Shown here piece after piece: positions 1-64,000 of a stretch of DNA of 64,000 nt (positions are counted from its first letter, which is position 1; every line of letters starts with the position of its first letter). The stretch covers positions 126,576-190,575 of the forward strand of contig CAJTZU010000003.1 of assembly GCA_910584165.1 (NCBI GenBank), read 5' to 3'. The position numbers and the translations under genes were made by a program. Source of the DNA: an uncultured Bacilli bacterium. Its GTDB lineage: Bacteria; Bacillota_I; Bacilli_A; RF39; UBA660. The notes below the pieces were generated by a model. It was given only the letters and a program-made list of their open reading frames with translations, searched no databases and had not been told where the DNA came from.

Positions 1-390
1 TCTTTTATTAAAGAAAAGAAAAAGAATAAGAAAAAATTAGCAGAGGCAATTATTATAGAAAAACGGGATAATTTTGAAAAGATAGATGAAGATAAAAATA
101 TTCCAGAAGAAGAAAAAACAGAAGCTTCTAAGGTAGAAAGTATTATAGAAGAAAAGAAAGATGAATTGACTGAAGAATTAGAGGAACCTTTATATGATGA
201 AATATTAGATTTGATTGTAGAAGAGGACGAAGTAAGCATAGCTTTCTTACAAGAAAAATTTAGATTAGGCTATAATAGGGCATTACGCTGTATGACTTTA
301 TTAGAAAAAAATGGTATTGTTGGTCCTGAAACAGAATCTAAAACAAGAAAAGTTTTACTAAAACAAGAAAAGAAGGATTTGAAAGAGTAG
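1..390 (+). CDS. 3' end of a gene truncated by the window start. It has a K/E-rich low-complexity region followed by an FtsK/SpoIIIE gamma-like winged-helix domain.
   Basis: The frame is open from nt 1 through the annotated ORF 166..390. The C-terminus VSIAFLQEKFRLGYNRALRCMTLLEKNGIVGP matches the FtsK gamma-domain consensus (SISxLQRxxRIGYNRAARxxDxLExxGIV). TAG stop at 388-390. Confidence 0.55.
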   Translation, partial: SFIKEKKKNKKKLAEAIIIEKRDNFEKIDEDKNIPEEEKTEASKVESIIEEKKDELTEELEEPLYDEILDLIVEEDEVSIAFLQEKFRLGYNRALRCMTLLEKNGIVGPETESKTRKVLLKQEKKDLKE

Positions 391-452
391 TAATAGAATT
401 ACTATTCTTTTTTGTTTATGGTATAATAAAACTATATAAGGTAAGTGATTGG

Positions 453-2093
453 ATGAGCAAAAATTTTAATGTAGATTTTAAAGGTATAAAAGAAATAGAT
501 TTTGAAAAGTACCATTCTTTAAAGAATTCTATTCAAACAGTTTCCTCTCTTAATCAAGAAAATATTAATTATGGAGAAGCAGATGGCTTTGATTATGAAA
601 GTTACTTATCTAGTCGAGCAACAGATGACGAAATAATAGAAGAATATAAGCAATTACTCTTGATAAGTATTCACTATAAAGAAAAATTTAATGAGACTAT
701 TCATTCATTAGAGAAAGAAAAAATAAATTTAGAAAATATTTATTTGACTTATCAAGAAGGATATAATGCATACTTGTATTCCGGAGAAGAATCTCTTAGC
801 TTTGATGAATATGTTACTCTTACATATGGGACAGATTATGGACAATTAGGTATGACAGAAGAAGAGTATAAAAAAAGATTACAAGAAATTAATCAGGATT
901 TAAATGCTTTAAAACCATCTTCTTATTTATTAACACAGAAAATAAGTGAGATTCCATACTTAGCTCTTTCAGAAACTCAAAGATTTCAAGAATACGAAAA
1001 AAAGAAATTAGATACTAGTTATGATTCTTTGAAGGAAATTGTATATAAAAAAGTAGAAGAATATCGCTATAAGCATTACACAGAAATAGAAGATGTCCCT
1101 ACTACTGTAAATATGATAGTGGATTCTTTTAGATTTGAAGATATTCCTGATGAAGATAGAATAATGTGTTTTTACTTACTTGAAAATAAAGGAATAGTAG
1201 CAGTCTATGATTATGTTAGTGCGATAAAAGATAAATTAAACCGTAATGCGGGAGAAAAAGAAGCAAGTGAATTTATAGAAAGCATTTCTAATAATGGTGA
1301 GGTAGGTGCTACAGTTCTAACAATCGCTGAAGGTACAAAAGATGGATTAGATGATTTTGTAGATGGCATTTATAATGTTTTTGCAGCAGATGGAATAATA
1401 ACACAAAATCAATATGCCGAAATATATAAGATGTTAGCCTTAGAAGAAAAAGGTTTGTTAAAGTTAAATTATACTGGTGGAAGATTGTTGGGAAATGCAG
1501 CACCTTCTTTATTAGTAAGTTTTGGAGCTTCTAGAATTATAAGTTCGACAGCGGGTGCCTTAGCTGGAAACTCTTCAAGGGGGCTTTCTGTTATGGGAAA
1601 TGCTAGAAACTTAGCTCTTATCAATGGACATTCAGAGTTAGAATCTATTATTTATGGTGGAATACTTGGTTTATCAGATACTACTACTGGATATTATTTA
1701 AGTGGATTACCATTAGAAATTTCTGATTTAAAAGATTTACCAGGATTTTTAGGAACAGCAACAAATTTAGCTTTTGATAAATTGGCAAAAGTTGGTATCA
1801 AGTTTACTGCAGTAAATGCAGAAAGAGAGGTTCTAAATGATTGGGTAGATACAGGATTAATTTCTTCTGTTAGTAATAGTAATGTAGATTTAGTAGATAT
1901 TCCAGAGGAAGTAAGAAAAGACTTTTTTCTTGGATATACAAAAGGAAAAATGTTTCTAAAAGAATCTATTATAAAATTCACTTTTAATTATACTGATTAT
2001 CGTCTTTCATTTTCAGCTATCTTTGATTATATGAATAATCATCATGTTAGTTTTGAGGAAGCATTAGTAAATGTAAATTTTATGAAGGATTAA
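453..2093 (+). CDS. Hypothetical protein of 546 aa with a Gly/Ala/Ser-rich hydrophobic central segment.
   Basis: Long ORF with codon usage like its neighbours and followed by a strong bidirectional terminator. I recognise no family. Confidence 0.5.
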   Translation: MSKNFNVDFKGIKEIDFEKYHSLKNSIQTVSSLNQENINYGEADGFDYESYLSSRATDDEIIEEYKQLLLISIHYKEKFNETIHSLEKEKINLENIYLTYQEGYNAYLYSGEESLSFDEYVTLTYGTDYGQLGMTEEEYKKRLQEINQDLNALKPSSYLLTQKISEIPYLALSETQRFQEYEKKKLDTSYDSLKEIVYKKVEEYRYKHYTEIEDVPTTVNMIVDSFRFEDIPDEDRIMCFYLLENKGIVAVYDYVSAIKDKLNRNAGEKEASEFIESISNNGEVGATVLTIAEGTKDGLDDFVDGIYNVFAADGIITQNQYAEIYKMLALEEKGLLKLNYTGGRLLGNAAPSLLVSFGASRIISSTAGALAGNSSRGLSVMGNARNLALINGHSELESIIYGGILGLSDTTTGYYLSGLPLEISDLKDLPGFLGTATNLAFDKLAKVGIKFTAVNAEREVLNDWVDTGLISSVSNSNVDLVDIPEEVRKDFFLGYTKGKMFLKESIIKFTFNYTDYRLSFSAIFDYMNNHHVSFEEALVNVNFMKD

Positions 2094-2094
2094 A

Positions 2095-2121
2095 AAATAG
2101 AGAATAATCTCTATTTTTTTT
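2095..2121. terminator. Bidirectional rho-independent terminator between convergent genes.
   Basis: 9-bp stem AAATAGAGA/TCTCTATTT with loop ATAA and T-run TTTTTTTT. On the opposite strand it gives the A/T-flanked hairpin for the TetR gene. Confidence 0.6.
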
Positions 2122-2692
2122 CACCAATTTTATCAGGTATCAATAAGTCTAAGAAACTAATTAAATCCTCTTTTGTATATTTCTGATAGTCTGTTAACCA
2201 TTTTATAGAAACATTTACGACTGCTCCTACATAAAAATTAGTAATGATTTCTTCAGGGACATTTAAATCATTTTTATTTTCTTCTTCTTTTAATCGCTTT
2301 GTTAAATCAGCATTAATCGTCGCATAAAAAATGTCCATGATAATACTATTTTTATTATTGATGATGATAGAAGAAAATAAATCTCTATTTTCCTCTATAT
2401 GTGTTAGAAATAAATTTAGCATCTCCATATAATATTCTTTTGTATTAGAGATATTTTTATTACTTCTAAGTTTTTCTGCTAATTCTTCTTTAATATCTTC
2501 AATACAAGAAGCTAGTAATTCATATTTATCAGTATAATGAGCATAGAAGGTAGAACGATTAATCAGTGCTTTATTACAAATATCAGAGACTTTAATTTCT
2601 TCGAAAGTATAATCTTTTAATAAACTAATTAGAGTTGTATATAATAAATTTTTTGTTTTAATAATCCGTAAGTCAACCTTTTTTTCTTTCAT
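2111..2692 (-). CDS. TetR/AcrR family transcriptional regulator.
   Basis: N-terminal HTH signature (TFEEIKVSDICNKALINRSTFYAHYTDKYELL). About 190 aa. Divergent from the MMPL transporter gene. Confidence 0.8.
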   Translation of the reverse strand: MKEKKVDLRIIKTKNLLYTTLISLLKDYTFEEIKVSDICNKALINRSTFYAHYTDKYELLASCIEDIKEELAEKLRSNKNISNTKEYYMEMLNLFLTHIEENRDLFSSIIINNKNSIIMDIFYATINADLTKRLKEEENKNDLNVPEEIITNFYVGAVVNVSIKWLTDYQKYTKEDLISFLDLLIPDKIGEKK

Positions 2693-2874
2693 AATATCAC
2701 CTGAGAATATTATACTATTTTTTACTACAAAGTAAAGATAAACTACAATGAGTATGATATTTATACATACATTTCAATAAAATTGTTGGATAAAATACAA
2801 ATCAATTTATTCTGTGCGTGATATTTGTAGAAAAAAATAATAAAATGTTATGACGGATGGAGGGAAAAACAAAT

Positions 2875-5800
2875 ATGAAAAAATTTGGTGAATTTATTTG
2901 CAAACACAAAATAGGTGTTTTCCTATTATCATTAGTTCTATTAGCTGTTTCCTTTTTTGGAAATGCTATGACTAGAATTAATTATGATATTTTAGTTTAT
3001 ATTCCAGAAGATATCGAAACTGTTGAGGGACAAAATATTTTAACGGAAGAATTTAATATGGGGGCTTTCTCAGTAACCATAATCGATAATATGAAACCGA
3101 AAGATGTTTTAGCATTAGAAGAAAAGTTAAAACACGTAGAGGGAGTAAATAAAGTAGTCAGTTTATATGATGTGATAGGAACTACTATTCCACTTGAATT
3201 TTTACCAGAAGAAATTGTTTCAAAAGTGCATCAAGGTGAATCTGATTTACTCTTAATTACTTTTCAAGATTCGACTTCTTCAGAATCTACGTTAGAAGCT
3301 GTTTCTGAAATACGTAAAATTACAAAAGAATCTTGTAAGGTAAGTGGTATGAGCTCAATGGTATTAGATACAATGGAGTTATCAGAAAAAGAAATTGCTA
3401 TTTATGTATGTATTGCTGTAGCTCTTTGTTTATTAGTATTAGAATTATCCTTAGATTCATATTTAGTACCAATATTATTATTAGCTAATATAGGATTTGC
3501 AATTCTATTTAATTTAGGTTCTAATATTATTTTTGGAGAGATTTCTTATATTACAAAAGCATTAGTTGCGGTATTACAGTTAGGTGTTACAACTGATTTT
3601 TCTATCTTTTTGTATCATGCATATGAGAAGGAAAAAGAATTTTGTAAGGCAAAAGAAGAGGCAATGAGTAAGGCGATTCATTCAACATTTACATCTGTAA
3701 CAGGAAGCTCTTTAACAACTATTGCAGGATTTTTAGTATTATGCACTATGAAACTTACTCTTGGTACTGATTTAGGTTTAGTTATGGCGAAAGGAGTACT
3801 ATTAGGGGTTATTTGTGTTTTAACACTTTTCCCAAGTTTATTATTAATTTTTGATAAGTGGATAGAAGGTAGTAGACATCGTTCCATTATTCCTAATTTT
3901 TCAAAATTAAATAGTTGGATTATTAAATATCATATCCCAATATTTATTATTTTCTTAATTTTTTTAGTACCTATGTATTTAGCGTATTCTAAAGTTGATG
4001 TGTACTATAAGATAGATGAGAGTTTACCAAAATCACTTGAAAGTATTACAGCTAATGAAGCATTGAAGGAGGATTTTAATATTGTTTCCCCAGAAATAAT
4101 TCTACTAGATAAAAATATGAAGGCAAGTGATGTAAATGAAATGATAGAGAAAATTGAAGATTTAGATGGTATTGAATTTGTATTATCTTTTTCAAAATTG
4201 AAAGAAAGAGGACTTACAGAAGAAATGCTATCAGAGGATATTGTTTCAGTTTTTGAGAATGACAACTATCAAATGCTTTTAGTAAATTCTAGCTATGAGA
4301 TAGCAAGTAATGAATTGAATGAGCAAATAGAAAAAGTAAATGAAATTTTAAAAGAATATGATTCTAAAGCCATTCTAGCAGGTGAAGGACCTCTTATGAA
4401 TGATTTAGTTACTATTAGTGATCAAGACTTTAGAAATGTAAATGATTCTTCGATTGTTTGTGTTTTATTAATTATGTTTGTTATTTTAAAGTCATTATCA
4501 TTACCATTTTTATTAATATTAACTATTGAATTTGCAATATTTACGAATATGTCTTTTTCTTACTTTGGCGGAGCAGTTTTACCTTTTGTAGCGCCAATTG
4601 TATTAGGAACAATTCAATTAGGAGCAACTATTGATTATGCTATATTAATGACAACAACTTATATAGAAAATAGAAAATTAGAGAGTGATAAAAAGAAGGC
4701 TATGCAAAAGACTTTAGATTATTGTGGAATCTCTATTGTAGTAAGTGGATTATGTTTTTTTGCAGCTACATTTGGAGTAGGTTTATATTCTGAAATAGAT
4801 ATGGTAGGAAGTTTATGCACATTAATTTCTAGAGGTGCCATTATTAGTATGGCAGTAGTACTTATGGTACTTCCTTCTATTTTATTAATATTTGATAAGA
4901 TTATTTTTAAAACGACTTATCACAGAAAGGAGAAAAATATGAAAAATTTAAAAAAAGTGGCAGCCAGTTTTTTAGTAACTTGTATTGCTATTAGTTCAAT
5001 GCCCGTTTCTGCATTAACAAAGGATGAGACAGTTTATACAAAATTAAATACAGATGGTAGTAGAAAGTCTACTTTTGCAATCGAGCATTTAATAAATAAT
5101 GAAAATCTAGATACGATTGAAGATTTGTCTAATTTAAAGAATGTATGGAATATGAATAGCAATCATACATTTAAACAAGAAAAGAATAAATATACATGGT
5201 CTTCTTTAGGTAGTGACATTTATTATCAAGGTATTGTAGAAAAGGATACTCCTGTTACAGAAAGTATAAAATACTATTTAGATGGTAAAGAGAGTACAAT
5301 TCCAGATATGCTTGGAAAAAGTGGAAAAATTAAAATAGAAATTACATATACTAATCATGATAAGCATCAGGTAAAAGTTGCTGGAAAAGAGGAAACTTTA
5401 TATACACCTTTTGTTGTAACAACAGCAACTGTTATTTCTAGTTCTAATAATAAAAATGTAGAAGTAACAAATGGAAAAGTAGTAAGTAATGGTTCCTCTT
5501 ATGTAGTCGTTGCTTTATCCGCACCAGGTTTATATGAAAGTTTAAACATGGATACTTTAAAGGATTTAAATACTGTTATTTTAAGTTATGAAACAGATAA
5601 ATTTGAACTTTCTAGTATTTATTCTATTACTACTCCAAAATTAATTGAAACAGAAGATTTAGAAATTTTCAATAAATTAGATTCTATGTATGATAAATCA
5701 AAATTATTAAAGGATTCTATTGATAAAATAGAAGAGGGCTCTATTGAATTATTAGAAGGAAGTAAAAAGATTGAAAGTGGTTCTAGTTTACTTTATGAAA

Positions 5801-6654
5801 AATTAGAACTTGTATTAGAAAGTATTGGAAGTGTAAAAGATGGTGCGGTTGCACTAGATGACGGATTAAAACAAATCTTAGGACAATTACAATTAATAGA
5901 AAAAGAACTAGAAAATGGAATTAGTGAAAGTAGTATTCAAAGTTTAAAAAGATTGATTTCTACTAATCAAAATACAATGAATCAGTTAATAGAAACGAAT
6001 AAGGGATTAGCTAGTGTTTATGAGCAATATCAATTAAAAAATTATAGTTATGAGCAAGTAATTCAAATGGATTCTACTATGAAATTATATAATGTAAAAA
6101 TGAATTATGAAAATCTATATGAAAAAAATACTCAAATGATTACTCTATTAGGAATGAATAATAAGGCATTAGAAGAAACTTTGAGCAATGTTTCTATGCT
6201 CCAAGAAAAGATTCAGACATTAATTAGTACTTTAAATCTTTATTTATCTCAGTTAGAAGATGGCGCTAAAAAATTATCTGATGGAACTGCTTCACTAAAA
6301 GAAGGAGTAGCTATTATTACTTCTAAAACAAAAGATTTAAAGAATGGAACAAAAGATTTAAAAGAGGGAATTCATACTTTACAAACTGGCATTCATGAAT
6401 TTAATAAGGAAGGTATTACTCCTATTACAAACTTTTTAAACCAAGATGTAAGAAAAGTTACTAATAAAATGGAAGCTCTTGTAAAGTTAAGTGAAGATTA
6501 TCAAACATTTACTATGAAAGATAATAGTACTAATGGTAGTACGAAATTTATTTCAGTAGTGGATTCTGTTAAAATTCCTAAAGAAGTAAAAAAGGTTGAA
6601 AAGAAAAAAGAAAAAACTACATTTATTGATAGAGTAAAAAATTTATTTCAATAA
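2875..6654 (+). CDS. MMPL-family (RND-like) membrane transporter fused in frame to a C-terminal YhgE/Pip-like domain. The C-terminal part has XXXLXXG heptad repeats and coiled coil.
   Basis: The track ORF is 2857..6654. The better start is ATG 2875 after GGAGGG 2860-2865. Two 6-TM bundles, each preceded by a periplasmic domain, fit MMPL topology. The C-terminal half has repeated LxxGxxxLxxG motifs (LLEGSKKIESGSSLL, LDDGLKQILGQLQ, LSDGTASLKEGVAII, LKNGTKDLKEGIHTLQTGIHEF). An internal RBS, ATG and signal-peptide-like segment sit at 4927-5010. Confidence 0.7.
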   Translation: MKKFGEFICKHKIGVFLLSLVLLAVSFFGNAMTRINYDILVYIPEDIETVEGQNILTEEFNMGAFSVTIIDNMKPKDVLALEEKLKHVEGVNKVVSLYDVIGTTIPLEFLPEEIVSKVHQGESDLLLITFQDSTSSESTLEAVSEIRKITKESCKVSGMSSMVLDTMELSEKEIAIYVCIAVALCLLVLELSLDSYLVPILLLANIGFAILFNLGSNIIFGEISYITKALVAVLQLGVTTDFSIFLYHAYEKEKEFCKAKEEAMSKAIHSTFTSVTGSSLTTIAGFLVLCTMKLTLGTDLGLVMAKGVLLGVICVLTLFPSLLLIFDKWIEGSRHRSIIPNFSKLNSWIIKYHIPIFIIFLIFLVPMYLAYSKVDVYYKIDESLPKSLESITANEALKEDFNIVSPEIILLDKNMKASDVNEMIEKIEDLDGIEFVLSFSKLKERGLTEEMLSEDIVSVFENDNYQMLLVNSSYEIASNELNEQIEKVNEILKEYDSKAILAGEGPLMNDLVTISDQDFRNVNDSSIVCVLLIMFVILKSLSLPFLLILTIEFAIFTNMSFSYFGGAVLPFVAPIVLGTIQLGATIDYAILMTTTYIENRKLESDKKKAMQKTLDYCGISIVVSGLCFFAATFGVGLYSEIDMVGSLCTLISRGAIISMAVVLMVLPSILLIFDKIIFKTTYHRKEKNMKNLKKVAASFLVTCIAISSMPVSALTKDETVYTKLNTDGSRKSTFAIEHLINNENLDTIEDLSNLKNVWNMNSNHTFKQEKNKYTWSSLGSDIYYQGIVEKDTPVTESIKYYLDGKESTIPDMLGKSGKIKIEITYTNHDKHQVKVAGKEETLYTPFVVTTATVISSSNNKNVEVTNGKVVSNGSSYVVVALSAPGLYESLNMDTLKDLNTVILSYETDKFELSSIYSITTPKLIETEDLEIFNKLDSMYDKSKLLKDSIDKIEEGSIELLEGSKKIESGSSLLYEKLELVLESIGSVKDGAVALDDGLKQILGQLQLIEKELENGISESSIQSLKRLISTNQNTMNQLIETNKGLASVYEQYQLKNYSYEQVIQMDSTMKLYNVKMNYENLYEKNTQMITLLGMNNKALEETLSNVSMLQEKIQTLISTLNLYLSQLEDGAKKLSDGTASLKEGVAIITSKTKDLKNGTKDLKEGIHTLQTGIHEFNKEGITPITNFLNQDVRKVTNKMEALVKLSEDYQTFTMKDNSTNGSTKFISVVDSVKIPKEVKKVEKKKEKTTFIDRVKNLFQ

Positions 6655-6660
6655 GAAAAA

Positions 6661-6712
6661 AAGTTATACACACGTTTGTCGACAAGTATGTGTATAACTT
6701 TTTGCTTTTTTG
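6661..6712 (+). terminator. Rho-independent terminator after the MMPL/YhgE gene.
   Basis: 12-bp stem AAGTTATACACA / TGTGTATAACTT with a 16-nt loop, followed by TTTGCTTTTTTG. Confidence 0.75.
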
Positions 6713-6813
6713 TGTAAAGAAATAAAATAATGTAAAGTAAATTCGAAGCTCTTCAATTGTTTTTATTTCATTCATAGTTTCACCATAAACATTATATCAT
6801 AGTAAAATGTTTA

Positions 6814-6822
6814 TGGTATAAT
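6814..6822 (+). promoter_or_regulatory. Extended -10 promoter element (TGGTATAAT) upstream of the methyltransferase gene.
   Basis: TGnTATAAT lies about 20 nt upstream of the ATG at 6842. Confidence 0.45.
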
Positions 6823-6841
6823 AGATAAAGAGTGTGATAGT

Positions 6842-7729
6842 ATGAAAGAAATTCCATTATTTTTAATAGAGCGATTAAAAAATCAATACGGTGAAGAATT
6901 AATGAAGGAAATTGTAAAAGGCTTCCAAAAAAAAACAGTCACTTTTAGAATAAATCATTTAAAAACAACTTTAGGAGAAATTGAAAAAGTATTGGAGGAA
7001 GAAGCAATTTTATTTCAAAAGATATTTTGGTTTGATGATGCTTTCTTAATAGAAAATAAAACAGAAGAAGAAATTCGTTTATTAGATATTTATAAAGAAG
7101 GTAAAATTTATTTGCAGTCTTTATCTTCGATGTTACCAGTATTGTTTTTAGACTTAGAAGAGGGAATGAGCATTTTAGATATGGCAGCTGCACCAGGTGG
7201 TAAAACAACTGAGATTGCTTCTATCTATCAGGATAAAATACTAATTACTGCTTGTGAAAAAAATAAGATTAGGGCAGATAGATTACGTTATAATATAAAG
7301 AAGCAAGGTGTTAGAAGAGCAACTGTATTAGAAAGTGATGCCAGTAAATTAGATGAATATTTTTCTTTTGATAGTATTCTATTAGATGCTCCTTGTAGCG
7401 GTAGTGGTACTTTACAAAGGGAAAATAGTAATTCTTATTTTAAAGAAGAACTAATAGAAACAACAAAAAAATTACAAAAAGTTTTATTAAAGAAAGCTGT
7501 TCAAATATTAAAGCCAGGATCCACTATGATTTATTCTACTTGTTCCATTTTAGAAGAAGAAAATGAATTGCAGATAGAAGCCTTATTAAACGAGAAATTA
7601 GTAGAAGTGGTTCCTCTAGATTTTCCTAATGATATACCACTTCTCCCATCTAAAATATTTGGTACAGTAGTGGTAAAACCAACTTCTTTATATGAAGGAT
7701 TTTTTATAGCAAAATTAAGAAAGAGGTAA
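6842..7729 (+). CDS. RsmB/RsmF (NOL1/NOP2/Sun) family SAM-dependent RNA m5C methyltransferase.
   Basis: Motifs DMAAAPGGKT (SAM binding), LLDAPCSGSGTL (catalytic Cys) and STCS. Confidence 0.8.
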   Translation: MKEIPLFLIERLKNQYGEELMKEIVKGFQKKTVTFRINHLKTTLGEIEKVLEEEAILFQKIFWFDDAFLIENKTEEEIRLLDIYKEGKIYLQSLSSMLPVLFLDLEEGMSILDMAAAPGGKTTEIASIYQDKILITACEKNKIRADRLRYNIKKQGVRRATVLESDASKLDEYFSFDSILLDAPCSGSGTLQRENSNSYFKEELIETTKKLQKVLLKKAVQILKPGSTMIYSTCSILEEENELQIEALLNEKLVEVVPLDFPNDIPLLPSKIFGTVVVKPTSLYEGFFIAKLRKR

Positions 7730-7733
7730 TAGT

Positions 7734-8366
7734 ATGAAAATAATATTCGGTACTAGTAATAAAAGAAAAACAGAAGATATTGTGAAAGTAATAAATGAAA
7801 ATCGATTTGATTTAGAAGTTTTAACTTTAGAAGATATTGGGTGGAATTTAGCAGATATTGAAGAAGATGGTATAACATTAGAAGAAAATTCACTTATTAA
7901 GGCAAATGCTATATTAAACTTCTGCAAAAATCATTCTATCCATTATCCAATAATAACAGATGATGCAGGTCTTTTTATTAATGCGTTAGATGGTAGACCA
8001 GGAATTTATACTGCACGCTATGCAGAAGAGGAACGAATGAAAAATCCTTCTTTACCATCCTATGAGTGTGTTAATAAAGTATTACGTGAATTAGAGGGAA
8101 TAGAAAATAGAAAGGCCTATTATCAATGTGTAGTTACTTGTATGAAAGCTGATGGTAGTTTTAAGCAGAACATTGGAAGAACAGAAGGGGAAATTGCTGC
8201 TGAGATTACAGAGCCTATTATTAGACCTTACTTTTATTCTATTTTTAACTATCAAGGTATTAATTTTAGAAATTTAAATGAAGAAAAATTAAAAGAAACT
8301 TATCGTTTTCAAGCTTTAAAACAAGCATTAGAGGAACTTTTAAAAGATGAACAAAATATGGATTAA
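7734..8366 (+). CDS. rdgB: Non-canonical purine NTP pyrophosphatase (Ham1/RdgB family).
   Basis: The N-terminal IIFGTSNKRK and the DDAGLF...ALDGRPGIYTARYA core match the Ham1 fold. About 200 aa. Confidence 0.75.
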   Translation: MKIIFGTSNKRKTEDIVKVINENRFDLEVLTLEDIGWNLADIEEDGITLEENSLIKANAILNFCKNHSIHYPIITDDAGLFINALDGRPGIYTARYAEEERMKNPSLPSYECVNKVLRELEGIENRKAYYQCVVTCMKADGSFKQNIGRTEGEIAAEITEPIIRPYFYSIFNYQGINFRNLNEEKLKETYRFQALKQALEELLKDEQNMD

Positions 8367-8395
8367 GAGGGTAAAGATATTGATGAGGTAATAGT

Positions 8396-9025
8396 ATGAA
8401 AATAGTAAATCCTAAAATAAAAGAATTAGAAATTGGAAATTTGCACGAAACGATTAAAACTGGTGATTTATCTTTTTTTCAATATGAAAAGGAAAGAATA
8501 TTGGGGAAATATAATATTTCCGATTGTACGATAGATAGTTGTATTTTTAAAAATATTTCATTTGAAAATATTTCATTTGAAAATGTAGAGTTAGTAGATG
8601 TCATTTTTGAAAACTGTGATTTATCTAATAAATGCTTTGATAAAGAAGCTGTCATTCGAGTTATTTTTAAAAATTGTAAGATGACTGGTACAACATTTAT
8701 GGATAGCAAATTAGAAAATATTCAGTTTTTAGAGTGTAGCAATAAATATGTGAATTTTGCTAGTGCAAGTATGACAAATGTTATAATAAAAGATAGTGAT
8801 TTTGAAGAAACCTCCTTTCTAAGTACTAAAATAAAAAATCTAGAATTAGACAATGTTAAATTTAAAGGTGCAGAGTTTATCGGTACTACTTTAAAAGATG
8901 TAGATTTTTCTAATTCTGATATTTATGGAGCTAAATTTGATGTTAATTCTTTAAAAGATATGATTATTGATTCTATGCAAGCATCTGTTTTAGTGGGCCT
9001 TTTAGGAGTAAAAATAAAAGATTAA
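8396..9025 (+). CDS. Pentapeptide-repeat protein.
   Basis: Consecutive A(D/N)LxF-like pentapeptides (NISFENISFENVELVDVIFENCDLSNKCF...). Contains a perfect 15-nt tandem duplication at 8552-8581. Confidence 0.7.
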   Translation: MKIVNPKIKELEIGNLHETIKTGDLSFFQYEKERILGKYNISDCTIDSCIFKNISFENISFENVELVDVIFENCDLSNKCFDKEAVIRVIFKNCKMTGTTFMDSKLENIQFLECSNKYVNFASASMTNVIIKDSDFEETSFLSTKIKNLELDNVKFKGAEFIGTTLKDVDFSNSDIYGAKFDVNSLKDMIIDSMQASVLVGLLGVKIKD

Positions 9026-9052
9026 GTTGTACTTTTGTATAGCTTTATAGTA

Positions 9053-9061
9053 TGTTATAAT
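9053..9061 (+). promoter_or_regulatory. Extended -10 element TGTTATAAT.
   Basis: TGnTATAAT lies 19 nt upstream of the ATG at 9080. Confidence 0.4.
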
Positions 9062-9079
9062 GTTGTTAGAAGGTGAATT

Positions 9080-9871
9080 ATGGAGCAGTTAGAACTAGAA
9101 GTAAAAGTATTAGATATTGATGAAAAAAAGTTTATAAAGAAGTTAGAAAAGCTAGGTGCTAAAAAGATAGAAGAGTGTTATCAGTACTTATATACCTATG
9201 ATTTAGCAACTATTTACGGTAGGTTTGTAGATATTTTAACACAGTTAAATCATCCTGTAAGTAATATTAAATATGAAACAGCTCTTGCTAAATTGAAATT
9301 GTTTTTCTTTGATGTTGATAATTTGCTAAAAGAAAAAGAGAAAGAAAAATTAGAAACAATAGTAGGAGAACGAAATTTATCGAATCTATTAGAGAAAGAT
9401 TCTTTACTAACAATTTTAAATGATAAGAAATTAGATAAATTTTTTCAGAAATATCACAATAATGATTCGAAATGGATTAGGGTAAGAGAGACAAATGGGA
9501 AAACGACTATTGCTGTGAAACATATTTTAGCGCCCAATTCCACTCATTTACAACAGATGAAAGAAACAGAAATCGAAGTTCCGAGTATAGAAGAAGCTAA
9601 TAATTTATTAGAAGCATTAGGATTTTCTTATAAAAGCTATCAAGAGAAAAAAAGAATTACTTATTTATTAGATAAACATGAGATTGATATTGATACATGG
9701 CCTGGAATTCCAACTTATTTTGAAGTAGAGGGAAATTCATTAGAAGATTTAGAAGAATTATTATTGAAATTAGGATATTCTATGGAGGATACTGTTTCTT
9801 GTACAGCCGATAAAGTTTATGAAAGATATGGAAAGTCACAATTTGAGAAACGTGAAATGAAATTTGAATAG
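9080..9871 (+). CDS. Hypothetical protein, possibly with an N-terminal CYTH-like (triphosphate tunnel) domain.
   Basis: The N-terminus LELEVKVLDIDEKKFIKKLEKLGA resembles the ExExK start of CyaB/CYTH enzymes. Weak, by eye only. Confidence 0.45.
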   Translation: MEQLELEVKVLDIDEKKFIKKLEKLGAKKIEECYQYLYTYDLATIYGRFVDILTQLNHPVSNIKYETALAKLKLFFFDVDNLLKEKEKEKLETIVGERNLSNLLEKDSLLTILNDKKLDKFFQKYHNNDSKWIRVRETNGKTTIAVKHILAPNSTHLQQMKETEIEVPSIEEANNLLEALGFSYKSYQEKKRITYLLDKHEIDIDTWPGIPTYFEVEGNSLEDLEELLLKLGYSMEDTVSCTADKVYERYGKSQFEKREMKFE

Positions 9872-9878
9872 GTGATTT

Positions 9879-10457
9879 ATGATTATTTGTTTGGTTGGAA
9901 AAAGTGGTAGCGGAAAAAGTACAGTAGCGAATCTTTTTTGCAATTTGTCTACTTCTTTTTTACATATTGATATAGATTTAATTAGTCATAAAGTTATTAA
10001 TGAAGAGGAAGTTTCTCATCATTTATTAAAAGCATTTGGAAATACTATTTTTAAAGATGGAAAAGTGAATCGAAAAGCTCTAAGTACTATTGTTTTTCAT
10101 GATAAGAAAAAAATGAAGATATTGGAAGATATTACTTGGAGTGCGATGGAAAAAGAAATTGATTCTATGATTCAATCTCATTTAGATAAAATAATTTTAT
10201 TAGATTGGCAATTATTGCCTAAAACCAAATATTTTGATATAGCTGATAGAAGAATATTAGTAGATGCTCCTTTAGAAGTTAGGAAGAAAAGAGCAATTTC
10301 TAGAGATTCCATTTCTGAAGAAAAGTTTCTGGAACGAGAGAAAGCTTCTTTAAATTTAGAAAAGTATTCTTTTGATGATATTCTTATAAATACTACGAAA
10401 GAAGAACTTCAAAAGGAGGTGTATCGAATTTATGAAGAGAGTATTATACACAGGTAG
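9879..10457 (+). CDS. coaE: Dephospho-CoA kinase.
   Basis: P-loop IICLVGKSGSGKSTVA at the N-terminus. About 190 aa. Immediately upstream of and overlapping coaD. Confidence 0.6.
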   Translation: MIICLVGKSGSGKSTVANLFCNLSTSFLHIDIDLISHKVINEEEVSHHLLKAFGNTIFKDGKVNRKALSTIVFHDKKKMKILEDITWSAMEKEIDSMIQSHLDKIILLDWQLLPKTKYFDIADRRILVDAPLEVRKKRAISRDSISEEKFLEREKASLNLEKYSFDDILINTTKEELQKEVYRIYEESIIHR

Positions 10458-10920
10458 TTTTGATCCAATTACCAAAGGGCATATGAATATCATTTCACAG
10501 GCAAGTGAACTTTTTGATGAAGTGATAGTAGCAGTTTTACAGAATAGTAAAAAAGTAGACTCTTTTTTTACTATTGAAGAAAGAGTTCAATTGATGAAAA
10601 AAATATATAAGAATAAAAAGAATATTAAAATTATAATGGGAAGTGGGGCAGCAGTAGACTTGGCTTTTCAATATGAATGCAAAGCCATTATTAGAGGACT
10701 TAGAGGAATTACTGATTTTGATTATGAAATTCAAATGGCAGGTATTAATAAAGAGATTAGTAATCATCAAATAAACACGATTTGTTTATTTGCCGATCCT
10801 AATCAACAGTATATCTCCTCTAGTATGGTAAAAGAAATATTTTCCCTAAGGAAAAGTATTTGTAAATACGTAGATCCTATTATAGAAGAAGCAATGAAAC
10901 AAAAAAATTCTAGATTCTAG
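10432..10920 (+). CDS. coaD: Phosphopantetheine adenylyltransferase.
   Basis: RVLYTGSFDPITKGHMNII (T/HxGH nucleotidyltransferase motif), about 160 aa, typical PPAT. Confidence 0.85.
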   Translation: MKRVLYTGSFDPITKGHMNIISQASELFDEVIVAVLQNSKKVDSFFTIEERVQLMKKIYKNKKNIKIIMGSGAAVDLAFQYECKAIIRGLRGITDFDYEIQMAGINKEISNHQINTICLFADPNQQYISSSMVKEIFSLRKSICKYVDPIIEEAMKQKNSRF

Positions 10921-10926
10921 AATTTT

Positions 10927-11157
10927 TTATTCATTATTAGAAGTAGAATTTTTATCTGGAACGATAGATAACAGTTCATTAGGTGTACAGTTTAAATAAT
11001 TACATAGCGCTTCTATATATTTAAAAGAAATAGAAGAGGTTTCTCCTCGAATAATCCTATTTAAATTTCTAGAAGTTATATTCATTTGTTGACATAGCCA
11101 ATATTTTGATTTTCCATTTCTTTTTAATATTTCTACAATATTCATTTTAATCATCAA
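10927..11157 (-). CDS. XRE-family HTH transcriptional regulator (small, Cro/CI-like).
   Basis: HTH signature: KSKYWLCQQMNITSRNLNRIIRGE ... ALCNYLNCTPNELL. Confidence 0.7.
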   Translation of the reverse strand: MMIKMNIVEILKRNGKSKYWLCQQMNITSRNLNRIIRGETSSISFKYIEALCNYLNCTPNELLSIVPDKNSTSNNE

Positions 11158-11291
11158 GTATCACCTTCTGTATTTATTTTAAAGGATATGGAATATGAAA
11201 GTAAGATATTTGCATTACCTTTATTATATCTATAATTGAAAAAATAGAAAATAAAATCAAAAGTGTGATATAGTAGTATTAGGGTGATATC

Positions 11292-12059
11292 ATGAAAGTT
11301 TCTTTAATCCAAATGAATTCTAATGGAAATAAAAAAAGTAATGAAAAAAAAACGATGCAATTATTAAATCAATCGATTTTGACGAATCCTGATGTGATTT
11401 GTTTATCAGAATTATTTTTATCTTGGGGCACTGATTTTGAAAACGGTTCTGTTACAAAAGACGAAATCAAAATTTATCAGAATTTTGCTAAAGAAAATAA
11501 AGTTAACCTTATTTTAGGTACAGTTGCCTTAAAACAAGAAAATTCTAATAAAACGACCAATACTTGTTTTGTTATTGATAGAAATGGTAATATTGTTAGT
11601 CAATATGATAAAATTTATATGTATAAAGTAAATAAAGAGAGTTTTCAATTCGATGAGTTAGAAGACACTGTCCCAGGAAAAGATATAGGAATCTCAACAA
11701 TCGATGGAGTGAAAATAGGAATTGGTATCTGTTTTGATTTAAGATTCCCTGAGTATTTTCGAAAACTAGTGATGGCAGGCGCTCAAATTATTTTTTTACC
11801 TGCACATTTTAGAAAAGATACAGGAGAAAAGGCCTGGAATATTTTAATACCAGCACGTGCAATTGAAAATCAAGTTTATTTTTGTGCTTGTAATCAAACA
11901 GGAAAATCTTTGTGTGGAAAAACAAAGATTGTTGATTATGAAGGGAATACTTTAGAGCTTATTGAGGAAGAAGAAGGAATCATTAGTGCGAATTTAAACT
12001 TAGAAGCGCAAGCACAATTTCGAAAAGAATTACCAGTTTTAGAGCAAGTAAAATATTAA
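11292..12059 (+). CDS. Carbon-nitrogen hydrolase (nitrilase superfamily) protein.
   Basis: MKVSLIQMNS start, catalytic Glu context (CLSELF), GICFDLRFPE (catalytic Cys region), about 255 aa. Confidence 0.8.
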   Translation: MKVSLIQMNSNGNKKSNEKKTMQLLNQSILTNPDVICLSELFLSWGTDFENGSVTKDEIKIYQNFAKENKVNLILGTVALKQENSNKTTNTCFVIDRNGNIVSQYDKIYMYKVNKESFQFDELEDTVPGKDIGISTIDGVKIGIGICFDLRFPEYFRKLVMAGAQIIFLPAHFRKDTGEKAWNILIPARAIENQVYFCACNQTGKSLCGKTKIVDYEGNTLELIEEEEGIISANLNLEAQAQFRKELPVLEQVKY

Positions 12060-12074
12060 GAATTATAAAGAAAT

Positions 12075-12107
12075 AAGAAGAAAAGAGTTATCTTTTTCTT
12101 TTTTTGT
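12075..12107 (+). terminator. Possible terminator after the C-N hydrolase gene.
   Basis: Imperfect stem AGAAAAGAG / CTTTTTCT followed by TTTTTTG. Confidence 0.4.
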
Positions 12108-12137
12108 TATAATATTATTAAAAAGAAAGGTGATTTT

Positions 12138-12593
12138 ATGAATAAACTTTATCGATTTATGTATGAAAGATATGGAATAGATGAATTATATTATTTTAAT
12201 ATTTATCTTTATTTTTTATTAGTAATAGGAAATCTTTTTTTACGAATTCCTTATTTCTTTTTTGTAGAATTAACTGTTTTTATTTTTACTTTTTATCGTG
12301 TATTTTCAAAAAATAAACGTCAAAGAAAAAAAGAAAATGATTGGTATTTAAAAAGAAAAGAAACTTTTTTAAAACCTTTTCAAAATATGAAAAGAAATTG
12401 GAAAGATAGAAATGATTTTGTCTATAAAAAATGTCATAAATGTAGGACGACTTTACGATTACCACTTCCTTCTAAAAGAGGGCTCAATCATGTTATTTGT
12501 CCAAAATGTAAGAATAAATTAAATGTATTTTGTTTTAGAAAAGAAAAAATTGAAATTATTAAAGCGAATGGTGAGAAAAGATATTATTATTAA
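12138..12593 (+). CDS. Hypothetical membrane protein with a C-terminal CxxC...CxxC zinc ribbon.
   Basis: Two N-terminal TM segments, then CHKCRTT...CPKCKNK. Confidence 0.45.
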   Translation: MNKLYRFMYERYGIDELYYFNIYLYFLLVIGNLFLRIPYFFFVELTVFIFTFYRVFSKNKRQRKKENDWYLKRKETFLKPFQNMKRNWKDRNDFVYKKCHKCRTTLRLPLPSKRGLNHVICPKCKNKLNVFCFRKEKIEIIKANGEKRYYY

Positions 12594-12600
12594 TATTAAA

Positions 12601-12628
12601 AAGAATTTGAAAGAAATTCTTTTTTTTG
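12601..12628 (+). terminator. Rho-independent terminator.
   Basis: 8-bp stem AAGAATTT/AAATTCTT with loop GAAAG, then T7. Confidence 0.7.
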
Positions 12629-12741
12629 TCAAGTTGTTGTAAGAATTAAAAATATGAAAAGAAAATGAATGTTTTCTCCCCAAAAATCTTTATTTTATGT
12701 TAAAATAAGTTATTAATGAAGTATCAATGAGGTGTAGTTTT

Positions 12742-14127
12742 ATGGTGTTTAGTAGTTTAGAATTTCTATTTATATTTCTGCCAATCTTTTTAATTCTATA
12801 TTTTCCATGTAGCAGAAAAAAAAAGAATAGTTTATTGTTTCTTTTTAGTCTTATTTTTTACACATATGGAAGTATTAAAGAACCTATTTTTATTTTATTA
12901 ATAGTTGGATCTGTTATTATTAATTATTTTTTAGGGTTAAAGATAGAAAAGAGTTATTCTAAAAAATATTTAATTGTTGGGCTCATTTATAATTTTGGAT
13001 GGCTATTTCTTTTTAAATATTATGGTTTCTTTTCTTTACAAATGAATCAGTTATTAAATAATTCTCTTTTTCCTACTTTTGATTTTATTTTACCGATTGG
13101 AATCAGTTTCTATACTTTTCAAACAGTTTCCTATTTAATTGATGTTTATCGAAAAGATACAAAGGCAGAGAAATCTTTTATTAAATTTGGTACTTATATT
13201 ACAATGTTTCCACAGTTAATTGCTGGGCCTATTATTACTTATAAAAGTATTCGTAGGGAGTTGGATAATCGAAAGGCAGGAATTGATAATTTCTATATTG
13301 GTCTAAAATCTTTTATTATGGGATTAGGATATAAAGTATTACTTGCGAATAGAATAGGAAGTTTGTGGAATGATATTCAAGGAATCGGTTTTGAAAGTAT
13401 TTCTACACCCCTAGCTTTTTTAGGAATTATAGCTTTTTCTTTTCAAATTTATTTTGATTTCTATGGATATTCTTTAATGGCATTAGGCTTAGGAAAAATA
13501 TTAGGTTTTACCATTCCTATTAATTTTGATTATCCCTACTTATCTAGAAGTATGACAGAATTTTGGAGAAGATGGCATATTACACTAGGAAGTTGGTTTA
13601 GACAGTATGTGTATATTCCATTAGGTGGAAATCGCCATGGATTATTAAAAACGCTTAGAAATCTTCTCATTGTTTGGTTATTAACGGGATTGTGGCATGG
13701 AGTTAATTGGAATTTTGTGATATGGGGACTTGTCACTTGCTTTTTCATTATGATAGAAAAACTTTGGCTAAAGAAATTTTTAGATAATCATAAAATATTT
13801 TCTAGAATTTATATGATTGCCTTAATTCCTCTTACTTGGACAATATTTGCAGTTACAGATTTGAAGGAATTAGGAATTCTTTTTACTAGGCTATTTCCTT
13901 TTGTTAAAGGTATAAATGTATATAGTTTAGATTATGTAGAATATTTGAAATCTTATGGGTGGTTATTGTTAGTAGGTCTCTTCTTTTGTACAAGGATTCC
14001 TGATAACTTTTTAAAGAAAATAAAAAATCCAATTTTGGAAATTCTAGTTTATTTAGCGATTTTTTGGTTATCTGTTTATTGTTTATGTCGCGAAGCCAAT
14101 GATCCATTTTTATATTTTAGGTTTTAA
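12742..14127 (+). CDS. MBOAT-family membrane O-acyltransferase (AlgI/DltB/PatA-like).
   Basis: The track ORF starts at 12727. The ATG at 12742 follows GAGGTG. Multi-TM protein with conserved WRRWHITLGSWFRQYVYIPLGG and the MBOAT His region. Confidence 0.85.
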   Translation: MVFSSLEFLFIFLPIFLILYFPCSRKKKNSLLFLFSLIFYTYGSIKEPIFILLIVGSVIINYFLGLKIEKSYSKKYLIVGLIYNFGWLFLFKYYGFFSLQMNQLLNNSLFPTFDFILPIGISFYTFQTVSYLIDVYRKDTKAEKSFIKFGTYITMFPQLIAGPIITYKSIRRELDNRKAGIDNFYIGLKSFIMGLGYKVLLANRIGSLWNDIQGIGFESISTPLAFLGIIAFSFQIYFDFYGYSLMALGLGKILGFTIPINFDYPYLSRSMTEFWRRWHITLGSWFRQYVYIPLGGNRHGLLKTLRNLLIVWLLTGLWHGVNWNFVIWGLVTCFFIMIEKLWLKKFLDNHKIFSRIYMIALIPLTWTIFAVTDLKELGILFTRLFPFVKGINVYSLDYVEYLKSYGWLLLVGLFFCTRIPDNFLKKIKNPILEILVYLAIFWLSVYCLCREANDPFLYFRF

Positions 14128-14138
14128 GGAGTGTTAGT

Positions 14139-14996
14139 ATGATAAAAAAGAATAGTTTAAATTTTATTAGAGCTTTTTTATGTAGTATAGTAATTGCTTC
14201 TCCTTTTTTGATTAGACAAATTCCTTATGTAAAAGAAAAACTATCCAATGGAAAAAAAGATTATGCTTATTTAGAAGAACCAAATGATTTTCCTGAAACA
14301 CCAGAGAAGCCTTCTACAGATAATAGTGCTTCTAATACTAATAATAGCAATGAAAATCCTATAGAAAAACCAGAAGAGAAAACCCTTTCTTTCGAGACTG
14401 TAACAAATAGTTATTTTGATGATGCTTTATTGATAGGGGATTCGAGGACAGTGGGTATTCAAAAATATGGAGATTTAAAAAATGCTACTTATTTTTGCGA
14501 TACTGGGATGTCTATTTACAATATTTATTCTAAGAAGTTGTCTGTTTCAGGAGTAGGAAAAGTAACTTTAAAAGAATTGTTACATAAGAAACAATTTGGT
14601 AAAATATACATCATGCTTGGTATTAATGAAATAGGGAATAATATGGATAAAAGTGCGAAAAAGTTTCAAGAGGTTGTAAAACTTTTAAGGGATAGTCAAC
14701 CGAATGCAATTATTTTTATTCAAGCTAATTTACATGTTACAAAAGAAAAAAGTGAAAAAGGACCAACTTTTAATAATAGAAGAATTGATAAATATAATAG
14801 TAAATTAGCAGCTTTAGCTGATAACAAGAATATTTTTTACTTCGATGCCAATAGTCTTTTTGATGATGCTGGTGGAAATTTAAGAAAAGATTATACTTTT
14901 GATAACACTCACATTTATGCAAAATACTATGTAAATTGGACGAGATATATAAAAGAACATGGAATTATAAAAACAAGTGAAGAGCAAACTATATAA
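14139..14996 (+). CDS. Secreted SGNH/GDSL-type esterase or acyltransferase partner of the MBOAT (DltD/PatB/AlgJ-like).
   Basis: Signal anchor, then LLIGDSRTVG (GDS block). Translationally coupled position right after the MBOAT gene. Confidence 0.6.
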   Translation: MIKKNSLNFIRAFLCSIVIASPFLIRQIPYVKEKLSNGKKDYAYLEEPNDFPETPEKPSTDNSASNTNNSNENPIEKPEEKTLSFETVTNSYFDDALLIGDSRTVGIQKYGDLKNATYFCDTGMSIYNIYSKKLSVSGVGKVTLKELLHKKQFGKIYIMLGINEIGNNMDKSAKKFQEVVKLLRDSQPNAIIFIQANLHVTKEKSEKGPTFNNRRIDKYNSKLAALADNKNIFYFDANSLFDDAGGNLRKDYTFDNTHIYAKYYVNWTRYIKEHGIIKTSEEQTI

Positions 14997-14998
14997 AA

Positions 14999-15022
14999 AA
15001 AGAAATCTTAGGATTTCTTTTC
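14999..15022. terminator. Possible bidirectional terminator between convergent genes.
   Basis: Stem AGAAATC/GATTTCT with loop TTAG and flanking A/T runs. It overlaps the stop of the minus-strand gene. Confidence 0.4.
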
Positions 15023-15847
15023 ATTTGTAGGAAAATGAAGTCTATATTGAATTTCTTCTTCTTGCTTTTGATTTTCTATTTTTTCTGCCCAAGCTTTTAA
15101 TGCTTTTTTGTAGAATTCTCTTAATTTCATCAAAATTTCTTCTTCTAGAATTTCTCCATCTCTTTTATCTTTTTCTTTATAAATGGCTGCACATTTTCTA
15201 AATTCTGCAATGAAGTCTTCAAAACTCTTTTCATCTAAATAACGAATAATCATTTTTAGGGCATTACTTTCTGTATTGCATTTTTTTCGGTAATTACTTT
15301 TAGAAATTGTTTCTCTTAATTCTTCTTTTTGATAAGTAAATCCTGGTAAAGCAGCTTGCTCATAGTGAACATTCTCAGCTGCTTCCATACTATTTAGAAC
15401 TTCTGGATTGCAAGAATTTTTTAATAATTTTGGTAATACTTTTTCTGGATCTAGATATCCAAATTGATAGTAGAATGCAACTAGTTCATAAATATGAGTA
15501 GTTACTTCTGTAGATACTCTAGAAGTGATATTAGGCACTAAATCGGATAAATAAGCTTGTATTAATACGATGATTCCATCTTTATGGTTATTCTCGATAT
15601 TTATTCTTTTTAATTCTATTGAGAAATTATTTAAAAATTGAAATATTTGATAGTAAGGAATTCTTTGAAATAAAAAGCATAGAAATTTTGCTTCATGGTA
15701 GGAAATTAAGTCATTAGAAAAATCTGCATCATTTATATTTTCGAGTGCTTGTTGATAATCTTCTAGTGCTAAATTACCTGTTCTATAATGTTCTATTAAT
15801 GGTTTCATAATTTGAATTAATTTGATTTTATTTATGTTTTTACTCAT
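15008..15847 (-). CDS. Hypothetical cytoplasmic protein of 279 aa.
   Basis: Clean ORF with its own promoter region. No recognisable family. Confidence 0.5.
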   Translation of the reverse strand: MSKNINKIKLIQIMKPLIEHYRTGNLALEDYQQALENINDADFSNDLISYHEAKFLCFLFQRIPYYQIFQFLNNFSIELKRINIENNHKDGIIVLIQAYLSDLVPNITSRVSTEVTTHIYELVAFYYQFGYLDPEKVLPKLLKNSCNPEVLNSMEAAENVHYEQAALPGFTYQKEELRETISKSNYRKKCNTESNALKMIIRYLDEKSFEDFIAEFRKCAAIYKEKDKRDGEILEEEILMKLREFYKKALKAWAEKIENQKQEEEIQYRLHFPTNEKKS

Positions 15848-15965
15848 GCTATCACTCTCTTAGTAATCTATTATATACTTTTTGAACTAGCACTGTAAAG
15901 ATAAAAATAAAAAATATTCTATTTTTTTTATTTTATGCTATAATGACTACAGAAAGAGGGATACT

Positions 15966-16655
15966 ATGAGCATTTTAGTAGTAGATGATGAAATGGAAAT
16001 TGCCGATTTAATTGAAATCTATTTAAAGAATGAAGGTTATCAAGTTTATAAATACTATAATGGAAATGATGTATTAAAAGAAATTGATGATTTACAATTG
16101 GATTTAGCAATCTTAGATGTTATGATGCCTGAGATAGATGGATTCACATTATGTAGTAAAATAAGAGAAAAATATACGTTTCCAATTATTTTTGAGACTG
16201 CTAAAGTAGAAGATATTGATAAAATAAATGGTCTAACGATTGGAGCTGATGACTATATTACCAAGCCATTTCAGCCATTAGAATTAGTTGCTCGTGTAAA
16301 AGCACAATTAAGGAGATATAAAAACTATAATCCAAATAGTGAAAGGAATGCTTCTGTTATTGATTTTCGTGGAATTGTTATCAATAATGACACGCATGAA
16401 TCTTGTTTTAATAATAAAAAGATAGAATTAACACCCACTGAATTTTCTATTCTATGGATTTTATGTAAAAATAGAGGAAGTGTTGTTAAAACGGAAGATT
16501 TATTTATGGAAGTATGGAAAGAAAAATATTTAGAAAAAGATAATAATACTATCATGGTACATATTAGACATTTAAGAGAAAAGATGAAAGATACTGGCAA
16601 AAATCCAAAGTATATTAAAACTGTATGGGGAGTAGGTTATAAGATTGAAAAATAA
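15966..16655 (+). CDS. OmpR-family response regulator, VanR-like.
   Basis: Receiver domain (VVDDEMEIADLIEIYLKNEGYQV...LDVMMPEIDGF) plus a winged-helix C-terminus. Close resemblance to the VanR N-terminus. Confidence 0.85.
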   Translation: MSILVVDDEMEIADLIEIYLKNEGYQVYKYYNGNDVLKEIDDLQLDLAILDVMMPEIDGFTLCSKIREKYTFPIIFETAKVEDIDKINGLTIGADDYITKPFQPLELVARVKAQLRRYKNYNPNSERNASVIDFRGIVINNDTHESCFNNKKIELTPTEFSILWILCKNRGSVVKTEDLFMEVWKEKYLEKDNNTIMVHIRHLREKMKDTGKNPKYIKTVWGVGYKIEK

Positions 16656-17769
16656 AGAATTGTTAAAAAATAAATTGGTTCGTAAAACATTTTGGGATTT
16701 TATAACAAAGATATTTCTTTGGTCAACTATCTTTCCTCTTGGATGTTACTTTACTTTGCTAATTCTTTTAAGACTTGATTATTCGTGGCTATATAATCTT
16801 TCTCCTTTTTGGTATCGTAGAGCGCTAGGCTTTTATGAATTCTTATTTAGAGATGGAATGATTTTTGTTTTCATCTTCTTGATTTGGCTAATAGGCGTTC
16901 TTATCTTCTTATATCGTTTATTAAAAAAAGTATTTACTTATGTAGAAGCATTATCAAAAGCTGCTAATTTATTACTGGATAAAAATGTAGAATATATAGA
17001 ACTTCCAGACGAATTAGAAGAAATTGAAAGAAATATAAACTATTTAAAAAGAGAATCTGCTAGAAATGAAAAAGTAGCACGAGAAAATGTACAGAAGAAA
17101 AATGATTTAGTAGTTTATCTTGCCCATGATTTAAAAACACCTCTTACTTCTTTGATAGGATATTTATCGTTATTAGAAGAAGTAAAAGATATGCCTAAAG
17201 CGCAAAGAGAAAAATATATTTCAATTACACTAGAAAAGTCCTATAAATTAGAAGATTTAATAAATGAATTATTCGATATTACTAGATTTAATTCGGAAGT
17301 TATGGTATTAGAACCTGAAGAAATTAATCTAAATCTCATGTTAGAGCAAATCGTAGATGATTTTTATCCAGTTTTGAAAGAAAATGAAAGAGAGATAGAA
17401 CTTTCTATTTCTGATAAGATTATGTTAGAGGCAGATCCCGATAAACTTGCCCGCGTATTTAATAATTTAATTAAGAATGCAATTTACTATAGTACTGATA
17501 AAACAATTACAATAGAAATAAATCAATATGATAGTATGATAGAAGCTGTTATTACGAATAAGGGAAAGAAAATATCAGAAGAAAAATTAAAAAGGATTTT
17601 TGAAAAATTTTATCGTGCAGATTCTTCACGTACTAGTAAAACAGGAGGAAGTGGTCTTGGCCTTGCAATTGCAAAAGATATTGTAGAATTACATGGTGGA
17701 ACTATTAAAGCAACTTCTGATAAAGACTATACGAAATTTTATGTGGAATTACCATTATCAAAAAATTAA
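16645..17769 (+). CDS. Sensor histidine kinase, VanS-like.
   Basis: Two TM helices. H-box HDLKTPLTSLIGYLSLLEE, N-box NLIKNAIYYS, G-box GGSGLGLAI. Confidence 0.85.
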   Translation: MKNKELLKNKLVRKTFWDFITKIFLWSTIFPLGCYFTLLILLRLDYSWLYNLSPFWYRRALGFYEFLFRDGMIFVFIFLIWLIGVLIFLYRLLKKVFTYVEALSKAANLLLDKNVEYIELPDELEEIERNINYLKRESARNEKVARENVQKKNDLVVYLAHDLKTPLTSLIGYLSLLEEVKDMPKAQREKYISITLEKSYKLEDLINELFDITRFNSEVMVLEPEEINLNLMLEQIVDDFYPVLKENEREIELSISDKIMLEADPDKLARVFNNLIKNAIYYSTDKTITIEINQYDSMIEAVITNKGKKISEEKLKRIFEKFYRADSSRTSKTGGSGLGLAIAKDIVELHGGTIKATSDKDYTKFYVELPLSKN

Positions 17770-17857
17770 GGAAATATTAGAAGAAAGTAAGTAAATCCTT
17801 GCTTTCTATTTTATTTTTTATAGAATGGTAGTATAATGAGACTGTTAGGAGGAGTAT

Positions 17858-18616
17858 ATGCTAGAGGTAAAAGATGTAAAAAAGAAATTCGTTAGATATA
17901 CGAAAGATAAAAAGAAAGAAGAATTTTATGCTGATAAAGGAATCAGCTTTCAAGCAAAAGAAGGTACTATTGTTGGTATTTTAGGCCCAAATGGGGCGGG
18001 CAAAACAACTTTACTTAGAATGATAGGTGGAATTTTAGAACCAACGGATGGTAGTATCATTATTGATAAGTTAAACTATGATAAGAATGAAATAGAAATA
18101 AAAAAGAAAATTGCCTATTTATCTGGTAATACCAAAATTTATCAGTCTATTTCAGGTTATGAATTATTAAAGATGTGTGGAGAATTATATGATGTTCCTA
18201 AAAGTGAGATTGAGGGAAGAATTTCTAAAATTTCAAAAGAATTAGAAATGGAATCTTTTTTGCACAATCGAATTTCTAACTTATCTACAGGGCAAACTCA
18301 AAGAGTAAATATAGCGAGATGTTTAGTACATGATCCGAAATATTATATTTTAGATGAGGCGACTAGTGGATTAGATATTATTTCTAGTCAAGTTATTTTA
18401 GATTTTATTAAAAAAGAAAAAGAGAATGGAAAAATTATTTTATATTCTACCCATTATATGGAAGAAGCAGAAAATATTTGTGATTATGTTATTATGATTC
18501 ACAAAGGGCTTGTTATTAAAGAGGGTACTCCAGAAGATATAAAAAAGGCTACAAAGACAACAAATTTAAGAGATGCCTTTTTCACCTTAATAGGGGGTGT
18601 AGAGAATGAAAAGTAA
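17858..18616 (+). CDS. ABC transporter ATP-binding protein.
   Basis: Walker A GPNGAGKTT, signature LSTGQTQRV, Walker B ILDEATSGLD. Confidence 0.85.
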   Translation: MLEVKDVKKKFVRYTKDKKKEEFYADKGISFQAKEGTIVGILGPNGAGKTTLLRMIGGILEPTDGSIIIDKLNYDKNEIEIKKKIAYLSGNTKIYQSISGYELLKMCGELYDVPKSEIEGRISKISKELEMESFLHNRISNLSTGQTQRVNIARCLVHDPKYYILDEATSGLDIISSQVILDFIKKEKENGKIILYSTHYMEEAENICDYVIMIHKGLVIKEGTPEDIKKATKTTNLRDAFFTLIGGVENEK

Positions 18617-19754
18617 TATTTTTAAAATCTTAAAAAAAGAATTAAGAGAAACTATTCGTGATAAAAAGTCATTGATGATGATGTTATTAATGCCTTTTAT
18701 TATTCCTGCTTTTGCAATAGGAATGTCTTTCTTTTATGAAGCCATGAGTGATACTCCTATTGAAAATTATAATAAACTAGGTTTTGCTTATGAAGTAACA
18801 GATGCTGAAAAATTAATTTTTGAGGAATTACAAATTGAACCAGTTTATGACAATGTGGATTCTTTAAAAGAACAATATGAGAAGGGAGAAATTAATCTTT
18901 ATATTACAAGAGAGGATAAGACTTATACCTTACATGGGGATTATGATGAATCTACTCAGATGGCAGATGCTTTAGCAATGAGCTATTTAGAAGCCTATAA
19001 AGTTTATTTGCAATCAGAATATTTAGTAGAACAAGAAATTAATCCGTTAGAAGTAATTGATATTTTAAGAGTACAAGAGGATATTACTATGAAGAAAAAT
19101 CCTTTTGTAGAGATGATTACCCAAGAATGTTTTATGTTTTTGATTATGGCTCTTGCTATGGCTGCTGTTTATACTACAACAGATTCTATTGCAGGGGAAA
19201 AAGAAAAGGGAACTTTAGAAACTTTACTTACTTTCCCAGTAAAATCTAAAGATATTATTTTAGGAAAATTCTTAAGTATTTCTATTTCTTCTATAGTAGC
19301 AGGCTTACTTAGTATTGTTTTGATGTTAGGCTCATTATTCTATTTAGATGGTGCTTTTACAATCTATGAAGATGCTAACATTATTCCTAGTTTTCAGACT
19401 ATTTGCTATATGATTTTTATGGTAGTCATTTATTCTTTCTTTATTAGTGGATTATGCATTGCTGTAGCTAGTAAGACAAAGACTTATAAAGAGGCTCAGA
19501 GTGCTTTAACACCTGTTTCTTTTATAGCGTTTATTCCATCCTTAATTGCTACTTTAATGGGTCTTAAGACAACTACTGTTTTCTCTTTAATACCATTTTT
19601 AAATATTTCTTTATTGTTTAATGATATGATTGCTGGTAATATTAATCTTATTAATTTAGCGCTTGGAACATTTAGTTCTCTTATCTTTATTGTAATTGTT
19701 CTATCTATTATTATTAAACAATATAAATCAGAAAAAGTATTATTTTCAAATTAG
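18606..19754 (+). CDS. ABC-2 type transporter permease.
   Basis: 6-TM ABC-2 topology. Overlaps the ATPase gene by 11 nt, consistent with translational coupling. Confidence 0.7.
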   Translation: MKSNIFKILKKELRETIRDKKSLMMMLLMPFIIPAFAIGMSFFYEAMSDTPIENYNKLGFAYEVTDAEKLIFEELQIEPVYDNVDSLKEQYEKGEINLYITREDKTYTLHGDYDESTQMADALAMSYLEAYKVYLQSEYLVEQEINPLEVIDILRVQEDITMKKNPFVEMITQECFMFLIMALAMAAVYTTTDSIAGEKEKGTLETLLTFPVKSKDIILGKFLSISISSIVAGLLSIVLMLGSLFYLDGAFTIYEDANIIPSFQTICYMIFMVVIYSFFISGLCIAVASKTKTYKEAQSALTPVSFIAFIPSLIATLMGLKTTTVFSLIPFLNISLLFNDMIAGNINLINLALGTFSSLIFIVIVLSIIIKQYKSEKVLFSN

Positions 19755-19812
19755 GGGTTCTTTCGAGAACTCCTTTATGTTATAATCAATAATAGAGAGG
19801 TGTTAAGAGAAT

Positions 19813-20958
19813 ATGGAGAAAGAAAATTGTGTTTTAGAAAAAAAAGAAGTTCCAAATAAAAAGAAAAATACGAGAAAAACAATTGTTTTTGGAATTGTTT
19901 TTGTATTTGCCATTTTATTTGTTATTCTACTAATAATGATGATGAATGATTCTAAAAAAGAAAATGGAAATTCTTCTAATAGTAATGTAGAGGTAGAGAA
20001 TTATTATCATTATGATTATGAATATGTATTACAAACATTTTTTGGACAAGATTGCTATATTTATTTATTAAAAGATGGCAATGTAAAAATAGTATTTAAA
20101 ACACCTATATATGAAAGTTGTGAAGAAAAAAATTGCTTTAATCCAACAGGAAAATTTGAATATTCTGAAGAAACTCTTTCTTTTTCAGAAAAGTCTATGG
20201 ATAAAGTAAGAGATTTTATTACTTCGTTCTTTGATAAGAAGTTAACTAATTATGTCAATCTTGAAAAATTAGATTTAACTTTAGAACAGAAAAGAATGGA
20301 ACTTGCTATTCTATTAAATAGTGAAGATGATATTACTTTTGAGGAAGATTTGATTTTTGAAACAAAAACAAATCAAGTTAAAAATAGCGCTGGAAAAGTA
20401 ATTTTTGAAAATGAAAAAACAACTATTATGGCAAGCGATAACAAAATTGTTGCATCAATTGGTCAATATTTGAATGCCATTGTAGATACAGAATGGCAAA
20501 GAATGAATAATGCTTATTTAGAAAATATGAGAAAGGGAATCATAAAAGATAAATTGGAATCTTTAGCGGTTGGGTTAAAGTTCGAAGAATTAGGTGTATA
20601 TTCTTATTCTTTTAGTTATGCTATGCAAGGTTCTGTTGGTGGAGCTCCTTTAAAAGATATAAAGGGATATGTATTTTCATCCACAGGAGAAATTATGGAA
20701 TTCCCAAATGGCGATAAAAAAAGCATTCATGAATCTGCTATAGAAGAATTTAAAAAAAGTAAAGAATATAAAGAAATGAAAGAAAACTTAAAGGGAAATT
20801 GGGAAGACCTTTTAAATGAAAACATGTTTCAAACAGGATATTGGTATTTTAAAGATAAGAAAATTATCTTTGTAATACCAGAAAAATTATTATCCAATAA
20901 CGAGATGAGTTCTAATATTTTAAGAATAGAAGTAGATAATTCAGATATAGATTTTTAA
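19813..20958 (+). CDS. Hypothetical membrane-anchored (N-terminal TM) extracytoplasmic protein.
   Basis: Single N-terminal TM, then a 330-aa hydrophilic domain. No recognisable family. Confidence 0.5.
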   Translation: MEKENCVLEKKEVPNKKKNTRKTIVFGIVFVFAILFVILLIMMMNDSKKENGNSSNSNVEVENYYHYDYEYVLQTFFGQDCYIYLLKDGNVKIVFKTPIYESCEEKNCFNPTGKFEYSEETLSFSEKSMDKVRDFITSFFDKKLTNYVNLEKLDLTLEQKRMELAILLNSEDDITFEEDLIFETKTNQVKNSAGKVIFENEKTTIMASDNKIVASIGQYLNAIVDTEWQRMNNAYLENMRKGIIKDKLESLAVGLKFEELGVYSYSFSYAMQGSVGGAPLKDIKGYVFSSTGEIMEFPNGDKKSIHESAIEEFKKSKEYKEMKENLKGNWEDLLNENMFQTGYWYFKDKKIIFVIPEKLLSNNEMSSNILRIEVDNSDIDF

Positions 20959-20987
20959 AAAGAAAAAAGTATGCTTTGCATACTTTT

Positions 20988-22169
20988 TTAATGATGGTTA
21001 TTATGATGACCATAATTTGTGTTATTGTGATGATTGCTAGGATAGTAGTTATTGTTTGTATTCGTATGATGATATTCTTCATGATGATTATCTTTGTAAC
21101 AATCATTTCTAGTACAAGGTGGTTCTACATAGCCATTATTGGTATTTTCATTTTGATTTGTATTGATACTAGGAGTAGTAGTATTTATATTAGTTGAATT
21201 GAGATTAGAACTACTAGATGTATTTTGATTTTGATATCTAGGATGATTAGAAGTACAGCTAGGAAGATGAGTAGATAATTTTTTCCTTTTATGGGTATGA
21301 GAAATATTATTATCTGTTACATTAAAATAATGATGATTATGATTAGTACTGTTCCATGTTAAATCTACATTATAATATTCTCCATCTATGAAAACAAGAT
21401 TCCAGGCATGATCTTGAGATGAGTACCCAGAAACATAATAAGTAGGAATACCAAGGTTTATCATAATATATTGGAAAGCTCTAGCATATCCTGCACATAC
21501 CGTTTCTCCAGTTACCAAAGCACTATATGCACTTTGATTGAATTTTGCATTTAAATTGTATTTAGCAAGTTTTAGAATTTCATCGTGAACATATAATTCT
21601 TTCTCATATTCACTAGATAATTTTCTAGCCTCATTTAAAATTTTATTGGTTACTGTATCAAACTCCTTTTTTGAAGTAGCAAAATCATTAACAGTTTCAT
21701 TAAATTCTAAGGTAATTTGTACAACAATATTGTTTTCTGTATATTTGTAAGAATAAATAGTATTAATCCAAAAGAATTCAGGATGATCATTAAAGACAGC
21801 CTCCATTACCTTTTGAACTTCTTCTGTTGTAATATTAAGAGTTGGAACAAAAGTAGTCTTTAGTTCTTTCATGTTGGCATAGACTTGTTTATATAAAACT
21901 TGTCCTTCTATAGAAAGCATATCAAAATAAGGATAGAATTTTGTATCAAATGTATATTCACTACCAGTAATACCAGAATCTTCTAAATCAGCTAAATCAT
22001 TTTCATCTATTAGAAATCCATTAGAATAATCAAATTCACCAAGTTTAGATAGATGCGTTTCTGCATTATTAAAAAATTGGATAACTTTATCAGAATTTTC
22101 TACTGCTAAAAAGAGTATGATAATCATCATTAAAACATGAATAAATTTTGCTTTTTTCACAATTTTCAC
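20988..22169 (-). CDS. Secreted transglutaminase-like (Cys-His-Asp) protein with a C-terminal Asn/Thr/His-rich low-complexity tail.
   Basis: Signal peptide. Core C(AGYARAF)...H(DHAWNLVFIDGEYYNVDLTW) is typical of the transglutaminase-like cysteine peptidase fold. The last 90 aa are about 25% His plus 30% Asn/Thr. Confidence 0.6.
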   Translation of the reverse strand: MKIVKKAKFIHVLMMIIILFLAVENSDKVIQFFNNAETHLSKLGEFDYSNGFLIDENDLADLEDSGITGSEYTFDTKFYPYFDMLSIEGQVLYKQVYANMKELKTTFVPTLNITTEEVQKVMEAVFNDHPEFFWINTIYSYKYTENNIVVQITLEFNETVNDFATSKKEFDTVTNKILNEARKLSSEYEKELYVHDEILKLAKYNLNAKFNQSAYSALVTGETVCAGYARAFQYIMINLGIPTYYVSGYSSQDHAWNLVFIDGEYYNVDLTWNSTNHNHHYFNVTDNNISHTHKRKKLSTHLPSCTSNHPRYQNQNTSSSSNLNSTNINTTTPSINTNQNENTNNGYVEPPCTRNDCYKDNHHEEYHHTNTNNNYYPSNHHNNTNYGHHNNHH

Positions 22170-22318
22170 TTCCTTTTTACTATCATTTATTATATCATAA
22201 ATTTATGGAAAATATTCTAGATTTATGATAATGTTAATGTTAGTTGACAAATTTCCAACTAAAAAAGATAGAAAGCAACTATTTAATTTTGTATAATTTT
22301 TTTGTGAGGTGAAAGAAA

Positions 22319-22960
22319 ATGAGTATAGGTAAAAAACTTTATGAATTAAGAAAACAGAAAGGTCTTTCTCAAGAGGAAGTAGCAGATAAATTAAATGTAT
22401 CTAGACAGACAGTTTCTAAATGGGAAACAGATCAAAGTATGCCAGACTTTGATAAGATTGTTCCCATCTGTGAACTTTATTCTATTACAGCAGACGAATT
22501 GTTAATGGGAATAAAAAAAGAAAGCGAACAAGAAAGTGAATCAGCTTTGGATTCTAGGAAAGAAAAAGAAAAGGGAAAAAGAGCATTTGGAATAGGAATG
22601 GGAGTTTTAATTTACTTTTTAGCAGTTGTATGGGTTATGATTACAATTCCTGTTATGAGAATGAATCCAATTGTTTCTTCTGCAATTTTCCTATTAATTT
22701 GCGGAGTTGCTACATTCATTACTATTTATACTTGTATGGTATATAAGGCACCAAAAGAGAAAAAAGAAGAAGACCCAACAAAAAAATTAGTAAGACAAGT
22801 TAATGATATTATTGCAATGGTATTTGTAGTGATTTATTTAGCTGTTAGTTTTATCACCATGGCTTGGCATATTACATGGATTTTATGGTGTGTTTATGCT
22901 TGTATTGAGGAAATCGTAAAATTAATATTTATGTTAAGGAGTGATAAAAATGAAAAGTAA
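22319..22960 (+). CDS. XRE-family HTH regulator fused to a multi-TM membrane domain.
   Basis: N-terminal LYELRKQKGLSQEEVADKLNVSRQTVSKWE. Three predicted TM helices follow. Confidence 0.75.
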   Translation: MSIGKKLYELRKQKGLSQEEVADKLNVSRQTVSKWETDQSMPDFDKIVPICELYSITADELLMGIKKESEQESESALDSRKEKEKGKRAFGIGMGVLIYFLAVVWVMITIPVMRMNPIVSSAIFLLICGVATFITIYTCMVYKAPKEKKEEDPTKKLVRQVNDIIAMVFVVIYLAVSFITMAWHITWILWCVYACIEEIVKLIFMLRSDKNEK

Positions 22961-23834
22961 AGGTTGGATTATTGCTCTTATTACTTTTTTATCTGTTTTA
23001 GCAATTGCTTTAGTTGTACTAATGATAGTACTTTTAAATGGTGGATTTAAAAATTTGAATTTCATTATGTTTGCAAGTATTAGTAAAAATGTTGCAGTTG
23101 ATGAAGTATACGAAGAAAATTTTAGAATGATTGAAATTGATGCAGATGCTAGTGAAATAGAATTTTATTCTACAGAAGAAGACAAAGTAAGATTAGTAAT
23201 TCATGGGGAAGAAAAGGATATCTCTGTTACGACTAGAGGAGAAAGATTATCGATTACGTCTAACATGCAATGTAACTTTATTTGTTTCAATCAAAATAGA
23301 AGTAAAATAGAAGTTTATCTTCCGAAAGATTATGAAGGTAAAATCAAAGTAGAAAATGATTATGGAAATGTTACTATAGGGTCATTTGAAAATGCGGAAA
23401 TTGCTGTAGAAAATGATTGTGGAGATATTAACGTAGAAGCAGGAAATATCGTAAAATTAGAAAATGATTTAGGAGATATCGAATTAGGATTTGCAAGTAA
23501 TGCTGAAATCAAACAAAACTGTGGTAAGATTGAAGTAGGAGAAGTAGGAGATATTAAAGCAGAAAATGATTTAGGGGATATCAAAATTGAAAAGGTAACC
23601 AATTCTCTTCAAATTAAAGATGACTGTGGAGATATTGTGATTGATGACATTACAATTACGAAAAATTCTTCTATTACTAATGATTTAGGAAAAATTAAAA
23701 TAGGATTTACGAATGATATTTATATCGATGCCGAAACCGATTTAGGAAAAGTAAAAATTAATGAGAATACAAGAGATGCTTCCATTACTTTGAAATTACA
23801 AAATAGTTGTGGAGATATTATTGTTGATAATTAG
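22941..23834 (+). CDS. DUF4097-family (putative adhesin, beta-helical repeat) membrane-anchored protein.
   Basis: N-terminal TM, then repeated NDxGDI(K/E)IE and DCGDI blocks characteristic of DUF4097. Overlaps and is coupled to the upstream HTH-membrane gene. Confidence 0.7.
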   Translation: MIKMKSKGWIIALITFLSVLAIALVVLMIVLLNGGFKNLNFIMFASISKNVAVDEVYEENFRMIEIDADASEIEFYSTEEDKVRLVIHGEEKDISVTTRGERLSITSNMQCNFICFNQNRSKIEVYLPKDYEGKIKVENDYGNVTIGSFENAEIAVENDCGDINVEAGNIVKLENDLGDIELGFASNAEIKQNCGKIEVGEVGDIKAENDLGDIKIEKVTNSLQIKDDCGDIVIDDITITKNSSITNDLGKIKIGFTNDIYIDAETDLGKVKINENTRDASITLKLQNSCGDIIVDN

Positions 23835-23862
23835 AATAGATTGATTTCTATTCTTTTATTTT
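23833..23862 (+). terminator. Rho-independent terminator.
   Basis: Stem AGAATAGA/TCTATTCT with loop TTGATT, then TTTATTTT. Confidence 0.6.
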
Positions 23863-23895
23863 ATGATATAATAATGGGTAATAAAGGAGGTACTT

Positions 23896-25233
23896 ATGCG
23901 TAATTTATTTGAGGAAGAAGAATCAGTAGTAGAATTTAAGCCTCTTGCAGATAAAATGAGACCAAAGACATTAGAAGATTTTTTTGGTCAGGAAGAAGTA
24001 GTAGGGAAAGATTCTCCTATTAAACAGATGATTGAAACAGATAATATTACCTCTATGATATTTTGGGGACCTCCTGGAGTAGGAAAAACAACATTAGCTA
24101 AAATTATTGCTAGTAGTACCAATTCTGCCTTTTATGAATTAAGTGCGGTAACATCTGGTGTAAGAGAGATTAAAGAATTAATTGAACTTGCTAAATATAA
24201 TAAAAGTAATGGGAAAAGAACTATTGTATTTGTAGATGAAATTCATAGATTTAATAAGGCACAACAAGATGCTTTTCTACCACATGTAGAAAGTGGCAAT
24301 ATTATTTTAATTGGTGCTACTACTGAAAATCCATCCTTTGAGGTGAATTCCGCCTTACTATCAAGAAGTAAAGTCTATGTATTAAAAAGTCTAAGTGAAG
24401 AAAATATTGTAGGAATTTTAAAACGAGCTCTTTTAAAAAATGATAGTTATCAAAATGTAGAAATGAAAGAGGATTGTTTTTCCATTATTGCTAAAATGAG
24501 TAATGGAGATGCAAGAACTGCCCTTAATACTTTAGAAAATATTATTAATATTGCTCCATTGAAAAAGAATAAGAAAGAAATTACTAAAGAAGTCTTACAA
24601 AAGGTCTTACAAAATAAAATGTTTTTATATGATAAAAAGGGAGAGGAGCATTATAACTTAATTTCGGCTTTACATAAATCTATGCGAAATAGTGACCCAG
24701 ATGCAGCTATCTATTATTTAGCACGTATGCTAGAAGCAGGAGAAGACCCTCTTTATATTGCTAGAAGACTTATTCGTTTTGCATCAGAAGATGTAGGTAT
24801 TGCTAATCCTAATGCTTTAGTACAAGCAACGGCTGTTTATCAAGCCTGTCATTATTTAGGAATGCCAGAATGTAACGTTAATTTAGCGCAAGCGGTAGTT
24901 TATTTAAGCATTTGCCCTAAATCGAATTCTTTATATAAAGCTTATGGCATGGTAAAAGAAGATGCTATTAAAACGGCTAATGAAAAAGTGCCCCTACACC
25001 TTAGAAATGCTGTTACGAAACTAGATAAAGAATTAGGGTATGGGGAAGGATATGAATATGCCCATGAATATAAAGATAAAATTACTTCAATGGACTGTTT
25101 ACCGGAATCTTTAAAAGGAAAAAAATATTATTATCCAACAGATATTGGAAATGAAAAAGCAGCTAAGGAAACCTTAAAGAGAATAGAAGAATTAAAAAAG
25201 AAAAGGAAGGGTAAAGATGAAAATAAAATATGA
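23896..25233 (+). CDS. rarA: Replication-associated recombination protein A (AAA+ ATPase, MgsA/RarA).
   Basis: [12 protein letters not shown]...[18 protein letters not shown] (Walker A), [12 protein letters not shown] (Walker B/sensor), C-terminal MgsA helical domain. Confidence 0.9.
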
Positions 25234-25765
25234 TATGAGTAAAAACTATTGGAATACTCATAATGAGGCACAGGCAATTGTGATGATGAGGAAGAAATTA
25301 CTAAGAAATAAAAATGCAAGAATTGGAAATATTTTTCGGTCTGGAATTTTTTATGGAATAGGAATTTTAATTGTTTCCATTTTCTATTTTGTTTGTAAAG
25401 AAATAGGAGTAGAAGAATTATTTTTAAATGTAATATCTGATTTATTACTATTTTTAATTCTTTTTCTTGCCCTTTATTTCATTCTTATTTTTGCTACTTA
25501 TTTTATTAATTATAAAAGCTCTACTCATAAAGGTATATTAAAAATAGATGAAAAAGGTTTAGAGGATAAAGACGAAAATGGAAAAGTAACATCTATGCCA
25601 TGGGAAAATATTTTACTTGTAGTAGTAGGAAAATACACAGTAACTTTTGTAACCAATACAAAGAAAGTAATTTTCGTGAATATTGGAAATAAAAAGGACA
25701 TTTTAAAGGCTTTACAAACTTATCAAGCAGACCTCTTAGTAATAAATCAATCAAAGGAAAAGTAA
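25217..25765 (+). CDS. Hypothetical membrane protein (YcxB-like topology).
   Basis: Two TM hairpins. Overlaps the rarA stop. Confidence 0.45.
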   Translation: MKIKYDMSKNYWNTHNEAQAIVMMRKKLLRNKNARIGNIFRSGIFYGIGILIVSIFYFVCKEIGVEELFLNVISDLLLFLILFLALYFILIFATYFINYKSSTHKGILKIDEKGLEDKDENGKVTSMPWENILLVVVGKYTVTFVTNTKKVIFVNIGNKKDILKALQTYQADLLVINQSKEK

Positions 25766-26034
25766 TGGAATTTTTATTGGAATTTATTTTAGAACTTTTT
25801 CTAGAAGGGAGTATGGAAATTAGTTCTAATAAAAAGATTAGTAAATGGATTCGTTATCCATTAATGGCTTTTATTCTTTTCTTTTTCTTAACAGTTATAG
25901 GACTTATTTTCTTTGCTGGAATTCTTACTTTTTCTGATAATAAATTGTTATCTATTTTATTACTTCTTTGTGGTATGATTATGCTGATTGGGACGATTAT
26001 AAAGTTTAGAAATTTGTATTTAAAAAGGAAATAG
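25765..26034 (+). CDS. Small hypothetical membrane protein.
   Basis: 89 aa, two TM segments, ATGA overlap with the upstream gene. Confidence 0.4.
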   Translation: MEFLLEFILELFLEGSMEISSNKKISKWIRYPLMAFILFFFLTVIGLIFFAGILTFSDNKLLSILLLLCGMIMLIGTIIKFRNLYLKRK

Positions 26035-26035
26035 A

Positions 26036-26070
26036 GTTGTGTTTTTTACACAATTCTTTTTTTATTATTG
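26036..26070 (+). terminator. Probable terminator.
   Basis: Imperfect 9-bp stem GAGTTGTGT/ACACAATTC with loop TTTTT, then T-run. Confidence 0.5.
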
Positions 26071-26107
26071 ACAAATGTTATATACTGTTATATATTAAAT
26101 ATAACAG
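26068..26107 (+). promoter_or_regulatory. Sigma-A type promoter (TTGACA, 17-nt spacer, TATATT) overlapped by a perfect 9-bp inverted repeat, probably the GntR operator.
   Basis: TTGACA 26068-26073. TATATT 26091-26096. Inverted repeat CTGTTATAT(26085-26093)-ATTAA-ATATAACAG(26099-26107). Direct repeat TGTTATATA x2. Confidence 0.5.
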
Positions 26108-26120
26108 TTAGGGGTGATGT

Positions 26121-26504
26121 ATGAAAATAATCATTAGTAACAATAGTAGTGTACCAATCTATGAACAGATAAAAAACACTATTAAGAATCAGATTTTATC
26201 AGGAGAATTAGAAAGTGATACCATGCTTCCTTCCATTCGGGCGCTTGCGCAGGATATTCGTATTAGTGTGATGACAATTAAAAAGGCGTACGATGAATTA
26301 GAAGCAGAAGGGTATATCGTTACCAGACAGGGAAAAGGTTCTTTTGTAACTCCTACTAATCTAGAATTTAAAAAGGAACAAAAACAGAGAGAGATAGAAG
26401 AATATATTACAAAAATAATAGAAATAGCAGATCAGTATCAAATTACCAAAAAAGAGATATTAGAATTATTTAATTTTTTATATGAGAGGGATGAAAACGA
26501 ATGA
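26121..26504 (+). CDS. GntR-family (YtrA-like) transcriptional regulator.
   Basis: Winged HTH: YEQIKNTIKNQILSGELESDTMLPSIRALAQDIRISVMTIKKAYDELEAEGYIVTRQGKGSFV. Confidence 0.85.
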   Translation: MKIIISNNSSVPIYEQIKNTIKNQILSGELESDTMLPSIRALAQDIRISVMTIKKAYDELEAEGYIVTRQGKGSFVTPTNLEFKKEQKQREIEEYITKIIEIADQYQITKKEILELFNFLYERDENE

Positions 26505-27355
26505 AAGCAATAGAAATTCATGATTTAGTAAAAAAATATGACAGATTTGAATTGGGTAATATCGATTTAGAAATACCAAGTGGTATTATCGTAGGTCTTA
26601 TAGGAGAAAACGGAGCAGGAAAAACAACTCTTATTAAATCTATTTTAGGGATTATTAAAGCGGATAAAGGAGATATTCAAATATTTGACAAAGACTACCG
26701 AAAATATGAAAAGGAAATTAAGGAAGATATAGGGGTTGTTTTAGATAATATGTTTTTTCCTGAAATATTAAAGGTAAAAGATATTAATCCTATTATGAGT
26801 TCTGCTTATAAAAATTGGGATAGTAAACTTTATTTTCAATATTTAAAAGAATTTGATATTCCAAGTTCGCAACAAATTAAAAAATTATCTAAAGGAATGA
26901 GAAAGAAATTAGAAATTATAACTGCCTTATCTCATCATCCTAAATTACTTATTTTAGATGAACCAACTAGTGGCTTAGATCCTGTTGTAAGAAGTGAAGT
27001 ACTAGATTTATTTTTAAATTTTATTCAGGATGAGGAACATACAATTCTTCTTTCTACTCATATTACTAGCGATTTAGAACATATCGCAGACCATATAGTA
27101 TTTATCGATGAAGGAAAAAAAGTACTAGATAAAAGTCGCGAAGAAGTATTAGAGTATTATGGAATCTTAAAATGTTCAAAAGAAGAATTAGAAAAAATAG
27201 AGAAAACTGATATTCTTGCTGTTAAAAAGAATCGTTATGACTGTGAAGTATTAGTTTCTGATATTACGAATATGAAGAAAAAGTATAAAGATTATGTAAT
27301 TGATAAAATTACCTTAGAAGAATTAATGGTACTTATGATAAAGGGGGAAAAGTAA
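26501..27355 (+). CDS. ABC transporter ATP-binding protein.
   Basis: Walker A GENGAGKTT, signature LSKGMRKK, Walker B ILDEPTSGLD. ATGA overlap with the GntR gene. Confidence 0.85.
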   Translation: MKAIEIHDLVKKYDRFELGNIDLEIPSGIIVGLIGENGAGKTTLIKSILGIIKADKGDIQIFDKDYRKYEKEIKEDIGVVLDNMFFPEILKVKDINPIMSSAYKNWDSKLYFQYLKEFDIPSSQQIKKLSKGMRKKLEIITALSHHPKLLILDEPTSGLDPVVRSEVLDLFLNFIQDEEHTILLSTHITSDLEHIADHIVFIDEGKKVLDKSREEVLEYYGILKCSKEELEKIEKTDILAVKKNRYDCEVLVSDITNMKKKYKDYVIDKITLEELMVLMIKGEK

Positions 27356-27356
27356 T

Positions 27357-27992
27357 ATGATGAGTTTTATTAAAAAAGACTTATTAGTCATTAAAGCTAA
27401 CTTAAAAACATTTCTGATTATTTTAGTATTTTATATTATAATGGGTCTTACTATGGAAGATGGATTTGATATGACTTTCTTGCTTCCATTTATTTCTGTT
27501 ATGCTATTTATTTCAACTTTTAGTTATGATGAATTTAATAATTGGAATGCCTATAGTGTAACACTTCCAGATGGTAGAAGAAATGCTGTAAGAGGAAAGT
27601 ATTTAGCGAGTTTCCTTATTCTTCTAATTACTTCTATTATTGCATTAATTAGTTCTATGGGAATTGGCGTATATAAAGAAACTTTTCGTTTAGAAGAAAC
27701 CTTAATTTCTTTATTTAGTGCTATTACAGCAATGGTATTTGTTTTATCCATTATGTATCCTATTATTTTTAAAATAGGAATTGAAAAGGGAAGAATTCTA
27801 GTAATGGGAATTATTTTTGGGTGGACCTTTTTAATAGCAACGCTTGGAAAACTTATTGGACCTAGTTTTCTTGCTGATGTAGGGACTTTTATAGACAACT
27901 GGTATTATATTGTGCTTCCTTTCTTTATTTGTATTACTATAGGAATTTCTTATCTAATTTCTATTCATATTTATTTAAAGAAAGAATTTTAA
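27357..27992 (+). CDS. ABC-2 family permease.
   Basis: Six hydrophobic segments. Immediately follows the ATPase. Confidence 0.6.
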   Translation: MMSFIKKDLLVIKANLKTFLIILVFYIIMGLTMEDGFDMTFLLPFISVMLFISTFSYDEFNNWNAYSVTLPDGRRNAVRGKYLASFLILLITSIIALISSMGIGVYKETFRLEETLISLFSAITAMVFVLSIMYPIIFKIGIEKGRILVMGIIFGWTFLIATLGKLIGPSFLADVGTFIDNWYYIVLPFFICITIGISYLISIHIYLKKEF

Positions 27993-28022
27993 GAAAGATG
28001 AGGAAATCTTTCTTTTTTTTGA
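27993..28022 (+). terminator. Rho-independent terminator.
   Basis: Stem AAGAAAGAT/ATCTTTCTT with loop GAGGAA, then T8. Confidence 0.7.
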
Positions 28023-28046
28023 TATAATGGTGATGAGGTTATACGT

Positions 28047-28874
28047 ATGGTTGTAAAAGAAATAGAAGTAAAAGATCTAGTTACGAAATCGAATTTACCC
28101 GTAAGTGATTATGTTATTAATCCTTATGTTGGTTGTCCCCATGGGTGCAAATACTGTTATGCCTCTTTTATGAAAAGATTTACGAATCATAAAGAAGATT
28201 GGGGAACTTTTATAGATATTAAAAGATGTTCTAAGAAATTAAGTAAAAAGAAGTTAGAACATAAACGTGTCTTTTTATCTTCTGTAACAGATTGTTATAA
28301 CTCTTATGAAAAAGAGTATGAACTAACAAGGGGTGTATTAGAACAATTAGTAGATATCGATTGTTACTTAAATATTTCTACAAAATCTAATTTGATTTTA
28401 AGAGATATTGACTTATTAAAGAAAATGAAACATTTAGAAGTTTCTATTTCTATTAATACATTAGATGAAAAGTTTAGGGGGGATATGGACAATGCTTCCT
28501 CTATTCAAGAAAGATTAGAAACATTACGAATATTACATGAAAACGGTATTTATACAGTGCTATTTATGTCACCTATATTTCCTTATATTACAGATTTTAA
28601 AAAGATAATAGAGGTAAGTAAAAACTATGTAGATAGGTATTGGTTTGAAAATTTAAATTTAAGAGGTAGTTATAAAAGTGATATTTTAAATTATATAGAG
28701 AATAACTATCCAGAATACTTAAACGATTATGAAGAAATTTACAAGAAAGGAAATAAAAAATACTTTGAAGGATTATCTTTAGAGATAGAAGAGTATTGTA
28801 AGAAAAATAAAGTTTGTTACAACAATTACTTTTATCATGAGAAGTTAGTGGCAGAGAAAGTAGGGAAAAAATGA
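28047..28874 (+). CDS. Radical SAM protein of the SplB (spore-photoproduct-lyase/DNA photolyase-like) family.
   Basis: NPYVGCPHGCKYCYA carries the CxxxCxxC radical-SAM cluster motif in the SplB-type context. About 275 aa. Confidence 0.7.
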   Translation: MVVKEIEVKDLVTKSNLPVSDYVINPYVGCPHGCKYCYASFMKRFTNHKEDWGTFIDIKRCSKKLSKKKLEHKRVFLSSVTDCYNSYEKEYELTRGVLEQLVDIDCYLNISTKSNLILRDIDLLKKMKHLEVSISINTLDEKFRGDMDNASSIQERLETLRILHENGIYTVLFMSPIFPYITDFKKIIEVSKNYVDRYWFENLNLRGSYKSDILNYIENNYPEYLNDYEEIYKKGNKKYFEGLSLEIEEYCKKNKVCYNNYFYHEKLVAEKVGKK

Positions 28875-29353
28875 AAAGATTAACAAGGAGATTTATTGTT
28901 AGAAGTTTGGATAGTCTTTCTATAAGCGAGCCAATTCGTTATGAAAGGTACTATATAAATGATAATTTACGTATTCAAAAAAAGAATGCTCTTTATGAAA
29001 AAGAAGTATTGAATGAAGATAATATTGTAACAGAGAAAATAGAAATATCGGAAACAGAATTTTTAAAATTAAAGATGGGTGCTACTAGTGAAATTGTAAG
29101 AGATAGTTATCTTTACTTAAAAGATAATAGAGTGTCTATTAAGAAATACTATGGACTTTATAAAGAACTTTATAGAGTAGAAGTAACTTTTTCTAGTGCA
29201 GAAGAAATGAATGATTATCAAAAAGAAGATTGGATGTTAGAAGAAATTACTAATTCTCCTCTTGCTTTTGATAAATATTTAAGGAATCTTTCACGAGAAG
29301 ATTTTAAAAAAGAATTAGAAAAGTATATAGATGTGTGGAATGACTATGAGTAA
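28871..29353 (+). CDS. Hypothetical protein, possibly CYTH-like.
   Basis: 160 aa, overlaps its neighbours by 4 and 23 nt. Only weak resemblance to triphosphate-tunnel (CYTH) proteins. Confidence 0.45.
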   Translation: MKRLTRRFIVRSLDSLSISEPIRYERYYINDNLRIQKKNALYEKEVLNEDNIVTEKIEISETEFLKLKMGATSEIVRDSYLYLKDNRVSIKKYYGLYKELYRVEVTFSSAEEMNDYQKEDWMLEEITNSPLAFDKYLRNLSREDFKKELEKYIDVWNDYE

Positions 29354-30521
29354 AAGTGGAATAGATTTATTAAAAGAAAAAGAGAATATATTATTTCCTG
29401 ATTATAATCACTCTATTTTAAGTACAATAACTTCTATTTTAAAATATTATAGTGTAGAAACTCCCTATGTATCATTAGATTTATTAGATAAAAAGTTAGA
29501 GAAGAATTATAAAAATGTTGTTTTGATTGTATTAGATGGCATGGGAAAGAATATATTAGATAATTTACCTAATAATTACTTTAGTAATCATTTATTAGAT
29601 GTTGTTACTTCTGTATATCCTTCTACAACTCCTGCTGCTATGACAACTTATTACTCTGGAAGGCCACCAATAGAAACTGCTTGGATAGCTTGGTCACAGT
29701 ATATGAAAGAATATGGAAGATATCTAGATATTTTTCAAAAAAGAGATTCTTATACTGGAAAAGTATATAATGATATTAAAAAGGACTTATTAGAGATTAT
29801 TGGATATGAACAAATTTATGATAGAATAGAAAATGCATCACAAGATGTGAAAGTTTTTGAAGTTTCACCATCTTATGTATTAAAAAAGTCAAAGAAGTAT
29901 TTAAAAGCAGATACTGTTGATGGGATGGTAGAACATGTAAAGGTACTATGTAGTGCGGAAGGAAGAAAATTTATTTTTTGTTATCAAGATAATCCAGATG
30001 TTTTATTACATATCCATGGAACAAAATCAGAAGAAGTAAAAAATTATTTAATAGAAACAATTGCTAAAGTTGAGGAAATGACTGAAAGTTTAAAAGATAC
30101 TTTAGTAATTGTGACAGCAGACCATGGGCATCAGGATGTAGAAGAAGAATATGATATTAATGATTTTGAAACGTTAAAGGAATGTTTTATTATGCCTCCA
30201 GCACTCGAATCTAGATGCATGACATTTTGGATTAAACCAAAAATGAGAGAATACTTTCAAGAGGAATTTAACAAATGCTTTGGGCATGCTTATGTACTTT
30301 TAACAAAAGAAGAGTTTTTAGAAAATCATTTTTTAGGGTATGGAAAAGAACATAAAAAGGTTGATGATTTTCTTGGTGATTTTGTTGCTTTATCAACTAG
30401 TTCTAGTTCCATTAAGATAACTAATGATTATTATTTTGGAAAAATGAAAAAAGCTTCTACTCATTGTGGACTTACTAAGAATGAAATGTTAGTGCCAATC
30501 ATTACGATAGAAAAGGAATAA
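29331..30521 (+). CDS. Alkaline-phosphatase superfamily protein, type I phosphodiesterase/nucleotide pyrophosphatase (NPP)-like.
   Basis: VLDGMGKN (metal site 1), YPSTTPAAMTTYYSGRPPIETAW (Thr nucleophile block like NPP TKTFPNHY...TGLYPE), VTADHGHQD (metal site 2). Confidence 0.6.
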   Translation: MCGMTMSKSGIDLLKEKENILFPDYNHSILSTITSILKYYSVETPYVSLDLLDKKLEKNYKNVVLIVLDGMGKNILDNLPNNYFSNHLLDVVTSVYPSTTPAAMTTYYSGRPPIETAWIAWSQYMKEYGRYLDIFQKRDSYTGKVYNDIKKDLLEIIGYEQIYDRIENASQDVKVFEVSPSYVLKKSKKYLKADTVDGMVEHVKVLCSAEGRKFIFCYQDNPDVLLHIHGTKSEEVKNYLIETIAKVEEMTESLKDTLVIVTADHGHQDVEEEYDINDFETLKECFIMPPALESRCMTFWIKPKMREYFQEEFNKCFGHAYVLLTKEEFLENHFLGYGKEHKKVDDFLGDFVALSTSSSSIKITNDYYFGKMKKASTHCGLTKNEMLVPIITIEKE

Positions 30522-30525
30522 ATGG

Positions 30526-31083
30526 ATGAAAGAAAAGATAAATGAAATACTACTCTCCGGAAATATTTTAGAAAATATGGACTTTTTATTAAGTGTTATT
30601 CCAGAACTTAAATTTATGGTAGGATTTAACCATAAACATCCCCATCATCATTTAGATGTTTGGAATCATACATTAGAAGTAGTAAGAAATGTAGATAGTG
30701 ATTTAGAGTTAAGAATGGCAGCACTTCTTCATGATGTTGGCAAACCTTTTTCTTATCAAGAAGGGGAAGTTAGACATTTTCATGGTCATCCAGAAGTATC
30801 TGCTAGAATGTCACAGGGCATATTAGAAAGATTACAGTATGATGAAATATTTATACAACATATTTTTTATCTAGTAAAAAATCATGATACACCAATTGAT
30901 CCAGATAATTTAGATAATGAATTTAACTTAGTAGAAAAAAGATTACAATTGCAATATGCGGATGCTTTAGCGCATCATCCTGATAAAGTAAGACAAAGAA
31001 TAGAAAGATTAGATGCTATAAAAGTATCTTTAGATAGTAAGAAACCAAAAGTGAAAGTAATAAGAAAGGAAGATGAAGTATGA
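30526..31083 (+). CDS. HD-domain phosphohydrolase (CCA-enzyme-type HD domain).
   Basis: HPHHHLDVWNHTLEVV ... LLHDVGKP matches the H...HD...H...D signature. Confidence 0.7.
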   Translation: MKEKINEILLSGNILENMDFLLSVIPELKFMVGFNHKHPHHHLDVWNHTLEVVRNVDSDLELRMAALLHDVGKPFSYQEGEVRHFHGHPEVSARMSQGILERLQYDEIFIQHIFYLVKNHDTPIDPDNLDNEFNLVEKRLQLQYADALAHHPDKVRQRIERLDAIKVSLDSKKPKVKVIRKEDEV

Positions 31084-31478
31084 AAGAAATTGATAAAATA
31101 GCGTTTATTTATTTAAAAGATAAGAAAATATTATCTACCTTATCAAAAGGAAAGGATGCCTACTATATTCCAGGAGGGAAAAGAGATGGCAATGAGACTG
31201 ATGAAGAAACTTTAATTCGTGAGTGCAAAGAAGAGCTTACCATTGATATCAAAAAAGATACGATAAAATATTATGGAACTTTTAAAGCACAAGCTCATGG
31301 AAAAGCTGAGGGAATTATTGTGAAAATGACTTGCTATGAAGCAGAGTTTGATGGAAATTTAGAAGCTGATAGTGAGATTCAAGAAGTGGTATGGTTAGAG
31401 TACAAAGACTTAGATAAGATTTCGCCAGTAGATAAATTGATTTTTCAAGATTTACATGATAAAGGATTATTAGATTAA
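31080..31478 (+). CDS. NUDIX hydrolase.
   Basis: Nudix box PGGKRDGNETDEETLIRECKEELTIDI. ATGA overlap with the HD gene. Confidence 0.75.
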   Translation: MKEIDKIAFIYLKDKKILSTLSKGKDAYYIPGGKRDGNETDEETLIRECKEELTIDIKKDTIKYYGTFKAQAHGKAEGIIVKMTCYEAEFDGNLEADSEIQEVVWLEYKDLDKISPVDKLIFQDLHDKGLLD

Positions 31479-31514
31479 TCCTTTTTTTTATGTTATAATG
31501 GAATAGGTGATAGT

Positions 31515-32381
31515 ATGGAATTAATACATGTAAAAGGAAATACTTATTATATAAAGAATGCTACTAACATTGGTGTTTATAAAATAGATGAGAATAGTGT
31601 TTATCTAATAGATACAGGAAATGATTCTGATGCTGGAAAGAAGATATTAAAATTATTAGAACAAGAAAATTTAAAAGTAATGGGAATTATCAATACGCAT
31701 TCTAATGCTGACCATGTTGGTGGAAATAAAGTTATTCAAGATAGAACTGGATGTCAAATATTAGGCTATGGAATTGAAAAAAGTATTACAGAATATCCTT
31801 TATTAGAACCTTCCTTCTTATATGGAGGCTATCCTTTTAAAGAACTAAAAAATAAATTTTTATATGCAAAGCCTTCTATTGTTAAAGATATTGATAGTAA
31901 TCTTCCTAAAGGATTAGAATATTTTTTCTTACGGGGACATTTTTTTGATATGATTGGTATTAAAACAGATGATAATGTTTATTTTTTAGGTGATTCTTTA
32001 TTTAGTGAAGAAACAATTACGAAATATCATGTATCCTTTTTATATGATGTAAGAGAATTTTTGAATACTTTAGATTATTTAAATACCTTGGAAGGAATCT
32101 ATATTCCCTCTCATGTAGAAATGACTACAGATATTACTTCCTTAATTGAAAAGAATAGAAAAAATGTAGAAGAAGTATTAGAAGTTATTTATCATTATTG
32201 TCAAGAAAGTACCATGGAAGAGATTATGAAAAGAGTATTTGAGCACTATGGATTAGTAATGAATATTAGTCAATATGTACTAATTGGAAGTACTATTAAA
32301 TCTTATTTATCTTATCTTTATGAAGAAAATAGAATTACTTATGAATTTATTGATAATAGAATGATTTGGAAAAGAGTATGA
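31515..32381 (+). CDS. MBL-fold metallo-hydrolase.
   Basis: INTHSNADHVGGN (HxHxDH motif). 288 aa. Confidence 0.75.
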   Translation: MELIHVKGNTYYIKNATNIGVYKIDENSVYLIDTGNDSDAGKKILKLLEQENLKVMGIINTHSNADHVGGNKVIQDRTGCQILGYGIEKSITEYPLLEPSFLYGGYPFKELKNKFLYAKPSIVKDIDSNLPKGLEYFFLRGHFFDMIGIKTDDNVYFLGDSLFSEETITKYHVSFLYDVREFLNTLDYLNTLEGIYIPSHVEMTTDITSLIEKNRKNVEEVLEVIYHYCQESTMEEIMKRVFEHYGLVMNISQYVLIGSTIKSYLSYLYEENRITYEFIDNRMIWKRV

Positions 32382-32391
32382 AAGCAGTAAA

Positions 32392-32877
32392 ATGGTTGAG
32401 TTTTTGTACTGTATTTTGATAGTTTTAATATTTCTGATAGGCTTTCTTTTTAAAATGTCTTCCTCAAAATATATTAAAAAAGAAATTGGGATTGATATTT
32501 CTTCTTGTGAAATTATAAAAGATTTAGATACTCACGGTGGGTGTATGGGGGGTGGTTCCTACTTATTAGTAGCAGATTGTGAAAAAGTTAGAGGAGATAT
32601 TTTGCAACAAATGAGTAATTGAAAAAAATTTCCTTTATCAGAAAATCTTCAACTAGAAATTTATGGTGGAGAAAAAGATGGAGTTACTTTTGCTTCCAAT
32701 GACTATGCTTCTATTCCTAAAATAGAAAACGGTTATTATTATTTTTATAATAGACATCATGAAGCAAAGAGTGCTTTTAGTGATGAAGATTTATTTGATA
32801 ATTTTTCTTATAATTATACAGTTTCTTTCTATGATGAAGATACGAATTTCTTCTATTACTTTGAAATGGATACTTAA
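32392..32877 (+). pseudogene. Small membrane-anchored protein gene interrupted by an in-frame TGA at 32620-32622. Either a nonsense pseudogene or a 76-aa protein plus an untranslated remnant.
   Basis: ORF 32392..32622 and the next 84 codons (32623..32874, stop TAA 32875-32877) are in the same frame. The distal part has good coding character (KKFPLSENLQLEIYGGEKDGVTFASNDYASIPK...) but no in-frame start codon. Confidence 0.35.
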
Positions 32878-32888
32878 AAAGGTGATTT

Positions 32889-33632
32889 ATGAAAAAAAAG
32901 AGAATGAAAAAAGTTCAAAATTTATGGTGTAGCTTTTTATTGATTGCTATATTTACTATTTTCCAACTTTATCAAAATCATATAAAGGATGCCAGTGCTA
33001 CATTAAAGAAATCGTCAAATATAAATTCAGTTCCTTCTTATTCTTTAAATGATATTCCAACTTATAATGGGGAACTTTCTATTATAATTGATAATAACAT
33101 ACCGCTTTTTAAGGAAGAAGATTATACGAATAAAAGTTTTGAAATTTATAGCGAATTAGATTCACTAGGAAGAGTTGGAACTGCTTTTGCTAATGTTGGG
33201 ATGGATTTAATGCCAACTGAAAAAAGAGGAAGCATTGGAATGGTTAAACCAAGTGGTTGGCACACTGTAAAATATGATATAGTAGATGGAAAATATTTAT
33301 ATAATCGATGTCATTTAATTGGATATCAATTAACAGGGGAAAATGCGAATGAAAAAAATTTAATGACTTGCACGAGAGCGATGAATACAATTGGTATGTT
33401 ACCATTTGAAAATCGAGTAGCAGAATACATTAAGGAAACTAAAAATCATGTTCTTTATCGTGTAACTCCTATTTATGAGAACGATAATTTGTTAGCAAAT
33501 GGAGTAATTATAGAAGCTAGTTCTGTAGAAGATAGAGGTTCTAGTTTACAATTTTATGTATATGTCTATAATGCTCAGGAAGGTATTGAAATAAATTATC
33601 AAACAGGAGAAAGTAAATTGAAAGGGGATTAG
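32889..33632 (+). CDS. Secreted DNA/RNA non-specific endonuclease (EndA/streptodornase-like).
   Basis: Signal peptide. NRCHLIGYQLTGENANEKNLMTCTRAMN resembles the D/NRxH...N active-site block of DNA-entry and sugar-non-specific nucleases. Confidence 0.5.
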   Translation: MKKKRMKKVQNLWCSFLLIAIFTIFQLYQNHIKDASATLKKSSNINSVPSYSLNDIPTYNGELSIIIDNNIPLFKEEDYTNKSFEIYSELDSLGRVGTAFANVGMDLMPTEKRGSIGMVKPSGWHTVKYDIVDGKYLYNRCHLIGYQLTGENANEKNLMTCTRAMNTIGMLPFENRVAEYIKETKNHVLYRVTPIYENDNLLANGVIIEASSVEDRGSSLQFYVYVYNAQEGIEINYQTGESKLKGD

Positions 33633-33785
33633 AAAACTAATTCTTTTTTTGTCACTTAGAAGTCACTTTCCTTTTCTATAATTACTTTGTAGAGTGTTTA
33701 AGTCTATTTTTGAAGAAAAAAGTATCAAAGAATAGTAAAATATAAGAGAAAAAGTGTTATTTTATAAGTTATTATAAGAAAAATG

Positions 33786-33794
33786 TGCTATAAT
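33786..33794 (+). promoter_or_regulatory. Extended -10 element TGTGCTATAAT for the dlt-like operon.
   Basis: TGnTATAAT lies 37 nt upstream of the ATG at 33831. It is read as 'MCYN' by the ORF finder. Confidence 0.45.
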
Positions 33795-33830
33795 GGCTTT
33801 GGAATAGCAAATGAAAAAGAAGGAAGTGGC

Positions 33831-35348
33831 ATGATGTATAACATAATTGATTATTTAGAACAATCTGCTACCAGATATAAGGATAAAATAGCGGTTATAG
33901 AAGAGGATAAACAAATTACGTATTCTAATTTGCAAAATAGTAGTAAAGTTGTAGGTTCTTATTTTGCTGAGCAAAAAGTATTTAATGAGCCTATTCTTGT
34001 ATTTATGGATAAAGGAATTGATACCTTAATTACTTTTTTTGGAATTGTTTATGCAGGATGTTATTATTCGTTAATAAATCCAGAATTACCAGAAAATAGA
34101 ATTAACCAAATAAAAAATGTGACTGGCGCTAGATTTGTTGTTACAGATGATGAGCATCAGGAATTGGCGAGTACTTATTTTAAAGATATTCAAGTAAAAA
34201 ATGTAAAAAAATTAAAACAAGGTAACTTAAATGAAGCCGCTTTATTAGAGGCTAGGATAAATCATATTGATTATGACCCATTATATGTTAACTTTACTTC
34301 TGGTTCAACGGGGGTACCAAAAGGTGTAGTTATTTCTCACCGCTCTGTCATTGATTTCATTGATAAATTTACAGAAATTTTTCACTTTCATGAAAATGAG
34401 CGAATTGCAAATCAAGCGCCATTTGATTTTGATGTATCCGTAAAAGATATTTATTCAAGTATTAAAGTAGGAGCTACTTTGGTTATTGTGCCAAAGAAAT
34501 ATTTTTCCACTCCATCTGCATTACTAGATTATTTATGTGATAATGAAGTAACAACGATGACTTGGGCAGTATCCGCTTTATGTTTGATTACTACTTTTCA
34601 TGGATTAGATTATAAAGTTCCTACTACTGTTGAAAAAATTATCTTTAGTGGAGAAGTAATGCCACTAAAGCATTTGAAACAATGGATGGAACATTTACCG
34701 AATACGATGTTTGTTAATATTTATGGTCCTACTGAGATAACCTGTAATTGTACTTATCATATCATTGATCGAAATCGTGAGTATGATGATAAAATACCAA
34801 TTGGCAAAGCATTCCCAAACGAGAGAGTAATTCTTTTAGATGATGAGAATAATGAAGTTCATGAACCAAATAAAGTAGGAGAGTTGTGTGTAGCAGGTAC
34901 CTCTTTGGCGCTCGGTTATTATAATAATGAAGAACAAACTAGTAAGCATTTTGTTCAAAATCCTAATATTAAAAACTATATTGAATATATTTATCGTACA
35001 GGTGATTTGGCTTATTACAATAAAGAGGGAGAACTTGTATTTAATGGTCGAAAGGATTTTCAAATTAAATACCTAGGTCATCGTATTGAATTAGAAGAAA
35101 TTGATAAAGCTATTATGGAATATGATGAAGTTATTAGAAGTTGCACTATTTTTGATGAGGAAAAGTCAAAAGTATATGGATTTTATATTGGTGATATTTC
35201 TAAAAAAGATTTACATGCAAAATTACGTAGTGCACTACCAGCTTATATGATACCAACTGTTTTAGTTCAAATGGAAGAATTTCCAATGACAAAAAATGGC
35301 AAAATAGATAGAAAAAAACTAATGGAATTAAAGGATGTGAAGAAGTAA
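33831..35348 (+). CDS. DltA-like carrier-protein ligase (adenylate-forming enzyme, AMP-binding superfamily).
   Basis: The ATG at 33831 follows AAGGAAGTGG. The track ORF starts at 33783, inside the promoter. Core motifs NFTSGSTGVPKGVVISH (A3), YGPTE (A5), YRTGDL (A8), GRKDFQIKYLGHRIELEEI (A10-like). About 505 aa, the typical DltA size. Confidence 0.8.
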   Translation: MMYNIIDYLEQSATRYKDKIAVIEEDKQITYSNLQNSSKVVGSYFAEQKVFNEPILVFMDKGIDTLITFFGIVYAGCYYSLINPELPENRINQIKNVTGARFVVTDDEHQELASTYFKDIQVKNVKKLKQGNLNEAALLEARINHIDYDPLYVNFTSGSTGVPKGVVISHRSVIDFIDKFTEIFHFHENERIANQAPFDFDVSVKDIYSSIKVGATLVIVPKKYFSTPSALLDYLCDNEVTTMTWAVSALCLITTFHGLDYKVPTTVEKIIFSGEVMPLKHLKQWMEHLPNTMFVNIYGPTEITCNCTYHIIDRNREYDDKIPIGKAFPNERVILLDDENNEVHEPNKVGELCVAGTSLALGYYNNEEQTSKHFVQNPNIKNYIEYIYRTGDLAYYNKEGELVFNGRKDFQIKYLGHRIELEEIDKAIMEYDEVIRSCTIFDEEKSKVYGFYIGDISKKDLHAKLRSALPAYMIPTVLVQMEEFPMTKNGKIDRKKLMELKDVKK

Positions 35349-36508
35349 TGGATTATGAGAAGTTAATACAAGAACATGGAACTCCAACATACCTTTATGA
35401 TATCGAAACACTTATTAATCGTGTTAATTACTTAAAAAGCAAATTCGATGATGAAATTCACATGGTTTACGCTGTTAAGGCAAATACTTTTATTGCAAAA
35501 GAATTAGAACAAGATGTAGAGCGTTATGAAATCTGTTCTCCGGGAGAATTTAGAATATGCAATAATCTTTCTATTGATAGAAAGAAAATGGTAATTTCAG
35601 GCGTTTATAAGGACTATGAAACAATTGAAAATATGATTTCTAGTTATGATGATATTGGAAAATATACTATTGAGTCCGTTTCTCAATATGAATTATTAAA
35701 AGAACTTACTAGAAAGTATGAGCGACATATTCATATTTTAATTCGTCTAACATCAGGCAATCAATTTGGTGTCAATGAAGAAGAATTTTTAACTATTTTA
35801 AAAGATAAAAACGAGTTTATTATGGTAGATGGAATTGAATACTTTTCAGGTACCCAAAAACATTCTATTAAAAAAATTAATAGAGAAGTTGATTACTTAG
35901 TGGAATTTATAAGTAAGTTGGAAAGTTCTTTAGGAATATCTTTAAAAGAGGTAGAATTCGGACCAGGGTTACCAGTTTTTTACTTTCAAGATGATGAATT
36001 TGATGAAGAAGAATTTTTAACAGAAGTAAACTTAGCTCTTCGCAAAATGAAAGGAAAGGTTATTTCTTTGGAAATAGGGCGTAGTATTGCTGCTAGTTGT
36101 GGTACTTATCTCACGAAAGTAGTAGATATGAAGAGTAATAAAAATGGAAATTTTACATTGGTAGATGGTGGTATTCATCAACTCGTTTATTATGGTCAAA
36201 CAATGGCTATGAGAATTCCTTTTTTTGATGTAATGCCAAAAAGGGATGGAGAGCTAAATACGTATAATTTATATGGTTCTTTATGTACTATCAATGATAT
36301 TTTAGTGAAAAATATCACTGTTCCAAAGTTAGAAATAGGGGATGTTTTCCTATTTAAAAATGTTGGTGCTTATTCATCAACAGAAGGTATTTCTTTATTT
36401 TTAAGTAGAGATTTACCAAAAGTATTAATTTGTAGTAGAGATAAAAAAATTAGTGTTGTTAGGGATAGAATAAAAACAAGTGAATTAAATTTCCCTAACT
36501 ATCAATAG
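35348..36508 (+). CDS. PLP-dependent decarboxylase of the Orn/DAP/Arg decarboxylase (fold III, LysA-like) family.
   Basis: N-terminal TIM-barrel with YAVKAN (PLP-Lys block), C-terminal beta-domain with NVGAYSS (GAY motif). ATGG overlap with the ligase gene. Confidence 0.75.
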   Translation: MDYEKLIQEHGTPTYLYDIETLINRVNYLKSKFDDEIHMVYAVKANTFIAKELEQDVERYEICSPGEFRICNNLSIDRKKMVISGVYKDYETIENMISSYDDIGKYTIESVSQYELLKELTRKYERHIHILIRLTSGNQFGVNEEEFLTILKDKNEFIMVDGIEYFSGTQKHSIKKINREVDYLVEFISKLESSLGISLKEVEFGPGLPVFYFQDDEFDEEEFLTEVNLALRKMKGKVISLEIGRSIAASCGTYLTKVVDMKSNKNGNFTLVDGGIHQLVYYGQTMAMRIPFFDVMPKRDGELNTYNLYGSLCTINDILVKNITVPKLEIGDVFLFKNVGAYSSTEGISLFLSRDLPKVLICSRDKKISVVRDRIKTSELNFPNYQ

Positions 36509-36521
36509 GAGTGTGTTTAAA

Positions 36522-36749
36522 ATGGAAAAATTAATTGAAATATTAGAAAGTTTACAACCAGATGTAGATTATGAAACAACAGAAAATTTAATTGACGGAA
36601 GATATTTAGATTCGCTAACAATCTTATCTTTAGTGGCTGAGATAGAAGAAGAATTCGATGTTGAGATTCCAACAGTAGAGATTATTCCAGCCAATTTTAA
36701 TTCTGCAAAAAAAATATATGAGATGATTGAGAGATTAAGAGAAGAATAG
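36522..36749 (+). CDS. Small carrier protein (DltC/acyl-carrier-protein like).
   Basis: 75 aa. YLDSLTILSLVAEIEEEFDVEI carries the phosphopantetheine-attachment DSL motif. The ATG at 36522 follows AGGAGTG. The track start at 36513 is GTG. Confidence 0.75.
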   Translation: MEKLIEILESLQPDVDYETTENLIDGRYLDSLTILSLVAEIEEEFDVEIPTVEIIPANFNSAKKIYEMIERLREE

Positions 36750-36759
36750 AGGATTTATA

Positions 36760-38349
36760 ATGAATTACTTTGATTTAACTTATATTTTTCTTTTCTTACC
36801 AATTGTCATTATTGTTTATAATATAATGCCAAAAAAGATTAAACCTGCTATTTTGTTATTAGCAAGTTTTGTCTTCTTTTTTATGATTAGTAAGTTTTTG
36901 ATTGCCTTTTTACTTTTATCTATCTTATCGGTTTATTTAGGCACAAGATGGATGTCAAAGGTTGATAGGAAACGTGATGAAGTTTTAGAGAGTACTGAAA
37001 AAGAACAAAAAAAAGAAATTAAAAATAAGTATAGGCGAAGAAAAAAATTAATATTAATTTTAGTAATATTATTTAATATTACTTTTCTATTTGCTTTTAA
37101 ATATTTAAAGTTCTTTACTTTAAATACTAATTTTTTACTAAATTGTATGCATGTTGGATGGAGAATAAAAGTATTTAAATTTATGGCCCCAATTGGAATT
37201 TCTTATTATACTTTACAAGCCATATCGTATATAGTAGATGTTTATCAAGAAAAAGTAGAAGCAGATAAAAATATTATAAGAGTCTCTTTATATTTATCTT
37301 TTTTTCCACAGATTATGGAAGGACCTATTGCTAGATATAGTCAAACAGCACATGCTTTATATGAGCGTGTTAGAGTGAATTTTCAAAATTTTTGCTTCGG
37401 TTATCAACGTATCTTATATGGCCTTTTTAAAAAGTTTGTTATAGCAGATAGATTAAATGTAGTAGTGGGAAAAATATTTAGTAATTATCAAAATTATGAT
37501 GGTATTACCATTTTTATGGGGATTGCTTTTTATACGTTATTACTTTATATGGAATTTTCTGGCACAATGGATGTTGTAATTGGTAGTGGAGAAATCTTTA
37601 ATGTAAAAATACCTGAGAACTTTAGACAGCCTTTTTTCGCCAAAAACATATCAGAGTTTTGGACAAGATGGCATATTAGTTTAGGTGCTTGGTTTAAAGA
37701 CTATATTTTCTATCCTGTTTCTTTGTCAAAGCCAATGAAGAAATTGACGATGAGGGCAAGAAAAGGATTAGGAAATCATTTAGGGGCTTTAATTAGTGGC
37801 GCTATTGCTCTGTTTGCTGTTTGGTTTTTAAATGGATTATGGCATGGTGCAGGGTGGACTTTTCTATTTTATGGTTTATATCAATTTACCTTAATATTAA
37901 GTGGTAATATAGCAGAACCATTTATAAAAGATTTATGCACAAAATTAAAAATTAATCGCCAAAATATTGCTTATCGAATTTTTCAATCTGTAAAAATGAC
38001 TTTTTTTGTATTCATTGGAGAGCTATTTTTTAGAGCTCCTACTTTAGAAGTAGGATTTGGAATGTTAAAAATGATGTTTACGAAGATTCATATTTCAACT
38101 CTTTGGAATGGCAATTTATTTAAGTTAGGCATGGATAAAAAAGATTTCTTAATTGTCTTTTTAGCCCTTATAGTCATTTTTATAGTCAGTATTTTACGAG
38201 AGAAGAATATTAATATTCGCGAAAGTATCAGTAAGAAAAATATTGGTATTCGCTGGTTAATTTATTATGCTCTTATTTTAGCGATTATTATATTTGGAGC
38301 TTATGGACCAGGTTATATTCCAGTAGATCCAATTTATGCAGACTTCTAG
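36760..38349 (+). CDS. MBOAT-family membrane O-acyltransferase, DltB-like.
   Basis: Multi-TM protein with FWTRWHISLGAWFKDYIFYPV and a conserved His block. 529 aa. Follows the carrier gene by 10 nt. Confidence 0.85.
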   Translation: MNYFDLTYIFLFLPIVIIVYNIMPKKIKPAILLLASFVFFFMISKFLIAFLLLSILSVYLGTRWMSKVDRKRDEVLESTEKEQKKEIKNKYRRRKKLILILVILFNITFLFAFKYLKFFTLNTNFLLNCMHVGWRIKVFKFMAPIGISYYTLQAISYIVDVYQEKVEADKNIIRVSLYLSFFPQIMEGPIARYSQTAHALYERVRVNFQNFCFGYQRILYGLFKKFVIADRLNVVVGKIFSNYQNYDGITIFMGIAFYTLLLYMEFSGTMDVVIGSGEIFNVKIPENFRQPFFAKNISEFWTRWHISLGAWFKDYIFYPVSLSKPMKKLTMRARKGLGNHLGALISGAIALFAVWFLNGLWHGAGWTFLFYGLYQFTLILSGNIAEPFIKDLCTKLKINRQNIAYRIFQSVKMTFFVFIGELFFRAPTLEVGFGMLKMMFTKIHISTLWNGNLFKLGMDKKDFLIVFLALIVIFIVSILREKNINIRESISKKNIGIRWLIYYALILAIIIFGAYGPGYIPVDPIYADF

Positions 38350-39325
38350 GAGTGATAGTATGAAGAAATTTTTTAAAAGTATTGTTTTTGTATTTATTTT
38401 ACTTCTTTTAGTAGAAACTCTTACATTAGTATTATTACCAGGCAGAAATGTTAAAAAATATGGAGTATTTGAAGTAGCAGCTTATGAAATTTTAGGGGAA
38501 GAAGAAAATACGATTGATGTTATAGCAGCAGGAGATAGTTTAGTTTATAGTTCTCTTTCTCCTATGGAAATATGGAAGCATTTTGGTTATACTGTTTTTG
38601 ACTGTGCCTCTGCTGCCCAAATTATTCCGGATACTTATGATTTTTTGAAAGTTGGAATTAAAAGTCAACATCCTAAGATTGTGCTTATGGAAGCAAATGT
38701 TCTTTTTAGAGATCCTGCCAAAAAGAAACAAGAGAATAAACTACTTGATTATTTAAAGTATTATTTTCCAATTGCTAAATATCATGATAATTGGAAAAAG
38801 TATATTACTTATGGTAGAAAAAAAAATTGGGCAAATGTTTATAAGGGATATAAGTTTATCAATAAAGTAGAGCCTGCAACTGAAATTCATCCTATGAGTG
38901 GTTCTAAAAAAAGAAGGGAAATTATAAAAAGTAATTTACAAACTTTTGATGATATTGTAAAACTTTGTGAAGAGAATAATGTAAAACTAGTATTAGTCGC
39001 TTTCCCAACACAGAGTACATGGAGTTCTAAAAAGCATAATTCTACTCAGGATTTAGCAGAAAAATATGGTTTAGAATTTATAGATTTGAATTTAGTTGAT
39101 TTAGGAATCAATTGGGAAACAGATACTAAAGATGCTGGAAATCATTTAAATTATAAAGGCGCAATAAAAGTTTCCAAATATATTGGAAACTACTTAGAAA
39201 GTACAAATATATTAAAAGATCATCGCAAAGATGAAAAATATAAATCTTATATAAATGCTTATCGCATTTATTATCAGAATCATAAAGAACAATTAGATAA
39301 AATAGAAACGACTGCTATAGAATAA
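38336..39325 (+). CDS. DltD-like or SGNH-type extracytoplasmic protein (acyl-transfer/esterase partner).
   Basis: N-terminal TM anchor, VIAAGDSLVYSSL (GDS block). Overlaps the MBOAT gene by 14 nt. Confidence 0.6.
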   Translation: MQTSRSDSMKKFFKSIVFVFILLLLVETLTLVLLPGRNVKKYGVFEVAAYEILGEEENTIDVIAAGDSLVYSSLSPMEIWKHFGYTVFDCASAAQIIPDTYDFLKVGIKSQHPKIVLMEANVLFRDPAKKKQENKLLDYLKYYFPIAKYHDNWKKYITYGRKKNWANVYKGYKFINKVEPATEIHPMSGSKKRREIIKSNLQTFDDIVKLCEENNVKLVLVAFPTQSTWSSKKHNSTQDLAEKYGLEFIDLNLVDLGINWETDTKDAGNHLNYKGAIKVSKYIGNYLESTNILKDHRKDEKYKSYINAYRIYYQNHKEQLDKIETTAIE

Positions 39326-39648
39326 TCACCATCATGGGAAATTGATAAAGAAAGATTTTCAATAAGAAAGTCTTTTTTTATTTGATTATGTAAGATAATA
39401 AAAGGGGCATTATTATTATCATGTGATATTTCGATATCTTTCATGGAATAATGATTGATACCTTTTTTTAATGCTTTTAAAAAAGCTTCTTTTGCAGCAA
39501 ACAAACCAGCTATTGTAGAAAGATTAGAATTTCTTTTTTGAATATATTGTAATTCTTTTTCAGTAAAAATAGAATTCATAATAGTTTTATTGTTTACGAG
39601 GTCTTGAAATCTATGAATATTTACTAAATCGATACCGTTTGAAATCAT
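39280..39648 (-). CDS. acpS: Holo-(acyl-carrier-protein) synthase (4'-phosphopantetheinyl transferase, AcpS type).
   Basis: 122 aa. GIDLVNIHRF ... ISHDGDYSIAVV fit the AcpS family. Converges on, and overlaps by 46 nt, the 3' end of the DltD-like gene. Confidence 0.75.
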   Translation of the reverse strand: MISNGIDLVNIHRFQDLVNNKTIMNSIFTEKELQYIQKRNSNLSTIAGLFAAKEAFLKALKKGINHYSMKDIEISHDNNNAPFIILHNQIKKDFLIENLSLSISHDGDYSIAVVSILSNCSL

Positions 39649-39734
39649 AACATCACCAAAAATATTATATCACATTTAATTTGACAAAAGAGTGTGAAAC
39701 AGTTATTATAATACACTTGTTAGGGGAGATATAC

Positions 39735-41705
39735 GTGTCAAAAGTAAGAGTAGAATACTTATGTACAAATATTGATAATGAAAGAAAATTAAAATGGTTA
39801 GAAACTGCCAAATTTTCAAGAGTAGCAGAAGATCATGAGGTAGTAGATTTCTCTTTTGAAGAATATTTATTTAGATTTCGTAAGGAAACACAAAAATTTA
39901 CGGATTCAACAGGGGATATTACGTTAAGAGTACAGCAAGAAAAATACAAAAATTGGAAAGAAAGAAGTCAGTTTAGTATTTTTAGTTTAGATGGAAATTC
40001 TATTCGCTGGGATAATAGTATTATTCATTCTTTAGCCGTTTATTTAGCTAGTCATCCATTAGCGATTCCATACTTTTTAGAAGAAAATGCAGTTAATATT
40101 GTTGGATTATTTTTAGGAGAATCTCTTCTTGTCAATTCTATGGCTTTAGCGCCCCAATTTGGTTATGAAGAATTTAAACTATGGGAAGCACAACCTATTT
40201 CTGAAAAAAATTATCGTGCTAGAAATTTTGAAGCAAAATATAAATTATCTTTATTTTTAGGAGTATTAGATGAATTATTAGAATTGGGTGTCAATGTATC
40301 AGAATTCTCTTTTGTTGATTTAAGAAAAGTAAATACATTTATAGATACTCTTCAAGCACCACTTTGGAATGAAAAATTGATTAGTACTATGAATGCTTCT
40401 ACTTATAGACGTTGTGATGGGCAAAATTTTGAAGAAAAAGACTTATTAGGATTTATTGGGTTTGATGATGTTTCTACTTTCTTAGATTCTGTTATGCGTC
40501 TAGTAGAGTCTGAATATTATGTTCATTTTATTGAGGAACCAGTAACTATGAATCCTAAAGCAGTAGTAGCGTTACCTTACTTTCATACAACCAATATGGA
40601 TTTTCTGAAGAAGGAAGATTTAGTAGAAATCAAGGGATTATGTGAAACATTAAAGAATAAATTAAGAGAAGTAAAGTATTCTTCAGAAATAAAAGTATTA
40701 AAGAGAAAATTAGAACAACTTAGAAAAAGATTGTCTGAAAAGGAAGATAAGAAAGATTTTGATTATAGTGAAATCTTAGAAGAACTAGAATCTCTTTATC
40801 AAGAAATTTTAGCTACTTCTTCTAAAGAAAAAGAAGAACTATTAAGCCTATTAAAGCAATTGCTAGAGGAAAGCAACATAGACTTTAGAGTATCAGAAGA
40901 ATATAGAAAAGTAGAAGTTCCAAAAGAAAGTGCTAAAAAACTGGATATAGCTTCTAAAGTACAAGAATTAGATAGAAGAGTAAGTAGTTTAGAAACTAGA
41001 GTATCTACTTTAGAAAAACAGTTATTAGATTATATCAAAAATGGTGGAGAAATTCCTTCTATTACTGCTGATTCAGTATCTCGGGAAGAAGTTATTCGAT
41101 TAATTTTAGAGTATAGACCTGTTACTTTTAAAGAGAAATTAAGAAGATTAGAGGTTTTAAAACTATTAAAAGTAGGGACGATAGGCACTCTTTTAGGAGG
41201 ATTATTATTTATTAGTGGTTCTGCCCCTAGAATATTAGAAAATCCTTCTATAGTAATTCCAACAGCTCCTATTGTATCAGAAGAAATTAAACCAGAACCA
41301 ACATTGCCTCCAGACCTACCAAAATTAGAAGAATCAGTAGAAGAAACTCTAACTCCATCTATCCCAGTAGAAGAAGAGCAAGTTACTTTGAAACCATTAG
41401 AAGAAATAGTTAGAGAAGTAATTCGCGGTAATTGGGGAGATGGACAAGTACGTAAAGAGGCATTAGAAGAAGCAGGTTATGATTTCTTTACTGTTCAATC
41501 TTATGTAAATTATGTAAAAGAAAATAATGTACCATTTAATCAATTAAGACCAGTAGAAGAAATCATTAGGGAAGTAGCTAGTGGAAAATGGGGAGAAGGA
41601 GAAGAGATGATTGCTCGTTTACGTACTGTTGGCTATGATTATGAATCACTTAAAGAATTTGTTGAGGAATTCAAACAATCTGCTGCTACCAATCAGTATC
41701 ATTAA
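39735..41705 (+). CDS. Membrane protein with a cytoplasmic N-terminal domain, coiled coil, one TM helix, a Pro/Glu-rich linker and two C-terminal CW_7 (Cpl-7-type) peptidoglycan-binding repeats.
   Basis: GTG start at 39735 after AGGGGAG. The track ORF starts at 39681. TM VGTIGTLLGGLLFISGSAP. Repeats IVREVIRGNWGDGQVRKEALEEAGYDFFTVQSYVNYV and IIREVASGKWGEGEEMIARLRTVGYDYESLKEFVEEF match the Cpl-7 repeat consensus (GxWGxGxxRxxxLxxAGYDYxxVQxxVN). Confidence 0.6.
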   Translation: MSKVRVEYLCTNIDNERKLKWLETAKFSRVAEDHEVVDFSFEEYLFRFRKETQKFTDSTGDITLRVQQEKYKNWKERSQFSIFSLDGNSIRWDNSIIHSLAVYLASHPLAIPYFLEENAVNIVGLFLGESLLVNSMALAPQFGYEEFKLWEAQPISEKNYRARNFEAKYKLSLFLGVLDELLELGVNVSEFSFVDLRKVNTFIDTLQAPLWNEKLISTMNASTYRRCDGQNFEEKDLLGFIGFDDVSTFLDSVMRLVESEYYVHFIEEPVTMNPKAVVALPYFHTTNMDFLKKEDLVEIKGLCETLKNKLREVKYSSEIKVLKRKLEQLRKRLSEKEDKKDFDYSEILEELESLYQEILATSSKEKEELLSLLKQLLEESNIDFRVSEEYRKVEVPKESAKKLDIASKVQELDRRVSSLETRVSTLEKQLLDYIKNGGEIPSITADSVSREEVIRLILEYRPVTFKEKLRRLEVLKLLKVGTIGTLLGGLLFISGSAPRILENPSIVIPTAPIVSEEIKPEPTLPPDLPKLEESVEETLTPSIPVEEEQVTLKPLEEIVREVIRGNWGDGQVRKEALEEAGYDFFTVQSYVNYVKENNVPFNQLRPVEEIIREVASGKWGEGEEMIARLRTVGYDYESLKEFVEEFKQSAATNQYH

Positions 41706-41731
41706 AGATATCTTTGGATATCTTTTTTTTT
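41705..41731 (+). terminator. Rho-independent terminator.
   Basis: Stem AAGATATC/GATATCTT with loop TTTG, then T9. Confidence 0.7.
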
Positions 41732-41777
41732 GATTGCTTTTCTAAAATAGTCATTATATAATGAAATAGGTGATAGT

Positions 41778-42635
41778 ATGAAGATATTAGATTCATGGGA
41801 ACTATGGGTTATTATTTATTTAATATCTGCCATTATTTTTTCTCAATCTTTCAGAATTTCTAAAAGACAGATGAAAAATGTGGGAAGAATGACTGTCTTA
41901 TTAGAAATTTGTACAGCATTTTTTGCTATTTTCTTTCTTCCACTTTTTAGATTTACATTTCCTCAGGATTTAACTATTTATGGGACATTATTTTTAGTAA
42001 CTATTATTTATGCAGCAACAGATAGATTAAATATAGAAGCAAGATATGGATTAGAACCATCTACATTTAGCATGCTGAAACAATTATCTACTGTATTCAT
42101 GATTTTCTTTGGACTACTTTTTTTCAAGGAAGCGTTTGTTTTTGAAAAACTAGTAGGTGCATTTTTAATCGTATTTGCGAATTTATTATTAGCATTTGAA
42201 AGAGGAAAATTTCAGTTTAATAAATACTTTATTATTAGTGTGTTATCCAATTTATTGTTTGCGATTGCTATGATGATAAATGTTAATATTTCAGATTCTT
42301 TTAATTTAGCGTTCTATACGATATTAACAGTTTCTATTCCAGCTCTTTTTATTTCTTTATTTGGTAGATATTCTATGAAATCTTTGAAAGAGGAGTTTTC
42401 TTCTTATGATAAGAAATATTTTTTACTTTCAGCGTTTTCATGGTGTTTGATGTTACTTTCTTCTGTTAGAGCTTATCAATTAGGTAGTGTTACAGTAGTA
42501 GCTCCTTTATTTGCTCTTACTTCTATTTTAAATGCTACTATAGAATATTTCTTAAATCCGAATAAAAATAGGTTCCTACAAAAGATAATAGCCGCACTCC
42601 TTATTATTTTGGGAGTAATACTTGTTAAGATATAA
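41778..42635 (+). CDS. Integral membrane protein (about 8-10 TM, DMT/EamA-like topology).
   Basis: Hydrophobic throughout. No specific motif recognised. Confidence 0.5.
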   Translation: MKILDSWELWVIIYLISAIIFSQSFRISKRQMKNVGRMTVLLEICTAFFAIFFLPLFRFTFPQDLTIYGTLFLVTIIYAATDRLNIEARYGLEPSTFSMLKQLSTVFMIFFGLLFFKEAFVFEKLVGAFLIVFANLLLAFERGKFQFNKYFIISVLSNLLFAIAMMINVNISDSFNLAFYTILTVSIPALFISLFGRYSMKSLKEEFSSYDKKYFLLSAFSWCLMLLSSVRAYQLGSVTVVAPLFALTSILNATIEYFLNPNKNRFLQKIIAALLIILGVILVKI

Positions 42636-42678
42636 AGCAGTATGATATAATAATTAATACTAATGAAAGGATGAGTAT

Positions 42679-43557
42679 ATGGAAAAAGCGAAAGTTTATT
42701 TTATAAAAGATATTACACCAGAGAATATCGTTAAGATTTATGATGTACTTGGAAAAAAACTAGAAGGAAAAGTTGCTGTGAAGTTACACTCAGGAGAAAA
42801 AGGAAATCAAAACTATATGAAACCAGAAATGGTAAAAAATATAGTAGAGCATGTAAATGGAACAGTAGTAGAGTGTAATACTGCTTATGAAGGAGCAAGA
42901 GATACTACCGAAAAACATCAAGTTTTAATGAAAGAACATGGATGGTCTTCTTTATTTCATGTAGATATTATGGATGCAGAGGGAGATATTATTCTAGATA
43001 TTCCGAACGGGAAAGTAATTCAAAAAAACTATGTAGGAAAGAATCTTAATAATTATGATTCTATGTTAGTATTATCTCATTTTAAAGGACATCCAATGGG
43101 TGGTTATGGTGGAGCCTTAAAACAACTTTCTATTGGTATTGCTTCAAGTTATGGAAAAAGATATATTCACTGTGTTGGAAAAGAAAATGGTACTTTTGAA
43201 GATATGTTTCAAGTTGACCAATTAAAATTTTTAGAAGCTATGGCAGACGCAGCATCTTCTATTGTAGAGAAAATGAAAGATAATATTGTTTATATTAATG
43301 TAATGTGTAATATGTCAGTTGATTGTGATTGTTGTAATGTAGCAGAAGACCCATGTATGAAAGATATTGGGATACTTGCATCTTTGGATCCTATAGCAAT
43401 CGATCAAGCTTGTATTGATTTAGTAGAAAAATCAGATGACCCAGGAAAAGCTCATTTTATGGAAAGAGTAAACTCTAAAAATGGTATTCATACGATTGAA
43501 GCAGCGGCAACTTTAGGATATGGTACTAGGGAATATGAATTGATTGAAATTAGTTAA
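42679..43557 (+). CDS. DUF362-family protein (Cys-rich, putative Fe-S).
   Basis: N-terminus MEKAKVYFIKDIT...VAVKLHSGEKGNQNYMKPE matches the DUF362 start. Cys cluster VMCNMSVDCDCCNV. Confidence 0.6.
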   Translation: MEKAKVYFIKDITPENIVKIYDVLGKKLEGKVAVKLHSGEKGNQNYMKPEMVKNIVEHVNGTVVECNTAYEGARDTTEKHQVLMKEHGWSSLFHVDIMDAEGDIILDIPNGKVIQKNYVGKNLNNYDSMLVLSHFKGHPMGGYGGALKQLSIGIASSYGKRYIHCVGKENGTFEDMFQVDQLKFLEAMADAASSIVEKMKDNIVYINVMCNMSVDCDCCNVAEDPCMKDIGILASLDPIAIDQACIDLVEKSDDPGKAHFMERVNSKNGIHTIEAAATLGYGTREYELIEIS

Positions 43558-43595
43558 TTACTAATTTCTTTTTATTTGAAATCGTAAATGGTTTA

Positions 43596-43604
43596 TGGTA
43601 TAAT
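43596..43604 (+). promoter_or_regulatory. Extended -10 element TGGTATAAT.
   Basis: TGnTATAAT lies about 35 nt upstream of the ATG at 43639. It is read as 'MVYGIM' by the ORF finder. Confidence 0.45.
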
Positions 43605-43638
43605 GTTTGAGTTTGTGTGTTTCGAAGGAAGTGATATT

Positions 43639-44673
43639 ATGAGAAAACTTAAGCTTTATAGTAAAACTAGGAGCATTTTATTTCCTAGTGAGAATATTAT
43701 TACATTAGAAAATATGACTATGTCTAGGTATAAACTTGCGATTAATAAAGCAGCTTGTATTTCTCTATTTTTATCTTTAATTGGTAATTCTCTTTCTTCT
43801 ACCTTTTTTATGCATTCTTCTGAAATGGATAATTCCTTAGGTAATCTACAGGAGGAACTTAATGATAGGCGAGCAGTTTCTATTATTAATGACAAAAATG
43901 TACTAGAAGAGTATATGAAAAAATGGAATATAGAGACATCTTTTAGAGATTCTGGAAGAGGATTCTATTCAGTAGGTTTTCAAAAATTGGGAGGTTCTAC
44001 TTTGACAGAAGAAGATGTTGATAGAATTTATGAATTCATGATTCAAGAAAATTTGTCCTTGACAAGTTTTTCTCAGTTATTAGATATGATGACTTCTCCA
44101 ACAGGACCTTTTGGAAAAATAAGTTTTAATAAAAAGAGCGCTTTAACCGATTTAATGAGAGAAAATAAAAGTTATTTTGTAAAATTTTTAATTATTATGG
44201 CAAGAGATGGATATACATATGAGCAATTAGATTATATGTTTGCAGGAATCGTTGGTGAAGCAACGGGTTCGGGGCAATGTTATGACGATGCTTATGCTGT
44301 TGCATCTACTCTAATTAATAGAAGCCATACTTTATGGTATGTTAATCGATATGGACATAACTTCTATGATATTTTTATGGCTCCCGGTCAGTATGAAATA
44401 GAAGTCAGTGGAAACTATCTAAAATATTTAGGGGCGATTGATTTAGAAGGATACCATGCTGCTATTGATGCCTTTTATACAAGAGAATCTATGCACGATT
44501 ATCTACAATTCCGTGCTGATTGGGTAGATTTGAATTGCCATTATGAAACATTCGCACCAGGTGGTAATAAGTTTTTAGATAAAATGAAAGAATATGAATA
44601 TGTTCCTTATCCAGATGAGGTAGTGGAAATAGAAGATGTTAAGACTTATGTTTTAAATGGAGTAAAATATTAA
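43639..44673 (+). CDS. Membrane-anchored cell-wall hydrolase with a SleB/CwlJ-type (Hydrolase_2) C-terminal domain.
   Basis: The ATG at 43639 follows GAAGGAAGTG. IVGEATGSGQCYDDAYAVASTLINRSHTLWY...DIFMAPGQYE matches the GEARGE...VaxVixNR...pgQF blocks of SleB-like lytic enzymes. Confidence 0.5.
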   Translation: MRKLKLYSKTRSILFPSENIITLENMTMSRYKLAINKAACISLFLSLIGNSLSSTFFMHSSEMDNSLGNLQEELNDRRAVSIINDKNVLEEYMKKWNIETSFRDSGRGFYSVGFQKLGGSTLTEEDVDRIYEFMIQENLSLTSFSQLLDMMTSPTGPFGKISFNKKSALTDLMRENKSYFVKFLIIMARDGYTYEQLDYMFAGIVGEATGSGQCYDDAYAVASTLINRSHTLWYVNRYGHNFYDIFMAPGQYEIEVSGNYLKYLGAIDLEGYHAAIDAFYTRESMHDYLQFRADWVDLNCHYETFAPGGNKFLDKMKEYEYVPYPDEVVEIEDVKTYVLNGVKY

Positions 44674-44732
44674 TATTCTTTTGTAAACGATAAAAAGCAT
44701 GTTATAATAAATTTTATTTAAAGGGAGATATT

Positions 44733-45842
44733 ATGAAAAAAAGATATTTAACATTTGTAATGAGTGTATTAATGCTTTTCAATGCTGGATGTAGTCATCA
44801 AGAAGATAAAAGAGTAGATGGTGACGAAATCAAATTAATTGTGGAAGAGCCAAAAGAAGAAGAAACAATAGAAATCCTAGAAGAAAAAAATATAGAGATT
44901 GTAGAACCAGAAAAAGAAGTAGTGGTTAGAGATATTGTTATTAGTGCAGTTGGAGATTGTACATTAGGAACAGATACTAATTTTGGATACGGAAATAGCT
45001 TTACAAATGTATTAGATGATAACAATAGAGATTTTAGTTACTTTTTTAAAGAAGTACAAGATGTTATTGGAAATGATGATATTACAATAGCCAATTTAGA
45101 AACGACATTTACTAGTTCTAATGATAGAGTAGATAAAAAATTTAATTTTAAAGGAGATAAAGATTATGCTTCTATTTTAACGGAGGGTAGCATAGAGGCT
45201 GTGAATTTAGCAAACAACCATACTTATGATTATGGAAATGCTGGCTATAGTGATACGATAGCAGCCTTAAATGAAGTGGGAGTTCCTTATTTTGGATATG
45301 AAGATTATGTTATTTTAGAATTTGATGGAATAGAGGTAGGGCTTGCAGGCGTTACAGGATGGGATGAAGCATCTGCTAAAGCAAATACAGATAAAGCGAT
45401 AGAATATTTTCATAGCAATAATATTGATTTGATTATTATGACATACCATTGGGGCATTGAAAGAGATTATGACCAAAATACAACTCAACAAAATATTGCT
45501 AGATATGCTGTTGAGCAAGGTGCCAATTTAGTAATTGGTCATCATCCACATGTTTTACAAGGAATAGAATGTTATCAAGGAAAATATATTATTTATTCTT
45601 TAGGTAATTTTGTATTTGGTGGAAATAAGAATCCTAATGATAAAGATACGATGATTTTTCAGCAAACTTTCCATTATGAAGATGGCTTTTTAACAGATAC
45701 TTCGGTAGAAATAATACCTTGTTCTCTATCAGGAGAATCTACTAGAAATAATTATCAACCAGTTATGTTAGAAGGAGAAGAAAAAGAAAGAGTATTACAG
45801 AAAGTATTAGAGCATAGTACCAATTTTTCATATGAAAAATAG
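44733..45842 (+). CDS. CapA/PgsA-family metallophosphatase-fold lipoprotein (poly-gamma-glutamate capsule-synthesis-like).
   Basis: Lipoprotein signal LMLFNAGC. VISAVGDCTLGTD, IANLETTFT, DYGNAGY, GHHPHVLQGIE are conserved CapA blocks. Confidence 0.8.
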   Translation: MKKRYLTFVMSVLMLFNAGCSHQEDKRVDGDEIKLIVEEPKEEETIEILEEKNIEIVEPEKEVVVRDIVISAVGDCTLGTDTNFGYGNSFTNVLDDNNRDFSYFFKEVQDVIGNDDITIANLETTFTSSNDRVDKKFNFKGDKDYASILTEGSIEAVNLANNHTYDYGNAGYSDTIAALNEVGVPYFGYEDYVILEFDGIEVGLAGVTGWDEASAKANTDKAIEYFHSNNIDLIIMTYHWGIERDYDQNTTQQNIARYAVEQGANLVIGHHPHVLQGIECYQGKYIIYSLGNFVFGGNKNPNDKDTMIFQQTFHYEDGFLTDTSVEIIPCSLSGESTRNNYQPVMLEGEEKERVLQKVLEHSTNFSYEK

Positions 45843-45868
45843 AAAGACAAGACATTGTCTTTTTATTG
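45843..45868 (+). terminator. Probable terminator.
   Basis: Stem AAGACAA/TTGTCTT with loop GACA, then TTTTAT. Confidence 0.5.
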
Positions 45869-45877
45869 TGTTATAAT
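45869..45877 (+). promoter_or_regulatory. Extended -10 element TGTTATAAT.
   Basis: TGnTATAAT lies 16 nt upstream of the ATG at 45893. It is read as 'MCYN' by the ORF finder. Confidence 0.45.
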
Positions 45878-45892
45878 ATTTTTGGTGGTAGT

Positions 45893-46591
45893 ATGGACCA
45901 AGAAAAAATTGGAAAGTTTATAAAAGAAATAAGAACAAAAGAAAAATTAAGTCAACAGAAGTTTGCTTTAAAATATGGTGTTACTTACCAAGCCGTTAGT
46001 AAATGGGAGAATGGTAAAAATATACCAGATATTTCTATTTTAAAAGAAATGTGTAGAGAATATGAGATGAATTTAGATGACTTTTTAGAGACAAAGATTT
46101 CTCCTAAAAAATCTTATAAAAAAATTTGGATAATGTGTATTAGTATTGTTTTCTTAATCATGATAATCATTGTTTTGATTCTGCCAAAGAAGGATTCTAA
46201 TTTTGAATTTAAAACATTATCGACTAGCTGTGATGATTTTAATCTTTATGGAAGTCTTGCTTATAATGATTTAAAGTCATCTATTTATATTTCTAATATT
46301 ACTTATTGTGGTGGGGATGATTCTGATATTTATAAGAAAATAGAATGTACATTATACGAAGATAACGGAAATGCTAAAATAGAAATAAAAAAATCCCATT
46401 ATGAAAATGATAAAGGAATATCTTTAGAAGAGTTTTTAAAAGATGTGAATTTTCATATTGATAATTATGAAAAAACTTGTAAAGTATATCAAGAAAATAC
46501 TCTGTTTGTAGAAATAGAAGCAACGAATCAGAATGATAAAATTATTACTTATAAAATACCACTAAACTTAAAAGATAATTGTAATCATTAA
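45893..46591 (+). CDS. XRE-family HTH regulator with a TM segment and an extracytoplasmic C-terminal domain.
   Basis: IRTKEKLSQQKFALKYGVTYQAVSKWENG HTH. TM IWIMCISIVFLIMIIIVLIL. Confidence 0.7.
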   Translation: MDQEKIGKFIKEIRTKEKLSQQKFALKYGVTYQAVSKWENGKNIPDISILKEMCREYEMNLDDFLETKISPKKSYKKIWIMCISIVFLIMIIIVLILPKKDSNFEFKTLSTSCDDFNLYGSLAYNDLKSSIYISNITYCGGDDSDIYKKIECTLYEDNGNAKIEIKKSHYENDKGISLEEFLKDVNFHIDNYEKTCKVYQENTLFVEIEATNQNDKIITYKIPLNLKDNCNH

Positions 46592-46616
46592 TCTCAACTT
46601 AAAGTTGAGACTTTTT
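46592..46616 (+). terminator. Rho-independent terminator.
   Basis: Perfect 8-bp stem TCTCAACT/AGTTGAGA with loop TAA, then CTTTTT. Confidence 0.75.
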
Positions 46617-46680
46617 CAACCTTGACGTTATTGTAGAATTTTGTAATTTATTTTATAATCAAAATGGAAGGAGAGAGATT

Positions 46681-47301
46681 ATGAAAAAGTTTTTAACACT
46701 TTTATTAATAACTGTTATGTTATTTGGAGCAGTAGGATGCTTTAATAATAAAGAAAAGAAGGAAGAAGAAAAGCCAAAGACGGAGGAGAAAACAGATGCT
46801 CAAAAGTTTGCAGAAGAATATAAACAAGTAGACGAAGATAATGTATTTGTTTATAGAGATGTAGATGATATTATTAAAATCATGGAGCACGGAACAGGAA
46901 TCGTTTATTTAGGATATCCAGAATGTCCTTGGTGTCAGGCCTATGTAAAATATCTAAATGAAGTAGCAAAAGAAGAAGATGTAGAAAAGATTTATTATTG
47001 TAATACAAAGAAAGTAAAAGAGAATAGTATGGAGAAATATCAAAAGTTAGTTTCTTTATTAAGTGGTCATTTACAATATAATGATGAAGGTAATGAATGG
47101 ATTTATGTGCCAAATGTATCTTTTCATATTAACGGAAAGTTAATTGCTAATGATTATGAATCTTCTAAAGATACACATAATTTAAAGGACCCAAAAGACT
47201 ATTGGACAGAAGAAGAAGTGAAAGATTTAAAATCTAGATTAAAGAGTTATATAGAAGAAGTAGATGAAGCTTTAAACGCTTGTTCTGACTGTAATAAATA
47301 A
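46681..47301 (+). CDS. Thioredoxin-fold lipoprotein (CPWC redox motif).
   Basis: Lipobox LFGAVGC. YLGYPECPWCQAY carries the CxxC active site. Confidence 0.55.
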   Translation: MKKFLTLLLITVMLFGAVGCFNNKEKKEEEKPKTEEKTDAQKFAEEYKQVDEDNVFVYRDVDDIIKIMEHGTGIVYLGYPECPWCQAYVKYLNEVAKEEDVEKIYYCNTKKVKENSMEKYQKLVSLLSGHLQYNDEGNEWIYVPNVSFHINGKLIANDYESSKDTHNLKDPKDYWTEEEVKDLKSRLKSYIEEVDEALNACSDCNK

Positions 47302-47333
47302 GAATAAATTAGTTTTCGATTTATTCTTTTTTT
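47302..47333 (+). terminator. Rho-independent terminator.
   Basis: 8-bp stem GAATAAAT/ATTTATTC with a 9-nt loop, then T7. Confidence 0.75.
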
Positions 47334-47366
47334 GTTATAATATTAGAAGAACAAAGTGGAGGTATT

Positions 47367-48662
47367 ATGAACGAAATAAAATGTCCAAAATGTGGTACAG
47401 TCTTTCAAATTAGTGAAACAGACTATGAATCTATTGTGAAACAAATAAGAGATAAAGAATTTGAAAAAGAATTATCTTTACGGGAACAACAACATAAAAA
47501 AGAAGAAGAAAGTGCAGTTAAATTAGCGCAAGCAGAACTAGAAAAGAAACTATCGAAAGAATTGAATCAAAAGGAATTAGAAATCAAAGAATTAAAAAAT
47601 GAGCTGGAAAGAAAAGAAGAGCAGACTCAAAATAAGGTAGAAAAAGAATACCGTGAGGAACTCCAAAAAAAGACTCTAGAAATTACTGAGTTAAAAAATG
47701 AATTAAAGGTTAAAGATAATGAGAATGCTTTGACAATTCAAAAGAAAGTAGCTGAAAAAGAACAAGAAATAATAGAACTAAGTAATGAATTAAAATTACA
47801 TAAAAGTGAGTATTTATTAAAAGAAAAGACATTAAAAGAAAGTTATGAGGAAAAGATTAAGGATAGAGAAGAACAGATTTCTTACTATAAAGATTTTAAA
47901 GCAAGACAGTCTACTAAAATGATAGGAGAATCTTTAGAGCAACATTGTCATAATGAGTTTAATAAATTAAGACCATTATTCAAGAATGCTTACTTTGAAA
48001 AAGATAATGATATTAAAACAGGTTCAAAAGGAGATTTCATTTTTAGAGATTATGATGAAGAAAATATCGAAATTGTATCCATCATGTTTGAGATGAAAAA
48101 TGAAGCAGATACTACTTCTACGAAACATAAAAATGAGGATTTCTTAAAAGAATTGGATAAAGATAGAAAAGAGAAAAAATGTGAATATGCAGTACTAGTA
48201 ACTCTTCTAGAATTGGATAATGATTATTATAATAATGGAATTGTAGATGTATCTCATAAATATGAAAAAATGTATATTATAAGACCACAATTTTTTATAC
48301 CATTAATTACTTTAATTAGAGGAATTTCTATGCATTCTTTAGAATATAAAAAGGAATTACAAGTGATTCAAAATCAGAATATTGATATTTCTCACTTTGA
48401 AGAAAATATGAATGCTTTTAAAGAAGGCTTTGGAAGAAATTATAGGCTAGCTAGTGAAAAGTTTAAGAAAGCAATTGAAGAAATCGATAAGACTATTGAT
48501 CATTTACAAAAAACAAAAGAAGCACTTTTATCTAGTGAAAATAATTTACGTCTTGCGAATAATAAAGCGGAAGACTTAACGATAAAAAAACTTACCAGTA
48601 ATAGTGAGACAATGGCAAAAATGTTTGAAGAGTTAAAAGAAGGAGAAAAAAATGAAGAATAA
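47367..48662 (+). CDS. DUF2130-family protein (N-terminal zinc ribbon, long coiled coil, C-terminal globular domain).
   Basis: [17 protein letters not shown] zinc ribbon, an extended E/K-rich heptad region, then a conserved C-terminal domain. Confidence 0.6.
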
Positions 48663-49254
48663 AAAAATAACAAGAAAAATTACACAAGGGATGTATGTAC
48701 TTACAACTAATGGTGGTGGTTGTATGGTAGATGCCGTATCTCAAATAAGTGCAGGAGATAATCCCCTTATTGCCGTTGCTGTTATGAAGAAAAATTATAC
48801 GAATGAGTTACTTAAGAAAAATACTAAATTTGCTCTTTCTGTTTTGGGAGAGGATGTTCGTCCAGATATCATTTCTATTTTTGGAATGAATTCTATGAGA
48901 GATATGAATAAATTTGAAAAAGTAGAAGCAGAAGAGGTGGAAGGCATAAAAGTACTATCTGATTCTTTAGGATATATGGTATGTGAAATAATAGATTCTA
49001 TTGATAATGATACGCATACTTTATTTATTGGTAAGTTGATAGAAGCAGATGTCTATAAAGAAGGAGTGGCTATGAGTTATGGGTATTATCAAGAAAATAA
49101 AGAGGAATTTGTAAAAGTAACAACAGAAAATGGTAAAACAGCATGGATTTGTACAGTATGTGGATATATTTATTATGGAGAAGAAATACCAGATGATTTT
49201 AAATGTCCAATATGTGGAGTGGATAAGAGTTTATTTAAGAAAAAAGAAGGATAA
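48652..49254 (+). CDS. Flavin reductase-like domain protein fused to a C-terminal rubredoxin.
   Basis: The C-terminus [31 protein letters not shown] has the rubredoxin CxxCG...CPxCG motif. The N-terminal 130 aa look like a flavin reductase fold. Confidence 0.7.
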
Positions 49255-49378
49255 ATATTTTCTTCTTTTTTTGTAAACTATTTGTTTTCAATAAAATCTT
49301 AATTGACTTCCTAAATAAATAAGGGTATATTGATAATAGAATATGAGAATTATTCCATATTACTAATAGGAGGAAAAT

Positions 49379-50344
49379 ATGAAAGCAAATGAAATAAAAA
49401 AAGTATCCTGTGTTGGAGCAGGTGTTATTGGATATAGTTGGGCTCTTTATTTTTCATTAAAAGGGTTAGAAGTAACTGTTTATGATATAACAGAAGAGGC
49501 TTTATCTTTATCAAAGACAAGAGTTCATGAAAGTTTAAAATCATTGATTAAAAATAATGTTGTAACAGAAACTGAAAGTACTCAAATAGAAGAAAGAATT
49601 TCTTATACACTTTCTATGGAAGAAGCCGTAAAAGAGGTACAACTTATTGTAGAATCAGGACCAGAAAACTATGATATTAAAAGAAATATGGTTAAAGAAA
49701 TGGAAGAATTTACAAGTTCTGATACAATCATTGTAAGTTCTACGTCAGGATTACTTATTACAGAGATTGCTAAGTATGCAAAAAATCCAGAACGTTTTAT
49801 AGGAGCACATCCTTATAACCCACCACATTTAATTCCATTAGTAGAAATTACTAAGGGTGAAAAAAGTACAGATGAAGTAGTAGAGACTGCCAAAGAATTT
49901 TATACTTTAATTGGAAAAGAACCAGTTGTTTTACAAAAAGAAGCATTAGGATTTATCTGTAATCGTATTCAAATGGCTCTTTATAGAGAAGTATGTGATT
50001 TAGTAATGCGCGGGGTATGTACTATTGAAGATGCTGATAAAGCAGTTACTTTTGGACCAGGCTTACGTTGGGGAATTATGGGACCATCTTTAGTATTTCA
50101 ATTAGGTGGAGGTCAATATGGAATAGCTGGTGCTTTAAAACATATGGGACCATCTGCTAATATGTGGCTTGAAGATATGGCTGATTTTAAAAAGATTCCT
50201 GATGAATTTGCCATGATTGCGCAAACTGGAGTAAATGAAGAGATGAAAAATCGTTCTAGTGAAATAGGTAATGATGATGCCTCTTTAGCAGAATATCGTG
50301 ATAAAATGTTAATCGAAATGTTAAAACTACATGGGAAATTATAG
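49379..50344 (+). CDS. 3-hydroxyacyl-CoA dehydrogenase family NAD-binding oxidoreductase (L-carnitine dehydrogenase-like, about 320 aa).
   Basis: Rossmann KVSCVGAGVIGYSWALYFSLKGLEVTVYDI. AHPYNPPHLIPLVEI is the conserved catalytic region of 3-HCDH/LcdH. Confidence 0.7.
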   Translation: MKANEIKKVSCVGAGVIGYSWALYFSLKGLEVTVYDITEEALSLSKTRVHESLKSLIKNNVVTETESTQIEERISYTLSMEEAVKEVQLIVESGPENYDIKRNMVKEMEEFTSSDTIIVSSTSGLLITEIAKYAKNPERFIGAHPYNPPHLIPLVEITKGEKSTDEVVETAKEFYTLIGKEPVVLQKEALGFICNRIQMALYREVCDLVMRGVCTIEDADKAVTFGPGLRWGIMGPSLVFQLGGGQYGIAGALKHMGPSANMWLEDMADFKKIPDEFAMIAQTGVNEEMKNRSSEIGNDDASLAEYRDKMLIEMLKLHGKL

Positions 50345-50347
50345 AAT

Positions 50348-50665
50348 ATGGCAACAACAAAAGATTATAAAGAGTATTTAGTAGGACAATTATCTATACT
50401 AGAAAATATTGTCTGTAGACCAATGATGGGAGAATATCTTCTCTATTATGATGATATCTTATTTGGGGGAATCTATGATAATCGACTACTCATTAAAATA
50501 GTAGAAGGTAATCAAAAATATGAACTTCCAAGTGCAATTCCTTATGAAGGTGCTAAAACAATGTATGAGATAGAGGATTTAGATGACCAAGAACTCATTA
50601 AAGATATTGTTCTTGATACATGTAAATGTTTACCTAAAAAAGGTACTAAAAAAAGTAGAAAATGA
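50348..50665 (+). CDS. TfoX/Sxy N-terminal domain protein.
   Basis: RPMMGEYLLYYDDILFGGIYDNRLLIK matches the MFGgxglyxdGxmFaxixddxLyxK block of TfoX_N. Confidence 0.5.
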   Translation: MATTKDYKEYLVGQLSILENIVCRPMMGEYLLYYDDILFGGIYDNRLLIKIVEGNQKYELPSAIPYEGAKTMYEIEDLDDQELIKDIVLDTCKCLPKKGTKKSRK

Positions 50666-50679
50666 ATTCTACTTTTTTT
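50649..50679. terminator. Bidirectional terminator between convergent genes.
   Basis: 12-bp stem AAAAAAGTAGAA/TTCTACTTTTTT with loop AATGAA. It overlaps both stop codons. Confidence 0.7.
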
Positions 50680-51193
50680 GTTGATTATTTACTGCTTCAA
50701 ATTTTTTAGACATTTCTTCAGGTGTCTCTTTCATACCACGTTTGTACCACTCTGTACACCAACCATAAATGATGTAAGCTACCATGACTTTAATATAATC
50801 TTCTATTTCATTCATTCCTTCTTTATATCCACAAGCAGATAAAATATTCTCTTCTAAAAGATACTGGAGATTAGATTGATATAAAAGGGGAAGAACCTCT
50901 TTTTGTTCATAGAAAAACTTAAATATTTGATAGGCAATATTGGTATCGCCACTTTCTTCCCAACGTTTTCCCCAATCTTTTAGTGCTTTTGTTAGATAAC
51001 TTTTAACAACATCTTCTTTAGAAGAGAATTTACGATAAAAAGAAATTCTAGAGACACCAGCTTTATTCGTAATATCCGTAATCGTAATATTTTTAAATTC
51101 TTTTTCTTTCATTAATTTGAGTAGAGCTTCCTCAATATATTCTTCTAAATTCATAGATTCTTTCATGTTACAAATGAGCCTCTTTTGTTTCAT
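50669..51193 (-). CDS. TetR/AcrR family transcriptional regulator.
   Basis: HTH EKEFKNITITDITNKAGVSRISFYRKFSSKEDV. Divergent from the ABC/FtsX gene. Confidence 0.8.
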   Translation of the reverse strand: MKQKRLICNMKESMNLEEYIEEALLKLMKEKEFKNITITDITNKAGVSRISFYRKFSSKEDVVKSYLTKALKDWGKRWEESGDTNIAYQIFKFFYEQKEVLPLLYQSNLQYLLEENILSACGYKEGMNEIEDYIKVMVAYIIYGWCTEWYKRGMKETPEEMSKKFEAVNNQQKK

Positions 51194-51228
51194 TTACTAT
51201 TTTTTCTATTGTACAACCTAAAAAGATG

Positions 51229-51244
51229 TGTTACACTTGTAACA
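51229..51244. promoter_or_regulatory. Candidate TetR operator in the divergent promoter region (palindrome TGTTACA-CT-TGTAACA).
   Basis: Perfect 7-bp inverted repeat centred at 51236/51237, 43 nt upstream of the ATG at 51287. Confidence 0.4.
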
Positions 51245-51286
51245 TCTTAAAGCAGATTTAAGAAAAAGTCAAGTGGAGGAGATAAA

Positions 51287-53722
51287 ATGTTAGAACTAAA
51301 AGAGATAACAAAAAAATATGTCATCGGGGAAACTTTTCAGCCAGTATTAAAAGGAATCAATATAACATTTAGAAAAAACGAATTTACTTCTATCTTAGGA
51401 GCAAGTGGTAGTGGGAAAACAACTCTTTTAAATATTATTGGTGGGTTAGATCAATATGATAGTGGCGATTTATTGATAGAGGGAGTATCTACTAGAAAAT
51501 ATACAGATAGAGATTGGGATTCTTACAGAAATTATCGTGTTGGATTTATTTTCCAAAGTTATAATTTAATTGCTCATCAAACGGTTTTATCGAATGTGGA
51601 AATTGCGCTTACTTTATCAGGTGTATCTAAAAAAGAAAGAAAAAGAAGAGCTATCGAAGCATTAGAAAAAGTAGGATTAAAAGACCATATTCATAAAAGA
51701 CCAAATCAACTATCAGGTGGGCAGATGCAAAGAGTAGCGATTGCTCGTGCTCTTGTTAATAATCCAGAAATTATTTTGGCGGATGAACCTACTGGTGCTC
51801 TTGATTCAGAAACTAGTGTTCAAATTATGGAGTTATTAAGTGAGATAGCGAAAGATAAATTAGTTATCATGGTTACTCATAACCCAGAGTTAGCTCGTGA
51901 ATATTCTAACCGTATTATCACTTTAAAAGATGGACTTATTGTGGATGATTCTAATCCGTATAAAGAAGAACAAAAGGAAGTAAAAAAGCGAAAAGTTACA
52001 AAGACTTCTATGTCTTTAATGACTTCTTTGGGATTATCTTTCAATAACTTGTTAACAAAAAAGGGAAGAACTATTCTAACTGCTTTTGCAGGTTCTATAG
52101 GTATTATTGGAATTGCCTTAATTCTTTCCTTATCTAATGGAGTATCTAAGTATGTTGCTAATATGGAAAGAGATTCCTTATCAGATTATCCATTAACATT
52201 TGAAAAAAATAGTTATGATTTTTCAAAATTATTTACGGTCAATGAAAAAGAAAAAGTAGAGTGTAGTGGAGATAAACTCTGTTCTGAAGATGATATTACA
52301 GAGCAAGTAAATTTACTTACAGATGGACTTATTAAAAAGAATAATTTAGAGGAATTTAAAAAATATTTAGATTCTAATGAAGAAATGAAAGACTATGTAA
52401 CAGAGATTCAATATGGTTACAATTTAGATTTACAAATTTATTCTAATAAGAGTGGGAATTATACTAGAATTAATCCTAATACTTTTAGTATTTTAGGTAA
52501 TCAAGATATTAGCGAATCAGAAGCTGGTGTTACAGTATCTATGCCAGATACTACTACTCCTGTTTTCCAAGAATTATTAGATAATGAAGAAGTTTTAAAT
52601 AGTAAATATGAAATAGTAGCAGGAAATCTTCCAAAAGACTATAATGAACTAGTACTTGTAGTTGGAAAAGATAATATTATTCCAGATTCTATTTTATATG
52701 CTCTTGATATAAAAGATAGAAAAGAAATAGGAAAACTTTTAGAGGAAATGGGTAAGAAAGAGGAAAAAGAAAGTACTAGTTATTCTTATGATGATATTTT
52801 AAAATTATCTTATAAATTAATTTTAAATACTGACTATTATAAAAAAGAAGATGGTATGTATCGAGATTTTTCTAATGATAGAAATTATATGAATCATATT
52901 ATAGAAAATGGTCTAGATATGAAAGTAGTTGGAATTATTCGTACAAAAGAGGATAGTACTGCTTCTAACTTTGTTGGCTATAAACATACTCTAACAGAAT
53001 ATGTAATTCGTGAGATTGCTAAAACAGATATTTATAAAGAACAAGTTCAAAATAAAGAAGTTAATGTGTTAACACATGAAGAATTTGATGGACTTAACAA
53101 TACCTATGAAAATACAGCTAAGCTACTTGGGATTGCCAATTTAGATAATCCAGATTCTATTAATATTTATCCTAATGATTTTGATTCTAAAGAAAAAATT
53201 GTAAAATTAATTGATAATTATAATGAAGAGCAAAAAAGTAATGGTAAAAATGATTTAGTGGTTTCTTATACAGATTTGATAAAAACAGTAGTAAGTGGAG
53301 TTACTTCTATTATCAATATTATCTCTTTTGTATTAATTGGATTTGTTGCTATTAGTTTAATTGTATCTAGTATTATGATAGCAATTATTACCTATATTAG
53401 TGTTTTAGAAAGAACGAAAGAAATTGGTATTTTAAGAGCAATCGGTGCTAGTAAAAAGGATGTATCTCGTGTATTTAAAGCAGAAACAATTATTGAAGGT
53501 TTAATTGCAGGCTTACTTGGTATTGGCATTGCTTTATTAATTAGTATGCCAGTAAATTTCATTGTATCTGCTGTAGCAGGAATTGAATCTGTTGCAAGTA
53601 TGCCATTAGGAAGTGCTATATTCTTAATATTATTAAGTATTTTATTAAATGTTATTGCAGGTCATATTCCATCTAAAATGGCTAGTAAGAAAGATCCTGT
53701 TATCGCACTTCGTTCGGAATAA
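51287..53722 (+). CDS. MacB-type ABC transporter: N-terminal ATPase fused to a C-terminal FtsX-like permease (811 aa).
   Basis: Walker [11 protein letters not shown]-loop, signature [15 protein letters not shown], Walker [12 protein letters not shown]. Four TM helices with a large extracytoplasmic domain between TM1 and TM2. Confidence 0.85.
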
Positions 53723-53724
53723 TA

Positions 53725-53750
53725 AAAAAGCAAGGTTTTCTTGCTTTTTA
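53725..53750 (+). terminator. Rho-independent terminator.
   Basis: Stem AAAAAGCAA/TTGCTTTTT with loop GGTTTTC. Confidence 0.65.
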
Positions 53751-53809
53751 TTGATTTCATTGCAATTGTTTCGTATAATATTAGTTAGAAATAAACCTAG
53801 GAGGTTTTT

Positions 53810-54652
53810 ATGGCTGTAGAAGTTACTATTAAGAAAAAAGGTTTCTTTAAAAGAAAAATAGAAATTCCAAAACTTGTATTTGAAGATATGGGATATGGAA
53901 CAATGGATGATAATTGGAGGCTTTTAGAAAATGAAGTAGGGGAACCGACAATTGTTTATAGTCATAATATATTAGAAAGAGGAATAGAAATTGTTTCTGA
54001 AAAGGAAGAAATTTTATTACGTTTACCTCTACCAACAGGAGAAAATGAAATCCGCTTCTTTTATGAATATGTAGAAAGGTTATGTAAATACTTAAAAGTA
54101 GATACCTTTTTTAGATATGAAGAGGAATCCTATTTTGATAGAATAGAAGACTATATTAAATGGGATATTACTGCTAGTATTAGCGCTATTAGTGGTATGA
54201 GAGAATCTATTGAAAAGAAAGAATATGAAGAAATGTATATTTTTGGGGTATTAAATCCTATTACAATAGGTCCCAAAGAATTAGATTTTATTGATGACAG
54301 CCCAAAAAAATTAGGAGAACTTTTACACAATTTACAAAGTGTAGATGCTTATTATGCTGGCACTAAAATTTATCAAAGAGAAAATGGAGCCTTATTTGGT
54401 ATGTATGTTTTAACAGAGAATGTAAAATCAGTTATTCCATTAAAACCTACTATTCTTATGAATAATGAATTAAAAGTAGAGGAATGGTATGTTACTTTTT
54501 GCTATGATGAGGATATTGATGGAAGCATATTGTTTGATGATTTCATTAGTTCTATAGATACAAGCGATTATTACGATGCTACTCATTTCTTTATCACTTT
54601 GGAAAAAGAAAAGATGAAAGAATTATTAGATAAATATAGAAAAGAATTATAA
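53810..54652 (+). CDS. Hypothetical cytoplasmic protein of 280 aa.
   Basis: Strong RBS AGGAGG. No family recognised. Confidence 0.5.
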   Translation: MAVEVTIKKKGFFKRKIEIPKLVFEDMGYGTMDDNWRLLENEVGEPTIVYSHNILERGIEIVSEKEEILLRLPLPTGENEIRFFYEYVERLCKYLKVDTFFRYEEESYFDRIEDYIKWDITASISAISGMRESIEKKEYEEMYIFGVLNPITIGPKELDFIDDSPKKLGELLHNLQSVDAYYAGTKIYQRENGALFGMYVLTENVKSVIPLKPTILMNNELKVEEWYVTFCYDEDIDGSILFDDFISSIDTSDYYDATHFFITLEKEKMKELLDKYRKEL

Positions 54653-54653
54653 A

Positions 54654-54687
54654 AAGATTGAAATTTTATTATTTCAATCTTTTTTTG
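54654..54687 (+). terminator. Rho-independent terminator.
   Basis: Perfect 11-bp stem AAGATTGAAAT/ATTTCAATCTT with loop TTTATT, then T7. Confidence 0.8.
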
Positions 54688-54742
54688 TCGAAAAAAGGAA
54701 ATAGGATATTTTTCAATAATAATATTAGTAGAAAGATAAGCG

Positions 54743-55693
54743 GTGTTGAAGATGAAAAATGAAATTATTCTATTTGAAAATCAAAAAGTAAAATTAGAAG
54801 TAAATGTGAAGGATGAAACAGTTTGGTTATCTTTAGAACAGATGAGTAAATTATTTGATAGAGATAAATCAGTTATTTCTAGGCATATTAAGAATACTTT
54901 ACAAGAGGAATTAGATTCTTCAACTGTTGCAAATTTTGCAATAGTTCAAAAAGAAGGAAAAAGAAACGTAACTCGTCAGGTTGATTATTATAATTTAGAT
55001 ATGATTATTAGTATTGGTTATCGGGTGAAATCAAAAAATGGAGTTATTTTTAGAAAATGGGCTAATTCTATTTTAAAAGATTATTTATTAAAGGGTTATG
55101 TAGTTAATCAAAAAAGATTAGATTATTTAGAGAAAACAATTCAATTAATTGATATTGCTAATAGAATGGAAGATAGATTAGAAGATAATGATGCGAAAGA
55201 AATTTTAAAAGTAATTGGAGGATATTCTAAAGCATTAAATTTATTAGATGATTATGATTATAAAACCATAAGAAAAGTAGTTGGAAATAAAGATACTAGA
55301 AAGATTACTTATCAAGATTGTAAAGAGATTATTAGTAAATTAAAATTTCAAGAAAAGAGTTCTTTATTTGCAATTGAAAGAGATAGTGGTTTAGAGGCTA
55401 TCATAGGGGATATATATCAAACGTATGGAAAAGAAGATTTATATAAAAGTATTGAAGAAAAGGCTTCTAATTTCTTATATATGATTGTTAAAAATCATAT
55501 TTTTATTGATGGCAATAAAAGAATTGCGGCAACTCTTTTCATTTACTTTTTAAATTTTTATCATATCTTATATAAGAATGGTAGGGCTATTATTGATAAT
55601 AATACATTAACTGCTTTAACCTTATTAGTAGCAGAATCTAACCCTAAAGAAAAAGAAGTACTTATTGACTTAATTATGAACTTTTTGGGATAA
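54743..55693 (+). CDS. RhuM-family (virulence protein RhuM N-terminal DNA-binding domain) protein with a C-terminal Fic/Doc-family domain.
   Basis: The N-terminus IILFENQKVKLEVNVKDETVWLSLEQMSKLFDRDKSVISRHIKN...NLDMIISIGYRVKSKNGVIFRKWA matches RhuM. The C-terminus NHIFIDGNKRIAATLF matches the Doc/Fic HxFx(D/E)GNKR motif. Confidence 0.7.
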   Translation: MLKMKNEIILFENQKVKLEVNVKDETVWLSLEQMSKLFDRDKSVISRHIKNTLQEELDSSTVANFAIVQKEGKRNVTRQVDYYNLDMIISIGYRVKSKNGVIFRKWANSILKDYLLKGYVVNQKRLDYLEKTIQLIDIANRMEDRLEDNDAKEILKVIGGYSKALNLLDDYDYKTIRKVVGNKDTRKITYQDCKEIISKLKFQEKSSLFAIERDSGLEAIIGDIYQTYGKEDLYKSIEEKASNFLYMIVKNHIFIDGNKRIAATLFIYFLNFYHILYKNGRAIIDNNTLTALTLLVAESNPKEKEVLIDLIMNFLG

Positions 55694-55716
55694 CCTTTAA
55701 AAATAAAAATTAAGTA

Positions 55717-55747
55717 TTGACCTAAAGTAATGTTTAGGTGTTAAAAT
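55717..55747 (+). promoter_or_regulatory. MerR-type promoter: TTGACC, 19-nt spacer containing the dyad ACCTAAAGTAATGTTTAGGT, then TAAAAT.
   Basis: -35 at 55717-55722, -10 at 55742-55747, exact 19-nt spacer. Near-identical to the element at 58328-58358. Confidence 0.55.
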
Positions 55748-55766
55748 GAAAATGTGGAGGTATTTT

Positions 55767-56758
55767 ATGAATAAGAAATTTATAGTAATATTGATATTAG
55801 TGATATTCATTTTAGGAGTCGTAATTACATTTAGCATGATTAAGAAGGGGGATAAAAAAGTGGATAAAGAAACAAACAATAATACTGAAATTAATAGCAA
55901 TAGTAACAGTAATGAGAATACTCATCAAAATGTGGCTGTTATTTATTTTTCCGCAACAGGGACGACAAAGGATGTAGCAGAGACTTTAAAAGAAGTAACT
56001 GATGGAGATTTTATTGAGATTATTCCAGAAGAAAAATATACTAGTAATGATTTAAATTATAATAGTGATTGCAGGGCTAATAGAGAGCAACAAGATTCAA
56101 AAGCAAGACCTAAAATTGAAAATAAAATAGATGTTAGTAAGTACGATGTTATCTATTTAGGATATCCTATTTGGTGGGGAACAGCACCTAAAATTATTTT
56201 AACTCTTTTAGATACCTATGATTTAAATGGAAAAACCGTAATTCCTTTTGTACTTCTGGTAGTACTGGAATAGAGCAAAGTATTCAAGATTTAAAAAATT
56301 ACAAATCCAATATTCATTGGCTAGATGGAAAAAGATTTTCATCTCCTTCAAAAGCAGAAATTCAAAAATGGGTAGATAGTTTAGATATCCTAGTCACTAA
56401 AGATAAAAAACTTACTATTACTGTAAATAATCAAAAATTAACAGCAACTTTAGTAGATAATTCTAGTACAAAAGTGCTTTTAGAAAGATTAGAAAATGGT
56501 CCTATTACTATTGAAATGCATGACTATGGAAGTTTTGAAAAAGTAGGGTCTCTAGGATTTGATTTACCAACGAATGATGAAGAAATTTCTACTGATGCTG
56601 GGGACATTATTTTATATCAAGGCAATTCTTTTGTTATTTACTATGATAAAAACAATTGGAATTTTACTAAATTAGGGCATATCGATAATGTTTCAAAGAT
56701 AGACTTAAAAAATATATTAGGAAGTGGAAATGTAACTGTTACCCTTTCTAAAGAATAG
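55767..56758 (+). pseudogene. Flavodoxin plus cyclophilin-like-domain fusion gene interrupted by a -1 frameshift in a T4 tract at 56246-56249.
   Basis: The ATG at 55767 follows GGAGG. The flavodoxin motifs VAVIYFSATGTTK...YLGYPIWWG...GKTVIPF end prematurely (VLLVVLE*). Shifting one nt after IPF restores CTSGSTGIEQ..., the flavodoxin phosphate-binding loop, and runs without a stop into ORF 56474..56758. That ORF is a cyclophilin-like-fold domain (LTATLVDNSST...GDIILYQGNSFVIYYD...LGHIDN). Confidence 0.55.
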
Positions 56759-56769
56759 TCTTAAAAAAG

Positions 56770-56795
56770 CAAATCTAAAACTTAGATTTGTTTTT
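56770..56795 (+). terminator. Rho-independent terminator.
   Basis: Perfect 9-bp stem CAAATCTAA/TTAGATTTG with loop AAC, then T5. Confidence 0.75.
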
Positions 56796-56826
56796 ATGTT
56801 ATAATAAGGGAAATAGAAGGTGATGT

Positions 56827-57363
56827 ATGATTATTGTTTCTCATTATTCTTCCTTGCTAGGGGATATTTTAATAGCAGTTCAAAATGATAAATTAGTTGG
56901 ACTTTGGTTAGAAAATCAAAAGCATTATCTTTCAAATTTTAAAGAAAATGTGAAAGAAGATAATCAAAATGAAATAATTTTGCAAGTAAAAAGTTGGTTA
57001 GATAGGTATTTTAATAGAGAAAATCCTAGTATAAAACAGTTAGATATAGAACTTATTGGAACAGAATTTCAAAAAATGGTATGGAAAATATTGCAGACTA
57101 TTCCATATGGAACAGTTATTACTTATAAAGATATTGCATTAGAAATAGCAAAACAAAAGGGGATAAAAAGCATGTCTTCACAAGCAGTTGGAAGTGCAGT
57201 TGGACGTAATCCTATTTCTATTATTATTCCTTGTCATAGAGTGCTCGGTAGTAATAAAAGTTTAACTGGCTATGCTGGTGGAATTGATAAAAAAATAAAA
57301 CTATTAGAATTAGAAAATGTAGAGCTTTCTACTTTTACGATTCCAAAAGAAAAAAGCAATTGA
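56827..57363 (+). CDS. ogt: Methylated-DNA-[protein]-cysteine S-methyltransferase.
   Basis: Active site IIIPCHRVLGSN (PCHRV). 178 aa. Confidence 0.85.
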   Translation: MIIVSHYSSLLGDILIAVQNDKLVGLWLENQKHYLSNFKENVKEDNQNEIILQVKSWLDRYFNRENPSIKQLDIELIGTEFQKMVWKILQTIPYGTVITYKDIALEIAKQKGIKSMSSQAVGSAVGRNPISIIIPCHRVLGSNKSLTGYAGGIDKKIKLLELENVELSTFTIPKEKSN

Positions 57364-57378
57364 TTGCTTTTTTTTAAT
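57349..57378. terminator. Probable bidirectional terminator between convergent genes.
   Basis: Stem AAAAGCAAT/ATTGCTTTT spanning the ogt stop, with T-runs on both sides. Confidence 0.5.
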
Positions 57379-57856
57379 TTTTTTGACTAGATTCTCTTTT
57401 TTGATAATCTAGAAAGTTTAAAATATAATGTCTATTATGTTTTTGTACAAATCCAGCTTTCATGGCAATAGCAGCACTTCTTTCGTTGACGGCAAGAATA
57501 TTAATTCTATCTATATTTTGACTAAAAATATCTTCTACTACTGTTTGTAATGTAATTTGTCCAATACCTCTATTTTGAAAATCTTCTACAATATGATAAG
57601 TGATACCTCTTACATTTTCACTACCACCCACATCAAACCTACCAATTACCGTAGAATCTGTATTAATAATATAATAGTGTACACTATCTTGTTTATTATC
57701 TTTTTGTTTTAATAGAAGATACTGTTCCTGATATTTTGTTAATGGTAGTATAAACTCTAAAAATTCACCATGTTTATTAAAACGAAACTCAGGTGGTTTC
57801 ATAGTATCTGTTATTTTTGATGGGTCAATCATATTTATCACTCCTAAACTAATCAC
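57374..57856 (-). CDS. GNAT-family N-acetyltransferase.
   Basis: RGIGQITLQTVVEDIF and ILAVNERSAAIAMKAGF are typical acetyl-CoA-binding blocks. Confidence 0.75.
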   Translation of the reverse strand: MISLGVINMIDPSKITDTMKPPEFRFNKHGEFLEFILPLTKYQEQYLLLKQKDNKQDSVHYYIINTDSTVIGRFDVGGSENVRGITYHIVEDFQNRGIGQITLQTVVEDIFSQNIDRINILAVNERSAAIAMKAGFVQKHNRHYILNFLDYQKRESSQKN

Positions 57857-57859
57857 ACA

Positions 57860-58312
57860 CTATTTGTGTGCATTCTCATAGTATTTTTTAATGTCACTAG
57901 GCATTTTATCAAGTGTAATTGTTTTCATTCTTTTTTCCGTTCCATCTTTTAATGCCTCATCATAATACCAACATTTATAATTAATCATATTTAAAGCACG
58001 CTCTAATTCTGACATCTCTTTTTCAATACTCTTTTTTCTAGCAAGAAACATTTCTTTTCGTTTACTAATTGTTTCATCTCCTAGAGAACACCAATGCATA
58101 AATTCTTTGATTTCTTTTATCTGCATTCCTGATTTTTTTAAGCATTCTATTACCCTTAAAGCTTCGATAGTCTTTTCATTAAATTTTCTAATACCAGAAG
58201 AATCTCTTTCTAAATCCAATAATAATCCTTCTTTATCATAGAACCTTAAGGTGGGAATCGGTAAATTAAATATTTCTGAAACTTCTCCAATACTATACAT
58301 AAAAACCTCCAA
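57860..58312 (-). CDS. MerR-family transcriptional regulator (NmlR/AdhR-like, single conserved Cys in the dimerisation helix).
   Basis: HTH YSIGEVSEIFNLPIPTLRFYDKEGLL, coiled-coil C-terminus, Cys in LRVIECLKKSG. Confidence 0.85.
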   Translation of the reverse strand: MEVFMYSIGEVSEIFNLPIPTLRFYDKEGLLLDLERDSSGIRKFNEKTIEALRVIECLKKSGMQIKEIKEFMHWCSLGDETISKRKEMFLARKKSIEKEMSELERALNMINYKCWYYDEALKDGTEKRMKTITLDKMPSDIKKYYENAHK

Positions 58313-58327
58313 ATAAAAAAATAATAC

Positions 58328-58358
58328 TTGACCTAAAGTTAAGTTTAGGTATTACAAT
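58328..58358 (+). promoter_or_regulatory. MerR-type promoter: TTGACC, 19-nt spacer containing the dyad ACCTAAAGTTAAGTTTAGGT, then TACAAT.
   Basis: -35 at 58328-58333, -10 at 58353-58358. Sits 16 nt from the divergent MerR start. Drives the aldo/keto reductase gene. Confidence 0.6.
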
Positions 58359-58401
58359 GATAGTAGCACATAAAAAAAGAAAGTGCAAGAGGAGGGAATA
58401 T

Positions 58402-59370
58402 ATGAAAAAGAATATAATAATAGCAATCTCTTTTCTACTTTTCATAGTAGTTACTTCCTTTTATCTATGGAAAGAACAGGAAAAGAAAGAAAAATTGGAG
58501 GATAAAAAAATGAATATAAAAGAAAATGTTTCTAATGATACAAACTTTGATTTTAATGCTAAAACTGTAAAACTAAACAGTGGATATGATATGCCCATTA
58601 TAGGACTTGGAACATGGACACAGAATGATGAAACAACTGAAAATTCTGTATATTTCGCTTTAAAGGATGGCTATCGGTTAATTGATACAGCGCAATATTA
58701 TGGAAATGAGGTAGGAGTAGGAAATGGTATTCAAAAAGCAATCAAAGAAGGATTTGTTACAAGAGAAGAAATCTTCATTACTACGAAGGTATCTCCTTCT
58801 AATTATTACAATACTGCTTCTTCTATAGAGGAATCTTTAAGAAAACTCCAAGTAGATTATATTGATTTAATTTTTATTCATCAACGTGGTTCTAATGATG
58901 AAGAAGTGTATAAGGCAATGGAACAAGCTGTAAATGAGGGAAAAGTAAAATCCATTGGAATTTCTAATTATTATACGAAAGAAGCTATTGATGAAGTTTT
59001 AAGTTATGCGACTATAACACCTGCTGTTATTCAAAATGAAAATCATTTGTATTATCAAAATATGGAATTACAAGAATATGTTAGACAATATGGAATTGTC
59101 ATAGAATCATGGTATCCATTTGGAGGTAGAGGGCATACCAAAGACCATTTTAATAATGATGTAATATTAGAACTTTCTAAAAAATATCAGAAAACTTCTG
59201 CCCAAATTATTTTAAGATGGCAATTGCAAGCAGGCTATATCGTTATTCCTGGTTCTAGTAATCCTAGTCATATTAAAGAAAATTATGAAGTATTTGACTT
59301 TGAATTATCACTCTCTGATATGGAAAAGATAACAAGCCTAAATAAAATGCAAAGATATGAAAATTGGTAA
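58402..59370 (+). CDS. Aldo/keto reductase with an N-terminal membrane anchor or signal segment.
   Basis: The ATG at 58402 follows GGAGGG. The track start 58357 lies inside the promoter. GLGTW, IDTAQYYGNE, IFITTK and the catalytic tetrad context are typical AKR blocks. Confidence 0.85.
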   Translation: MKKNIIIAISFLLFIVVTSFYLWKEQEKKEKLEDKKMNIKENVSNDTNFDFNAKTVKLNSGYDMPIIGLGTWTQNDETTENSVYFALKDGYRLIDTAQYYGNEVGVGNGIQKAIKEGFVTREEIFITTKVSPSNYYNTASSIEESLRKLQVDYIDLIFIHQRGSNDEEVYKAMEQAVNEGKVKSIGISNYYTKEAIDEVLSYATITPAVIQNENHLYYQNMELQEYVRQYGIVIESWYPFGGRGHTKDHFNNDVILELSKKYQKTSAQIILRWQLQAGYIVIPGSSNPSHIKENYEVFDFELSLSDMEKITSLNKMQRYENW

Positions 59371-59374
59371 GAAA

Positions 59375-59407
59375 AAAAGTAAGTTTAGTGATTAGGCTTA
59401 CTTTTTT
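59375..59407 (+). terminator. Rho-independent terminator.
   Basis: 9-bp stem AAAAGTAAG/CTTACTTTT with a 13-nt loop, then T6. Confidence 0.7.
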
Positions 59408-59462
59408 CATGATATAATATTTCATATAAGAATGTGATAAATTTTCACTGAAAGGAAAAATT

Positions 59463-60113
59463 ATGAAAAAGAAAATCATTGTAATTATAATAGCCATATT
59501 CATTATTTTATTAGCGCCTATTCCAAATCATTTAAAAGATGGTGGTACAGTAGAATGGATTTCATTAACTTATAAAGTATCTAAAGTACATAGACTTGGG
59601 GAAAGTGGTTATCAAAATGGTTGGATAATAGAAATATTAGGAATTAAAATCTATGATAATGTAAGAAGCGATAATTTATCTTTAGATAAAAATAATAAAG
59701 GTGAAGATAAAAAAGAAAATAAATTAACTTGGGATGAAATTACAGATGATGGAGTTAATGAAGCACTATTATTAGAAAACGTTGATCAAGAAATATTGAC
59801 AGAAATTGCAACAGAACTTCAAACATTAATAGAAGAAGAGGAAGAAGAAGAAAGAAGAAATCCTGAAATTGTAATTACAGAGGGGTGGACTAGGGTATTT
59901 CAAACAGAAAGGTATCAAAAAGTTGTAAATATAGGAACTCCTGCTATAAAACCACTATATCTTATTTTATATAAAAGCCCTAATGCAGGTATGTATGAAT
60001 ATATTTGTGCAAAGGCATTGTATGATATAAGTGGATATGATTTTGAATGGGCAACCTCTATAGAGTTTTTGAAAAAATTTAATGAAAAAATTTTGGCAGA
60101 AAAAAGCTTATAA
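59463..60113 (+). CDS. Hypothetical membrane-anchored protein of 216 aa.
   Basis: N-terminal TM KKIIVIIIAIFIILLAP. No family recognised. Confidence 0.5.
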   Translation: MKKKIIVIIIAIFIILLAPIPNHLKDGGTVEWISLTYKVSKVHRLGESGYQNGWIIEILGIKIYDNVRSDNLSLDKNNKGEDKKENKLTWDEITDDGVNEALLLENVDQEILTEIATELQTLIEEEEEEERRNPEIVITEGWTRVFQTERYQKVVNIGTPAIKPLYLILYKSPNAGMYEYICAKALYDISGYDFEWATSIEFLKKFNEKILAEKSL

Positions 60114-60190
60114 ATAGTAATTGGGAGTTAGAGTAGTTATTGTTATTAAGAAAATAAATCATTGTGTATTTAAAAAGGGAGACTAAAAAT

Positions 60191-60649
60191 ATGAAAATAA
60201 TAGAAGTAGAAAATAGAGACGAAATTCTAATGAATCAGTTATTAGAGGTATGGGAAAGCGCAGTAAGAGAAACCCATTTATTCTTATCAGAAGAAGAAAT
60301 TGAAAATATTAAAAAATATGTGCCACAAGCTCTTATAGAAGTTTCTCATCTAATGATTGCTAAAGATGATAACAATCATCCTATTGCTTTTATGGGAATA
60401 GAAAATCAAAAATTAGAAATGCTATTTATTAAAAATAGTGAAAGAGGAAAAGGGCTAGGTAGAGAGTTATTGAATTATGGTATAAAATATTATCACGTTA
60501 ATGAATTAGCTGTAAATGAACAAAATCCTCTTGCTTTAGGTTTTTATGAACATATTGGATTTAAAGTGTATAAACGAAGTGAATTAGATGATCAAGGCAA
60601 TCCTTATCCAATTTTATATATGAAATTAGAAGATGATATGAAAAATTAG
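60191..60649 (+). CDS. GNAT-family N-acetyltransferase.
   Basis: The ATG at 60191 follows AGGGAG. RGKGLGRELLNYGIKY is the acetyl-CoA motif A. Confidence 0.7.
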   Translation: MKIIEVENRDEILMNQLLEVWESAVRETHLFLSEEEIENIKKYVPQALIEVSHLMIAKDDNNHPIAFMGIENQKLEMLFIKNSERGKGLGRELLNYGIKYYHVNELAVNEQNPLALGFYEHIGFKVYKRSELDDQGNPYPILYMKLEDDMKN

Positions 60650-60661
60650 GAGGAATTTTAT

Positions 60662-61378
60662 ATGGCTATGTGGAATCCTTGGAGAGGGTGTAAAAAATGT
60701 AGTGATGGGTGTTTGCATTGTTATATTCATAAAGGAGATTCAAAAAGGAATATAAATACTAATGAAATTGTTAAAACAAAAGATTTTGAAAAGCCAATAG
60801 AAAAATTAAAAAATGGCGAGTTTAAAATGAAGTCTGGAATAGTCTATCTATGTTTCTCTACTGACTTTTTAATTGAGGAAGCAGATGAGTGGAGAGAGGA
60901 ATGCTGGGAAATGATAAAGATACGACAGGATTGTATTTTTTTATTTCTAACAAAAAGGATTGATAGATTTATGAAATGTGTTCCAAAAGATTGGAATGAT
61001 GGATATGATAATGTAGTTGTATGTTGCACTATTGAAAATCAAAGAAATGCTGATTATAAATTATCTATATTTAAGGATTTGCCAATCAAGCATAAATGTA
61101 TTACTGCACAACCTTTATTAGAAGCCATTGACATAGAAAAATATTTAGATGATATTGAACTTGTCGTAGTAGGTGGAGAATCTGATTATCAGGCTAGACC
61201 TCTTCATTATGAATGGGTACTAAATATTAGAGAACAATGTATTAGAAAAAATGTTAGTTTTGAATTTAGACAATGTGGTACTTATTTTATAAAAGATGGA
61301 AAACAATATAAGATAGAAACAAAAAATTTAATGAAGCAAGCCAAATTAGCGAATATTGATTATAAAAGTAATCATTAA
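60662..61378 (+). CDS. Phage Gp37/Gp68-family (DUF5131) protein.
   Basis: The N-terminus MWNPWRGCKKCSDGCLHCY matches the conserved WNPxxGCxxxSxGCxxCY start of PF07505. 238 aa. Confidence 0.65.
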   Translation: MAMWNPWRGCKKCSDGCLHCYIHKGDSKRNINTNEIVKTKDFEKPIEKLKNGEFKMKSGIVYLCFSTDFLIEEADEWREECWEMIKIRQDCIFLFLTKRIDRFMKCVPKDWNDGYDNVVVCCTIENQRNADYKLSIFKDLPIKHKCITAQPLLEAIDIEKYLDDIELVVVGGESDYQARPLHYEWVLNIREQCIRKNVSFEFRQCGTYFIKDGKQYKIETKNLMKQAKLANIDYKSNH

Positions 61379-61481
61379 ATCTTATTTCTAGCAAAAATGT
61401 TAATAAAGTTAGCATAACTGTAAAGATTAATCGCTCGAAAAATAAACATAAAAATTGTATACTTAATTTGGAGGTGTAAAA

Positions 61482-61931
61482 ATGAATTTAGGAAATAATT
61501 TATTTCAAGCAAGGAAAAAAGCTGGCTTATCGCAGGAAGAAGTTGCTTCCAAATTAGGAGTAAGCAGACAGACTATTTCAAAATGGGAAACGGATGAAAC
61601 ACTACCTGATATTTATCAGTCTAAAAAACTTTCTAAATTATACCATTTGTCATTAGATGAATTAATAGAATTTGATATTGATGTGAAAGAAATAGAGGAA
61701 GCGATAGAAAATACTGATGAAAAAGTAGAAGCAAAGATTGATTGGACAAATGCTTGGAGTAAGAAATATCCAGTACTTGCTAGCTATCAAAAACAAGTTG
61801 ATATTAAAAAGTATTCTATTCAAATTAGAGAATTATTAGAAGAATTAAAAATAGTTTATAAATATAATGATTTAGATAGTATGTTAGTTTTAAAAGATAT
61901 ACTTTACCATGAATGGAAAGATAAAAATTAA
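61482..61931 (+). CDS. XRE-family HTH transcriptional regulator.
   Basis: LFQARKKAGLSQEEVASKLGVSRQTISKWETDE. Confidence 0.75.
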   Translation: MNLGNNLFQARKKAGLSQEEVASKLGVSRQTISKWETDETLPDIYQSKKLSKLYHLSLDELIEFDIDVKEIEEAIENTDEKVEAKIDWTNAWSKKYPVLASYQKQVDIKKYSIQIRELLEELKIVYKYNDLDSMLVLKDILYHEWKDKN

Positions 61932-61946
61932 TGGATTGGAGGAAAA

Positions 61947-62219
61947 ATGATTCAAATACAATTTATTAAAAATGAAAATAGAGCAGTAGCGTATGATAAT
62001 AATAAAGAAATTGGCGAATGCGAATTTATAGAAACAGAGAATGTATGGAATATTATTCATACTGGGGTTGATAGTAAATATCAAGGAAAGGGAATTGCTA
62101 AAGACTTGGTAAATTGCGTTATTGAAAATGCAAAAAAGTGGAATAAGAATCTTATTTCAGAATGTTCCTATGCAAAAAAAGTATTAGAAACTAGTAATAT
62201 TGATAGAAGAAGGGGATAA
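61947..62219 (+). CDS. Small GNAT-like acetyltransferase (90 aa, minimal acetyl-CoA-binding core).
   Basis: HTGVDSKYQGKGIAKDLVNCVIENAKK matches Q/RxxGxG/A motif A. Confidence 0.5.
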   Translation: MIQIQFIKNENRAVAYDNNKEIGECEFIETENVWNIIHTGVDSKYQGKGIAKDLVNCVIENAKKWNKNLISECSYAKKVLETSNIDRRRG

Positions 62220-62221
62220 GT

Positions 62222-62611
62222 ATGGAACAATCTCATGACAAAAGAGATGAATTTATAAAAATAGAAGTGGAAAAATTAATAGATTGGAATGAACCTAATG
62301 GGGAAGGTTGTATCGTTTCTGATAAAATAACCAAAGATGGTTTTAAAGTTGGATATATGTATAGGGAAGAACCAACAGATGCTAATCCAGATAGCGGTTG
62401 GAGATTTATGGCTGGAGATGAAGATGAGGAGTATATGAATAATCCTAATAATCATCATATATTTGCTATTAATACCATTTGTAATTACGATAAAGATATT
62501 ATACCTTATTTAAAGTCAGAAATAGGAAGTGCTTATATAAGAATTGATGATAACAAATTTGAACTTGATGATGGTTCAAAACCTATATTTGTGGATAGAC
62601 AAAATAGATGA
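62222..62611 (+). CDS. Hypothetical acidic protein, DUF2185-like (immunity-protein-like fold).
   Basis: 129 aa. GWRFMAGDEDEEYM block. Follows the previous gene by 3 nt. Confidence 0.4.
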   Translation: MEQSHDKRDEFIKIEVEKLIDWNEPNGEGCIVSDKITKDGFKVGYMYREEPTDANPDSGWRFMAGDEDEEYMNNPNNHHIFAINTICNYDKDIIPYLKSEIGSAYIRIDDNKFELDDGSKPIFVDRQNR

Positions 62612-62711
62612 AGTCTAATTTACCCGACAATTCTTAAATGTTAATATGCATTGCTTGTAGCAACGCACTATTCTTTATATAATAGTTTGTAAAGAAAGGA
62701 GTTGTTTTAAA

Positions 62712-63221
62712 ATGTTAAAAGAAAACATTAAACAAGTGAGAAAATCAAGGGGGCTTTCACAGGAAGAACTTGCTATTAAACTAAATGTAGTAAGACAAAC
62801 TGTTTCTAAATGGGAGCAAGGATTATCTGTTCCTGATTCTGAACTGTTAGTTAAAATCTCTGAAATTCTTGAAACGCCGGTAAGTACCTTGCTTGGCGAA
62901 AATATAGAAGAGACTAAAGTAGATGATTTGAAAGTAATTTCTGAAAAATTAGAGATTATAAACTTACAATTATTGCAAAGAAAGAATACAAGAAGAAAAT
63001 GGATTCATTGGATACTAATCTCATTATGTATCATTATTCTACTAATTTTTGCTGTATTATTCTTATTAAATAGCCCTTATTTTAATTGGGATTATAATAA
63101 TCCTGAAAATGCCGTTTTAGGAGTTATCTTTCATTCGTTTGAATGGCTATTTATTAGAGTAGCACCAATTGTTTTTATTGTATCCATTATTGGAATTGTC
63201 TTAACACGTAAGAAAGATTAA
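62712..63221 (+). CDS. XRE-family HTH regulator with C-terminal TM segments.
   Basis: IKQVRKSRGLSQEELAIKLNVVRQTVSKWEQG. Two TM helices. Confidence 0.75.
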   Translation: MLKENIKQVRKSRGLSQEELAIKLNVVRQTVSKWEQGLSVPDSELLVKISEILETPVSTLLGENIEETKVDDLKVISEKLEIINLQLLQRKNTRRKWIHWILISLCIIILLIFAVLFLLNSPYFNWDYNNPENAVLGVIFHSFEWLFIRVAPIVFIVSIIGIVLTRKKD

Positions 63222-63288
63222 ATCCAAATAATTTTAGATTTACGATTTATTCTTTTTTGGTACAATTTAATAGAAAGAAGGAATAGTT

Positions 63289-63831
63289 ATGAAATTAAAA
63301 AAAGTATTATCAAGTTTTATGATATTTGTATGTTCTTTATTTCTTGTTACAGGATGTACTGAAGAAAAAGTAGAAGAAAAGAAAGAAGAAGTAAAAGCAA
63401 AGTGCTCTATAGCAGAATGTATGAAAAAAATAGAGGCTACCAATACTGTAGAAGAAATTAATGATATTATAGGTTTTGAATCTACTACAGATGCTATGAT
63501 TGGTAGTGATTCTATTTGGAAGTTTGATTCTAAAAATTGGATAAGTTTTAAAACTTCTGGGAACGACAATATCACAATTCAAGCAACGATTGATAAAGAA
63601 ACCTTAAAAGATGACAAGATTAAATTACCTTCATCAAGTGAGTTACAGAAAGATTTAAATGATGGTTCATTCACTTATGAAGAATTGGTTCAAAAAGTTG
63701 GAGGAGAAGGAACACTCACAAGTATTTCAAAAGGTTCATTTAGTTATACTTGGGTAGATAAATCAGGTCAAAAATTGGGAGCAACTTTTAACAGAGAAAG
63801 TGGTAAATGTACAGTTGCTAGTTATAGATAA
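63289..63831 (+). CDS. Hypothetical lipoprotein.
   Basis: Lipobox LFLVTGC at residues 17-23. 180 aa. Confidence 0.55.
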   Translation: MKLKKVLSSFMIFVCSLFLVTGCTEEKVEEKKEEVKAKCSIAECMKKIEATNTVEEINDIIGFESTTDAMIGSDSIWKFDSKNWISFKTSGNDNITIQATIDKETLKDDKIKLPSSSELQKDLNDGSFTYEELVQKVGGEGTLTSISKGSFSYTWVDKSGQKLGATFNRESGKCTVASYR

Positions 63832-63854
63832 CAGAAATTATAAATAAATATGTT

Positions 63855-63880
63855 AGGCAGAGAATTATCTGCCTTTTTTG
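63855..63880 (+). terminator. Rho-independent terminator.
   Basis: Stem GGCAGA/TCTGCC with loop GAATTAT, then T6. Confidence 0.7.
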
Positions 63881-63936
63881 TGTTATAATGTTTATAGAGA
63901 TAGAGCGAAAAATAGTAAGTTGTCGAGGAGATAATT

Positions 63937-64000
63937 ATGAAAGAAATAATAGATTTCATTGTTTTAATCATTATATATATATTTATATTTTATAAGAAAT
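63937..64000 (+). CDS. 5' end of a gene for a small hydrophobic protein, truncated by the window end.
   Basis: GAGGAG RBS 7 nt before the ATG. MKEIIDFIVLIIIYIFIFYKK. Confidence 0.3.
   Translation, partial: MKEIIDFIVLIIIYIFIFYKK

Follow-up and report, generated by a model that had tools for sequence, protein, structure and literature searches.

Within the window analysed here, a stretch of 64,000 nt from an uncultured Bacilli bacterium, a single gene encodes an MMPL transporter joined in frame to a second protein, and this gene is a true fusion. Most close relatives carry the same fusion and others carry the two halves as adjacent genes. The Shine-Dalgarno (SD) sequence, ATG and signal peptide of the second protein are conserved at the nucleotide level inside the fused reading frame. 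We consider it likely that the gene represents a maintained fusion of a proton-driven MMPL exporter of the RND superfamily with a dedicated extracytoplasmic partner.

Architecture of the locus

The stop-to-stop ORF occupies 2857-6654 (+) and is 1265 aa long. The ATG at 2875 is the likely start, supported by a GGAGG about 11 nt upstream and by the N-termini of the orthologues (MKKFG...), and the resulting fused ORF (2875-6654, +) encodes 1259 aa plus a stop, comprising the MMPL transporter, a linker, a signal peptide or 13th transmembrane (TM) segment, a beta domain and a helical hairpin. A previous sequence-only reading had assigned 1265 aa to an ORF at 2875-6654; the ORF is real, but this length fits the start at 2857, and the start at 2875 gives 1259 aa. 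The exact 1265-aa and 1259-aa products are both present in the public collection. A divergent gene (2111-2692, -) encodes a 193-aa TetR-family regulator (Pfam TetR_C_8, E 2.2e-9; TetR_N, E 1.2e-4), and a TetR homologue occupies the same divergent position in all 71 loci that gave a match. Between the two genes lies a shared intergenic region (2693-2874), read from the sequence as a control region, which includes the GGAGG at about 2859-2863. Scanning for promoters gave 33 sites where 29.7 were expected, no more than chance, and nothing near the fusion junction, the locus scan found no internal terminator, and the TetR operator search returned only one inverted repeat, a weak one. Control of the pump probably falls to the divergent regulator, with an amphiphilic ligand as the signal.

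The transporter body (aa 1-673; 2875-4893, +) matches Pfam MMPL (PF03176) in two stretches with 188 bits (cut-off 20.5; E 2.9e-55), and its alignment with the NCBIfam model TIGR00921 (HAE3) spans aa 15-671. Hydropathy gives TM1, a 142-aa loop, TM2-6, TM7, a 157-aa loop and TM8-12, the 1+5 / 1+5 pattern of RND proteins, by a crude method in which two TM segments come out as overlapping peaks. The Pfam match and the hydropathy profile with its two large loops bear out the earlier proposal of a 12-TM MMPL-type transporter, and the MMPL part (aa 1-688) is joined to a 571-aa segment without a stop, as had been described. The nearest solved relatives are MmpL4 and MmpL5 (E ~1e-15 in the PDB sequence comparison), and along its whole length the half shares 43% identity with the stand-alone MMPL protein of Subdoligranulum. 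All named MMPL subfamilies (MmpL3, HpnN, BstA, actII) score far below the NCBIfam equivalog or subfamily cut-offs (TIGR00833, 199.5 against 874.7; TIGR00921, 138.6 against 351.9); by these models, the transporter half is an MMPL protein outside any named subfamily. The translation shows candidate proton-relay residues in two pseudo-symmetric positions, Asp241 in the TM4 motif LQLGVTTDF (3595-3597, +) and Asp587-Tyr588 in the TM10 motif IQLGATIDY (4633-4638, +), and both motifs are kept in the Subdoligranulum protein. We presume this role by analogy with the Asp-Tyr pairs of MmpL3. The MMPL part ends in a cytoplasmic basic linker (aa 674-688, DKIIFKTTYHRKEKN; 4894-4938, +) whose sequence differs among orthologues; from TM12 to the next hydrophobic segment (695-713 by hydropathy), 8 of 21 residues are Lys or Arg.

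The 571-aa partner is numbered here from Met689. Its best-conserved part is a beta-rich domain (residues 26-232; 5014-5634, +). Structure prediction of the monomer (pLDDT 84.5) places behind it a long antiparallel alpha-helical hairpin (residues 238-520; 5650-6498, +), the return helix of which, with about 139 residues, would measure about 20 nm. Conservation is lowest in the distal hairpin (0.27-0.37), whose length ranges from 86 to 193 aa across species; pressure from phages or the host may account for such a hypervariable tip. After the hairpin, a beta strand (residues 532-541; 6532-6561, +) rejoins the beta domain in the model, which has no TM segment beyond the hairpin. A conserved C-terminal helix, TFIDRVKNLFQ (6622-6651, +), follows behind a Lys/Glu-rich spacer, with K567 and F570 nearly invariant. 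The outgoing helix carries xxx[LIVM]xxG heptads (residues 264-281 and 299-309; 5728-5865, +) and the returning helix xxxLxxG heptads (residues 439-456 and 467-484; 6253-6390, +), the latter constituting a match to NCBIfam TIGR03057 (33.6 bits, cut-off 18.6). Altogether 11 [LIVM]xxG heptads form four runs, with 7 adjacent pairs against 0.09 in shuffles. The partner had been called rich in such heptads; the repeats are present, but they take up a modest share of the helical region and not the whole domain.

No Pfam family and no solved homologue in the PDB were found for the partner, and its structural matches are generic, namely coiled coils and a mu-homology-like sandwich at about 10% identity. 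Precomputed Pfam labels of relatives (Mce4_CUP1, ATG17_like and others) all turned out on rescanning to be sub-threshold coiled-coil matches, and weak MakA/MakE and Mce matches in the NCBIfam scan were dismissed likewise. The partner family comprises 8685 representatives at E <= 1e-3 and more than 3000 clusters at 50% identity. Our literature search found no description of this fusion or of the partner family.

Fused and split loci among relatives

A DNA-level frame test was applied to the loci of 80 GTDB species representatives, the wider set containing 87 loci. The two halves form an in-frame fusion in 61 of the 80 species and two adjacent genes in the other 19, and intact fused ORFs of 1188-1302 aa are present in 58 species representatives. 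The MMPL gene lies directly 5' of the partner in 87 of 87 loci. The split loci seen at the DNA level (L001, L002, L075 and L083) all consist of adjacent co-oriented genes, which meet in an ATGA overlap in L001, in TAA, one nucleotide and ATG in L002, and at one in-frame TAA in L075. The pair is also split in Subdoligranulum of the Clostridia (L093), where the MMPL protein ends in ...TTYHWLSKEKETKTV before its stop and aaggag...ATGA overlaps the partner start. The idea that the halves were once separate, neighbouring genes thus gains support from L001, L002, L075 and Subdoligranulum, and the proposed comparison of orthologues, one gene or two, found both states.

Because the Subdoligranulum pair is split with an ATGA overlap, the split, translationally coupled arrangement is probably ancestral. 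Fitch parsimony on a neighbour-joining tree gives 8 changes of state, split loci appearing singly within fused clades, and the flips between the two states occur via 1-nt indels or a single stop codon. The state of the root is uncertain, as Fitch parsimony on the 80 nearest loci returns "fused" whereas the wider partner family is mostly stand-alone.

Start signals and signal peptide at the junction

The junction reads AAGGAG, a 6-nt spacer, ATG and then MKNLKKVAASFLVTCIAISSMPVSALT. The internal SD sequence (4927-4932, +) lies within the codons AGA-AAG-GAG and has an anti-SD pairing energy of -9.0 kcal/mol, a value reached by only 7% of synonymous recodings. The in-frame ATG (4939-4941, +), encoding Met689, corresponds to the partner start codon in split orthologues. 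The ribosome-binding site, the ATG and the signal-like segment are all found where the sequence-only reading had placed them. Among the loci examined, an ATG stands at this position in 65 of 65 fused and 22 of 22 split loci. SD energies of -5.5 kcal/mol or lower precede 94% of the fused junctions as against 9.6% of 2077 other in-frame ATGs, and energies of -8.5 kcal/mol or lower precede 28% as against 0.6%. The GG core of the SD sequence lies 6-16 nt 5' of the internal ATG and occurs in all three codon phases (34/8/21). Observed energies at fused junctions average -7.1, with synonymous recodings at -4.4 (Wilcoxon p 6e-10), the p-values being inflated because the species are not phylogenetically independent. 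Meanwhile, the codons GAG, GGA and AAG are enriched at the junction, SD-forming codons being two- to three-fold over gene-wide usage. An SD sequence at the right spacing and a start codon are therefore conserved here beyond amino-acid need.

The segment that follows (4939-5013, +; MKNLKKVAASFLVTCIAISSMPVSA) is a signal peptide or 13th TM segment, with a predicted signal-peptidase-I site after Ala25 (VSA/LT). It consists of a basic n-region (MKNLKK), a hydrophobic h-region (VAASFLVTCIAISS) and a cleavage end (MPVSA/L), and these, along with a helix breaker and the small residues found at both -1 and -3, mark it as a predicted cleavable signal peptide of the Sec type. Position -1 is Ala in 60 of 61 fused and 20 of 20 split junctions, -3 is V, T, A, S, I or L in all of them, and a Pro within -8 to -3 is likewise present in 60 of 61 and 20 of 20; both classes have an uncharged run of 19 aa. 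In these features the fused and split forms are indistinguishable, and a signal-peptidase-type site is kept in all fused genes. Since the internal ATG, the SD sequence and this site are conserved in the fused genes, internal initiation and/or signal-peptidase cleavage is likely, and the nucleotide-level conservation of ATG and SD lends indirect support to the earlier suggestion that the second half may still be expressed independently.

An artefact of assembly or sequencing, or the very recent loss of a stop in one genome of an organism that has two genes, might be suspected from the A-rich junction (gagaaaaatatgaaaaatttaaaaaaa), a type of tract prone to indel errors, and from the closest protein-database matches, which looked stand-alone. 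However, 19 contigs, which come from independent metagenomes of JGI and ENA and share the synteny of the window, encode the identical 1259-aa protein, and the nearest species (L006, 80% identity; L007, 69%) share the same in-frame junction with 59 further species. In addition, two of the seemingly stand-alone proteins (P0002 and P0004) derive from fused loci broken by scaffold N-gaps, and database protein lengths were rejected as proof of two genes. An artefact or recently lost stop, the sequence-only reading having asked for a missing stop to be excluded, is effectively refuted. It is also quite improbable, although less so, that the second half belongs to the YhgE/Pip family as a surface protein with its own role, such as adhesion or phage reception, and is merely beside or fused to an unrelated MMPL pump. 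YhgE/Pip proteins, including those of the EsaA/YueB type, have the heptad repeat of TIGR03057, and a long extracellular helical stalk behind an N-terminal membrane segment is a common theme among them, similar to the partner here; the long exposed hairpin, with its distal part hypervariable in sequence and length, would also suit a surface target. But the repeat is not specific to YhgE/Pip, neither TIGR03061/TIGR03062 nor an ABC-2-type C-terminal domain was found at E <= 0.1 in NCBIfam and Pfam scans, and the partner has no C-terminal TM bundle and is always paired with an MMPL gene directly 5' of it, again so in the Clostridia. The "YhgE/Pip-type" label given earlier is thus dropped, only the heptad repeat being common to both.

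A further explanation accepts the fusion as real but regards the SD sequence, ATG and signal-peptidase site as functionless relics in one uncleaved 1259-aa protein whose stalk is permanently tethered; we judge it unlikely. The signals could survive through frequent flips between the split and fused states, of which there are roughly 8 among 87 loci, a toggling that could keep start signals unused while fused, or through protein constraint on the linker and hydrophobic segment (the positive-inside rule and a TM13 anchor). A linker rich in Lys, Arg, Glu and Gly is purine-rich by nature, an uncharged run of 19 residues suffices for a TM anchor, and in most fused lineages the SD sequence (median -5.9) falls short of the strength seen at genuine MMPL starts (-9.3) or split partner starts (-8.85). 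This weakening could represent partial decay, and an SD-like motif can serve instead as a translational pause site. Against relics, the motif exceeds what synonymous recodings of the same peptides give, and it occurs in every codon phase though the linker peptide varies. Moreover, no fused locus has lost the Met, which a tethered TM segment would not require, large all-fused clades keep it as well, and the Pro and Ala positions are hallmarks of cleavable signal peptides. We therefore favour a junction whose signals are maintained by selection.

Proposed mechanism and related systems

Under the maintained-fusion explanation, the ancestor would have been a coupled gene pair, with the partner SD sequence inside the last MMPL codons and the MMPL stop overlapping or abutting the partner ATG, and a one-base indel or stop loss in the A-rich linker would have joined the two in frame. 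Because the MMPL C-terminus is cytoplasmic, the partner signal peptide could insert as a 13th, in-to-out segment, leaving the beta domain and the hairpin outside, as when split. The SD sequence, ATG and signal-peptidase-type site would be kept by selection inside the fused ORF, in which case a free or released partner is most likely still produced from the locus, through internal initiation, cleavage or both; with free partner in both, the fused and split states would be nearly equivalent, so that lineages flip between them. The MMPL part may draw its substrate, a lipid, a fatty acid or another amphiphile, out of the membrane, and the partner may dock on the outer loops of the pump and convey this substrate across the envelope, either along an oligomeric coiled-coil stalk or through its interior. 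The constant adjacency to MMPL genes, seen again in the Clostridia, with the two overlapping or fused, suggests an obligate functional pair.

The closest parallel is offered by MmpL5/MmpS5 and MmpL4/MmpS4 of M. tuberculosis, which likewise combine an MMPL pump of the RND type with a small partner made up of an N-terminal TM helix plus a beta domain, and with a long antiparallel coiled coil pointing outward (PMC12501195). In MmpL5, a coiled-coil insertion forms a 13-nm trimeric tube that is stabilised by MmpS5, a TM helix with an Ig-like domain (PMC12501195). Here, in contrast, the coiled coil resides in the partner together with the beta domain and not in the second outer loop of the pump (157 aa), and the hairpin is longer, about 20 nm as predicted. 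The hosts also differ, being monoderm or wall-reduced gut Bacilli, and the partner is mostly fused to the pump C-terminus in close relatives. Pfam and NCBIfam scans gave no MmpS homology for the partner, and no MmpS chain was among the PDB sequence or fold matches; the likeness is architectural only. In S. aureus, the MmpL-type fatty-acid efflux pump FarE is governed by the divergent TetR regulator FarR, again a Bacillota MMPL-family pump with a divergently transcribed TetR-family gene, but its descriptions name only FarE and FarR, without a partner protein (PMC10019231).

Periplasmic adaptors (HlyD/AcrA/EmrA) resemble the partner through a coiled-coil-driven match. However, the partner has neither the lipoyl and beta-barrel domains that accompany their hairpin nor a match to HlyD-family models, the beta domain is mu-homology-like, and the organisms here have no outer-membrane partner. 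A precedent for processing is FbcH of Bradyrhizobium japonicum, a cytochrome b-c1 precursor that is a polyprotein split at an internal signal peptide. As here, the reading frame continues beyond a membrane protein whose C-terminus is cytoplasmic into a signal peptide and then an exported domain, which signal peptidase is able to set free; in our case cleavage is putative, and an internal translation start is conserved in addition. As a possible but tentative extension, the locus may be a two-in-one gene of a monoderm gut bacterium supplying both tethered and free, Sec-exported stalk subunits, the free ones through a selected internal start and perhaps also cleavage, which would build an oligomeric conduit of about 20 nm on the MMPL pump. 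Such an assembly would be an undescribed class of RND accessory and the Bacillota counterpart of the MmpS + MmpL5 tube.

RND/MMPL pumps of monoderms are poorly understood, and how the substrates of such pumps cross the wall has only recently been addressed for mycobacterial MmpL4/5 via the coiled-coil tube. The large, unnamed partner family contributes a beta domain together with a long coiled coil, either in trans or in cis, and would lend itself to tests of coiled-coil conduits as a general solution. Annotation pipelines label the product simply "MMPL family protein" and overlook the second module, and fragmented assemblies produce false "stand-alone" partners. Sister species with fused and with split genes, one base change being enough to turn one state into the other, provide a natural experiment on gene fusion and fission. 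The conserved internal start, for its part, makes a clean test case in bacteria, both for selection acting on nested in-frame initiation and for the processing of a polytopic fusion by signal peptidase.

Fused reading frame in the window

The MMPL pump and its stalk-like partner form a real, widespread and undescribed fusion/fission polymorphism. In the window, the ORF listing gives one unbroken plus-strand ORF (2857..6654, 1265 aa). ATG 2875 is the likely start, giving 1259 aa; a GGAGG lies about 11 nt upstream, and the orthologues begin with MKKFG.... The 1265 aa given in the sequence-only reading are therefore correct for a start at 2857 and wrong for the start at 2875 that it named. Residues 1-688 are the MMPL transporter (Pfam PF03176, E 2.9e-55), and the hydropathy profile follows the RND pattern (TM1, a 142-aa loop, TM2-6, TM7, a 157-aa loop, TM8-12); TM12 is followed by a 21-residue linker with 8 Lys/Arg and then by an extra hydrophobic segment (695-713). 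The last 571 residues, the partner, carry four runs of [LIVM]xxG heptads, 11 in all, which is far above the count in shuffled sequences, and TIGR03057 (xxxLxxG repeat) is the only model above cut-off there. The junction DNA, ...aca gaa agg aga aaa ata tga..., holds AAGGAG (4927-4932), six bases and ATG 4939, after which the peptide reads MKNLKKVAASFLVTCIAISSMPVSALTKDETVY. Thus the ORF, the ribosome-binding site, the ATG and the signal-like segment were all found where the sequence-only reading had put them.

That reading had also considered that a stop might be missing, in which case the fusion would be an artefact. Exact matches to both products, of 1259 aa and 1265 aa, are present in the public protein collection, and independent JGI and ENA samples supply 19 contigs with the 1265-aa form. 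Since these contigs carry the identical product flanked by the window's own neighbouring genes, a stop lost through sequencing error is excluded for this fusion.

Upstream of the TetR gene, and adjoining it, is a 546-aa ORF (453-2093, plus strand) with no Pfam match at E <= 0.1. It recurs with unchanged synteny on further contigs from this organism (L089, L091). The window genes 3' of the fused ORF are housekeeping genes (RsmB-like methyltransferase, Ham1-like), unlike the PF06541 (ABC_trans_CmpB) membrane-protein gene that several related species have close to their MMPL-partner module (L004 2851-3546; L005 4155-4850; L087 8147-8785, minus strand; L088 3613-4266, minus strand). A repetitive 209-aa ORF at 8396-9025 (plus strand; NISFENISFENVELVDVIFENCDLSN...) has, by eye, the look of a pentapeptide-repeat protein. 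Across the 64-kb window no Rfam family reached the gathering score, and there were no tRNA, rRNA or riboswitch calls.

Fused and split loci among related species

With the second half as query, an initial protein search returned almost only proteins of 520-650 aa. The word-indexed search missed the window's own cluster and full-length fusions present in the collection (P0166-P0168, P0121 and others), and the only fused proteins it gave were the partial fusions P0097 and P0098, a quirk of sensitivity or ranking. Two apparent 'stand-alone' partners, P0004 and P0002, were rejected: they come from scaffolds with N-gaps in the 3' end of the MMPL part (L087 3879-3978 and L088 1759-1768, respectively). 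Because of these gaps, gene callers report partners of 565/566 aa; past each gap, the MMPL C-terminus continues in frame into the partner, and both loci are fused. Protein-length censuses of the partner family are therefore biased to split forms, and the loci were surveyed directly in DNA on account of such artefactual hits.

One genome per GTDB species was taken, and the best 80 of 374 relatives were kept. By tblastn, one anchor was set in the C-terminal end of MMPL and one in the N-terminal end of the partner, and the frame was then followed from stop to stop, with TGA as a stop. Among these best 80 of 374, the halves are fused in frame in 61 species and form two adjacent genes in 19, which answers the question of one gene or two that the sequence-only reading had put to the orthologous loci and is consistent with its suggestion that the halves were once separate genes. 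Genuine two-gene loci were confirmed in L001, where the TGA of a 687-aa MMPL gene overlaps the partner ATG as ATGA, and in L002/L003, with TAA, one base and ATG. The fused ORF is intact in 58 of the 61 (1188-1302 aa), and in each of the 87 loci inspected the gene directly 5' of the partner is an MMPL gene. Nearly all hosts are uncultured gut 'Bacilli/Tenericutes/Mycoplasma sp.' MAGs; also among them is Coprobacillus sp. CAG:605, whose 1260-aa protein, annotated merely as 'mMPL family protein', represents a cluster of 327 sequences. The closest group to the window comprises L006 (80% identity) and L007 (69%), both fused and sharing with it the junction gaaaggagaaaaa(t/a)ATG.

On a neighbour-joining tree of the partner, about eight state changes are needed, and the split singletons L001, L002, L036, L042 and L073 are nested among fused species. 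At the junctions, the mutations between the two states are trivial: a single base in an A-run separates L001 from its fused sisters, L075 has a single in-frame TAA immediately 5' of the ATG, and L083 has a linker with in-frame stops. At the 50% identity level, the wider partner family counts 8685 representatives with E <= 1e-3 and 3088 with E <= 1e-30; its top 150 are mostly stand-alone, about seven being fused. An MMPL gene of Subdoligranulum variabile (Clostridia) has 43% identity with the first half of the window ORF. It ends in ...TTYHWLSKEKETKTV* (the window equivalent is ...TTYHRKEKN-M), with aaggag in its last codons and a TGA overlapping the partner ATG. This locus (L093; OY725868.1, 267898-278494) is split with the ATGA overlap and lies on an unannotated 305-kb record labelled 'plasmid 34'; its partner ORF, which the listing starts at an upstream GTG, is longer at 851 aa. 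We infer an ancestral state of two translationally coupled genes, which became fused in gut Bacilli and separated again several times; the state at the root of the 80 loci is insecure.

Start and export signals inside the fusion

Both start and export signals are conserved inside the locus. The junction ATG is kept in 65 of 65 fused loci, 21-32 codons before a conserved LTK(D/E)ETVY motif. Shine-Dalgarno (SD) strength was scored from the energy with which positions -20..-3 pair with the anti-SD ACCUCCUUU. At fused junctions (n=65; median -5.9), 94% score <= -5.5 kcal/mol and 28% <= -8.5, against 9.6% and 0.6% of the other in-frame ATGs of the same ORFs (n=2077; median -0.9). Split partner starts (n=22; median -8.85) reach these thresholds in 100% and 59%, and 80% of the MMPL genes' own starts in fused loci (n=59; median -9.3) score <= -8.5. 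The window junction scores -9.0.

The main live rival is that these signals are non-functional relics and the tethered 1259-aa protein is the sole product, and the weaker SD in most fused lineages speaks for it. However, Met is universal at fused junctions, and the SD motif is independent of codon phase: its GG core lies 6-16 nt 5' of the ATG, most commonly 12-13 nt, in all three phases (34/8/21). The linker peptide itself varies (RKEKN, MKGKSN, KKRGKS, KERKDKN, GKDDIK). In addition, when the seven upstream codons of 49 distinct junctions were changed synonymously according to each gene's codon usage, the observed SD was stronger than the recodings (mean -7.1 versus -4.4; Wilcoxon p 6e-10); at the window junction, 7% of the recoded versions are at least as strong as the real sequence. 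Codon choice at the junctions differs from that elsewhere for Glu (GAG 17/34 versus 15%), Gly (GGA 28/35 versus 41%) and Lys (AAG 30% versus 17.5%). These SD and ATG statistics make no correction for phylogenetic non-independence; even so, constraint at the protein level alone would hardly account for the pattern.

The signal segment has about 26 residues in fused and split forms alike: its n-region is basic, and 19 residues in a row are uncharged. Pro at -8..-3 and Ala at -1 each occur in 60/61 fused and 20/20 split forms, position -3 is V/T/A/S/I/L in all, and a conserved lipobox is absent from the segment in both. The termini of RND proteins are cytoplasmic; given this and the strongly basic linker, the segment would insert in-to-out as a 13th TM of the fusion, which would put the rest of the partner outside and expose a signal-peptidase-I-type site. 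We infer that the fusion may be cleaved there; in polyproteins such as rhizobial FbcH, internal signal peptides get processed.

Partner architecture and pump function

An AlphaFold2 model of the partner (23-sequence alignment, mean pLDDT 84.5) predicts that a signal helix at the N-terminus is followed by a beta-rich domain (residues 26-232). Residues 238-520 would form an antiparallel helical hairpin, whose return helix of about 139 residues would span about 20 nm, and a strand (532-541) would then rejoin the beta domain, ahead of a Lys/Glu-rich spacer and a conserved terminal helix, FIDRVKNLF. Heptads lie on both hairpin arms, near the base. Conservation is highest in the beta domain (0.56-0.71) and lowest in the distal hairpin (0.27-0.37), which is hypervariable in sequence and ranges from 86 to 193 residues among species; this could reflect envelope thickness or outside pressure, e.g. 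from phage or host. In the window, the distal hairpin (5800-6250, partner residues ~285-435) is Tyr-rich: YEQYQLKNYSYEQV...KLYNVKMNYENLYEK.

The sequence-only reading had called this half YhgE/Pip-like. The repeat is indeed shared, but the YhgE/Pip N- and C-terminal domain models have no match in the partner and the model lacks a C-terminal TM bundle, so the label is limited to the repeat. That the partner is a YhgE/Pip-type protein working independently of the pump is unlikely, as its pairing with MMPL is invariant.

Among solved structures, the MMPL half is nearest to MmpL4/MmpL5 (E ~1e-15), and its TM4 and TM10 carry pseudo-symmetric LQLG(V/A)T-x-D(F/Y) motifs, conserved in Clostridia. The second outer loop of M. 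tuberculosis MmpL5 contains a coiled-coil insertion of 196 residues. Efflux depends on the 13-nm trimeric tube that this insertion forms, and MmpS5, which consists of a TM helix and an Ig-like domain, stabilises the tube (PMC12501195). In contrast, the outer loops of the window pump are short, and membrane segment, beta domain and coiled coil all come from the separate or fused partner, which would fill the combined MmpS and coiled-coil role. The TetR gene (2111..2692, minus strand, in the window) is divergent in all 71 loci with a match. The staphylococcal MmpL-type fatty-acid pump FarE is controlled by FarR in a likewise divergent TetR arrangement (PMC10019231), and by this analogy the arrangement would fit inducible export of an amphiphile. 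A plausible candidate reading takes the locus as a nested gene that yields two products and would build a coiled-coil conduit in monoderm bacteria.

Follow-up and report, generated by a model that had tools for sequence, protein, structure and literature searches.

A clade-specific, probably polycistronic run of radical SAM, CYTH-fold and phosphohydrolase genes in an uncultured gut Bacilli bacterium

Six ORFs lie side by side on the + strand at positions 28047-32381 of a 64,000-nucleotide stretch of DNA from an uncultured Bacilli bacterium (the window), encoding in order a radical SAM enzyme, a 160-aa protein with a predicted CYTH fold, an NPP-like enzyme, an HD domain, a Nudix hydrolase and an MBL-fold protein. 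Since their order is kept solely in one narrow clade, we regard them, with moderate confidence, as housekeeping genes of the house-cleaning or salvage type that evolve independently and form a clade-specific, probably polycistronic run, and not as a conserved multi-enzyme pathway. The initial annotation had proposed a dedicated pathway, which we no longer favor: as seen from three anchors, the gene order is absent outside the clade, and within it some 20 genes around the run show the same degree of synteny.

The described content of six adjacent, partly overlapping genes was found in full, with Pfam matches above cutoff for five of the six ORFs (all but the 160-aa protein). The gaps between successive ORFs are -4, -23 (or -8), 4, -4 and 36 nt. 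The radical SAM/160-aa junction is a 4-nt ATGA overlap, and so is the HD/Nudix junction; the 160-aa ORF overlaps the NPP-like ORF by 23 nt, or by 8 nt if the latter starts at the ATG at 29346 given by public gene calls, and gaps of 4 and 36 nt precede the HD and MBL genes, respectively. Contrary to the initial description, the run extends past 32381: two further genes continue it with gaps of 10-11 nt. The seventh (32392..32877, +) encodes in its intact form a membrane-anchored protein of 161 aa with no family assignment and no Pfam match; comparison with locus L002 shows that it is cut to 76 aa in the window by a TGG to TGA nonsense change at 32620-32622, while its length is 161 aa in L002, 170 aa in L007 and 173 aa in L171. 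Starting 11 nt past the intact form of this gene, the eighth (32889..33632, +) encodes a putative secreted DNA/RNA non-specific endonuclease of 247 aa (Pfam Endonuclea_NS_2, 89.6 bits), the translation of which opens with a hydrophobic, signal-like segment. Close spacing is the norm for this genome and window and is not particular to the run: of the window's 73 ORFs, 65 share the + orientation, and 26 of 58 same-strand gaps are at most 20 nt, 13 of them overlaps.

We assessed gene order elsewhere from three anchors, namely the CYTH-like gene (75 species-level genomes, with 10-kb flanks), the radical SAM gene (88 loci) and the NPP gene (3 lineages). With the CYTH-like anchor, the cluster was found in 2 of 75 genomes, both close relatives (L003 and L007), while some 70 other genomes have varied neighbors, such as genes for a YlqF-like GTPase, ASCH, NT5C and GNAT. 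With the radical SAM anchor, it was found in 1 of 88 loci (L086, 81% identity), and L171, with a radical SAM protein 83% identical, also belongs to the sharing clade. The NPP orthologs of the three lineages (52-54% identity) sit in another conserved block, NPP-CBS-AI-2E_transport-DUF1980_C. Thus, conservation of gene order across related genomes, the test that had been set for the pathway beforehand, was not seen beyond one narrow clade of gut Bacilli in which radical SAM identity is at least 81%. Inside this clade, synteny extends over about 20 genes, from a transglutaminase-core gene (Transglut_core) just upstream of RarA to a Dlt-like operon, and L171 retains the entire block through to its DltA-like and Orn/DAP-decarboxylase genes, so the six genes are conserved no better than their surroundings. 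The boundary is sharp: L172, which has the next-nearest radical SAM ortholog (74%), shows a wholly different context (helicase-sigma-HTH-rSAM-HTH), which argues that conservation within the clade is background synteny. The juxtaposition would have arisen once, in the ancestor of the clade, and persisted there through general synteny, in the setting of a compact, strongly co-oriented genome. As read from these assemblies, the block is even eroding inside the clade: in L007, NPP is interrupted by an in-frame TAA and an additional ORF of 295 aa stands between Nudix and MBL, MBL is frameshifted in L086, and the seventh gene is truncated in the window, the pseudogene-like lesions coming from MAG/metagenome assemblies in which assembly errors are possible.

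The radical SAM enzyme (28047..28874, +; 275 aa; Pfam Radical_SAM, 66.5 bits) carries its CX3CX2C motif at C30/C34/C37. Of the models, TIGR04470 (radical SAM mobile pair protein B) fits it best, scoring 333 bits under a cutoff of 410; the PA0069 and Rv2578c family models match more weakly, and spore-photoproduct-lyase models and PDB chains gave no sequence match. The earlier "SplB-family" label is therefore right only loosely, for a COG1533-type protein, and we assign the enzyme by sequence to a TIGR04470-like, COG1533-type family, the closest known systems being spore photoproduct lyase (SplB) and other COG1533 proteins (PA0069 and Rv2578c families; TIGR04470). It has more than 8000 homologs, most of them 65-74% identical. 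By family, it would cleave SAM at the CX3CX2C cluster and probably acts on a nucleic acid or nucleotide.

The 160-aa protein (28871..29353, +) has no match in Pfam, including CYTH, or in NCBIfam. An earlier guess that it might adopt a CYTH fold was borne out by its AF2 model (pLDDT 92.3), for which the best Foldseek match is the triphosphatase NE1496 (3typ/2fbl; E 1.6e-8, TM 0.74-0.82). In an hhalign comparison with NE1496, RVEVTF pairs with LVEVEF, and the CYTH-like profile reaches canonical CYTH proteins of the EIERKF type. With the CYTH/TTM group (NE1496, the inorganic triphosphatase NeuTTM), the protein shares the eight-stranded tunnel fold and basic tunnel residues, R23, R34, K38, R77, K91 and R102 being invariant. 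In contrast to NE1496-type CYTH proteins, this subfamily has lost the ExExK signature, with R-L-T-R-R in its place, and has K or T where VEVEF has its second Glu. The protein is probably not a metal-dependent triphosphatase; with ExExK and one of the two VEVEF glutamates lost, it is more likely to bind a triphosphate or polyphosphate ligand than to hydrolyze it.

The NPP-like protein of the alkaline-phosphatase superfamily (29346..30521, +, with the start taken from public gene calls and the ORF open from 29331; 391 aa) matches Pfam Phosphodiest (PF01663) above cutoff at 61.6 bits, and metal-ligand and Thr-nucleophile motifs can be read from its translation (VLDGMG, PSTT and ADHGH). It would act as a phosphodiesterase or pyrophosphatase that uses two metals and a Thr nucleophile, although it differs from known NPPs in being apparently cytoplasmic (no signal peptide seen) and in having no characterized ortholog. 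The next gene encodes a 185-aa HD/HDIG domain (30526..31083, +; HD 40.7 bits, HDIG 36.1 bits), presumably a metal-dependent phosphohydrolase, which proved, as annotated, to be a stand-alone domain closest to the HD domain of CCA-adding enzymes (TIGR02692, E 5.4e-14). The Nudix protein (31080..31478, +; 132 aa; Pfam NUDIX, 42.7 bits) has a Nudix box (G33-x5-E39-x7-R47-E48-x2-E51-E52) and, as a member of this family, would hydrolyze a nucleoside-diphosphate-X compound; its matches to NudG/MutT models are weak and all below cutoff. The MBL-fold protein (31515..32381, +; 288 aa; Pfam Lactamase_B, 63.8 bits) shows the motif H-S-N-A-D-H, with Asn for the second His, as does that of L007, and may carry a variant metal site. 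As small stand-alone proteins, the Nudix and HD products resemble "house-cleaning" hydrolases (MutT/NudG-type Nudix, HD phosphohydrolases, Ham1/RdgB) but, unlike established enzymes of this kind, they reach no equivalog cutoff. Judged by family membership, each product most likely works alone. A Ham1-like gene is present elsewhere in the window, and among its other 62 ORFs no NUDIX, HD, MBL or Phosphodiest family has two or more members (among the top 25 families listed).

Co-expression of the six genes, also part of the initial annotation, is likely, because they overlap or nearly abut and a scan found no terminator-like site between them. The one terminator predicted within the run (31813-31828) lies inside MBL, is weak and falls within chance expectation. 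Upstream, the scan predicted a GntR promoter (26068-26096) and a terminator (26033-26057). A weak terminator-like hairpin can be read on the + strand 3' of an ABC-2 permease gene (27993..28020; GAAAGAT-GAGGAA-ATCTTTC followed by T8); it has 7 bp with just 2 G-C pairs and was unreported by the consensus terminator scan. It is followed by an extended -10-like element, TGATATAAT (28020..28028, +), 18 nt upstream of the radical SAM start, which is possibly an internal promoter. Transcription might start at the GntR promoter and read through the weak hairpin, or at the -10-like element, and the transcript would span seven or eight genes and end at the endonuclease, with translational coupling via the ATGA overlaps.

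A likely shared transcript would also suit a lineage-specific operon for a single nucleotide or nucleic-acid repair or salvage pathway, an explanation that we find unlikely, if the most serious of the alternatives. The radical SAM enzyme would handle a damaged or modified nucleotide or a DNA lesion, the NPP, HD, Nudix, MBL and CYTH-fold proteins would process phosphorylated products, and the secreted endonuclease encoded downstream may feed the pathway. Phosphohydrolase folds are indeed concentrated locally: five phosphate-cleaving folds among six neighbors, a category defined post hoc, are unlikely by random placement, and this counts against the housekeeping run. So does the recurrence of non-orthologous nucleotide hydrolases beside radical SAM orthologs elsewhere, in the arrangement NUDIX-NT5C-rSAM-NUDIX-UvrD (L080-L082 and L089) and as rSAM-NUDIX (L090, L099 and L139). 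ORFs with a Nudix box are over-represented at distances of up to two genes from radical SAM orthologs (7/191 vs. 8/1209; OR 5.7, Fisher p 0.002), in lineages that are not independent. HD genes recur near radical SAM orthologs as well, NT5C is also found beside distant CYTH-like genes, and one canonical CYTH relative, P0386, carries a fused Nudix domain. For other phyla, COG1533-type radical SAM genes are reported as members of LexA regulons (PMC3381160, PMC4951493, PMC8565304). However, the window contains no Cheo/LexA box (nor any match of note to SOS boxes or riboswitches), no orthologous cluster pair is conserved beyond the one narrow clade, two members of the clade seem to have a disrupted NPP or MBL gene, and the CYTH-like protein lacks the catalytic signature. 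Moreover, the neighbors of radical SAM orthologs are mostly unrelated to nucleotides (DUF5680, GNAT, Fic and HTH). Outside the clade, DUF5680 is the most frequent, and the 124 distinct neighbor clusters are a mixed set that includes GNAT (6), Fic (4), NUDIX (3), HTH_3 (3), HD (2), HAD (2), His_Phos (2) and RlaP (2). The Nudix and NT5C genes near radical SAM, together with the CYTH-Nudix fusion, suggest a weak shared nucleotide theme and not a pathway.

The same scattered pairings (HD/CYTH-like, radical SAM/Nudix and CYTH-like/NT5C) could instead be leftovers of an older, larger nucleotide-metabolism neighborhood scrambled in most descendants, which we judge improbable. HD adjoins the CYTH-like gene in L034 (HD 51% identical), and in L019 and L033 it lies upstream at a distance of three genes, which, like the P0386 fusion, speaks against a housekeeping run; NPP-like genes are three genes away from the CYTH-like gene in L047 and L054, L025 and L076 have MBL within 10 kb, and L009 has radical SAM within 5 kb. 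About 9 such sporadic pairings were seen, against about 3.5 expected on the estimate that single-copy orthologs are placed at random in genomes of ~2 Mb, but many of them are just 30-34% identical and may be paralogs, which raises the chance expectation. Furthermore, no arrangement occurs in more than three loci, and the NPP orthologs have their own different, well-conserved block.

HD, Nudix, MBL and NPP folds are all found among signal-degrading enzymes. Nevertheless, an anti-phage defense or second-messenger-degrading island, clearing for instance cyclic nucleotide signals, is very improbable, since beyond weak PADLOC matches (the Nudix protein to the candidate PDC-S07 at 51.5 bits, and the radical SAM protein to PDC-M41B and PDC-M30B at ~23 bits) no known defense-system architecture is matched, no cyclase, effector, sensor or mobile-element gene flanks the run, and within the clade the region forms a chromosomal block that is stably kept.

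The initial annotation placed six consecutive genes at 28047-32381 and suggested a dedicated pathway, perhaps for the repair or salvage of a modified nucleotide or damaged DNA or for second-messenger degradation. All six ORFs are present exactly as placed, on the plus strand, and the domain content proposed for the run was borne out by Pfam matches above cutoff for five of them (Radical_SAM, Phosphodiest, HD, NUDIX, and Lactamase_B). The radical SAM (rSAM) gene (28047-28874) shares a 4-nt ATGA overlap with the gene encoding a 160-aa protein (28871-29353), which in turn overlaps the nucleotide pyrophosphatase/phosphodiesterase (NPP)-like gene (29346-30521) by 23 nt, or by 8 nt with the start at 29346 used by public gene calls. 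Further along, the NPP-like and HD genes are separated by a 4-nt gap, the HD and NUDIX genes share another ATGA overlap, and 36 nt lie between the NUDIX and metallo-β-lactamase (MBL) genes. We found that the run extends past the MBL gene to include a seventh gene (32392-32877) and then a gene for a secreted non-specific endonuclease (32889-33632), with gaps of 10-11 nt. The upstream GntR/ABC/ABC-2 module is preceded by a predicted terminator (26033-26057) and a predicted strong promoter (26068-26096), and the 54-nt spacer between the end of this module and the rSAM start contains a weak AT-rich hairpin followed by a T8 run, together with an extended -10-like element, TGATATAAT. A terminator scan detected no terminator-like site between genes of the run, the sole in-run match being a weak one inside the MBL gene (31813-31828). 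With overlaps and short gaps, no intergenic terminator and two candidate starts, the sequence is compatible with co-transcription of the run from either start, which makes it plausible.

Tight spacing is nevertheless hardly informative here, because close packing is common in the window. This DNA has a G+C content of 26-31% (mostly about 27-28%), 65 of its 73 ORFs are on the plus strand, and among its 58 same-strand junctions 13 overlap and 26 measure at most 20 nt, including that between RarA (23896-25233) and an unrelated membrane protein. In compact, strongly co-oriented Firmicute genomes, close spacing combined with a common biochemical theme is not enough to point to a pathway.

The test set beforehand for the pathway claim was whether the gene order is kept across related genomes. 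We used three anchors spanning the cluster: the gene for the 160-aa protein (75 loci, one genome per species, flanks up to 10 kb), the rSAM gene (88 loci, 8 of them obtained by exact look-ups and 80 from metagenomes), and the NPP-like gene. With all three, the order was found in only one narrow clade, so the dedicated-pathway interpretation is not supported by gene-order conservation. The cluster is confined to six of the numbered loci that we compared (L001-L003, L007, L086, and L171), in which rSAM identity is at least 81%. Using the first anchor, tblastn with all window proteins recovered it only in L003, which is from the same species (uncultured mouse-gut Bacilli MAG MGBC165900, with an anchor gene 98% identical to that of the window), and in L007; using the rSAM anchor, it was recovered only in L086 (81% identity). 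It is absent from about 70 other genomes, about 85 other rSAM loci, and the three NPP-anchored lineages. Within the clade, L171 (rSAM 83% identical) retains the entire region: Transglut_core, HTH, DUF4097, RarA, two small membrane genes, GntR, ABC, ABC-2, the seven-gene run, the endonuclease, and the DltA-like and Orn/DAP decarboxylase genes. In contrast, L172 (rSAM 74%) displays helicase-sigma70_r4-HTH-rSAM-HTH-...-ProRS instead of the cluster. The flanks of the cluster-bearing loci are equally syntenic, over about 20 genes on contigs long enough to show them. Conservation of the six genes is thus indistinguishable from general synteny within the clade, and its boundary is sharp. Even there, the run shows lesions: an in-frame TAA in the NPP-like gene of L007 (10464-11654), where a 295-aa ORF (SDR-like by eye) is also inserted between NUDIX and MBL, and a frameshift in the MBL gene of L086 (11465-12332). 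The stop and the frameshift could reflect either real pseudogenes or assembly errors, since they lie in MAG or metagenome assemblies.

Outside this clade, each anchor has its own surroundings. Neighbors of the gene for the 160-aa protein are variable in the other ~70 genomes. A YlqF-like GTPase is encoded 3' of it in four loci, and an HD gene adjoins it in L034; in L019 and L033, an HD gene is found three genes upstream. A distant clade (38-41% identity; L066, L067, L069, L070, L072, and L073) shows the arrangement ASCH-CYTH-NT5C or ASCH-CYTH-cupin. The ASCH-domain gene lies upstream in all six loci except L066, and the downstream gene encodes an NT5C-type 5'-nucleotidase or a small cupin. For rSAM, the neighbors are a miscellany. 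The most common immediate neighbor, found in 20 of 86 loci (6 upstream, 14 downstream; L092, L098, L100, L109-L111, L129, L133, L140, L143-L145, L147-L152, L157, and L160), encodes DUF5680, which occurs in seven combinations of flanking genes (-1/+1) and has no gene in the window. Among 124 distinct neighbor clusters within two genes of rSAM, Pfam identified GNAT (6), Fic (4), NUDIX (3), HTH_3 (3), HD (2), HAD (2), His_Phos (2), and RlaP (2), as compared to GNAT (3), NUDIX (2), and Lactamase_B_2 (2) among 150 genes distant from it. The NPP orthologs of three lineages (52-54% identity) all reside in an NPP-CBS-AI-2E_transport-DUF1980_C block, with no other cluster gene nearby, that for the 160-aa protein included; as a candidate functional unit, this block is stronger than the window cluster. 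It is found at 8001-11500 in L166, L168, and L170, where the CBS protein is 148 aa long.

Searches of Pfam, NCBIfam, and PDB sequences left the 160-aa protein without a match; a sequence relationship to a solved structure was rejected, the only matches being spurious ones to ParM (E > 0.2), and a fold search was therefore needed. The AF2 model (pLDDT 92.3) matched best in Foldseek to the inorganic triphosphatase NE1496 (3typ/2fbl; E 1.6e-8, TM 0.74-0.82). Next came class IV adenylate cyclases and further triphosphate tunnel metalloenzymes, and the protein is predicted to have the eight-stranded β-tunnel of this fold. The suggestion that this protein might be a CYTH protein was therefore right at the level of the fold. 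Its motifs differ, however. The canonical E-x-E-x-K-F is replaced in the alignment of the window subfamily by R-L-T-R-R-F, where L4, T5, and R7 are invariant, and LVEVEF of NE1496 corresponds to RVEV(K/T)F; aligning RVEVTF to LVEVEF with hhalign shows the loss of one of the two Glu. A profile search of 1.84 billion representatives yielded only 273 relatives, counted as representatives at 50% identity. Among the 150 best of these, ExExK (e.g., EIERKF) is kept in 58 of 86 full-length (≥140 aa) representatives, and the nearest full-length relatives of the window protein lack it. The protein thus belongs to a derived CYTH subfamily in which only one of the four acidic metal ligands is left, and we infer from this loss that it would bind a ligand rather than hydrolyze it. 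Four homologous proteins that keep ExExK are fusions (P0386, P0420, P0398, and P0424) with Nudix, AAA_18 kinase-like, TRM5/cap-guanine-N2-type (RNA) methyltransferase, and YecM domains, the partner in P0386, a canonical CYTH relative, being Nudix.

The rSAM protein was initially labeled SplB-family. This holds only in the loose COG1533 sense. The protein shares with SplB the CX3CX2C cluster motif (C30-x3-C34-x2-C37, invariant in 14 homologs), but by sequence it is not a member of the spore photoproduct lyase (SPL) family. No SPL model is among its NCBIfam matches at E ≤ 0.01, a PDB search with its profile (A2) recovered no SPL chain up to E ≤ 10, and fold comparison did not single out SPL; a bona fide SPL was thus rejected for want of a sequence match. 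The best NCBIfam model is TIGR04470 ("radical SAM mobile pair protein B"), ahead of the PA0069 and Rv2578c families. The score of 333.4 bits is, however, below the curated cutoff of 410. Members of TIGR04470 presumably adjoin a second radical SAM gene ("pair A"), whereas the window gene has an ABC-2 permease gene on one side and the CYTH-fold gene on the other, with no second radical SAM gene in the block. Our literature search returned nothing on "radical SAM mobile pair" or TIGR04470 and nothing useful on DUF5680. The family is remarkably conserved: we found more than 8,000 homologs, most of those listed being 70-74% identical, and identity is 65-74% over thousands of sequences from gut Bacilli and Clostridia. 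Homologs P0121-P0240, in loci L078-L165, carry both Bacilli and Clostridia labels and have highly variable contexts, often including Fic, HTH_3, recombinase, or transposase genes; such variability is compatible with frequent relocation or horizontal transfer. The literature search showed only that papers on the LexA regulons of other phyla list COG1533/Rv2578c-type genes. SOS regulation, which is reported for other COG1533 genes, was rejected for the window, which contains no Cheo/LexA box (CGAAC-N4-GTTCG, ≤2 mismatches).

Three of the remaining proteins keep their catalytic motifs. The NPP-like protein (PF01663, 61.6 bits vs. a cutoff of 23) carries VLDGMG, PSTT, and ADHGH, which comprise metal ligands and the nucleophile; the HD protein (PF01966, 40.7 vs. 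22; HDIG, 36.1 vs. 27.6) contains LLHDVGKP with the H...HD motif; and the Nudix protein (PF00293, 42.7 vs. 21.1) has the box G-x5-E-x7-RE-x2-EE within GGKRDGNETDEETLIRECKEEL. The MBL protein (31515-32381; Lactamase_B, 63.8 bits) departs from the HxHxDH of MBL-fold hydrolases by reading H-S-N-A-D-H, with Asn for the second His. This variant is kept in L007 (13602-14471). None of the six proteins reaches an NCBIfam equivalog cutoff for a characterized enzyme; they are new members of known superfamilies.

We favor as most likely, and consider rather probable, that these genes are a co-transcribed run, specific to the clade, whose housekeeping or house-cleaning enzymes are independent of one another. 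That they might instead form a functional operon specific to this lineage seems unlikely to us. The concentration of five phosphate-cleaving folds among six adjacent genes is locally striking, and in the top-25 family list no such family occurs twice among the other 62 ORFs of the window; the category was chosen after the fact, and in-clade conservation does not set the six genes apart from their flanks. A looser link is hinted at in at least two other lineages, where non-orthologous nucleotide hydrolases adjoin the rSAM ortholog, with NUDIX-NT5C-rSAM-NUDIX-UvrD in L080-L082 and L089 (HD gene 4 kb upstream) and rSAM-NUDIX in L090, L099, and L139. Of the 191 slots within two genes of rSAM, 7 hold Nudix-box ORFs, vs. 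8 of 1,209 background clusters (odds ratio 5.7, Fisher p 0.002, for lineages that are not independent). The Pfam-based NUDIX count is only mildly higher near rSAM than far away, and near the CYTH-like gene there is no signal (3 of 257 vs. 5 of 879). Together, these hints suggest that nucleotides or nucleic-acid ends are what the rSAM and CYTH-fold families act on; they fall short of showing a pathway formed by the six window genes. We give only slim chances to the bolder proposal that rSAM and lineage-variable nearby hydrolases (Nudix, NT5C, or HD) would target a nucleotide or nucleic-acid end that is damaged or modified, with the ExExK-less CYTH-fold protein as a factor binding triphosphate ends or polyphosphate. 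A loose "nucleotide sanitation" module would then be unusually complete in the window clade. If rSAM is indeed linked to nucleotide sanitation, this would help to work out what COG1533-type "SplB-like" enzymes do in non-spore-forming bacteria. A known anti-phage defense system was rejected, since PADLOC gave only weak single-protein matches (PDC-S07, 51.5 bits, and Cas3-HD-type matches from generic HD similarity), as was a riboswitch or other regulatory RNA, no Rfam family reaching the gathering threshold in the whole window.

Only two items are mildly new, and both may be useful to specialists: a small CYTH-fold subfamily without Pfam annotation or the catalytic ExExK signature, and a very highly conserved, uncharacterized rSAM family with DUF5680 as its most common neighbor and a modest excess of nucleotide hydrolases nearby. 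Beyond the initial annotation, our analysis adds the CYTH fold assignment and the two further genes. The seventh gene encodes a membrane-anchored protein with no family assigned. It is truncated by a TGG to TGA change at 32620-32622, present in the window strain and in L001; intact copies, of 161, 170, and 173 aa, occur in L002, L007, and L171, respectively. Its end lies 5-15 nt upstream of the endonuclease gene in every case, a closeness that suggests a nuclease-partner pair, in which the seventh protein is possibly an inhibitor or immunity protein.

Outside 28047-33632, the window also encodes an Imm33 immunity-protein domain and scattered proteins for DNA or nucleotide care, namely a Ham1-like NTP pyrophosphatase, a 6-O-methylguanine methyltransferase domain, and DUF5131. 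Finally, the genes at 33783-39325 form a tightly coupled Dlt-like operon with an unusual extra member, encoding a DltA-like AMP-ligase, an Orn/DAP/Arg-decarboxylase-fold protein, a small carrier protein, an MBOAT protein, and a 329-aa protein.

Follow-up and report, generated by a model that had tools for sequence, protein, structure and literature searches.

Dlt D-alanylation is the textbook means of surface-charge tuning in Gram-positive bacteria, and is a drug target. A gene cluster with dlt-type parts in a 64,000-nucleotide stretch of DNA from an uncultured Bacilli bacterium (hereafter the window) raises the question of why a gene for a PLP decarboxylase should lie between those for the adenylating ligase and the carrier protein, and what the encoded machinery would then attach to the cell envelope. 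A sequence-only reading had proposed that an amino acid is decarboxylated while tethered to the carrier and is then exported by an MBOAT and SGNH pair. Pfam and NCBIfam analysis found all six open reading frames of the cluster, including the AcpS gene, essentially where that reading had placed them and confirmed their families, save for DltD (Table 1). Five of the genes, for ligase, decarboxylase, carrier, MBOAT and SGNH protein, make up a single translationally coupled operon. The ligase stop codon overlaps the decarboxylase start codon as TAATG, the overlap seen earlier, while the carrier, MBOAT and SGNH genes are each preceded by an AGGAG-type ribosome-binding site and separated by gaps of no more than 13 nt. 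Because a spurious ATG at 33783 falls within an extended -10 promoter-like element (TGTGCTATAAT), the ligase start was kept at 33831, as first read, where the ribosome-binding site is GAAGGAAGTGG.

Table 1. Features of the operon and its flanks, numbered from the first letter of the window
Feature	Position	Strand	Evidence
Extended -10 promoter-like element TGTGCTATAAT, upstream of the operon	33784-33794	+	Consensus match only
Stand-alone amino-acid adenylating ligase, NRPS A-domain type, 505 aa	33831-35348	+	Pfam/NCBIfam, PDB profile search
Fold-III PLP decarboxylase, carrier-protein-associated subfamily, 386 aa	35348-36508	+	Pfam/NCBIfam, alignments, PDB profile
Acyl/peptidyl carrier protein, 75 aa, phosphopantetheine Ser31 (codon 36612-36614)	36522-36749	+	PP-binding, 25.2 bits
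MBOAT, 529 aa, DltB-like core (His305) and two extra C-terminal TM helices	36760-38349	+	Pfam, NCBIfam, hydropathy
Acyl-shuttle motif P-I-Y526-A-D-F at the MBOAT C-terminus, putative acyl-Tyr site	38329-38346	+	Homologue conservation
Predicted membrane-anchored extracytoplasmic SGNH-fold acyltransferase or esterase, 321 aa	38360-39325	+	
AcpS-type holo-carrier-protein synthase	39280-39648	-	TIGR00516, 83.6 bits (cutoff 59.8)

The ligase matches the Pfam AMP-binding family (224.7 bits) and passes the TIGR01733 model for amino-acid adenylation domains (331 bits against a cutoff of 317), and profile searches of the PDB scored it at about 300 bits against TycA and GrsA and at 293 bits against DltA (range 293-302). 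Its earlier description as DltA-like holds for the adenylating family and for its best specific NCBIfam match, which is DltA, but fails at the DltA equivalog cutoff (TIGR01734, 303.1 against 559.85 bits) and in the substrate pocket. The D-Ala pocket of Bacillus cereus DltA consists of an Asp for the amine and a cavity of Leu, Met and Cys, in which the Cys selects the D-enantiomer (PMC8972799). When the pocket positions of the two enzymes were mapped by motif anchoring, the ligase was found to keep the Asp (Asp201), whereas Leu, Met and Cys are replaced by Val202, Lys205 and Ser273; given this loss of the canonical cavity and the sub-cutoff score, an identity as DltA was rejected. The full pocket code (D201 V202 K205 S248 I271 S273 I297 C305 N306 K491) recurs as DVKS[LIM]S[LIV]CNK in 79 of 80 ligase sequences, and the conservation of Lys205 suggests that the substrate still bears an anionic group. 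Since the enzyme is a generic NRPS-type A domain that is no closer to the beta-amino-acid ligases (221 bits against HitB in the PDB profile search), activation of a side chain would rest on Lys205 and on pathway logic.

The decarboxylase matches both Orn_Arg_deC_N and Orn_DAP_Arg_deC and retains the catalytic Lys, E-x-GR, Cys and GAY elements (K44 of YAVKAN, E242/R245, C313 and Y342), which bears out its assignment to the fold-III PLP decarboxylases from the YAVKAN and GAY motifs. It shares this fold and the framework of catalytic Lys, Glu, Arg, Cys and Tyr residues with diaminopimelate decarboxylase (LysA), which is also its best single-sequence match in the PDB (2e-26). All four aligned LysA structures feature RPxLY and CES(G)D, motifs that bind the distal end of DAP. 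The decarboxylase has VYYGQT and CTIND in these positions, and replacements of this type are kept across its family. Among decarboxylases of tethered substrates, BtrK was used for sequence comparison; the alignment showed DGG[IM]H and LCT to be common to both enzymes, and a profile of the decarboxylase family ranked BtrK first in the PDB (230 bits), with entries plainly named as diaminopimelate decarboxylases reaching at most 191 bits. An identity as LysA was therefore rejected on three counts: the absence of both motifs, a score below the lysA cutoff (TIGR01048, 165.1 against 297.9 bits) and the preference of the family profile for BtrK. The subfamily has signatures of its own (DGGIHQxxYYGQ, GSLCT and LFLSRDLP) and, unlike LysA, always shares an operon with genes for a carrier and a ligase.

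DltC is the best NCBIfam match of the carrier, as its description as DltC-like had implied, though at 35.7 bits against a cutoff of 68. The conserved Ser ascribed to it is present as Ser31 in an LDSL motif, and this Ser is at least 90% conserved among 79 sequences. The AcpS gene, which had been seen to converge on the end of the operon, overlaps the 3' end of the SGNH gene by 46 nt and encodes a protein that scores above the TIGR00516 cutoff, but its linkage to the operon is confined to the Bacilli clade (9 of 64 loci).

The MBOAT (PF03062, 45.1 bits; cutoff 27) has the DltB-like core first attributed to it: the histidine of its WHISL motif aligns with that of WHMSL in DltB, which is its sole sequence match in the PDB and its sole NCBIfam relative, albeit at 134.3 bits against a TIGR04091 cutoff of 375. 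The tail of the protein had gone unnoticed. With 529 residues, the MBOAT is longer than DltB (about 400 residues, no fused tail), and hydropathy indicates extra TM helices, while its extreme C-terminus carries a P-[IM]-Y-A-x-F motif whose P, Y and F do not vary among the 80 homologues. This matches the FxYxxF-type acyl-shuttle motif, with Pro in place of the first Phe; an acyl-Tyr shuttle has been demonstrated for PatA (PMC12148441). No candidate for DltX, in the form of a small open reading frame ending in an FxYxxF-type motif, was found on either strand of positions 33001-40000. Judged by its sequence, the MBOAT is a hybrid of a DltB-like core and a PatA-style fused acyl-shuttle tail.

The fifth operon protein had been called DltD-like. 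Structure prediction gives it an SGNH fold (AF2 model, pLDDT 93.5), with an N-terminal TM helix, G58-D59-S60 and D258/H262, and the GDS motif, D258 and H262 are invariant; the presumed Asp/His pair is spaced as DxxxH, where DxxH is usual. Membership of the DltD family was rejected, as searches of Pfam and NCBIfam returned neither DltD nor any other match for this generic SGNH fold. The start codon also moves, most likely from 38336 to 38360, in line with an AGGAG ribosome-binding site and with public gene calls of 321 aa.

Of the 67 eligible loci, defined as those that are sufficiently long and come from the genomes of other species, 66 group all five operon genes on the same strand, with decarboxylase identities down to 45%; the placement of the decarboxylase among the ligase, carrier, MBOAT and SGNH genes is therefore not due to chance. 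These loci span Bacilli metagenome-assembled genomes, Agathobaculum, Flintibacter, Pseudoflavonifractor, Acetobacterium and Catenibacillus, and the operon is a real, tightly conserved five-gene unit in gut Firmicutes. In total, it was found in at least 80 species-level genomes, while the decarboxylase family comprises 263 distinct 50%-identity clusters at E <= 1e-30. In a rearranged locus with 37% decarboxylase identity (L007), the five genes are still together and the ligase code is identical. More distant decarboxylases (31-32% identity) adjoin a carrier and a ligase in loci that lack the MBOAT, and two such trios adjoin radical-SAM genes (L089) or glycosyltransferase genes (L088). In a further locus (L042), the ligase, decarboxylase and carrier genes are followed by ribosomal genes. 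A pair of response-regulator and histidine-kinase genes lies directly upstream on the same strand in 19 Clostridia loci, and the one two-component pair tested is VanR/VanS-like. Genes for acceptor synthesis were not recurrently linked to the operon across the surveyed loci.

The ligase pocket, the comparison with LysA, the carrier Ser and the synteny all favour the earlier model of on-carrier decarboxylation followed by MBOAT/SGNH export. We conclude that the operon probably encodes a carrier-protein-dependent envelope acylation system whose acyl group arises through decarboxylation on the carrier. From the families of the genes, the organisation of the operon, the residues conserved in its proteins and the synteny, we infer the following chemistry, including its substrate, product and acceptor. 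AcpS would convert the carrier into its holo form, after which the ligase would adenylate an acidic amino acid, most likely L-Asp and otherwise Glu, through its side-chain carboxyl and thioesterify it onto the carrier; Asp201 would bind the amine and Lys205 the free alpha-carboxylate. The decarboxylase would then strip the alpha-carboxyl group from the tethered substrate, giving beta-alanyl-S-carrier (or GABA-S-carrier). The loaded carrier would be taken up by the MBOAT at the cytoplasmic face, where His305 may direct transfer of the acyl group to Tyr526 in the extracytoplasmic P-I-Y-A-D-F tail. Ser60 of the SGNH protein would in turn accept the acyl group and esterify an envelope acceptor (teichoic acid, another wall glycopolymer or a lipid), thereby adding a cationic amine.

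Precedent for the decarboxylation step had been drawn from BtrK, which remains the top PDB profile match, but it extends further: thiotemplated decarboxylation is proven for BtrK, CtaF and FlvO (PMC11350588; for CtaF also PMC7183216) and for VinO (PMC11284099). The BtrJ/BtrI/BtrK (butirosin), CtaD/CtaE/CtaF (closthioamide), VinN/VinL/VinO and FlvN/FlvL/FlvO (macrolactam) trios each resemble the operon in combining an ATP-dependent loader, a stand-alone carrier and a PLP decarboxylase of the Orn/DAP/Arg family, which acts on tethered Asp or Glu to yield beta-Ala- or GABA-carrier, and VinN and FlvN are likewise A-domain-type loaders. The adjacency of decarboxylase, carrier and loader found in these trios is also present here and in L007, L088 and L089. 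They differ in feeding cytoplasmic aminoglycoside, polythioamide or polyketide assembly, where we propose a membrane MBOAT-SGNH relay; the decarboxylase of the operon also represents a distinct subfamily, and its ligase falls outside the VinN/HitB clade.

The order of loading and decarboxylation could be reversed: the decarboxylase would begin by converting a free substrate, for instance Asp to beta-Ala, Glu to GABA or DAP to Lys, and the ligase would load the product onto the carrier for export. This route would lead to an identical envelope end product, and both the many free-substrate decarboxylases in the enzyme family and the position of the ligase outside the beta-amino-acid ligase clade are compatible with it. 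We nevertheless consider it unlikely, given that the motifs of the aligned LysA structures are missing from the decarboxylase, that the corresponding regions are BtrK-like with BtrK as the top profile match, and that the invariant Lys205 suggests a ligase substrate with an anionic group. CtaF, the closest precedent, does not accept free Asp (PMC7183216), and VinN does not accept the decarboxylated acid (PMC11284099).

The end point of the pathway could also be a secreted or membrane small molecule, or an acylated lipid or protein, in place of a wall polymer, which would make the operon a noncanonical thiotemplated natural-product pathway ending in an MBOAT-SGNH pair. All proven thiotemplated decarboxylations feed secondary metabolites, the distant trios adjoin radical-SAM or glycosyltransferase genes and the operon shows no linkage to genes for an acceptor polymer. 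The bacterial MBOAT-SGNH pairs that have been characterised, however, all acylate envelope polymers (PMC12148441). Condensation, ketosynthase and tailoring genes are absent from the operon, which persists as a compact five-gene unit across many families, often beside two-component genes (the one pair tested is VanRS-like), and a natural-product role is in our judgement quite improbable.

Fold-III PLP enzymes include alanine racemase, weak Ala_racemase_N matches occur within the decarboxylase family and an alpha-thioester would acidify the alpha-proton, so the enzyme might instead epimerise or otherwise modify the tethered aminoacyl group and thereby supply a D-aminoacyl carrier for export, by analogy with D-Ala. 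This is scarcely plausible for a protein that has lost neither decarboxylase domain, nor the conserved Cys313 or the GAY/E346 region, and whose strong relatives are all decarboxylases, and it leaves the cationic Lys205 of the ligase pocket unexplained. Least credible of all is an ordinary dlt operon with a housekeeping lysA-type gene inserted by chance: DltA, DltC and DltB are the best specific NCBIfam matches of the ligase, carrier and MBOAT, but with scores far under the cutoffs (303/560, 36/68 and 134/375), and this reading is contradicted by the replacement of the D-Ala-selecting Cys by Ser and of Met by Lys in the ligase, the absence of a DltX open reading frame and of a DltD family match, and the presence in 66 of 67 loci of a decarboxylase without LysA motifs.

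Decarboxylation on the carrier followed by export to the envelope thus remains our preferred reading. More tentatively, the operon may represent a second widespread envelope aminoacylation pathway in gut and anaerobic Firmicutes, acting alongside or instead of Dlt, that installs an omega-amino acyl ester, most likely beta-alanyl from carrier-tethered aspartate, and exports it by a hybrid machine that is carrier-dependent like DltB and self-shuttling like PatA. The sequence-only reading knew of no such non-D-alanine system, and our literature search likewise found none described among the searchable papers; the operon would be an undescribed relative of teichoic-acid D-alanylation. It appears to join two well-understood modules, thiotemplated decarboxylation and an MBOAT-Tyr-SGNH relay, and should supply the envelope with a non-alpha amino acid. 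Cultured genera of gut or acetogenic bacteria carry it, among them Agathobaculum, Flintibacter, Pseudoflavonifractor, Catenibacillus and Acetobacterium; Acetobacterium carbinolicum DSM 2925 and Catenibacillus scindens are two examples. If the model is true, commensals would bear a chemically distinct cationic surface decoration that may better resist hydrolysis, and this would bear on resistance to antimicrobial peptides and on recognition by the host; confirmation would add a new modification, perhaps also a new structure relevant to immunity, to the envelopes of abundant commensals and would show that there is more than one way to combine DltX-type shuttles with carrier proteins.

Comparison with known envelope systems sets out this combination. 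Like Dlt (DltA, DltC, DltB, DltX and DltD), the operon encodes a stand-alone A-domain ligase, a carrier of about 75 aa that is likely primed by AcpS, an MBOAT whose core resembles DltB and keeps the catalytic His, and an SGNH partner that is anchored in the membrane on its extracytoplasmic side. Unlike Dlt, it has a PLP decarboxylase between ligase and carrier, it lacks DltX and has the Tyr motif fused to the MBOAT on two extra helices, its SGNH protein lies outside the DltD family and all of its NCBIfam Dlt scores are below cutoff. As in PatA/PatB, the MBOAT ends in a hexapeptide with an invariant Tyr, has two more TM helices and is paired with an SGNH transferase that is a distinct protein (PMC12148441). 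The operon differs in that it has a ligase and a carrier dedicated to it, joined by a phosphopantetheinyl transferase in one clade, and in that its hexapeptide begins with Pro in place of Phe. AlgI/AlgJ and WssH/WssI are further acetyl-CoA-dependent MBOAT-SGNH pairs. Non-Dlt pathways with such pairs have been described as free of carrier proteins and dependent on acyl-CoA (PMC12148441), a rule to which the operon is a counter-example.

Carrier-protein-dependent envelope charge modification by a group other than D-Ala, as proposed for the operon, also has a parallel in AlmEFG. This system modifies Vibrio lipid A with glycine and thereby alters envelope charge, by means of a ligase that resembles DltA and a carrier that resembles DltC; its transferase is a cytoplasmic-face lipid A acyltransferase, and it is not known to include an MBOAT-SGNH relay or a decarboxylase. 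An AMP-forming ligase and a fold-III PLP decarboxylase are likewise paired, in an exopolysaccharide context, in the exosortase A-associated proteins, which belong to Gram-negative PEP-CTERM loci, are functionally uncharacterised and are not known to occur with this MBOAT-SGNH pair. The operon proteins match, but score far below the cutoffs of, both corresponding models (TIGR03098, 208.6 against 592.35 bits; TIGR03099, 144.2 against 478.45 bits).

The region from 33.8 to 39.6 kb of the window encodes five co-directional ORFs and one convergent ORF, and Pfam and NCBIfam searches recovered the six-gene cluster of the sequence-only reading with small corrections only. The proposed start-stop overlap between the ligase and decarboxylase genes is present (TAATG), AGGAG-type ribosome binding sites precede the starts of the carrier, MBOAT and ORF5 genes with gaps of at most 13 nt, and acpS converges on the end of the operon as had been noted. 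The ligase start at 33831, which is preceded by GAAGGAAGTGG, was upheld because the earlier in-frame ATG at 33783 falls inside an extended -10-like element (TGTGCTATAAT). The longest ligase ORF opens at this false ATG (window 33783-33830), which the 521-aa JGI and NCBI records appear to use. ORF5, a predicted SGNH-fold protein, most likely starts at 38360, matching public gene calls, and this position replaces an initial start of 38336. Its assignment to the DltD family was not borne out by Pfam or NCBIfam, and a sequence search of the PDB returned nothing meaningful for it; an AF2 model reached a pLDDT of only 39 from the single sequence and succeeded when 46 homologues were supplied. Public databases and records hold no names for the window proteins.

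Features of the operon region in window coordinates, with family matches
Feature	Position	Strand	Match or remark
Extended -10-like element	33784-33794		covers first in-frame ATG of ligase at 33783
Ligase	33831-35348	+	AMP-binding, 224.7 bits (Pfam); TIGR01733 amino-acid adenylation, 331 bits (cutoff 317)
PLP enzyme (decarboxylase)	35348-36508	+	both Orn/DAP/Arg decarboxylase domains (Pfam/NCBIfam)
Carrier	36522-36749	+	PP-binding (Pfam)
MBOAT	36760-38349	+	MBOAT family (Pfam/NCBIfam)
ORF5 (SGNH)	38360-39325	+	no Pfam/NCBIfam match
AcpS	39280-39648	-	TIGR00516, 83.6 bits (cutoff 59.8)

Relatives of the decarboxylase are abundant, with more than 4,600 at E <= 1e-10 in a word-indexed search and 263 clusters (50% identity) at E <= 1e-30 in an exhaustive search of representatives. 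A scan of species-representative genomes yielded 589 candidate stretches, of which the best 80 were examined. These loci have decarboxylase identities of 45-89% and derive from Bacilli MAGs, Agathobaculum, Flintibacter porci, Pseudoflavonifractor phocaeensis, Faecousia, Traorella, Acetobacterium carbinolicum, A. wieringae, Catenibacillus scindens, Oscillospiraceae and Lachnospiraceae. When all six-frame ORFs of the loci were searched with the six window proteins, the grouping of ligase, decarboxylase, carrier and MBOAT was found to recur in other genomes, and these genes lie on one strand together with an SGNH gene in 66 of the 67 loci whose flanking DNA was long enough. This five-gene association is far beyond chance. 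The sole exception (locus L042, 6286-11092) encodes the ligase, decarboxylase and carrier followed by rpsL-rpsG-fusA-tuf, without MBOAT and SGNH genes, which may reflect a mis-join in the MAG or a genuine loss. Locus L007, with 37% decarboxylase identity, keeps all five genes in a changed order and orientation. Two further loci (L068:3053-8541 and L087:7310-12779) feature a second MBOAT-SGNH pair, in the order ligase, decarboxylase, MBOAT, SGNH, carrier, MBOAT, SGNH, and this doubling suggests that one acyl donor serves two distinct acceptors. Linkage of AcpS to the operon is limited to the Bacilli clade closest to the window (9/64 loci); it is also seen in a Ca. Coprovivens MAG, with flanks unlike those of the window.

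The decarboxylase was aligned at residue level with four LysA structures and BtrK, the L-glutamyl-[BtrI carrier protein] decarboxylase. It retains the PLP lysine (K44), E-x-G-R, the catalytic Cys and GAY. Two motifs present in all four LysA structures are replaced: [AG][GA]MN..[LI]RP.LY becomes DGGIHQLVYYGQT and CE[ST][SG]D becomes CTIND. In LysA, these motifs bind DAP at its distal carboxylate and amine. At both positions BtrK also differs from LysA (DGGMHH, LCTPED), and the replacements are kept as DGGIHHLxYYGQ, GSLCT and GAYSxTEGIxLFLSRDLP in an alignment of 40 family members with identities as low as 29%. A profile built from this 40-member alignment placed BtrK first in the PDB (230 bits), followed by 6knh (205 bits), which we take to be SbnH, another decarboxylase of a conjugated amino acid, while entries named plainly as DAP decarboxylases scored no more than 191 bits. 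Judged by these residues and scores, the enzyme is not LysA, and its subfamily looks specialised for carrier-bound substrates; a PLP enzyme with an activity other than decarboxylation is a possible alternative. A lysA gene inserted by chance, which the sequence-only reading had considered, is contradicted by the synteny, the missing LysA motifs and a lysA equivalog score of 165 bits against a cutoff of 298. The name BtrK also appears in a review of clostridial sporulation, where it denotes an unrelated kinase.

Distant family members (31-32% identity) carry the same signature and are also encoded beside a carrier protein and an AMP-ligase, without an MBOAT. In L088 (1-9155) these genes adjoin two GT2 glycosyltransferases and a heparinase II/III-like protein, and in L089 (3764-9479) a radical-SAM gene. 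The trio of carrier, ligase and decarboxylase looks like a portable module. In locus L006 (4931-8071), a 1046-aa gene call joins the decarboxylase to Ig-like and transglutaminase-core domains, a fusion that could be genuine or the result of a frameshift, and is followed by a ligase (code DAKSSVLGVK), a carrier and the start of an MBOAT. A transglutaminase-like enzyme, CtaJ, also occurs in the closthioamide pathway, where it has been proposed to catalyse the last coupling.

The ligase does not reach the cutoff of either DltA model (303 bits for a cutoff of 560 and 317 for one of 476), and its family profile scores NRPS A domains and DltA alike (TycA 302, GrsA 296, DltA 293 and SrfA-C 292 bits), with the beta-amino-acid ligase HitB further away (221 bits). 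Ten pocket positions were read by anchoring on core motifs A4, A5 and A10. The window code, D V K S I S I C N K, is conserved as D V K S [LIM] S [LIV] C N K in 79 of 80 sequences (the window and 79 distinct homologues) and is identical in the rearranged L007 locus; a single substrate therefore appears to be conserved. In Bacillus cereus DltA, the methyl group of D-Ala sits in a cavity of Leu, Met and an enantioselective Cys (PMC8972799). This canonical D-Ala pocket is absent from the window ligase, which has Val202, Lys205 and Ser273 instead. By its pocket and model scores, the ligase is not DltA. The amine-binding Asp is kept, the Lys is invariant and the pocket is small and polar, which would fit a substrate with a free carboxylate next to the amine, such as an acidic amino acid held via its side-chain carboxyl.

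Decarboxylation that occurs only after side-chain thioesterification to a stand-alone carrier is known from four systems (PMC11350588, PMC7183216, PMC11284099). BtrJ/BtrI/BtrK converts Glu to GABA (PMC11350588), while CtaD/CtaE/CtaF, from the anaerobe that makes closthioamide, converts Asp to beta-Ala and does not accept free Asp (PMC11350588, PMC7183216). FlvN/FlvL/FlvO also converts Asp to beta-Ala (PMC11350588), and the substrate of VinN/VinL/VinO is 3-methyl-Asp (PMC11284099). All four systems supply secondary metabolites, and VinN and FlvN are A-domain enzymes, as is the window ligase. In the window operon, a free amino acid could instead be decarboxylated before it is loaded on the carrier. 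For decarboxylation on the carrier, we tentatively favor Asp, giving beta-Ala, as the substrate because the A-domain precedents FlvN and VinN use Asp-type substrates, the ligase pocket is small and a GABA ester could lactamise; Glu is the less likely candidate. DAP was rejected on account of the small pocket (Ser273, and Leu/Ile/Val at code position 322) and the apparent loss from the decarboxylase of the CES Glu, the distal-amine ligand of LysA. NRPS domains that activate side-chain carboxyls, such as the microcystin MeAsp and Glu modules, may have Arg at code position 239, but this argument was given little weight because no literature support for it was found.

By sequence, the MBOAT has no PDB relatives other than DltB structures (E about 4e-17), whose catalytic WHMSL pairs with its WHISL in the alignment, and DltB is also the only NCBIfam match of the MBOAT (134 bits against a cutoff of 375). 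In comparison with DltB, the 529-aa window protein has two additional C-terminal hydrophobic helices and ends in VDPIYADF. The last six residues conform to P-[IM]-Y-A-x-F in 80/80 complete homologues, with P, Y and F invariant, and correspond to the FxYxxF acyl-shuttle motif. In Dlt systems this motif resides on a separate microprotein, DltX, whereas PatA-type MBOATs have it as a fused part of their own chain, on two extra helices, and there the motif Tyr has been demonstrated to ferry the acyl group to the partner SGNH protein; non-Dlt MBOAT-SGNH pathways are stated to lack a carrier protein (PMC12148441). The window locus differs from both in having a carrier plus a fused shuttle, and no DltX-like small ORF was found in the operon region. 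An ordinary dlt operon is contradicted by the sub-cutoff DltA and DltB scores, the Val/Lys/Ser pocket, the lack of DltX and the absence of a family match for ORF5.

We classify the operon as a variant of known systems in which a module for thiotemplated decarboxylation is coupled to an MBOAT-SGNH relay that is Dlt-like and depends on a carrier. Alongside the observed gene families, residues, operon structure and synteny, we infer a pathway, with each of its chemical steps, its substrate and its acceptor, in which the carrier would be primed by AcpS and loaded by the ligase with Asp (or Glu) through the side-chain carboxyl. The coupled decarboxylase would then generate a beta-alanyl- (or GABA-) S-carrier, the MBOAT would transfer the acyl group onto Tyr526 of its own chain on the outer side of the membrane, and Ser60 of the SGNH protein would hand it to an envelope hydroxyl. 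The acceptor could also be a small molecule, lipid or protein rather than a wall polymer. No prior description of the operon was found in the searchable full-text literature, which omits most subscription journals.

In 19 of the Clostridia loci the ligase gene is immediately preceded, on its own strand, by a pair of genes for a response regulator and a histidine kinase; the distance from the end of the kinase gene to the ligase ORF is 4-567 bp. These pairs are located at approximately 4.8-7.4 kb in locus coordinates (L029, L031, L048, L055, L058, L065, L072, L073, L075, L078, L082, L083 and others). One pair, from L031, was tested against NCBIfam, and VanR and VanS were among its best-matching families, at scores below cutoff. 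Two-component control is of the kind expected for inducible envelope modification; the pair is absent from the window's own clade. Clustering of flanking genes returned only this two-component system and assorted ABC transporters, with no recurrent genes for acceptor biosynthesis or substrate supply.

The neighbors of the operon in the window are unrelated to it: secreted nuclease, metallo-beta-lactamase-fold, HD and NUDIX proteins upstream, and a CW_7-repeat protein, an EamA transporter and a DUF362 protein downstream. Directly upstream of the operon promoter, 32889-33632 (+) encodes a DNA/RNA non-specific endonuclease (Endonuclea_NS_2) that is probably secreted, since it features an N-terminal hydrophobic segment, and an endonuclease-like gene is also upstream of the operon in four other loci (L008, L009, L025 and L073). 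Directly downstream of acpS, 39681-41705 (+) encodes a protein of 656-674 aa that combines a hydrophobic segment with a long stretch of coiled-coil or acidic character and has two CW_7 cell-wall-binding repeats at its C-terminus; this gene follows the operon in three near-identical contigs (L001-L003) and not in the Ca. Coprovivens locus (L004). The window is AT-rich (~27-30% GC), every 2-kb bin has a positive GC skew and almost all ORFs are on the plus strand; the skew and strand bias fit a low-GC Bacilli MAG segment that lies entirely on one leading-strand replichore. Identical contigs are present in JGI samples 3300006167 and 3300006168 and in GCA_948728675.1.
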